DNA of 63,532 bases, the filler included, from Octopus bimaculoides (taxonomy: Eukaryota): assembly GCF_001194135.2 (NCBI RefSeq). It is 6 parts of 6 records of this genome, joined end to end, with 100 filler letters (N's around TTAATTAATTAA, not from the genome) between each part and the next. Parts side by side here need not be neighbours in the genome. Positions count along the whole stretch, not along the records: positions 15,290 to 28,917 come from NW_026411372.1; 5 more parts are not named here. The stretch is one strand, 5' to 3'. Under the pieces are notes generated by a model. That model ran no database searches, had not been told where the DNA came from, and saw only the letters and a list, made by a program, of their open reading frames with translations. Position numbers and translations under genes: made by a program. This document shows, one piece after another, positions 1-63,532 of this stretch (its first letter is position 1; every line of letters starts with the position of its first letter).

Positions 1-135
1 AAGAGAGATGCGCAATCACCACACGTACATATTAATTAATACATATATATGTCTGGATGCTAGTATTCACCAGCACTCGTACAGTAACGAAAACACAATC
101 ATGGGTGCTCAACCGTAGATACACACACACACATG

Positions 136-177
<42 letters not shown>

Positions 178-178
178 A

Positions 179-212
<34 letters not shown>

Positions 213-2169
213 TCGTGATATACGCACGTTTCACATCTATACAAACATGTAGGTTAAACTTCTCAGCTCACTCATTTTACTCTATGAACATATTCTGTCG
301 TTGACATCTTTAGCTGTTTTCGTCACTGCAAGATCAATATTCCGACTACCAATCATGAACTGATCGAATCAATGCTCTCACGAAATTTGTGGCCTTGTGA
401 CTCTGGTTGAAATTAAGAGAGAATGATATAATTAGCGCTTGAGTAAATGGACCTATTCATTATTTAGTTTTAGGATTTGCTCTGTTAAGAGTATTCGAAA
501 TTGTTTCGTTTGCCCCGAAGCAGTATGTGATTGCATTCTATTTTTTAGGATTTTTTATTATTGGCATTTGTGTTTTTCCAGCAATTTATGGCCATTTATT
601 TATTGTATAGCCTAGTGTTTAGGGTTGTTATGCACACTACCATAAAAATGTTCAGTCAATTTCCCAGACTGTTATGTCTTTGAGCAAAGCATTTCATTTC
701 AGATTTCTCCAATCTACTCAATTAAAATGAGTACAAGCCTAGTGTATGTGCATACTCGACTCACACCACGTGTCCCATCCTCTCTATATTTTTTACTAAA
801 TGATGAGAGGTTCGACAGTATTCTCAGTGAGGAGGAGTGATAATCACTTGTGGAACGTTGCTGTTGCATAAAAACCGAGAACAATTAGCGCAACCATGTT
901 ACACATTATCACCTCATACTCGATTCCGAGTGACGCCTATGGATATTGTTTTCACTTGATAATATCTTATTAAATTGCTATTGCTGCTTTGACCCTTCTA
1001 GTTGATGTATATTTCTCAGTTTATGTTTTATTGTTACTTTCACTTTTCGCTTTTGGAATGTCCTCAACGTCCTGGGCTCTTGTGGCCAATAAAAACAATT
1101 TTTATGACGAATAATAATGGAAATTTTGCCTTGTGTCGATATGAAATATTACTATTATTATTGAACTTATTATTGAACTTATTATTGAACTTATAAGACG
1201 AATTAATTATTATTGAACTTATTTTTCAGTAGTTTTATTCATTTATTCATTGCATACTTTCACTTCCAACGATCACAGCGAAAGCACGCCCTCTTGTGAT
1301 TCTTGTTTATGTCCCATATTTTGTTTCGTTTGTGAGTTTTCTGCTTGATTGACAATACTCCATCTAATAAGTTTTTTATAGTACCAAGTGATGTCATTTC
1401 CATTTAATAGAGTGAACAATTTCTATCCAGGGGAGCTGCAGAGACAGAGAAGAAAGGTAAACTGTGGCGGAGAGCACTGGCGACATTAACATCAGTAAAC
1501 TCCCAGCAGCCCAGAAAAGGGCAGCACAATCACAGAGTCCTCAGTAGCAAATGAATGAAAATGCCATGTGGTTTCTCTCAGTAGGCATCACTCCATGGTC
1601 TTGTGATGAAAGGTACTGGGCAGTGAGAAGGAGTGATAGTCACTTGTGGAAACGTAGAATGAGGTAAAAAGCACTCAAGAACGAAAACAAACGAAATTAT
1701 CCCAAATAAAAAGCGTAAGACACACGGAAAGTAACATTTGACTACTACCACTAGAGAGTATGTGGTTTATGTTGGTGCTAAGAGCCAGTGTGGTACTGAT
1801 GGTTATAACGAATGGCTTGTTGGAAGAAACAGAGGCTGATGTGCTAATTGAATAAGAAGAAACAAGATTAAAAATCAAATTCCCTCATGTGATTGACTAT
1901 TTCTGATAACAATACTAGGTTTCATGACTAGAAAGTAGCCTACATTGAGAATGTGAAGTGCTTCTCATTTCATCTATCATAGCAAATGCACTAGACCGCA
2001 GTAGCCACCCTATATCTCCACCCGTCGGTGTTTGGTGATATAGGATGCTTGGTAGCGTCTTCTCAACAGTGGATGGATTTCTATATTTATGTATACTTTG
2101 TTACTTCTTTATTTATTTGTGTATTTTATGATAAGTTCCAATATATATTATGATAAGTCTCGATGTATT

Positions 2170-2396
2170 TATTTCTTTATTGCCCACAGGGAGCTTAACA
2201 TAGAGGGGATACACAAGGACAGACAAATGAATTAAGTCGATTACCTCAACCCCAGTACGTAACTGGTACTTATTTAATCGAATCTGAAAGGACTAAAGGC
2301 AAAGTCGACCTCGGCGGAATTTGAACTCAGAGCGTAACGGCAGATGAATTACCGCTAAGCATTTCGCCCGGTGTGCTAACGATTCTGCCAGCTCGT
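2170..2396 (-). mobile_element. tRNA-derived SINE, family A
   Basis: Reverse complement of head gagctggcagaatcgttagc...ctgagttcaaattccgccgaggtcgactttgcc, with A box and B box. Many copies in the window. Confidence 0.85.
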
Positions 2397-3102
2397 GTTT
2401 CAATATATTGTATTACCTTCGTTTCTATATAACTTTATGTGTGCATTATCACATGTTCAGTAACCGATTTGTTATCATTTCTTGACGAATGAATGGTTCG
2501 TGGTCTGAAAATAAATTTATGTTGATGTTGTTGTCTGTTGCACACGGAGGACTTGTAAACTCTAAATGAAGTTTCTGACTATTTAAAATTTTTGTGTGAA
2601 TATAAAAAAAGACTCCTGTTTGAATTTTATAAACACCAAGGCATTTCAAACGTCACCTTATCTGCCACAAGACATGAGACGGACAGAAAGTCTGTTTAAA
2701 ACAAACATTTAATTTTTTTTTCTGTTATTTTGTCATCTTTACAATACTTGCCGACATGACTCCCTTTTATGTAGAAAGAGTAAGGGCCAATAATAAGAGA
2801 ACTGGAAATGATCAATTCACCACTTCCTTTTGGAAAAGACGATCTTCTTTTGCGTGATCGTTACAGCGATGGAGATTTCATGGAGAAAAGGCGTTGTTTT
2901 GGCTATTTCTAGTATAACGTCTGACCATACGTAAGATTCCGCATTGCCTCAAACGAAGCCGTAGAAGTTTCTTCGTAACTTTTGTTATAGTATTCGGGTG
3001 TGATATATAGAATACAAGGAGCGTAAAATGTGTTATCTTAACGGGAGGTGAGTGTGTATCATATGTGGCGAAATTTATGATATAGCCGTGAAAGTTGCAT
3101 GA

Positions 3103-3154
3103 TAATACCGATATGGAATTGTATAGACTAATACCGATATGGAATTGTATAGAC
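3103..3154. repeat. Exact 26-bp tandem duplication
   Basis: taataccgatatggaattgtatagac occurs twice in a row. Confidence 0.95.
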
Positions 3155-4177
3155 TATTAGACGTGTATCTTGTGATAGTGATATATATTCGAAAGCATTC
3201 TAACAGTCCATCTCGTCTTCTTGTTGATATAGCTATCACTATTTCAATGAATGTGCTTTACACGGTAGTAATTTAAAGGACATTTGGCTATTATTTCTAA
3301 CAGTGTAAGTGACCAAGTAGTAGCTATCTCTCATACTATTCCGAAGTAATAGTTGTGTAACATTTTTTAGTTGTGTAACTAAATTGCGTAGAATTTGTGC
3401 TGTAATCTAAAAGTTATGTAGCCAGTAGAATTGTTTAGAGTGTTTATGATGTTGTAAGTCTTTCTAAAGTAATTAAGTTTTTATTCAGGACTTCTCTTTC
3501 ATAAACAGTTCACCAATTACATTGACCATCATCGATATATTATTTTGGTATTTCTTTATATTATAAGGTTTTGAATTAAAAAATAACATCGGTTTTGCTC
3601 AATCGGTCACAATTTTAAACCTATTAATGAAGCATTATATTCGTACTTTCCATTTTTCATACTTTCTTTGAACACTTATTCCATTAACTGACAAAATGTA
3701 CTAAAAGCTTTTTAATGTATATTTTGTGAACTTAAATACCATATATAATATATATTATGATTATACTGTTTAAGATTTCCCGACACACTCATACACACAC
3801 GTATATAAATCATTTTATAGGTTTCATAATGGCTTCTAGACCTTGTAACGATCTCTTGTATATTCTATGCGGAGTGTATTTGTTTCTAAAATGTATAACT
3901 GAGTATTGTTAAGAGAGTTTATTATACTTATTCAAGAGGGAAATTATGAAATCAAAACAAAAGATGGGGTTCACACAAGTTTATTTCAGTGTGTTGAAAC
4001 ATCGAGAAGTTGGAGTCATAACAAACAGAAAGGCTTAGTTTTCGGAAACTCTATGTTACAGTGTGAGCTTACAAATTATATCGGCAACCACTACTGTTGC
4101 CCATGGAATGTTTCAAAGTTACAATGCCAAGAACGACGCCTTCAGATATCGAAATTTTCCATCAGTAAATAGACATA

Positions 4178-4340
4178 GGTGTAGGAGTGGCTATGTAGTA
4201 AGAAGCTTGTTTGCCAGCCACATGGTTCCGGCTTCAGTCCCACTGCGTGGCACCTAGGGCAAGTATCTTCTACTATAGCCTCGAGCCGACTAAAGCCTTG
4301 CGAATGGATTTGGTAGACGGAAACTGAAAGAAACGCGTCG

Positions 4341-4388
<48 letters not shown>

Positions 4389-4610
4389 TGTATTTGTGTG
4401 TCTGTATTTGTCTCCCCACCATCGCATGACGACCGATGTTGGTGTGTTTACTTCCCGTAACTTAGCGGCTAGGCCTAAGAGAACGATAGAATAAGTACTA
4501 GGCTTACGAAGAATGAGTCCTAGAGTCGCTTTATTCGACTAAAGGGGATGCTCCAGCATGGCCGCAGTGAATTGACTGTAACAAGTAAAAGAATAAAAGA
4601 ATGAAAGAAT
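4178..4610 (+). mobile_element. tRNA-derived SINE, family B (internal microsatellite, GTAAAAGA-type tail)
   Basis: Head ggtgtaggagtggctatgtagtaag...ggttccggcttcagtccc with A and B boxes, central (TA)n/(TATG)n, 3' gctccagcatggccgcag...gtaaaagaataaaaga. Confidence 0.85.
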
Positions 4611-5549
4611 ATTGAATGATCCGAGCATCCCTGTCCCTGATTCACAAGACAATGTAGATCATTGTAATTGTGTGTAAGATGAAATTTAGACGATGCCCCT
4701 CTTTTATGAACTGGAAGAGATCCAAAGCCGTTAATGCACGCCGCACGAAATAAATCAGTTAAAGTTTCGAACCCACACAAAGAATACGCAAGGCTTTTGG
4801 GGCAACCGACCGAAAATAACATTTTATTGGTATTCTCTTTATACGGAAAATGTTACAAAGATTTAGTTATATTCCTGCAAAACTTCAAGAAGATAGTTTA
4901 GATTTTGCAGAAATATTTCTGGATTTGGTATAGAAGCCATGTTTCGAATGTCGAATGAAGGTTATTTTATGGTAACATTCAAGTCTATTAAAAGAGGAAT
5001 GTTACGTTACAGTGGCGATTCATAAATATGGGTAGTTCATTCAGTTTATTTAACAGAAGCCTATGAAAACTTCAAATTGTTACATATGGTTGTAACAGGC
5101 AGAGATGTCAAAGTGCGTCGCATTTTATGTATCCAACAAAGAGAATGCACAAAATGCTACGCTTCGTGTATGAAGGATAATAGAGCACGGGAATAAAGAA
5201 AAGTGGAAAATTGGCCTCTGAGACTCGTAATTGTGGATCGTAGAAAATTTTACGCCCAAAACTAGCTGAAGAAAAAAGCCATGCATATCAAACTAGTCTT
5301 CATTATGCTGTATGTCAAACTAATAAAGATGATGATTGCTCTAAGTAAACTTATTCCAAATGTCTTAAAATCATCTCCAAAAACTGAAGAAAATGTGTTT
5401 TTTGTAGTTGTTTTTATACTTACCTTCTTATTACTAGATGATGAATTTCTCAGAATTATCTAAAACAAGACAGAACATAAATTGCTTTAAGGTTGACGTG
5501 AAAATTCTTTGGCAGATACATGAAACGCTACAATTGGAAAATATATTAT

Positions 5550-6480
5550 TCAGAAGTTTCAGGTTGTAATATTAATTTGAAGATTAATTCTGATTTTATT
5601 CTCTCAACCGCTTACTCGAAAATCCGGAAGATGTCACTGAGGTATAGAGGGAAAGTATGTAAAAATAAGGTAGAGATATCGATGACTATTGCTAGTTTTT
5701 ACAAAGAGAACTGCCGAATTCATATTCAGGAAAAAGTATAAAATTGTATCTACAGTAGTTTTCAATAACAAACTTCAATTCTAGCATCTCTCTTGTTTAG
5801 TGATATGTGTTCAATAAACTTCAGGTAAATTTTTATTTCTTTCAATCTTTTATCTCCACTCTTCATCACTTAAAAAAATACATCAAGCAAAGAATTTGCC
5901 CTATAGGTACAGAACCACATATTCCATATATTCAACATTTTTTATAACCTTAAATCTATGCCGTAAAATTCAAACCTATCATCAACAATGCACACTCCAC
6001 TATGAGTCACACTACGATGATTTTAATTTGGGGAAAATGAAGATTTCACAACATTCAGTAGTCAAAGACTCTTACGCAATAGAAACGTAGTTGAAGACAT
6101 CTGTGAAATCAGCACGCTCAAATTATCCAATATCGTGTAAAAGTTTGCAAATAGGAATTTTACTGTCACATCTCACATATCAGATATTTCCATTTCGGGG
6201 GCTCCTTGTACTTTCATAGCTTTCCGACTTCTTTCTTGATAATATTTTACTCATAAGATGAACAATACGTCTATTAAAGAGCAAATGTCTCCCTTTCTCC
6301 TATTCATTATACTATCTGGGCAATCATTTCTCCTTTCCTTCTAAGTCTTGACGCATATGACCAAGGGTGTCGTAACTCTTCTATTGTCATGTATCACGTT
6401 TCGTACTTGCTTATACAATTATTTCTAGTTTTGATGTGAAAGTTTCGGCATAATGCTAATGGATATAACTCCCTTTCCCG
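5550..6480 (-). mobile_element. Possible highly decayed Penelope-like RT remnant
   Basis: Broken minus-strand translation KYYQERSRKAMKVQGAP...VCIVD...IDLRL*KMLN weakly resembles PLE RT motifs. Many stops; low certainty. Confidence 0.3.
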
Positions 6481-6994
6481 GTCAATTCTGTAGATAAATT
6501 TTCTCTTTTGAGTACTGACAATTCGGAAATGATATTGTCGATTGTATCTATATGTTGATTGCATAGTTGATGTTAGATTCCTTGTTGTTATTGTTGCTGT
6601 CTTATTTAGCCTTTAGTTAGTCTTATCGAGCAGACCCATGATCAAAGATATGCTAGCCATCATCCCATCTTTCATTTCCAGCGTTGTGTATCTAGAATTA
6701 TATTATATAATCCATCTTACACTTTCAATTGTTGTTGTAGTTGTTGGCTCATTTAGTCTTTAGTTATCCCTGATCGAGCAAGCCAATGATCAAAGTGATG
6801 TTACCACCATCCCATTTATTTCTATCACAGGCATTGTATATCTACAACAACATTATCTAACGCGTCCTTTACTTTTGAAATGAAAGGAAATGATATGAGG
6901 GAAATTCAACTGCTATTTTTAGCAGGTCAAACGATCATATACACATGCCTTCCTTGATGACACAGTTAATTTTAGTATTAAATCCTAGCACAAT

Positions 6995-7230
6995 TAGGCG
7001 AGTTGGCAGATTCGTTACAGCACAGAACAGAAAATGCTTACGGGCATTTCTCTGAACGTCTCTATATTCTGAGTTCAAATTTAGCCGAAGTCGACTTTGA
7101 TGTTCATCCTTTCGGAGTATTTAAATTAATTACCAGTGAAACACTGGGGTCGATTTAATCGAGAAGTCTCCTCTCAACAAATTTCAGGTCTTGTGCATTT
7201 ATTAGAAAGGATTACTATTATTATTATCAT
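6995..7230 (+). mobile_element. SINE family A
   Basis: ggcgagttggcagattcgtta...ctgagttcaaatttagccgaagtcgac...actggggtcgatttaatcg, with a (TTA)n tail. Confidence 0.8.
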
Positions 7231-7479
7231 TGTCTTCTTTCAGGTTTGTTTCCCTTTCTTGCCGAGTGTCTTCCCAACACCTTGGGCAAGGAAAATTCAC
7301 TGTATACGTTGGCAGGCCCTCTGAATAAACACACCAAATTTTCATTTGCAAAGTCATGTGAGAGAACAATAAGCGGAAGAGAGACAGAGAGAAAAAGGAA
7401 AGAAGGAAGAAAGAAAAAACTGTAAAAGGTAACAAAGAAAATACGTACAACAGTTTAAACTGCTGAAAACAAATTTCGA

Positions 7480-7710
7480 GCATGGGGCTACAAGAAGTAA
7501 CCTTAGATATCCAGGACTTTCCTAAATATCCTAGTTGTTCTTGCTTTATTTTGACAATACTGTTTCTGGTGTTGCACTAAGCTAGGTTTTATACCTATTT
7601 CCGCTATCCATCTGCTGAAATCTTTAGGAATAGTTCCTAACGCACCTATAACTACAGGTGCACATTTTACCCGCGCTTTGCATAGCTACTGTAACTCAAT
7701 GGCTGAATCC
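7480..7710 (-). mobile_element. R4/Dong-type (restriction-like endonuclease) non-LTR retrotransposon, 3' fragment
   Basis: Minus translation YQDSAIELQ*LCKARVKCAPVVIGALGTIPKDFSRWIAEIGI matches the KY.DL..E...PVVIGALG C-terminus of R4/Dong ORFs. Confidence 0.75.
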
Positions 7711-7728
7711 TGGTATATTATTATTATT

Positions 7729-7805
<77 letters not shown>

Positions 7806-7810
7806 CATCA

Positions 7811-7878
<68 letters not shown>
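7708..7878. repeat. Compound (TTA)n(TCA)n(TTA)n microsatellite
   Basis: Seen directly in the sequence. Confidence 0.95.
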
Positions 7879-7884
7879 TTCTCT

Positions 7885-8395
7885 TTGACACAGGTCTTGT
7901 TGGAGCTCCTGGAGTCTTGCATGCGTAGCAGGCTAACTACCTGCAGCCTGCTCTACCATACTATTCGTTCTTTTCAGCTGTCTAATACTTTCCAGATAGA
8001 TTAAGAAGCAAACCTTTTGTAACAGTTCTACTGGGCCCTCTATTCCAATTTCTTTTATATTTCTCTTGATACTGTTCCCAAGGACCCCAAAATAATTGGA
8101 ACTATTTCGTACAAAAGAGGGTTGTATCTTTCTATATTTTCGCCTTCCTTCTTGACTATTCGTGGGTCAAAGGGCGTGTAACATCGACTATATAGCATAT
8201 GTGGTGCACTTGTGGACCACCACTAGGTTCGGTCTGTTATGCTCTAGCACCTGATCTGTTTGGATTGGCAAATCCCAGAGGATATTGCTTGTCTCCGACT
8301 GCCTTTTTTTTGCGGTCTGTGCTCATACCACGCCTTGCTCCTATCTATCCCCCACTTTTCACACAGTTTCCAATGCAGTTGATTTGTATGACAAA
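7885..8395 (-). mobile_element. R4/Dong-type non-LTR retrotransposon, 3' fragment with (TAA)/(TGA)n tail at 7708-7878
   Basis: LHWKLCEKWGIDRSKAWYEHRPQK and CYIVDV, with frameshifted C-terminal remnants ending ...WKVLDS*, followed by the trinucleotide tail. Confidence 0.8.
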
Positions 8396-9049
8396 ATTTC
8401 TTCAAGGCGGTGCCCCAACATTGCAGCACTTTCATGATTGGAATAAGTAAAAGATAAAAGAAACTAATTATGAAATTTCTTATAAGGAATAATGAAATGG
8501 AATGAAGGAAATAGGTAAAAGCAATGGAGGAAATTTTAAAATGTGAAGAACAAAACAATGAAATGTGAAGGGCAACATGCTGGAATAAGATAGTTTATGA
8601 AATGTCAAAAAGAAAATTATGGGACGAAAGTGAAAAATTATGAAATATGTAAAAGTTTTGAAAAAAAGTTTTGAAACGAAATAGATAAAATATTTTATGT
8701 GTAAAACCTATGACACGAGATGTAGAAATTATGAAATGTGAGAAAAAAGTAAAAGAACACTATGAAATGATATGGATAAATTATAAAACTTGAAAGACTA
8801 TTACGAATTTAGATTATCTATGAAATGTCGAAAAGAAAATTATTCAATGGAGTGGATAAATTATTGGGTATGAAAGAACATTAGAAAATGAGATACGGTA
8901 ATAAAGAGATATGAATGAAAAAAGTTATGACGCGTGATGGATACATTATGGAAGAGAAAATTGTATAATGAGATGAATGAATTATTGGAAGTGAAAAAGA
9001 AAACCATGAAACAAAATAAAGAGACATTACAGACATCACCTGTATCTAC

Positions 9050-10137
9050 TGTAATAATGGTTTTTCATTTAAGCAAAAGCCTAGTGGTTTGGAGATTAAG
9101 GGTTAGTCGATGGCATCGAACCAAAAACTTGGCTTTTAGTTCATGCAATTAATCCTGGAGGTATGAATGGGAAATTTGATCCCGTCGAATTTGAACATGG
9201 TGCAAAAGGAGCATGAAAAAATAGCTCAAAGCGATTTATTTTTTCTGGCGCTCACCGCTTATATATCTAGCTTTACGATTTTTAGCTTCTGATCTAGACA
9301 CAAAGCCAGTAATTTTGAGGAAGTGGTATAGTCAGTACCACCAATCCTATTACTTAGAACATAGGCTGCAAAGGTTTGGAACAATACAGCAAAGCAGTCT
9401 TTACTTTCACTCTAACGATTCTGGCTGCTCACCGCGTTCATGTTGTGATAAGAATTCTTTCAAATTGTAGTAGAAAGCCGGCTCTTTTGAAGGGAAGGAG
9501 AAGTCGATTAAATAGGCCTCAGTGGTTTACTGGTACTTTATTTCAACGACTGTGACAGGATAAAAGGCAAAGTTAACATCGGCAGTATTTGTATTACGAA
9601 CGTAAAAAACTCGAAGAAATGCCGTTCAACATTTTGTGCGACGCGTTAACGATTCTGTCCATTAGCCGCCTTCTCCATTTACGACAATAACTCTTTGTGC
9701 TATAGACAAAAGCATGAAATTTTGTGGTGAGGGCATAGTCGATCACATAAAGCCAAGTTCTCGACAGCTACTTAATTAATAAACCCTGAAAGGATGGAAA
9801 GCGAAGTAAACTTCTGCAGTATTTGAATTCAGGACGTAAAGACGGATGAAATGTTGCTAAGCATTTTATCCGGCGCGCTAACGATTCTGCAAAGTTGTCC
9901 TCATCTCTAATAATGATAATAATTCTTTCTGCTATAGACAAAAAGATAGAAATTTGTGGGGAGGGGATAGTCGATTACATAAACTCCTGAACTCGACAGA
10001 TACTTATTCTTATCGATCCCAAGAGGATGAAAGCAAAGTCGACCGCAGCGAATTTAAACCAAGAACGTAAAGAGCCGTTAGGTATATCGCTAAGTATTTT
10101 ACCCGATTCACTAACGATTCTATCAACTTGTCGCCTT
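9050..10137 (-). mobile_element. Head-to-tail array of five diverged SINE family A copies
   Basis: Copies at about 9052-9260, 9280-9436, 9450-9672, 9680-9903 and 9905-10137. Each ends on plus with a variant of aacgattct...cgcc (reverse-complement head). Confidence 0.75.
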
Positions 10138-10172
10138 ATTTTCAATAATAATGATGTTTCTCTATTCATGTA

Positions 10173-10390
10173 TGCGGGGATGCTGAAAAAGTTACTATCT
10201 TTAAGGGTTTCGCGAAAGGTCTGGCTAGAGGCCCGACCTTCCGAGTTCTTTTACAGGGCTTAGAAAAACTGAAGGACCTCTGCAATATGTGTGTGGATCT
10301 CAAAGGGGAATATGCTGAATAAAATCATAATTAGCGATTCTCCTGTATTTTCTTTAACCAAAAAACCAGGAACTTTTCAGCAACTCCTCG
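10173..10390 (+). mobile_element. Mariner internal-deletion derivative (MITE-like)
   Basis: Terminal inverted repeats tgcggggatgctgaaaaagtt and aggaacttttcagcaactcctcg, TA at 10171-10172, and the transposase C-terminus LQGLEKLKDLCNMCVDLKGEYAE*. Confidence 0.7.
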
Positions 10391-10912
10391 TTGTTTATAT
10401 GATATTTGGTAAGCTTATGAAATTTTTCAGCGATGCTGTTAAATAGCTACTGTTAGAGAATGGTGTAATGAGGTCCATGAGATGCTGTGTACTATACTTG
10501 GATTATATTCGATAGGTATTGATAAGAGACTTAAACAAACACGAATATCTTTGGTTTCTTATTGAGGTGTTAAGACCACAAAATATGAGATGAATGTTTT
10601 TGTGTGTGTGTGTGTGAGTGTCGGCATGATGTTAGCTTTTTTGTTGTTATTGTTGCTGTATATTAAACTCAGTATATGTTAACTACAGAATACAAGTGGG
10701 AAGCAAAGTTGACAGCCATATGATTTGATCATAAATCTTTAAAATACTTATTACTGTACTAGTTTTCGCTTGAATCTTTTTATATTCTGAACACATTGTA
10801 ATGTGACCAAAAATATTGTTTTTCAATATCACTCTATATCAATAAAATACAAAGAAAAATGACAAACAGAAGATATAAACGAGAAATTTAGAAGCCATTG
10901 TTAAAAATTTAC

Positions 10913-10918
10913 TTTATT
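10913..10918 (-). promoter_or_regulatory. Candidate polyadenylation signal of HS3ST
   Basis: tttatt on plus (AATAAA on minus), about 90 nt after the stop. The region is AT-rich, so a chance match is possible. Confidence 0.3.
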
Positions 10919-11004
10919 TCTTATTTGTATGGAAGAAGCTGTAAATTTGTGTTTAAAAAATTCGCTTATATTTTTTCACTCTATAAATCACATATTTAGA
11001 CATT

Positions 11005-11629
11005 TCATACCCATCCAAAATCTTGATTAACCATGCGATAAAACTTTATATTGAAGGGCTTATAAAAATCCCTAAGCCTCCGTATCACTGAAGGATCAAT
11101 CATGGGGTGAATACGCCCTTTAGTTTCACCTAAGCAGTGAGGGTGGCTACCTTTTTGTCTGTTAGGTTTGAGGATACAAGGAAATCCTTTCCTGGATTTC
11201 AGGTAAAAATGTCTGTGGTTTATAACAGGTCTGAGCCCCAAAAACTGTTGCACTTTTAACATCTCATCAGCAGGGTTTTCAATAAGACGTTCACCACTCA
11301 CGAAGTGCATTTGTTCCAGAGGGAAATACTGAAGCCAATGTTTCAGGTGTTTAGCATAGACTCCTATACGGACAGGACTCCACTGAGTGTCGACAATACG
11401 GCTGGTGTTATCAACAAACACCATTTCCTCGAAGCTACGCGAATCCATCTTCTTGCTGGCCACCTGTGTGTAGTCAGATATAGCCCGAGTAACGGGGTCC
11501 CTCACTACCACAATCAACTTGAGGTGTTTAGAGAACTGATACACTCTTCTAGGAACATCTTTCGTTATGAAATAACTCGGTGTTTTCTCGATGGTGAGTT
11601 GACCTTCTTCAGACCTTGGCATTAAACTT
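11005..11629 (-). CDS. Hs3st-B: Terminal coding exon of heparan sulfate glucosamine 3-O-sulfotransferase, gD-type (HS3ST2/3/4/6-like)
   Basis: Translation (R)SLMPRSEEGQLTIEKTPSYF...KLIVVVRDPVTRAISDYTQ...FVSGERLI...KGFPC...HCLGETKGRIHP...FYRMVNQDFGWV*. It has the 3'-PAPS-binding motif RDPVTRAISDY, the EKTPSYF motif typical of HS3ST2/3/4/6, and the C-terminal Cys pair. Acceptor ttttttctttttccttattttgcag (AG at 11631-11630) is phase 2 in the Arg codon. TGA stop at 11007-11005. The TTG start at 11664 in the ORF track is intronic. Confidence 0.95.
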
Positions 11630-11917
11630 CTGCAAAATAAGGAAAAAGAAAAAAATAATGTCACTAGGTTTGATCATACAAGTTGATATATTTACTATAT
11701 TTACATTCATGTTAAAATGGACATTTAATAATGAACTAAAGAAATACTGTACAAAATAGGTAATACAAATTTCATATACGTAATAAAATAGATAATACAA
11801 ATTTTTATACACATATTAAAATGTATAATAGAATAATTTATATACATAGTATAATCACACGTACATACATACATAATCACACGTACATATATACATACAT
11901 ACACACGCACACACAAT

Positions 11918-11976
<59 letters not shown>

Positions 11977-12569
11977 ACACACACACGATTTTATTTGTTG
12001 CTGATATATTTATTGGGGAGATACTTTAGTCTGAATTTTTTAAATTCAGCTTGTGAAGGGAAACACAATACTCCTGTGCCTAAGAAACTCCCCCATAAAT
12101 TTACCAGATGAAAGTATTCACAGGCAAACACACACATTCGCGCACGCACCTTCAGCTAGGGATTTAAAAGTCTTAAGCATTAATATAAACTAGTTACCAA
12201 CCGAGATTAGCTAAGCTTAGTTGAGCCGATTAATGTCCACCCCGTCTTGTATCTCTATCCCTCTGTCTCACCTCTTCACCACAGCTTCCAACCACCTTCT
12301 AACTTCATTTATTATGTCCTCCACCCAGTTGACTGCCATAGATGAAAGATTTCATGATAGTTGCAGTATGAGACTGCCGTTCATAATGTTAAGTGTCTGG
12401 ACCACTCGGGAGAATTAAAAGAGGTATCACTTCACAATTGATCAGTATTACCGTTATATCTTATCTTTCTTTTCAGGATTTTGATAATGATATTTTTCTA
12501 ATAAACATGATAGATCGCTAGCCACTATACCTTTTTCTATTTTCTCTCTCTGTTTATTTAATTTTATTC

Positions 12570-12606
12570 CATTCTATTGAAGAGCGTAGGCTCGAAACGT
12601 AAAAGA
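12570..12606 (+). ncRNA. Decayed hammerhead-like motif in the same repeat family (element ~12560-12700)
   Basis: ccatt-CUAUUGA-A-GAGC-guag-GCUC-GAA-ACGU-A-aaaga. Stem II is intact; G5 is mutated and stem I is damaged. Confidence 0.45.
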
Positions 12607-12734
12607 CCTCTTCATTTTTCCCGAGTGTCAAACTAATACACTTCCTTGTTGTTCGTTGTTCATACAGCTGTCTCTGTCTTTTGTTTTTCTATAAATTTCA
12701 ACTATGTGTGTGTGTCCGTGTGTGTATGCGTGTG

Positions 12735-12808
<74 letters not shown>

Positions 12809-12949
12809 TGTGTGTGTGTGTATGCATAAAAGCATACGAATACATGTAAAAACACACACGAACAGAAACATTTAGTACTTTACCATATAGTAGCATTATC
12901 TAAATTCATATCGTTGCTCAACTTTAATTATTTGTTCTTTGGGTCACAT

Positions 12950-24949: not shown

Positions 24950-26010
24950 TATTATTATCATTATTCCTTCGTAACACAGTCCAGGTAAAAATACACAGGA
25001 GTCTTTAGTCATCTGTCAAGTCACAAGAAGGACCCCAGACAGATAATACTTTCCTTGAGATGTGCGCTGTGCCCAATAAAGCTGCTTTTTGCAAAACATC
25101 AATCTTGCATGGGCTTTCCAGTTGCCTTAAGAACTCCGATCACCACTGGTATCACTTTTACATTATTCCCTCGCATTCCATGCAGTCTTGCCGTTTCCAC
25201 TTTGAATTCGGAGTACTTGGTGATTTCTTTCAACCTCTTTACTCACAACATTCATGTCATTAGGTATGGCTACATCAATGATCTGACAGTACTTGTCTCT
25301 CTTATTTACGATGACAATATCCGGCCGACGGTGTTCGATTACACGATCCGTCTGAAAATCATAGTCTCTGAGTATCGTTACTTTTCCATCCTCCTGCATA
25401 ACTTTACTTGGTACATGCTCATACCAGTTCTCTGTTACTTCATATTGGTACTTACCGCATAAGAGCCAATGAAGATACACATACACTTCATTGTGACGGC
25501 GCTTGTATTCTTTTCGTGCAAGGCTCTCACATCCCCTAACTAAGTGGGTCACATTATCCACACTCTTTCCACAGAGTCTGCATTTCTGTGTGTCAGAAGT
25601 CTTATAAATGCATTGGTTGCGAGAGCCTGGTCTTGTGCAGCAATGAACAGGCTTTCAGTAGAACGCTTCAAATCACTTCGCTCAAGCCATGCCCACACGA
25701 TGCTGTATTATCCTTAACGTCTTGTGTATTCCTTTCAAACTGTCCATGCATTCTCATTTCAAGAAGGTCTTCTTTTCTCCTCAGCTCTTTCGTTAAACTT
25801 TCCTTTGCCCATAATTTGATCTGCATTTACACCCACATCTTTCGCGGCATATTGCAGCAGGTCTTCGTCACTATTTATCAAATACTCGGCAAGCGTTCTC
25901 CCTTCACCCCTTATACAATGGTCTATACTAATTAGTCCTCTGCCACCATTCTTTCTTTTCATGTACAGTCTGTTTACGTTTGTTTTAGAGTGTAACACAG
26001 ACGTTTAAAT
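24950..26010 (-). mobile_element. R4/Dong-type non-LTR retrotransposon, 5'-truncated (copy A)
   Basis: RLYMKRKNGGRGLISIDHCI, THLVRGCESLARKEYKRRHN, WYEHVP, FQTDRVIEHRRPDIVIVNK...IIDVAIP (PD..D endonuclease), VIPVVIG, and a (TAA)n-like tail at ~24945-24965. Confidence 0.9.
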
Positions 26011-26014
26011 GAAT

Positions 26015-26740
26015 CGGGTTTTTCTAATGGACTTCTCTGAGACATGGTTCTCCTGGGATCTTTTGGATTTCTCTCAGACATAGTTCTCCTGGAACTTTTA
26101 TTATCTAGATGTTTATGACACCCCATTCTTATCATACCTCGGGCACCTACAACAACAAGAACAATCCTCGCCGTAAGATGTCACAACTTCTGTATTTCAG
26201 TTTCCAGCTCCTCATATTTATTTAACTTGTCAAATTCCTTGACAGGTATATTTTTATCAGTGGGAACACTTACATATATTAGTCTACAGGTATTTTCTTC
26301 CCTGTCTTTAATAATACTGTCTAGTCGATGAGCCTAAACCGTTCTGTCAGTGTTGACTGGAAAATCTCCGAAGGACAGTGACATTTTTATCTTCAACCAC
26401 TGGCTCCGGATGATGTTCATACCTGTAAGCAGGAGTCCTGATTTTGTAGTGTTTACATATTTTTCAATGTAAATACTGTGCTACCCTATCGTGGCGATTT
26501 TCATATTCGTTTGGTGTCAGAACAGGACATCCCGAGACGACTGGTTTATTGTTTCGTAAAATGTGTCGCAGAATCTGCATTTAGGGTCACAAGTGTTCTG
26601 AAGAACGGTAGCCTGGTAGTTTTTCGTAAGCAAGCTTTGATCTTGTGCCACGAATATGAAACTTCCAGTCTCTGCTTTCAGTCCTGAACTTCTCAGCCAC
26701 TGATGTGTTATTGCTTGCTTTATATATAAAACCAAATTCT
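26015..26740 (-). mobile_element. Second, distinct R4/Dong-type fragment (copy B) abutting copy A
   Basis: WLRSSGLKAETGSFIFVAQDQSLLTKNYQ...DPKCRFC, then YEHHPEPVVEDKNVTVL, VSVPTDKNIPVKEFDKLNKYEELETEI and VVVGA, with frameshifts. Confidence 0.9.
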
Positions 26741-26951
26741 ACTAAATTCACTCACAAGGTGTCAGCCAGTTGGGAGCTATAGAACACACTGTCTCAAAGT
26801 GCCACTTAGGTGAACCGAACCCCAAACCACGTGGTTATAAAGTAAACTTATTAACGTTTTAATCATCCTTACCTCTATACGCATCATGGCAACAATTGTT
26901 TAATATTTTGTTGTTTTTTTCTTCTTTTTTTTTGGCTTTCTTATCTTGCAG

Positions 26952-27092
26952 TTGCCGCTCTGACATGTTACCAGTGTTCCAACACAGAAGAGAAGGCCTG
27001 CGGGGGTAATTTTCAGTCGTATTTATTCGATGGAATACAATGCGACCCAACGGTCAAGAAGTGCGCTCTACAGAAGAACCCACCTCTCAAAA
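26952..27092 (+). CDS. Internal exon of a three-finger Ly6/uPAR (Quiver/Sleepless-like) protein, nested antisense in the HS3ST intron
   Basis: Long polypyrimidine tract ending ...ttggctttcttatcttgcag (AG 26950-26951) and donor aaa|gtaagt (GT 27093-27094). The exon is 141 bp, phase 1 at both ends, with no stop: (x)AALTCYQCSNTEEKACGGNFQSYLFDGIQCDPTVKKCALQKNPPLK. LTCYQC right after a likely signal-peptide cleavage site (AA|L), followed by three more spaced Cys, is the N-terminal half of the LU/three-finger fold. Confidence 0.8.
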
Positions 27093-27128
27093 GTAAGTTG
27101 ATGCTCACAGGCGCGCGCACATACACAT

Positions 27129-27170
<42 letters not shown>

Positions 27171-27288
27171 AGAGAGGGAGAGAGAGAGAGAGAGAAAGAG
27201 AGGAAGAGAGAGACAGAGAAGAGAGAAAGAGAAAGTACACTTACAAACGCATTTGCATGTCTTAATCCTGTCATTAAACGCTCTGCTA

Positions 27289-27289
<1 letters not shown>

Positions 27290-27351
<62 letters not shown>

Positions 27352-27522
27352 AAATAATAATAATGATAATAATAATGATGATAACAGCAACAACAATAAA
27401 AATAATATCTTCAATCAATAACCTCACGATATTGTATACTATGCGACGGATATAATAATAATAATAATAATGATAATAATAATAATAATAATAATAATAA
27501 NNNNNNNNNNATAATAATAATG

Positions 27523-27569
<47 letters not shown>

Positions 27570-27576
27570 AATAATG

Positions 27577-27605
<29 letters not shown>
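27290..27605. repeat. (TAC)n and (TAA)n microsatellites
   Basis: Seen directly in the sequence. Confidence 0.95.
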
Positions 27606-27607
<2 letters not shown>

Positions 27608-27609
27608 AA

Positions 27610-27995
27610 TGTCTTCGCCTACAACTGTTGTTGGCACTTCCGTCGCTTACGACGTCGAGGGCTCCAGTTGATCCGATCAACGGAACAGCCTGCTCGTGAA
27701 ATTAACGTGCAAGTGGCTGAGCACTCCACAGACACGTGTACCCTTAACGTAGTTCTCGGGGATATTCAGCGTGACACAGTGTGACAAGGCTGACCCTTTG
27801 AATTACAGGCACAACAGAAACAGGAAGTAAGAGTGAGAGAAAGATGTGGTGAAAGAGTACAGCAGGGTTCGCCACCATCCCCTGCCGGAGCCTCGTGGAG
27901 CTTAATAAACACTCACAACGCCCGGTCTGGGAATCGAAACCGCGATCCTATGACCGCGAGTCCGCTGCCCTATCCACTGGGCCATTGCGCCTCCA
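27610..27995 (-). mobile_element. tRNA-Arg-derived SINE (third family) with (TTA)n tail
   Basis: Minus head tggaggcgcaatggcccagtggatagggcagcggactcgcggtcataggatcgcggtttcgattccc: A box, TCG anticodon loop, B box. Tail at 27450-27605. Confidence 0.85.
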
Positions 27996-29126
27996 AGGGG
28001 GTCTACAACTATGCATGTACCAATTAACAAGAAATAATAATTATGCTGAGGGAATTATGTTTACAGATAATAGACTGACAGAGAGAAAAATTAACTGAGA
28101 CACGCCAGCGTTTCCTGTAAGAATCAGAAAGAATTTACTGAAAGAAAACCCAGTCGTTTTTCACAAGAAATTCAGCAGCTTAGAAAAACAAAATCACAGA
28201 ATTATAATTAACTTAATGAATTTTAGTGACTCTGTCCCTTAGTGACTGGGCTTTAGTTCTGGTTACTTATTACACTAATTACCTTTTGATTACAAAACTA
28301 AAAACCCCCAAAACACCAAAAGCATAGCATAAAGAGCTGAACAAATCAACATCAACAACAATATTACAAAATAAACGAAACACCAGCGAATAAAGACAAA
28401 AGCTTTAAGATTGAAATCACTGAAAAAGAACTGATATAAATAAATCCGGTCGTTTTTTTTACGTGAACCGAAGAAGTTTAGAGAGAAATTTGTGAAAGTA
28501 CAATTAACTTAAGTCTATTTTAATGAACATATTCCTCGGTGGTTAGATTAAGTCTTTGTTACTTAGATTATTAAGCTAATTACCTTTAATTAAAACATTT
28601 AATATCTCTCTCTCTCTGTTTCTCCCTGTCTCAGTTTCTCTCTGTCTCTCTGTCTCTCTCTCTTTCTGTCTCTGTGTGTGTGTCTCTCTCTCTGTCTCTC
28701 TCTGTCTCTCTCTGTCTCTCTCTGTCTCTGTCTCTGTCTCTGTGTGTGTGTCTCTCTCTCCTTTCACTCAGTTACGGTTCTTCAATTTATTTCTGTCGAA
28801 GACTTTGTCTCTTACTCCCTTGTGATTCGCACACACACACACACACATACTCACACACACCTTCCACTATCTCTATCTTTCTACCTGTACCTATCTATCT
28901 ATCTATCTATCTATCTANNNNNNNNNNNNNNNNNNNNNNNNNNNNNNNNNNNNNNNNNNNNTTAATTAATTAANNNNNNNNNNNNNNNNNNNNNNNNNNN
29001 NNNNNNNNNNNNNNNNNTCGGAATTTTACTTTCTTATTTTTCCCCTTTTTATCATTATCGAACAGAAAAGCTCTACATTTGTATTTGTCTCCTCTGTGTT
29101 CAGCCCTGTGTGGCTAAGAAAGAAAG

Positions 29127-29194
<68 letters not shown>

Positions 29195-29407
29195 TTACCT
29201 GTCTATCTAACTGACTTAAGTACTCTCGTCCTTCCTAGTCTCTGTAACAACCTATCTGTCTTTCCTAAAGTTAATACGGCTTTTATTTGCTCAAGCCTTC
29301 TAGTTCTCTATTAACTTACCTACAATGACGCTCACTGTTTTCTGCTTCACTAAATATATTTCTCAGCTTCCGTCTGTCTCTGTCTGTCTCTCTGTCTTTG
29401 TCTCTCT

Positions 29408-29448
<41 letters not shown>

Positions 29449-30234
29449 ATCTCCGTTTCTTTCAGTATATCTCTATCTGCAATATTTTTATTGCTTGATC
29501 TTATGCATGCTACTCTTTCAATGTTCCCAATTCTTTCTCATACAGCATGCAAAATCCCTGCCACATTCCGCATATAGTTTTCACTACTTTGTGACGTATC
29601 ACCAAAACAAATGATGCTTAATATATTTTTCAGTGATTCATCCATCTGGTCAAATCATAGTGTCCACAGGTGGCCTTGACAGATGGACGATGATGGCTAG
29701 TTAATAACCGTCCAAGCAAGACATCACACAACGTCAGAGGCAGAGGCTGACGAAACAATTGACTAGAATCATGATCGAATACAATGAAAAATAGCAATAC
29801 TTTTATATGAGCAATTCCTTTCATAAATGCACTACATAACATGTGTGAGCGTGTGAATTTGTGTGTCTCTGAGTGTGAGGGTATGCGCGTATGAACTAAC
29901 AGAAAGGAACAAAAACAAACAGTAAAAGAATTGAAATGAATACCCGATGCTGCATAATTACAAATGGTTGACTCGTTTTGTAAGAAATGGAAAGAACAAT
30001 GGGCCAAGATCTTCTCTGACTAATTAACTTCAGTGAATTTATTTTTTAAATATGCTAATTTTTTACGCGTCTTATCTGTACAATATTGTGGTCATCTTAT
30101 CAACTCGTTGGTTCGCTTGGTTGAAGAGGCTTAATAAAGCTTCAGCATATCCGGAGGCCTTGTTCTCTTCGAAAAATTGCGATTATATTAGTAGTTGTCT
30201 TTTCTTTATCACGTTAGTATTGCCCACATCTTAA

Positions 30235-30455
30235 ATATATTGGTTTCAAACTTTGGCACAAGGCTACAAATTTCGAAGGATGGGATAAGCCGATTATATC
30301 GACGCAAGAGCTCAACTTGTACTTATTTTATCTATTCCGAAGGATGACAGGCAAAGTCGACCTCGGCGGAATTTGAACTCAGAACCTAAAGATGAACGAA
30401 ATGTAGCCAAGCATTCTGGCCAGCATGCTAATGATTCTGCCATTTCGACACCGTA
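30235..30455 (-). mobile_element. SINE family A
   Basis: ggcaaagtcgacctcggcggaatttgaactcagaac...atgattctgcc on plus. Confidence 0.8.
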
Positions 30456-31735
30456 CCCTTAAATGGATTAACACTTAACTCACTAGAAATTAATAGTCAA
30501 GGAGTCTCTTTCTTTATGAATTCTTGTAATTACTACACTACTAAGTGTGAATGGTCTCGTAAGGATATTACTATAGGAACTATTACGTCACGATCTCATA
30601 TTCAAAGTAGTCATCTTGCCTGTGTTTCTATTCAGCATCTCATTTCACCTTCATATACCAGGAATAGGTTACCATCCTGGTAGTCTGCGAGCGTAGAAAT
30701 TTATCATTCTCACTTTGAGAAAGCAACCAGAAACATAATTTAAACATGGCTGTTTGGTTAAACTTTTTACTTTGAAACTAAATACTTCCGAGCTTAATCT
30801 TACTAAGTTGTAACAGGTTGGACCGTACCATTTAAGTGAAATTTAAGTGACAGAAGCTATGTGGACATTTCTTACGTAATAATAGACTAAATCTGTCGCT
30901 CTGCTTAGCAAGTATTGCTTATTCACTGGGTACCTTTAGTGCGATTTGTTGTAAGTCTTTTGTCCCTCAACTTTCCATCAATCAGCTTCGTTAAACATGA
31001 TAGTGTTTACACATCTTCATTCTGTACGTAAGTATTTTCCGTGTTATTGTTCATTGTGCAGTTTCCGTCCAAGTCGTTTTTGCTTTACATCCGTTCGGGT
31101 CGGGATGGATGAAATAACTAGTAGACCACCTCCTTCAAAATGTCAGACTTGCGCCTATAGTAGAATTATTTATCGCTCAGTACACATAAGTTCTTTTGTC
31201 ACTGTCTTTCTTGAATTACCGGCATAAAACAAATGCCACTGTCTTCTCTATTTTTTTCCTTTCATGTTCTATTTTTGTGCAATAGTCATAAGATCAAAAC
31301 CAGGACTATACCATCCAACCAATTGGACTTATTTATTCAAAATATATCTGACTTGCTTATTAAACATATATATTATGTTCCATTTTTTTTTAAATACAAA
31401 AATCAGAAGCGGAAAACTTAGAGAAATCTTTTGTGAAGTCTCAAATGTGAAGTTTCAAATACAACACACTTTTTCCAGTTAAGTGTCCTCTTTCCCGTTT
31501 TTGTTTATACTCGAGTATTTACACACACACATACACACACACACTCATGCAGAGACATATAAATGCGCGCGCACACATACATATATACACATGCATACAT
31601 ATATACATGCATACATACATGCACAAACCCCCCACACATATGTGTTTACATTGAGTAAGTGCGTAAACACTTGAGTGGCCTCTTAACATTTAAAGGAGAA
31701 TGCTTTATATTTTTGTATATTCAACATTGCAAGTA

Positions 31736-31761
31736 TCTATATATATAAAAATGAGAATGTG

Positions 31762-31792
<31 letters not shown>

Positions 31793-33182
31793 GTGAATCC
31801 CTAAAACTCGAGAACTACGCAACCAATTTCATTCAAATTTTTACACATGCCTTACTTAGGGTTCCAGTTGTGTTTTAGTCAAAAAAAATTTTGACTTCTT
31901 GCAGAGTTCGAGCCCACGGCAACATAATATCTCTTCCACTATTTAAGTATTACGTGTCAAAAGTGAAACAAAAACACTCATGTCAAATACTTTCACTTTA
32001 AAAATGAAACTATTCTACTAACTGAAACAATCACATTTTGATACTGTAATGACAGATACTTNNNNNNNNNNNNNNNNNNNNNNNNNNNNNNNNNNNNNNN
32101 NNNNNNNNNNNNNNNNNNNNNNNNNNNNNNNNNNNNNNNNNNNNNNNNNNNNNNNNNNNNNNNNNNNNNNNNNNNNNNNNNNNNNNNNNNNNNNNNNNNN
32201 NNNNNNNNNNNNNNNNNNNNNNNNNNNNNNNNNNNNNNNNNNNNNNNNNNNNNNNNNNNNNNNNNNNNNNNNNNNNNNNNNNNNNNNNNNNNNNNNNNNN
32301 NNNNNNNNNNNNNNNNNNNNNNNNNNNNNNNNNNNNNNNNNNNNNNNNNNNNNNNNNNNNNNNNNNNNNNNNNNNNNNNNNNNNNNNNNNNNNNNNNNNN
32401 NNNNNNNNNNNNNNNNNNNNNNNNNNNNNNNNNNNNNNNNNNNNNNNNNNNNNNNNNNNNNNNNNNNNNNNNNNNNNNNNNNNNNNNNNNNNNNNNNNNN
32501 NNNNNNNNNNNNNNNNNNNNNNNNNNNNNNNNNNNNNNNNNNNNNNNNNNNNNNNNNNNNNNNNNNNNNNNNNNNNNNNNNNNNNNNNNNNNNNNNNNNN
32601 NNNNNNNNNNNNNNNNNNNNNNNNNNNNNNNNNNNNNNNNNNNNNNNNNNNNNNNNNNNNNNNNNNNNNNNNNNNNNNNNNNNNNNNNNNNNNNNNNNNN
32701 NNNNNNNNNNNNNNNNNNNNNNNNNNNNNNNNNNNNNNNNNNNNNNNNNNNNNNNNNNNNNNNNNNNNNNNNNNNNNNNNNNNNNNNNNNNNNNNNNTAA
32801 GACTACCCTTTCAGATATACTTACATTGTGATTTCTGCAATGTGGTGCATAAATTGTCAAGTAAATGAGACGCATCTTTGCCTCTACTGATTCACTTGCA
32901 AAGTGTTGAGTAAAATTATTTCGTTGCAGACCTCCTTTGGGTCTTTTTATTATCACTGCGACACACATAATCCCCAGTTGGTAACATTGATTTCAAGGCC
33001 CTCCTAGATGAGAGACTGGCATTCCACTTAATGTCTATGTTCCATTCTGGCATGGATTGGAGAGTTATTAATGTAGAAATATGGTATCGTAGCTACTAAC
33101 AGTTGAGGGTTGCGTAGTCTAGACGGCGTTTTTAGATTTCATTATTCTCTTTAACCCGGGTAAAGCCGGGTATTTCTGCTAG
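31736..33182 (+). mobile_element. Complete non-autonomous Helitron (spans a 735-nt gap)
   Basis: Starts a|TC tatatatataaaa with (CTGT)n. Ends with a perfect hairpin acccgg-gtaaag-ccgggt (33154-33171), 7 nt, then CTAG|t. Inserted in an AT dinucleotide with no target-site duplication. Confidence 0.8.
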
Positions 33183-33409
33183 TAAACTATAAAAAATTGA
33201 TGGATTCTGGCTTTATTCAATTGTCCAGTGTTGACAAGTGTTTGCGGAATACTCTGCCACATTGTATATTAATTCAATGAGTAGGCTTTCAGTTGAGAGA
33301 ACAACTTGGCGGCCAAGAAGTGTCGTCAATTGGGAGTCCATTGCACATACATATACATACTTACATGCACAAACACACAAACACACACACATACACACAC
33401 TTATACACA

Positions 33410-33452
<43 letters not shown>

Positions 33453-34164
33453 CTATGTGCATGTGCTTGTATGTATCTGTGTATCAATCGATTCCTCTAT
33501 TTATCCTTTGGAGAAATGTAGGCAGAAATTTGATTGATAGATTTATAGATAGATAAATAGATAGATAAATAGGTAGGTAAATACATAACTAGACCGATTG
33601 ATTGATTGAGAGGGTATATTAATCTAAATGGTTAGTGAGGCAATAAATAAAAATGAATGGTCAGTTGCCTTTTTAACTGATTGGCTAATGAAATATTTGT
33701 CGTGAGTTCGACTTCATCCTGCTGACATTTTGAATGGTGTAGTCGATCTGTTAGGAGTACTTAATACTTTGAATGCCTTGCTCTAATGCTGACACTATGC
33801 TAGCAATTGCTCCCACTATTATTTGTTCAAGAGGAAATGAACCGATAGCACATCATATTATATGTGCACGAAACGTTATAACACCTCACTTGACAACTAA
33901 AGCTACACTGAGAGTGCTTAGAGGGGATTCCTCTGCATTAAGCATTATTAAAAAATAACGATTTCATGCCAGTATCATCATTTATATGAGTCGCTTATAT
34001 CGATAGTTTGACTCCTAATTGCTTAGCCTTGTCAATCAATCTTTTATTTTATTTCATAACGTTTTGGCTATTGTTTTGTAAAAAGAAGAGATGTGGGTCT
34101 GTGTAATAGGGAGATTGATCGCCATGTTGTGCCTTTTCGAAATTGTTGATTTTGTAAAGCTGTT

Positions 34165-34302
34165 ATTGTTGTTGCTCTTCTTGCTGTCGTCGTCGTTGTT
34201 GTTATAGTTGCTATTGTTTGTAGTAATGGTGGTGGTGGTGGTGGTGTGGAGGCGGAGGCAGCGGAGGCGGCGGAGGCGGCAGCAGCAGCAGCAGTAGTGG
34301 TG

Positions 34303-34338
<36 letters not shown>

Positions 34339-34473
34339 GTACGGAAACTAAACCTTGTCATTGCGGTTTGTTGCCGATTGAATATTGAAAGGACATCGGG
34401 ATGATGTATCTATTAAATTGAGAAGCGAGTTACATAAGGTCATGCAGATTCCCCACATACTCATTCACATACA

Positions 34474-34515
<42 letters not shown>

Positions 34516-34645
34516 TAAATAGATAGATAGATAGATAGATAGATACATACATACATACATACATACATACATGCCCACGTACATACATACATGCATACAT
34601 ACATACATACATACATACATACATACATACATACATACATACGTG
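34165..34645. repeat. Cluster of (GGT)/(GGC)/(GCA)/(GTA), (CA)n, (GATA)n and (TACA)n repeats
   Basis: Seen directly in the sequence. Confidence 0.9.
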
Positions 34646-36182
34646 CATGCATAGATGAAAAAACAAAGTTTGGATAAAATAATACAAAAAAAGAAAATGG
34701 AAGGCGTAAACCTGATGGAACCCAATTAAAGCTATGTTAAAAGTAATTTGCAATATGACAAATCATGTTGTTCGGGATGTATTTATTGCTAATATATGAA
34801 ATATATATGAATGATAGACAAGTTCCAGACAGGAGGATTGTGGATAAGATCATGTATTTCATAGCTACACTGTCCTGCGTTCACATTGCGCTATATGCAA
34901 CTAAATAGTGATTTAGACAAAACATTAAGGTACCGTTGGATGCATTTCATGTTGGGTCGCATTTCTACCCTCACAAAAGGTATAGAAGTCAGTTTTACAC
35001 TTACTAAACTAACTTAATTACAATTACAGCACTGAAATTTTAGGACACTTTTAAGCTATAAGAGTGGACCATTTTTGAGAAACTGAAAATTTTCTGATTG
35101 TTGATTAGTCAGGCATGTTTTAATTGAACAAATACTAGCGTTTATGCTGCAATGACAGTGTTGAAAGTCAACCAGCGAAAGCAAAAATTCCAGAGAAGGT
35201 ACAACTGGGTGTGGTTTAAAATGGTTCAAATACCGATGATTAATGAAGTAAAAGCATGAAACTGTGAATAAATAACAAACAAACTATTTATACTCAAACT
35301 GGTGGTGTTCTAGCATGGCCGCAGACTTTTGGCTGACACATGCGAAATGAAGTCAAATATAATAAAAAACAAATAAGCGATTCAAACTAACGAAATGCGT
35401 CAATATACTATGAAGCAGGGTCTACTTGTCTGGCTGTTAAGCTCTCATCAAAGTACTTCTTCGTCTCTCATACAGCACTTTCATTTCTTTTCCAATTGGG
35501 GAATTCAGTAGGAGAGTTAGAAGACGGTTGCTTCTGATAGGATCTTCTAGGAATCTACAACTAATGGCTGGTGAAAACGGATGGTTGGATATTTGTAATA
35601 CATCATATGATATATTAGAAATACTCCTATCTATGCTTCCTACAATAATTCACGGTTAAACTGAATTAAATTGATTGTTCTATTATGTCCGGGTTCCAAA
35701 CCGGGCTGCAAAAACAAAGTACACCCGCCATACTTCTCGGTCCAGCCTCACAGTCTCGTGGTTCTAGATAATTAAACCGAAAGCATCTTAAATGTATATA
35801 TACCTTGCGAGTTACTTGCATTACCTTTGTCCTATTTCACTTTCTAAAATATAGATTTATTTCTCTGTAGTTGATACATATGTATGCACGAACTAAATAT
35901 AATGATGAAATTACATAGCAAAAGAGACAAACGTCTGAACATCTACCTACCATATCGATGAAGTATTTCCCCAATTTACATCTTGAAGATTAGACTGTTT
36001 CAGACGACAATAGGTCGAGAGTCAATATAAATTCTAATTAATTGAAGTTTTAATGCTAATGAGAAAAAAAGTCGTTAGGATTAGAATCTTTTTTAATTAA
36101 AATCATTCCAGGCTCAAGAACTCACGGACATGTATGAGCGCCTGTGTGTGTGCTTCTAGAATTGTATACATGTATGTTTATA

Positions 36183-36221
<39 letters not shown>

Positions 36222-36286
36222 CATACATATATATGCAATTTAACACATACACATACACACACACGCATGTATATATATATATATGC

Positions 36287-36323
<37 letters not shown>

Positions 36324-36794
36324 CATACACGTACATATATCATGAATTATATACGTGCATGCAGGAATGTATGCATGCATATGTATACATCTTTAATTCG
36401 CTTAGAGACAACCAATAAATGGAGGGAGACAGAGGAGAGAGACTATAGGAAATATACACATCGTAGTCGAGAAATATATAGAAAACTAGAGAGCGATAAG
36501 ATAGATGACAATGAAAGCAAAAGGGAAACAGACGATCAAACAGAGCTGAAATATTAAGTCAATAATATAGAAATATAAAACAGAGTAACTACGATAACAT
36601 GGTAAAACACGATAACTTTATTATATATTTCATTTACATTTTCAAATTTTTATTTGAATATTTATTTATCAAATAATTAAAATCCGGTAGGACATTCGAT
36701 TGATAATCACGAATGCGAAACGTATTTTATTCAAAGATAAGCTTCTCAATGTGATTTTGAATAGGCTTTTTTTTAAAGAAGTTTTATTTTATTC

Positions 36795-36898
<104 letters not shown>

Positions 36899-37097
36899 TC
36901 ATTTCAGTAATTATGTGTTCAAATTTATTTATTTTTCAATGTGGAGAGATGCGTTTGGAGGTTTATGTATATGAAAGTATTAAGTATTAAGTTTGATATT
37001 TTTTCCCTGTTATTGTTAAGAAATATGCGTGTATACTTGTGAGAGTGAATACATATACATACAAACTTATATACGCATGCACTCACACAAACACAAA

Positions 37098-37145
<48 letters not shown>

Positions 37146-37150
37146 CTCTA

Positions 37151-37233
<83 letters not shown>

Positions 37234-37336
37234 GAAACACTCAAAACACACATACAAACACATACATGTATATATATGTAAACAAGCACACAGGCGTATA
37301 TGAATATCAATTCATATCTGTACATGTACATATATA

Positions 37337-37380
<44 letters not shown>

Positions 37381-37721
37381 AATATATTACACATTCATAT
37401 AAATACGTTATTTTAGTATGTGTGTACTTCTATGCGCTTATTGTCTGTGCGTGGGTGTTTGTGTGTGTGCGCGCGCGACTGTGTATTATAAAATAGGAAC
37501 GGATTCCTAGCAATAACGTTTCTCCATCAATAAACAGATAACCGATTTTTTTACATTTCCAGTAGATGTTAGTACAGTATACATGCATGTATGCAAACGA
37601 CTGCACCTTTATGCGTGAGGCGTTACATGTTTTGAAGGTATATGCGTTTGTGAGATCAGCATTTTGCATACAGAATTTCATTGGCAAGAATATACATTAC
37701 ATGTCAAATTTATATACGTAC

Positions 37722-38110
37722 ATACGCAGGCGTAGCTGTGTGTTAAGAAGTTTGTTTCCCGACAACATGGTTCCAGGTTCGGTCCAACTGCGTAGCAGCT
37801 TCGGCAGATGTCCTCTACTATAGCCTCGAGCTGACCAAAGCCATGTGAGTGGATCTTCTAGAATGAAGCTAATCGAATATGTGTCTGTGTATGTATGTGT
37901 GTGTCTGCGTGTGTATCTTTGTGTCTGTGTTTATCTGCACCATCACTTGGTAACCAGTGTTGGGGAGTTTACGCCCACGTAACGTAGCGGTTCGGCTAAA
38001 GAGACTGATGGCATAAATAGCAGACTTAAAAATAAGATGAGATCGACTAAAATTCTTTAAGGCGGTGCTACAGAATGGTTGCAGTCTACTGGTTGAAACA
38101 AGTACAAGAA
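37722..38110 (+). mobile_element. SINE family B (diverged)
   Basis: gcaggcgtagctgtgtgttaagaag...ggttccaggttcggtccaactgcg...ggcggtgctacagaatggttgcagtc. Confidence 0.8.
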
Positions 38111-38230
38111 AATATGCTCCCAAAGCACCTAGACCCGCATACATACACACATACAGATATATGTGTATGTGTACGTCCATCTGTGTCTCTATCAGTATGT
38201 GTGTGAGTGTGTGTATAAATACGTAATACT

Positions 38231-38330
<100 letters not shown>

Positions 38331-38837
38331 CATATATACTGTTGTGTCTGGGGAGAGTCATTCTCTTTTAGTGCCTTATAATTTAACACACTCACCAGTA
38401 AAATTTACACTTATTTCCTTCTTTAATTTTCTAAAATTTTCGTTGCGTCTTGCAATCTTTTCAATAGTTTTGAGAGACAAAAAATTATTCATACATTCAT
38501 TTCTTCTCCATTTTCTTCCCACCCCCCACAAAAAAAATATTGATTTGATAATTTCAATAATCCTTAACATACCAATAACTTCCACAGTATATGATAGGGA
38601 TTAACTTCCTCGAATTAACTGTGTATATATATATATATATATGATGGACTCTCCCGTCGTTAGATGACGTGTGAGGATTCAACAATTTCTTACTGAACAA
38701 CCGCACACATGATTTGTTTATAGTGATTAAATGCGTGTATAGGCATAAGCTCACTCCCTCCATCAGATCGACATTACCTGTACAGGTGCAACGGGTGTCA
38801 CATGTCAAAATATATGTGTGTATGTGTGTGTGTGTGT

Positions 38838-38883
<46 letters not shown>

Positions 38884-39379
38884 TTAAAGAATGTAGTTGT
38901 GCAAAAGCGATAAGAATACGGGAAGGTACAAAGTAAACAACAAATTGAAAAGAAAACATAACAAAGTTGCAGTTTAAACATTAAATTTCTATATTTCGGT
39001 GTGAAGATACCAGCTTCAGTACATTCGGAGAAGCGGTGGCTGGCAAAAGTTTGTTGCTCAGAAGTGCAACACACTTTGTTGTTTCTCTAGGAATCGTTAA
39101 ATTCTATCCTCCATAGCGCTCCAGATTATTGCAGGGAACAGCAATTTGCTAGTTATTTTTCTTTTTTCTCCTTGGCAGCTATGTGTCATTAGCGCCTAGA
39201 ATGAAGTTCATTGAAAGCCGCCTATGCTAAGTGGGCACTGCACACATTCTACGCAAAACACTTTCAATACAGTAATCATAAGAGCATCACAGCAAACCAC
39301 AGCACATACCCAAGGCATACAGAGCTGCGCTCGGTAGTGAAGTGAAAGCACGTTATAAAAATAAAACTACTGAACAATA

Positions 39380-39409
39380 ATAATAATGATGATGATGATG
39401 ATGATGATT

Positions 39410-39440
<31 letters not shown>

Positions 39441-41985
39441 CATTTATTTGCCACAAGAGAGAAAGATGAGGGAGACAATAGAAAGACAGTCATTATGTGT
39501 GAGGGTTTACATATAATGAAATGATGAAAAAAAGAAAGTATACATGTTTTACACTGAAAAAGAAAGGACATTTGCATAGTATACAAAGGTTTAAGAAAAT
39601 GTGGCGGGGAGGATGATAGAGATGTGGCCCTCCTGATACAGAAATTTCTCCTGGGATAATCGAGGAACCACGCGTCCGAGATTCCTCTGAAGCTCCAAGA
39701 GCAAGTGCCCTCTCCAATTCCTTCTCTCCAACTCACACGTCTACACTTTGAGAAGTATCATCCTCTCTTGCCATTTTCGCAACTTTCACCCACCTTTCGA
39801 TAAACTCACTTGAGGACAGCACTTCCCTCTCCACTTTCAATTTCCGTTTCAAATGAAATTTGAAGAAGTCAATGAGAGCTCTATCAAAGAGGAATCTATC
39901 TGTCCTCATGCTTTTCAGCCTTGTCCACCAAGTAACCTGTTTTGCCACAACTACCAGGCAAAGGAAAACTGCCTTGCCTGCCCGATTGAAGAAGGGCGGC
40001 AGCCGACAGACGGATGCGTCCCACACGTGACAGCAGCTGTTCAATATAACCGCACAAGTCAGCAATGCCCAGACACTGAGCGAAGGCGTGCAGAACGGTT
40101 TCGTCACTCTACACATACCTCTGACAAGCTTGTCTGACAGCACATCCGTACCTGTAGAGTTTATCGCGAATCTAGAAATTATCCATGATAGTTCTCGACC
40201 GAAAAGTCCTCCGGAACGGTCTAGCCAGTTCGTTCTCGTCGGCACCCAGAATCTCCCGAGAACCTCGTCCCACTTCCCCGTCACTAATCCTCTATAAATT
40301 TCTAAAACCGAACATCCACCAATCTCATTGTCCGACTGGTAGAGGGATGTGAGTGGCTGACAACATTCTAGGTGCCAAGTACCCAGTCTCAGTCTTTTCT
40401 TCACCCAGGACTGCAGCTCTGTCAAGGAGGCGAGCTGCGGAAAGGTAAGTCTCATAAATGGAGCTCGCACAGGCTCACCGTCTAGAAATCGCTACATGTA
40501 GCGTAACCTGAGAGCGTGTCTGCATATCAGGAGCCCCGGCATACTTAACCCGTCACTCAGAAGATGCTGGCAACAGACTGACCACCTGACCATTGGAACA
40601 CATCCATTCCACAAGAATTAAAATAAGAGACGCTCCAACCTGGTCAAGCAGTAACTGGGACAAGGCACGACAGTCAGGCGATAAATGATAACGGAGGCGA
40701 TATAAGCATTCGCATCTCTGCCCGACCTTTAAGGAACAGCTTCCTCTCAACCCATTTCTGGGTAAGACTGGTCACCCTGTTCGCTACCCTGTTCACCACC
40801 CTGTTCGCCACCCTGTCCCAGTTCTTATCAACCTGGGGGCCGGGACCAAATCAGTCCCCGAGCAGTTCAACTAGTCCTTCGGTCCAGCGTCCGGCGACGT
40901 CGTCCGATGGCATCGTCCAACTTCTCTAGGAGTCCAACCACAAACCTACCGACTTGTCGGCGTTGATTTAGCCCCTGCAGAAGACTCATATTCCTTTAGG
41001 ATGGTGCCGACCGTCTCCACTTCGGTGGCGTCCGACACCATTACTGTGACGTCGTTTGTGTATACCGATACTGCCTTTCTTTGTCTCAGTTCGAAAAGGA
41101 TGCTCCTTAGCTGTTCGAGTGCCAATGCGTACAGAAGAGGCGACAGCGGGAAGCCCTGACAGACCGAGCATGCGATGTCAAACGGCTCCGATAGGTGGCC
41201 GTTTACTTTGACCATTGAACAGGTACCACTGTGCAATGCACCGATCCAGCCTCTGAAAACGGGTCCAAAACTGTCTGCTTTCAGGACGGCTTCCAAGTAG
41301 CGATGGTCGAACCTATCGAATGATTTCGATTGATCCAAATTGATCAGAACACCCCCGAAGCCAGATTTAGTCCCAGCCCTATCTATGATATATTGCATAA
41401 GATGGCGGTTGTGGATAGACATGTTGGGGATTACACACGTTTGAGCTTTTTCGACCAGGCTACCGACGACAAGACCGAGTCTTTTCGCTAATACCTTAGA
41501 CAAAATCTTAAACTCTTTGTTTAACAGGATTATGGACCGAAAATTCTCTAGTATATTCTCATTGTTCGCTGGAAGTATTATGATGGAATTGTCCCTCTGT
41601 AGTCTTTTGATAGCGAACTTTTCTTCCTTAGTGATATTTGGTTTTGAAAGTTTAGCAACACCTCTAAGAACACTTAGAATTCTCTCATTTGTTGCCAGTT
41701 GTGGTAGACGTCTGCCAAGAGGTCGCCAAACAATCTGGCATGCATACATAGAATTCATAGGGCAGACCATCCAAACTGATGCGATCTGAGACTTGTGCAA
41801 TCGCTTTTCACCTCCTAAATATCAGCGGCTGTTATCGGCCTTTCACACAATCTCACGTCAGCTGCCGAGAGCCGCAGCAAGCCGTCCAGGAACGAACTAA
41901 AGTCCAATACCGTCGTCGACGCATCACCAAACAGCTGCGCGAAGTGCTGCTGAAATGCCGCACACATCTGCTCACAAAATAATAA
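39380..41985 (-). mobile_element. 5'-truncated Tx1/L1-clade LINE (ORF2 RT, zinc knuckle, 3' UTR), frameshifted
   Basis: LDGLPYEFY, ENFRSIILLNKEFKILSKVLAKRL, LDQSKSFDRFDH, QGFPLSPLLY, YTND (degenerate YADD), DETVLHAFAQC (frameshifted CCHC), C-terminus ...ERWVKVA. AATAAA at 39448-39443, then an (ATC)n/(TTA)n tail. Confidence 0.92.
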
Positions 41986-42445
41986 TGATAACGATAATGT
42001 TGATGATGATGGCGATTATGATGACGACGATGACGACGACGACCACGAGCACGACCTCGAGCACAACAACTACAACAATAATAGTGATTACAGTAATAGT
42101 AACTAAACGCTTGCAATGAAAGAAAAGTCAATATATATGGCATTACAATCCAATATCATATCCATTCGACTGTTTCACTTCTGAGCCACCCACAGGCTCC
42201 CACGTATAAACTACATCTCAATACTCATATGCAGGTTGGCATGCAAATGCATACATGCATGAACACAAACACAAAGAACCCATTCGCTGTCACGTCAAAT
42301 GGCATTGTAAAACACCTGTATGAGATGAGTCATCGAGGAAACTTCAATGGGATTAGTTGTTTGATCTGCTAGAAAGGCTAGTCAAATCTATTTCAATACA
42401 CGCTTTTGTCTTCAAATATGTGTGCGTGCGTGTGTGTGTAAGTAC

Positions 42446-42477
<32 letters not shown>

Positions 42478-42750
42478 ATGTATATATATATACATATATA
42501 TANNNNNNNNNNNNNNNNNNNNNNNNNNNNNNNNNNNNNNNNNNNNNNNNNNNNNNNNNNNNNNNNNNNNNNNNNNNNNNNNNNNNNNNNNNNNNNNNNN
42601 NNNNNNNNNNNNNNNNNNNNNNNNNNNNNNNNNNNNNNNNNNNNNNNNNNNNNNNNNNNNNNNNNNNNNNNNNNNNNNNNNNNNNNNNNNNNNNNNNNNN
42701 NNNNNNNNNNNNNNNNNNNNNNNNNNNNNNNNNNNNNNNNNNNNNNNNNN

Positions 42751-42783
<33 letters not shown>

Positions 42784-43104
42784 TATGTATATGTACAAAC
42801 ACACACATATATATATAATATTGCATCAGAAAATATGGTCCTAGATTTCAGAAAGATATTCGTGATGGTCGCGGCTGGAGATCTTGTTAATCATAAGTCT
42901 GCTTAATTAGAGAACAGCTTGGTGGTATTAGATTATACGTCGGTTTCGGTGAAGAATATTCTGTGTAAATGTTTGAGTATTCCACAGACATGTGTGCTCT
43001 TAACAGAATTCTCACGCTGAATCAGTTGTACCACAATGAAACACAGCTGAGCCTTTGACTTTCGAGAAAACCGGAAGAGAGAAAGAAGGAAAGAGGGATA
43101 GACG

Positions 43105-43275
43105 AGCTAGGAGGAGAATCGACGCCAGTTGCTTTATTGTACCTTTATCGATCCCTCTAAAATAAATTGTAAACTGCTTTTAGTGAGAATGGAATTCGAA
43201 ACGCGAAGAGCCGAAAAAATATACTGTAGGGTCATCCCTCCGACACTTTCACGATTACTCCATTTCCCTGCCTTA
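43105..43275 (-). mobile_element. Old SINE family A copy
   Basis: Degenerate match to ...atcga...tttatcga...gaattcgaaacgcgaagagccgaaa...cacgattactcc. Confidence 0.5.
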
Positions 43276-43858
43276 CAACAACCTGTATAAAACATAAAAG
43301 ATCTTTAGAGTTGGGCATGTTTACATAAATTTGCTAAAATACTTGCTCACACGCACTCTTAAACGTAAGAAGGCACACATTTTCACCCACGCTCTCATGC
43401 ACACCACGCACGCAAAACAAAAAGAACACTCACGCACACATACTCAAACAGACGCACAAGCACACGCGTCCACAAACAGACACACATATACACACACACA
43501 CACGTGAACACGCCCATCGAAACGTGTATGAGAAGAAAGTGGGTGTGTGGTAAATTTTTGCTTTACTACTTTTTTCCCCCTTATTGCATACCATGTTATT
43601 ATCATTGCATCAAAATATTTGTTTTGTTTTTATTTTCGAGTAGATTATAGGTTTCTTTCTCAAAGTGAACGTCTTCGTTCACTTCTTTCTTTCCTCCTCC
43701 CCTTCAACCTCCTTCTGCTCCCCCTCAACCTCCTCCCACACCTCCTCGTTTTCCTCCCTTTCTTTCCTCCTTACTCTTCTTTAACTCAGAACGTACAGTA
43801 CAGACTGACAAAATGAGAGTAATCTTAATAGGCACACATTTACAAATAAATGCACATA

Positions 43859-44127
43859 GGCGCACGCGTAACCGTGTGGTAAGAAGCTTGCTTCCCAGTC
43901 ACATGGTTCCGGGTCTGTATCTTTGTGTCTCTGCTTGTTTACCACCATCGCTTGACAACCGGTGTTGGTGTGTTTACGTCCCCGTAACTTAAAGGTTCGG
44001 CAAAAGAGAACAGATTTACAAAGAATAAGTCCTAGGGTTGATTTCTTCGACTAAAGAACCCTGTTTGGCGGTGCTCCAGCATAGCCACAGTCAATCGAAA
44101 CTGAAACTAGTAAAAGAATAAAAGAAA
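43859..44127 (+). mobile_element. SINE family B with internal deletion
   Basis: Head ggcgcacgcgtaaccgtgtggtaagaagc...ggttccggg joined directly to the 3' half (catcgcttgacaaccgg...gtaaaagaataaaaga). Confidence 0.85.
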
Positions 44128-44566
44128 GCAAAAACTACAAAGAAAACATTGACACATACAGGGACACACCCTGGGACTCACATAGGCACACTAATACAAA
44201 AGCAATCAGAAAAACACACACACATACATGCACCCAGAAAACCGCAAACAAATGCATACACTGATAGATGCATGCACACTTACATACATACATACGTACA
44301 TACGTACATACATACATACATACATACGTACAGAAACACATAAGCACATAATACATATAATACACACGCTCACATACAGCAATATGGGTGTGTCCTTATA
44401 TATTATCTTTTCTTTGTGCGTGCATGCGTATTTGCATGTGCTATGTGTGTGCGTATGATTGTGTGTGTTTGTGTGGGAGTTTGCATTGTGTGTGTGTGTG
44501 TGTGTGTGTGTGTATGCGTGTGTATGTGTGTGCGTGTGTGTGTGTGTGTATGCGTGTGTGTATGCA

Positions 44567-44629
<63 letters not shown>

Positions 44630-44787
44630 TTTTGTATGAGTGAATCCATGTCTCCAAAGAGTTATAAAACCTTTCTGGTACTTTCGATTGACTCTTGTAT
44701 ATCTTATAACTGCTCTTCTTACTCCCTCTCACCATTTTGCAGGTTTACATACGCCAAGGTCCGTCACTTTCTCTCTCTAACTTGTGT

Positions 44788-44854
<67 letters not shown>

Positions 44855-45290
44855 CATGACCACTCATTTTCTTTCTTCACTTTGTCTCATATCCTCTTTC
44901 TCACACAGACGATGTTTCTCTACGTGCCCATAACCAACCGCACATTCAACACAATAACTAAGTATTGAGTTCTTTTGAAACCTCTAACATGATACCTATG
45001 TATGCGTATGATTTTATACAAAGACAGATAGACACACAGACACACAGACAGACAGAGCGAGAGTGAGGAAGACAGAGAGGGTGAGGAAGACAACGTGTTA
45101 TATATGGTCACACCCAAATTGCTGAAAGAATACTTTATGCATGTGTAAGTGTGTGTACAAGTGTGCGTGTTTGTGTGAGTGTCTAGGTGTTTGTGTGTGT
45201 TAGTGTGCGTGCTTGTGTGTGTGTAGGTGAGTGTAAGTGTGCGTGCTTGTGTGTGTGTGTATGTGTGTGTGCCTGTGTGTGTGTGTGTGT

Positions 45291-45321
<31 letters not shown>

Positions 45322-45756
45322 AGACATATATATATAACTGAAAAAGGAACTCTACTGTAATAGGAAGTCATGTACTGCTATGTTGCCAGTAACAAAGATA
45401 AACCTGCGTAGTCTATCTTGGGCTAAGAAATGGTATATTCTTTGCACACTGAAGAGTATAATTTTGCAATCTAAGAACAGGAAATCGCAACAAAGTACTT
45501 AGAGCATAAAAGGAATGACTGATGTACGTAAAACGTCTAAATGTGAAAACCACTGCAGACTCCGTAGCAGTGTTTCTCAACCATCTTTTACTTATGCACC
45601 CCGTTAATTCCTATGTTATTCAGATGAAATTTCCAAGCCATTCGATGTCTAAAAAAGTTATATTTTCATAGCTAAACGTTATTAGAAACTGTATAAAAAA
45701 TTGTTAAAATACTTTGTGAATTGTAGAAATCTAACAGATTTATTGCAGATATTGAT

Positions 45757-45920
45757 TTCAAATGTTGGCACAAGGTCAGTTTCGTATTTATTTTTCGACT
45801 CTAAAAGGATAAATATCGAAGTTGACCTCGGCGGAACATGAATTCTGAACGTACAGACGAACAAAATGCCGCTGAGCATTTTACCCAGCGTGCTAACGTT
45901 TCTGCCGACTCGCAGTCTTA
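45757..45920 (-). mobile_element. SINE family A (internally deleted)
   Basis: gttgacctcggcggaacatgaattctgaacgt...cagcgtgctaacgtttctgccgactcgc. Confidence 0.75.
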
Positions 45921-46259
45921 TTGCAGATAAATATTAACAAAGAAATCTTATATGGACCCCCCACCCCACCCCCAAGGGCCATAAGGACCTTGGTTGAGAA
46001 CCTCTGCTCTATAGCATTAAAGCTGAAGATGTAGGCCACACCATAATCAGCTACCTTAAAATGCCGTCACAAGAGTAATTACCAAGGAAGCATTATGTAG
46101 TGACTAAATCACTATAAAATGTAATCCGTAGAAAGGAAACCTCTGAAAGTATAAAATATAAAAACGTTCTTGTGATATACAGCGATTTTACCCTATATAA
46201 GCAAATATATAGGTGAAGTCGTCTTGAAAAAAACTACGGCAAAATATTGGCCTAATATA

Positions 46260-46806
46260 CAGGGTTTCCCCCCAAAATTTACATGATTTCTGAGTCAAAT
46301 AACAAAGCCAATTCTCTCTCAAACGATCTCAAAGTTTAGCAAGTTGTGTAAGCAGTAATAATGTTTGGCTCAGTCATAATTACAATGTTCTGTTGAAATA
46401 GCCACCACGTTCTCCTGAACCTGACACCTTGTGATTTTCTTCTACTGGGCTAATTGAAAGAACTGGTTTATATGCCCCCCCCCTTTTCCTACAAACCTAG
46501 AGCAACTCAAGCAGAAAATCACTGAGGTACTGGATAATGATATGCAAGACATGCTACAGCGTGTCTGGCAGGAGCTGGACTACCGACTTGACCTGTATCG
46601 TGTCACAGGCGGTGCGCATTTTGAACATTTGGGAAGCTTTATGAAATCGGTTATAAAATCTACACCGCTCTGCACCGCTTGTTCGAATTTCGATAAATAC
46701 ATCTTCTATTGTTCAACACGAAGCCTATTCAATTTTGTTTGCCTAGGACATGTAGTTTCACAGATATTCACATTTTAAATTATATCAATTTTTGGGACAC
46801 ACCCTG
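46260..46806 (+). mobile_element. Tc1/mariner internal-deletion derivative
   Basis: TA|CAGGGTTTCCCCCCAAAATT...AATTTTTGGGACACACCCTG|TA. Transposase C-terminus PPRSP...DMLQRVWQELDYRLDLYRVTGGAHFEHL. Confidence 0.9.
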
Positions 46807-47610
46807 TATTACACAGAATATTTTGTCACAGAAAAAGTAAAAAGATATTTAAAAACATATATCTGTTACTAAGCATTGAGGTTAAACCTGCCTATTAGAC
46901 ATTTACGCTTGTGATTACTAACTATGTTACTAGATAACTCAGCACCTATTTTAAGATCCTTAGTGTCAGAAAACGTGAGAGGTGGCGGCTAATTATGAAA
47001 TTACAATCACAAAGCATTGAAGAGATTATGAAAATATGTAACATATATCAGCTTTTTTTTTTAGTACAAGGACAGGATAAAATTCTGTTATACGAAATGT
47101 AAGTGACTTAACAGCATAAAAATGTGTACACGTATGTACTTGTGCTTATGCTGCGTATGCATTCATGCAAAGATAAATACAAAGATAAATACAAAGATAA
47201 ATACATAATGTTTAAAATTCGAATAAAAGAATATTGTTTCTGTTTTACTGAGATATTTAAACAGATATGTAAATAAGTAGATTACATTGAACATTACCAC
47301 TAACATAGAGAATTGTGAAATGGAGTAAAAGATAATGTGTGCACACGTTCGCACACGTATATCTGTAAGGGAGTATATATACAGACATACTGTACGCGCA
47401 CTGCTTGTTCGCTGGTGGGCTACAAATGGTGCGTGGGAGATGACCCCATGAAAGCGTCATGTGTTAAAACATCTAAAAGTCATAGGCAGGCGAGACAACT
47501 TACCCCAAGACCCATCCAGGAGCGATGGACATCGAGGTTTTGCAATTTTTGTGGCTTATCAACATCACGTACCTGAATCTTATTGGAGGCGAACTGATAT
47601 CATATAATCG

Positions 47611-47654
<44 letters not shown>

Positions 47655-47710
47655 CTCTATCTGTCTGCTGTCTGTCTGTAGAAACATATCTAACTAAAGT
47701 CGCATCATCT

Positions 47711-47950
47711 AAAGGCGGCGAGCTGGCAGGAACGTTAGCACGCCGGGCGAAATGCTAAACCGTATTTCGTCTGTCTTTATGTTCTGAGTTCAAATTCCTC
47801 CGAGCTCGACTTTGCCTTTCATCCTTTCGGGGTCGATAAATTAAATACCAGTAACGTACTGAGGCCGATGTAATCGACTTAATCCCTTTGTCTGTCCTTG
47901 TTTTTCCCCTCTATGTTTAGCTCCTTGAGGGCAATAGAGAAATAAGAAAC
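47711..47950 (+). mobile_element. SINE family A (well preserved)
   Basis: ggcggcgagctggcaggaacgttagcacgccgggcgaaatgc...ctgagttcaaattcc, with a full body. Confidence 0.9.
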
Positions 47951-48869
47951 ATATCTAACTATATACATACATATATATATATTTATTTATTTATATACAG
48001 ATATATATTCATGTGATAGTAAATATGTGTGTGTGCCTGTCAGTGTGTATGTATATATTCATGGGTATATTTGTACATGTATAAAATCATTGTTTTATTT
48101 ATTTTGAGAACGAGGCATTCTTTTTTCCACTATCGCACACGTTTGTTCACATTTGCGCCTTTACGTTCTTTCCTTATACATTCTTCTCTCTTAATCATCC
48201 TTATTTTCCAGGTGTTTCTTTCTCTGATTGTCCTCGTTGAACCTCTCTCTTCTTCGATATTCGTGTGTATGTGTGCGCACGTATGCGTATGGGTGTGCGA
48301 GTTTGTGTGTATGCGTGTGCGTGTGTGCGTATGCGCGCATGTGCGTGTGTGAGTATGCATGTATATGTTTACACGTACGTACAAGCATTACGGTTTCTCA
48401 TTTTTGAGGCAACAATTTCATTTCCCGTGCACTTTCACATCCACACTTTCTATCTCACTTCTCTCTCGTACCATTCCATCTCTTCCTTACACGTTTCTCA
48501 TTCTCTGCGTATCCTTCTCCGATTCCTTTCACTTAATCTACTGTCACTTTCACTTTCTATCTTTTCCATTCTATACGCACGCACACATGCACAAAAACAC
48601 GCACTCAAAGTCACCCACTCACGTGCACACACAGGAACACACGCACAAAAATATGCGCATTCGCATATGTGTGTGTGTGTGTGTGTATACAAATACATAT
48701 ACATGTACACATATATATACATATACATATATATATACAAGAATAAGGGCAGAGAATCGTCAATTAATAATAGAATTAATAATTAACAATTCTGCCAAGT
48801 AGTTCAGTATGAAAAAAACCTTTATCGGTAAGACTATTTATCATTATAAATATATTTATCATATACATA

Positions 48870-48953
<84 letters not shown>

Positions 48954-49180
48954 CATACACACATATATATATGTGTGTATATATAAGTACATGTATATGT
49001 TTTTGTATATATATATTCTTAATTCCGGCATTGTAACTATCTAACAAGCTTGTTTAACAACCAGTTTCAGTAATTCTACTGCGTTGTTGGTATCGTCTGC
49101 CTCAGTTTCCCAATCTCATTCCCTCAGTTTAGTTCGCACGCACACACACACACACACACGCACGCACACACACACACACA

Positions 49181-49220
<40 letters not shown>

Positions 49221-50344
49221 CACGCAAATATATGTATATATATGTGTGTTTGTACATATAGCTTCATGTGTACATTCAACGAAATCTGTCACATTGTGGG
49301 GCCGCTTTCCTTCCCTCAATTATTCTCTGCGAACCCCCCGACCCTTTGCACATGACCCTCTCCGACCCTCATCCGATCGCTAAATGATTGATAATTGCAC
49401 ACGGCCGGCTTCATCTTTGTACTGATCGCCAACACGACGGTAGCTATTAAAGCAATACTGACGTCCGACTTCTGACATTAATACCAGCATTGCAGATGGC
49501 TCACTACTCTGGAGCACCATACCGTGGTGGTGTGGGTGAACGGGGAAATAGTGGTTCGGATCACATTTGAGTAGCTTAATACGGTGGTTGTTTTGACATA
49601 GCAAATATCATTGTTACTATCATCAAGTGTAAGCGTGCAAGTGTGTGAGTGGGTGTTTGCGAGTGTTTGTGTGTATGTGTGTGTATCCGTTTTCCTGTTT
49701 GCGTGGGTGTGAATGTGTTGGGCTTCATGCATATATATATATATATATATATATAGCTTCTTTGTGTGCATGTGTATGTATGTTCGCGTTAAGTTTGCAT
49801 ACTGATTCGCATTTCGCCTCTGTGCATTTTTTCGAGTGCTATGCGCATGCACACGCAGATAGAAACACACACATCTATTCAGTTATACACACACAAATAC
49901 ATAGAAACGCGCACGCACACTGCGCTTTTAGCCGTGCAATATTATGCGTATCACAAACTATGTATGATTATGTCTGTATATGTATCGCTGAATATTCTAA
50001 GCTAAGTACTGTAAGCTGAGTAAACAGTATATATGTATAAGCGTTTCAATGTATGCATCGTGTCTGACTTGCGTGAGAGTATGTATCGTATATGCACATT
50101 TTGTTATGTCTATATATGTTACTAGTATATATGATCAATGTTTTTCAATATGTATACGATTTTTTACGTATTAGTGGGTTATATGATAGTATATGATACT
50201 ATTTCTGGTCAGATCTAGAGATAAGAGTGAATATAGAAACGTGAAATTCATTGCCATACATAGCCACATAAGTTCATATATGTATGCCTGTATCTATTTT
50301 ACGCATATATTTTGTATAGATGTATGTGTATACATTTATATATA

Positions 50345-50384
<40 letters not shown>

Positions 50385-50522
50385 CATATATGTATATATA
50401 TACATATGCATATGTATGCATATATANNNNNNNNNNNNNNNNNNNNNNNNNNNNNNNNNNNNNNNNNNNNNNNNNNNNNNNNNNNNNNNNNNNNNNNNNN
50501 NNNNNNNNNNNNNNNNNNNNNN

Positions 50523-50559
<37 letters not shown>

Positions 50560-51005
50560 GCATATGCTGCGACTCTGTACTATTTTTTCCCAATCGTTTT
50601 CTCTCATCCTTTTCTCTAATTCTCTTTTTCTCCCCTTCACCGTTTTCTTTCTGTCTCTGTCGCTCGTCCTCCTTTCCTCTCTCTCTCGTTGCTCACATGC
50701 GACCATTGTCCATATTTCTTTTCCTCACATGATCATCTTTCTTTTCCCTCAGGACTGTCCTATTTTATCTCTCTTCTGTCTTATCTCTTGTCAAAGAAAA
50801 TATTTAAGCATCGTTCGCTATTCTACCCTCTAATAGTCTGGTCTAACGACACTCCATGTTTTTTTTTCGTTCGGTTTACTTGTATGTATCCACTGTCCTG
50901 TTTTTGTTCCCAAATTTGACACTCTATAAATATATATATACATATATCTATGTTTGTGTGTGTGTGTGTACATTTATATATATATGCATATATATATTAT
51001 TTATA

Positions 51006-51041
<36 letters not shown>

Positions 51042-51129
51042 GAGAATATACAAAAAATAACAACAAACGAGGACAGGTGGTGTAAATAACAAAAGTATAT
51101 ATTAGTATGACGCTCGGGAATACGGAAAG

Positions 51130-51166
51130 TCTTTGACGTTTCGAGCTACGCTCTTCAACAGAAAGA
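51130..51166 (-). ncRNA. Minimal type-I hammerhead-like motif (best-preserved copy) in a short Penelope-associated repeat (~51040-51187)
   Basis: Minus strand reads UCUUU-CUGUUGA-A-GAGC-gua-GCUC-GAA-ACGU-C-AAAGA: 5-bp stem I (UCUUU/AAAGA), 4-bp stem II, GAA, palindromic stem III ACGU, GUC cleavage triplet. The core has U instead of A6 and one extra A after A9. Confidence 0.6.
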
Positions 51167-51288
51167 ATACGGAGACAAGGAGAAAAANNNNNNNNNNNNN
51201 NNNNNNNNNNNNNNNNNNNNNNNNNNNNNNNTTAATTAATTAANNNNNNNNNNNNNNNNNNNNNNNNNNNNNNNNNNNNNNNNNNNNC

Positions 51289-51739
51289 AGAGTCCTGTTG
51301 CAAGACATAGGGTCTTCCAGCAGCCACCCTCTTGACCAGGGTGACACTACATCCTCCACACACTTGATGTAGGCCTCTGTGTTGAGTCTGAGGCCATGTT
51401 GGAAGATGAATGGAGGCATAACTCACCATTACTAGTGATCACTCCCAACGCTATGATGTTGACTGGACGTTTGATTTTTATCACTCTTGGTACATGCCCT
51501 CAGATTCACACTCAAACACTCTGAAATGTTCATATTGGAGCTTCCAGTGTGAACGTCAGGCAGTACAGCATATCATTTCCAAATTTCTGGCAGAATGAAT
51601 TGCCTCATGGTGATGTTTTTCTCACAGATGGTGTCCAACTGACCACGCTATACTGTGTAGTCGACAAAATCAAAAACAAACAATGTGCATGTATGAAATT
51701 AAAAATATGAAATGGTAACAATTTACCCATTGTACCCTG
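51289..51739 (-). mobile_element. Tc1/mariner-superfamily element (5' TIR plus deleted transposase)
   Basis: TA|CAGGGTACAATGGGTAAATT terminal repeat. Frameshifted catalytic-domain remnants KRPVNIIALGVITSNG and VKRVAAGRPYVLQQDS. Runs into a gap. Confidence 0.8.

Positions 51740-63532: not shown

Follow-up and report, generated by a model that had tools for sequence, protein, structure and literature searches.

The exon considered here occupies positions 26952-27092 on the plus strand of a window of 63,532 nucleotides (filler included) from the genome of Octopus bimaculoides (GCF_001194135.2), in which six parts from six records are joined end to end. The sequence analysed was the piece that carries the exon, window positions 15290-28917 (NW_026411372.1), a stretch of 13,628 bases that includes 2,040 N in six gaps. 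The 3' end of the preceding intron, taken to be intron 1, lies at 26900-26951 on the plus strand and consists of a polypyrimidine tract and a CTTGCAG acceptor whose AG is at 26950-26951; the T/C-rich tract begins at about 26900, and 16 of the 20 bases before the CAG are pyrimidines. The exon itself is 141 bp in length and is followed by the donor of intron 2, a phase-1 GTAAGT at 27093-27098 on the same strand. Translation from the frame start at 26954 yields AALTCYQCSNTEEKACGGNFQSYLFDGIQCDPTVKKCALQKNPPLK without a stop codon. Two bases (TT) stand ahead of the first full codon and a single A follows the last one, so that both exon junctions are of phase 1. Its identification as the second of three exons in a QVR/Ly6-family gene draws on this translation, on Pfam, homology and tblastn searches, and on the distribution of nucleotide differences over codon positions.

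These features had been put forward in the original prediction, and direct reading of the sequence confirmed its description of a strong acceptor, a gtaagt donor and a stop-free phase-1/phase-1 exon of 141 bp. Its remark that the ORF track misses the exon was likewise correct: the stop-free segment that contains it (26855-27127) holds no in-frame ATG upstream, and since no ATG-started ORF in the plus-strand list covers the exon, the list passes over it. The specificity of the splice signals was gauged by a background test in which YAG acceptors with at least 15 pyrimidines in 20 positions were paired with GTAAGT donors 60-300 nt away, an open frame between them being required. The exon proved to be the sole acceptor/donor/open-frame pair on both strands of the 13.6-kb piece at this threshold, which had been relaxed from a stricter cut-off (at least 17 of 20) that missed the exon itself.

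The product of the exon comprises the end of a signal peptide and the N-terminal half of an LU domain, which here extends from strand A through loop 1 to the opening strand of loop 2. It carries the first five cysteines of the ten-cysteine pattern, at peptide positions 5, 8, 16, 30 and 37.

Family assignment and homologues

A profile search with the exon peptide, as proposed in the original prediction, was successful in part: the peptide matched the Pfam family QVR (PF17064) with E=6e-4 over profile positions 1-36 of 86, but its score of 21.2 bits lies under the gathering score of 27.3 bits, a shortfall to be expected from the presence of less than half of the QVR domain in the exon. Among 136 non-repetitive stop-free segments of at least 35 aa from both strands of the piece, the exon segment alone matched QVR.

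The protein search that had also been proposed recovered homologues in octopods and other molluscs. An exhaustive HMMER search of the 46-aa peptide against 1.84 billion representative proteins gave seven hits, the best of which was a 123-aa Octopus sinensis protein (P0001; XP_029657813.1, LOC115232082) with E=1e-15 and 78% identity over all 46 residues. It was followed by a protein of Argonauta hians (P0002; GAB1601847.1; E=1.5e-14, 73% identity), while lower-scoring hits included a contig from a public sequencing-run assembly (P0003; E=1.4e-9, 59% identity) and a protein of the gastropod Nucella lapillus (P0007; E=8.7e-4, 41% identity). The O. sinensis protein shares a 90% cluster with a 140-aa protein of Octopus vulgaris (P0008; CAI9737306.1), entered in UniProt as 'Protein sleepless' (A0AA36BPL9). 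The O. sinensis and O. vulgaris proteins align with all 46 residues of the exon peptide without gaps at 78% identity and the A. hians sequence does so at 70-73%, with the same cysteine spacing in each.

These homologues supply the part of the domain that lies beyond the exon. P0001, P0002, P0003 and P0007 score 42-47 bits on QVR, against the cutoff of 27.3, and cover profile positions 1-86 or 2-86. The O. vulgaris protein begins with the signal peptide MNNCKTYLIFTALGILVIQT..., contains ten cysteines and the motif CFCDTDYCN, and ends in ...SSPTGYFSLGFSITIAIAITVIIVF, a hydrophobic C-terminal tail of the GPI-signal type. A search with the family profile reached squid-like sequences, bivalves, gastropods, a nemertean and, weakly, a barnacle, and all full-length matches carry PF17064. 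In an alignment of 29 family sequences, the columns that contain the five cysteines of the exon, F20, G17 and Q40 are invariant or nearly so; Cys 1-5 occupy the conserved family positions (LTCYQC..C..C..C), and the homologues also have Cys 6-10 and the CN motif. Conversely, tblastn with the homologues against the piece recovered exon 2 at 1.2e-20.

A word-index protein search with a 47-aa peptide found no candidate sharing three 5-residue words. To read this as an absence of homologues would be wrong, given the seven hits of the exhaustive HMMER search and the exact runs (ACGGNFQSYLF and CALQKNPPLK) that XP_029657813.1 has in common with the exon peptide; the null result is a false negative, and with a very short query such a result is not proof of absence. 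A PDB sequence search with the exon peptide returned no match at E≤10, and a PDB search with the family profile returned CD59 alone (E=0.069). The Pfam family UPAR_LY6 (PF00021) appeared below its cutoff, for P0003 only (E=0.0048). No protein containing the exon's own peptide was present in the protein collections searched, in agreement with a gene that is unannotated in its own assembly.

Gene organization and the remaining exons

In O. vulgaris (locus L001, OX597833.1:9451689-9529884) the coding sequence is divided into three exons by introns of about 51.6 and 6.2 kb. MNNCKTYLIFTALGILVIQT and one further base come from exon 1, exon 2 is the exact counterpart of the window exon, and exon 3 extends from DGWIGYIRGCY through the stop codon. 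The A. hians gene (locus L002) is likewise divided into three, its introns measuring about 34 and 0.9 kb. The splice positions and phases of exon 2 are identical in the window and at both of these loci: the exon starts two bases before the codon preceding ALTCY (which specifies A in both the window and O. vulgaris and T in A. hians), ends one base past the last full codon, and is flanked upstream by a pyrimidine tract and AG and downstream by a donor that reads GTAAGT in the window and O. vulgaris and GTGAGA in A. hians. The canonical LU gene plan consists of three exons, one for the signal peptide and two for the domain, with phase-1 introns and a domain-splitting intron at the tip of loop 2 (PMC6600238). 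The window exon, of phase 1/1 and with boundaries that match those of two three-exon genes, conforms to this plan. Together with the QVR match and the full-length QVR homologues of Octopus and Argonauta, the conserved boundaries and phases bear out the original description of a Ly6/uPAR, Quiver-like three-finger exon.

That description had suggested that the signal-peptide and CN-containing exons may lie in gaps or outside the window, and neither was found within the piece. No C..C..CN motif occurs in any plus-strand frame of the piece, and 27093-28917 holds no Cys-rich frame other than repeats. Upstream, a search for a signal-peptide exon (an ATG, a hydrophobic stretch and a phase-1 GT donor) yielded no more than two candidates, both of them artefacts that extend into a (TG)n repeat at 15347, and tblastn with four homologues against the piece detected nothing beyond exon 2. 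The sequence available around the exon amounts to 1.8 kb downstream and 11.6 kb, gaps included, upstream. That exons 1 and 3 are missing from the 13.6-kb piece is to be expected from the intron sizes of homologous genes, intron 1 in particular (34-52 kb). Judged by these homologues, exon 1, encoding a signal peptide of about 20 aa, would lie tens of kb upstream, and exon 3, encoding GWxGxIRGCY...CFCxTDYCN and a hydrophobic GPI-attachment signal, would lie more than 1.8 kb downstream, both outside the piece.

On these grounds, the sequence at 26952-27092 is very probably (a probability of about 0.9) exon 2 of 3 of a small octopod gene of the Ly6/uPAR type and the Quiver family (PF17064), the orthologue or a close paralogue of the gene represented by LOC115232082 and CAI9737306.1. 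The exon is an unannotated addition to a known and widely conserved family, with counterparts already annotated in other octopods. The original prediction had spoken of a hidden gene; this holds for the present assembly, in which it is unannotated, and not for O. sinensis and O. vulgaris, in which it is annotated.

Coding constraint and relation to the annotated genes

Comparison of the exon with exon 2 of O. vulgaris revealed 43 nucleotide differences over 138 sites, distributed 9/6/28 over the three codon positions (chi-square p=5e-5). By the Nei-Gojobori method, 17 of 108 non-synonymous sites differ, as opposed to 26 of 30 synonymous sites (Fisher p=7e-13). The flanking 150 nt on each side are no more alike between the two species than shuffled sequence, and blastn of the piece against the O. 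vulgaris and A. hians loci aligned nothing but the exon and dispersed repeats, leaving the introns unaligned. The bias toward third positions and the unalignable flanks indicate that the exon has been kept as coding sequence. Conservation is confined to the exon and, as read from these sequence comparisons, bears the signature of purifying selection on the protein.

The same comparisons bear on whether the gene is the direct counterpart of LOC115232082. The window exon differs from that of O. vulgaris at 43 nucleotides and from that of A. hians at 41, and the latter two differ from each other at 51. At the protein level Octopus comes first with 36 of 46 residues identical, followed by Argonauta with 32 of 46 and squid-like sequences with 59%. 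Exon boundaries, phases and the position as exon 2 of 3 are shared by the window, O. vulgaris and A. hians, whereas the synonymous sites are saturated and the introns cannot be aligned. Either the exon comes from a species other than these and not closely related to them, or it belongs to a paralogue. A nucleotide distance to O. vulgaris as large as that to Argonauta, together with the lack of any aligning intron sequence, hints that the exon might belong to a second, unannotated octopod QVR-like paralogue and not to the orthologue of LOC115232082. We regard this as possible and on balance doubtful; with synonymous sites saturated, 141 bp cannot separate an orthologue from an old paralogue. 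If there is such a second gene, octopods would have duplicated a Ly6 prototoxin-like gene within their own lineage.

The large nucleotide distance would also fit an old extra copy that has died, that is, an unprocessed pseudogene left by a duplicated or broken QVR gene, disabled perhaps only recently, and no longer spliced into a working mRNA. The absence of exons 1 and 3 from the piece, the interspersed repeats and microsatellites around the exon, and the failure to find its peptide in any protein of the collections searched are all compatible with such a relic. It is nonetheless very unlikely, for the frame is intact, the five cysteines and other conserved residues are retained, both splice sites are strong and stand at conserved positions, and the substitutions follow a clear coding pattern. 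Introns of 6-52 kb in O. vulgaris make the missing exons expected, and the many gaps in the assembly (2,040 N within these 13.6 kb) suffice to account for the lack of a gene model.

Repeats and other sequences in the piece

The region directly upstream of the exon, 25163-26738 on the minus strand, contains a run of reading frames at 25166-25654 (163 aa), 25762-26004 and 26520-26738. It is a multi-copy interspersed repeat, of which tblastn detected at least five copies (31-57% amino acid identity) in the 78-kb O. vulgaris locus and weaker ones in A. hians. Pfam gave sub-threshold zinc-finger hints, including zf-RVT at E=0.28, and the region is probably the 3' part of a retroelement. Farther upstream, a 42-aa frame at 19876-20001 on the minus strand matches the helix-turn-helix family DUF4817 (E=1.9e-9, above the cutoff) and is taken, from its sequence, as a putative fragment of a transposase-type element. 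The neighbouring frames have no Pfam match, and a Pfam scan of the putative transposon frames confirmed DUF4817 alone.

SINE-like dispersed repeats lie at 16698-16908 and 17115-17342, and many copies occur in both orientations at the O. vulgaris and A. hians loci, with identities of up to 90% and 87%, respectively; these copies mark the piece as being of octopod origin. A further region, 27620-28010, appears tRNA-like or SINE-like by eye (e.g., ...GGAATCGAAACCGCGATCCTATGACCGCGAG...), and within it 27819-27995 matches positions 14522-14712 of the O. vulgaris locus L001 at 82% identity. ARAGORN and Rfam detected no tRNA-like sequence or other RNA family in the piece.

Simple repeats account for several further features. 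The interval 23938-24372 is a (GAT/GAC)n-type microsatellite whose plus-strand translation is a 144-aa poly-Asp 'ORF'; other frames and the opposite strand give ORFs that are poly-Ile/Val or rich in His. The interval is low-complexity sequence and was rejected as a gene. Microsatellites (27130-27240, 27290-27600 and 28600-28917) make up most of the first 1.8 kb of intron 2: (GA)n, (CTA)n and (ATA)n repeats surround a 10-N gap at 27501-27510, and (CT)n/(CA)n repeats close the piece. Many of the stop-free segments are (TG)n repeats that translate into Cys-rich sequence. A single segment of the 136 scanned in 15290-28917 matched the Pfam family TSP1_TSH7A-B_C weakly (E=0.0021), about 0.3 such matches being expected by chance.

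The proposed heparan-sulfate 3-O-sulfotransferase host gene

The original prediction placed the exon antisense within an intron of HS3ST, a gene for a heparan-sulfate 3-O-sulfotransferase. This part of it found no support. None of the 136 stop-free segments of at least 35 aa on both strands of the piece resembled a sulfotransferase in Pfam; at E≤0.01, the segments matched DUF4817, QVR and the weak TSP1 family only. The QVR gene is the sole gene called in the 78-kb O. vulgaris locus, and in the 57-kb A. hians locus the other called genes, which encode a 315-aa product and a member of the Ribosomal_S2 family, lie downstream without overlapping it. Because the window joins unrelated pieces, an HS3ST exon elsewhere in it is not linked to the locus of the QVR exon, and the nested arrangement probably arose from the joining. 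Nothing inside the piece supports the nesting, which we consider highly improbable, though a host gene might have exons outside these 13.6 kb.

An open frame that arose by chance between splice-like signals, its cysteine spacing mimicking Ly6, would fit the modest Pfam match of the exon taken alone and the empty word-index and PDB sequence searches, but it is refuted by the hits to octopod proteins annotated as QVR among 1.8 billion sequences (E=1e-15 and 1.5e-14), by the same exon boundaries in two other genomes and by substitutions biased toward third positions.

Predicted fold and comparison with known Ly6 proteins

Structural information came from an AlphaFold2 model of the O. sinensis homologue P0001 (pLDDT 88.5), which stands in for the incomplete protein of the window. 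In this model the junction between exons 2 and 3 (residue 67/68) lies between strands 56-62 and 73-79. The PDB matches listed by Foldseek for the model are all three-finger domains, namely those of the TGF-beta receptor II ectodomain (TbRII), GPIHBP1, C4.4A and uPAR, as well as BMPRII, CD177, PSCA and the snake toxin erabutoxin; the matches have probabilities of 0.93-1.0 and weak E-values of 3e-3 and up. The homologues are full QVR proteins, predicted to adopt the three-finger fold. The fold predicted for the octopus homologue is common to CD59, Lynx1, PSCA, GPIHBP1 and snake three-finger toxins, several of which are among the best PDB matches.

Drosophila QUIVER/SLEEPLESS is the founding member of Pfam PF17064 and a GPI-anchored Ly6 protein. 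The window exon shares with it the Pfam family, the start of the domain (L/I-x-C-Y-x-C) and the first five cysteines, and the homologues of the exon share the ten-cysteine pattern, the C-terminal CxCxxDxCN and a GPI-type tail. The fly counterpart may be qvr or any of boudin, crooked, coiled, twit and bero. Mollusc and nemertean entries carry the names 'sleepless', 'quiver' and 'qvr-like', which their sources gave to otherwise uncharacterised or hypothetical proteins, presumably by automatic assignment. If the disulfide map of CD59 applies, Cys 1-5 and Cys 2-3 would pair within the product of the exon, and Cys 4 would pair with Cys 6, encoded in exon 3. Vertebrate single-domain Ly6/uPAR genes have the same three-exon, phase-1 plan (PMC6600238), whereas the proteins they encode show marginal sequence similarity and belong to a subfamily different from the QVR type.

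Proposed product and significance

The homologues suggest a mature product of about 90 residues that would be GPI-anchored at the cell surface and would use its loops to bind other membrane proteins. Drosophila SSS binds and modulates Shaker-type K+ channels and nicotinic acetylcholine receptors (nAChRs), and loop 2 is required for the binding (PMC4735452); the window exon encodes half of the corresponding loop. Other members of the Pfam QVR family, boudin, crooked and coiled, build septate junctions (PMC6600238). Two kinds of partner may be considered for the octopus protein, in both cases by extension from Drosophila: Shaker-type K+ channels and nAChRs, the targets of sleepless, or components of the septate junctions in which boudin, crooked and coiled act. 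A role as a modulator of K+ channels or nicotinic receptors, as originally proposed, is a reasonable guess, carried over from Drosophila sleepless and vertebrate Lynx1. No paper listed in the literature searches deals, by its title or abstract, with a mollusc or cephalopod member of the Ly6/quiver/sleepless family.

The meaning of the exon is mainly one for annotation, namely that a QVR-family gene is present in this assembly. In a cephalopod assembly that is fragmented and rich in gaps, a conserved gene of three exons whose introns span tens of kb is readily missed. The QVR family is well known and conserved across molluscs, gene models exist in O. sinensis, O. vulgaris and A. hians, and for functional study the window offers nothing more than these annotated orthologues do. 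The octopus sleepless-like protein itself is a reasonable candidate for studies of cholinergic or K+-channel modulation, or of septate-junction barriers, in cephalopods.
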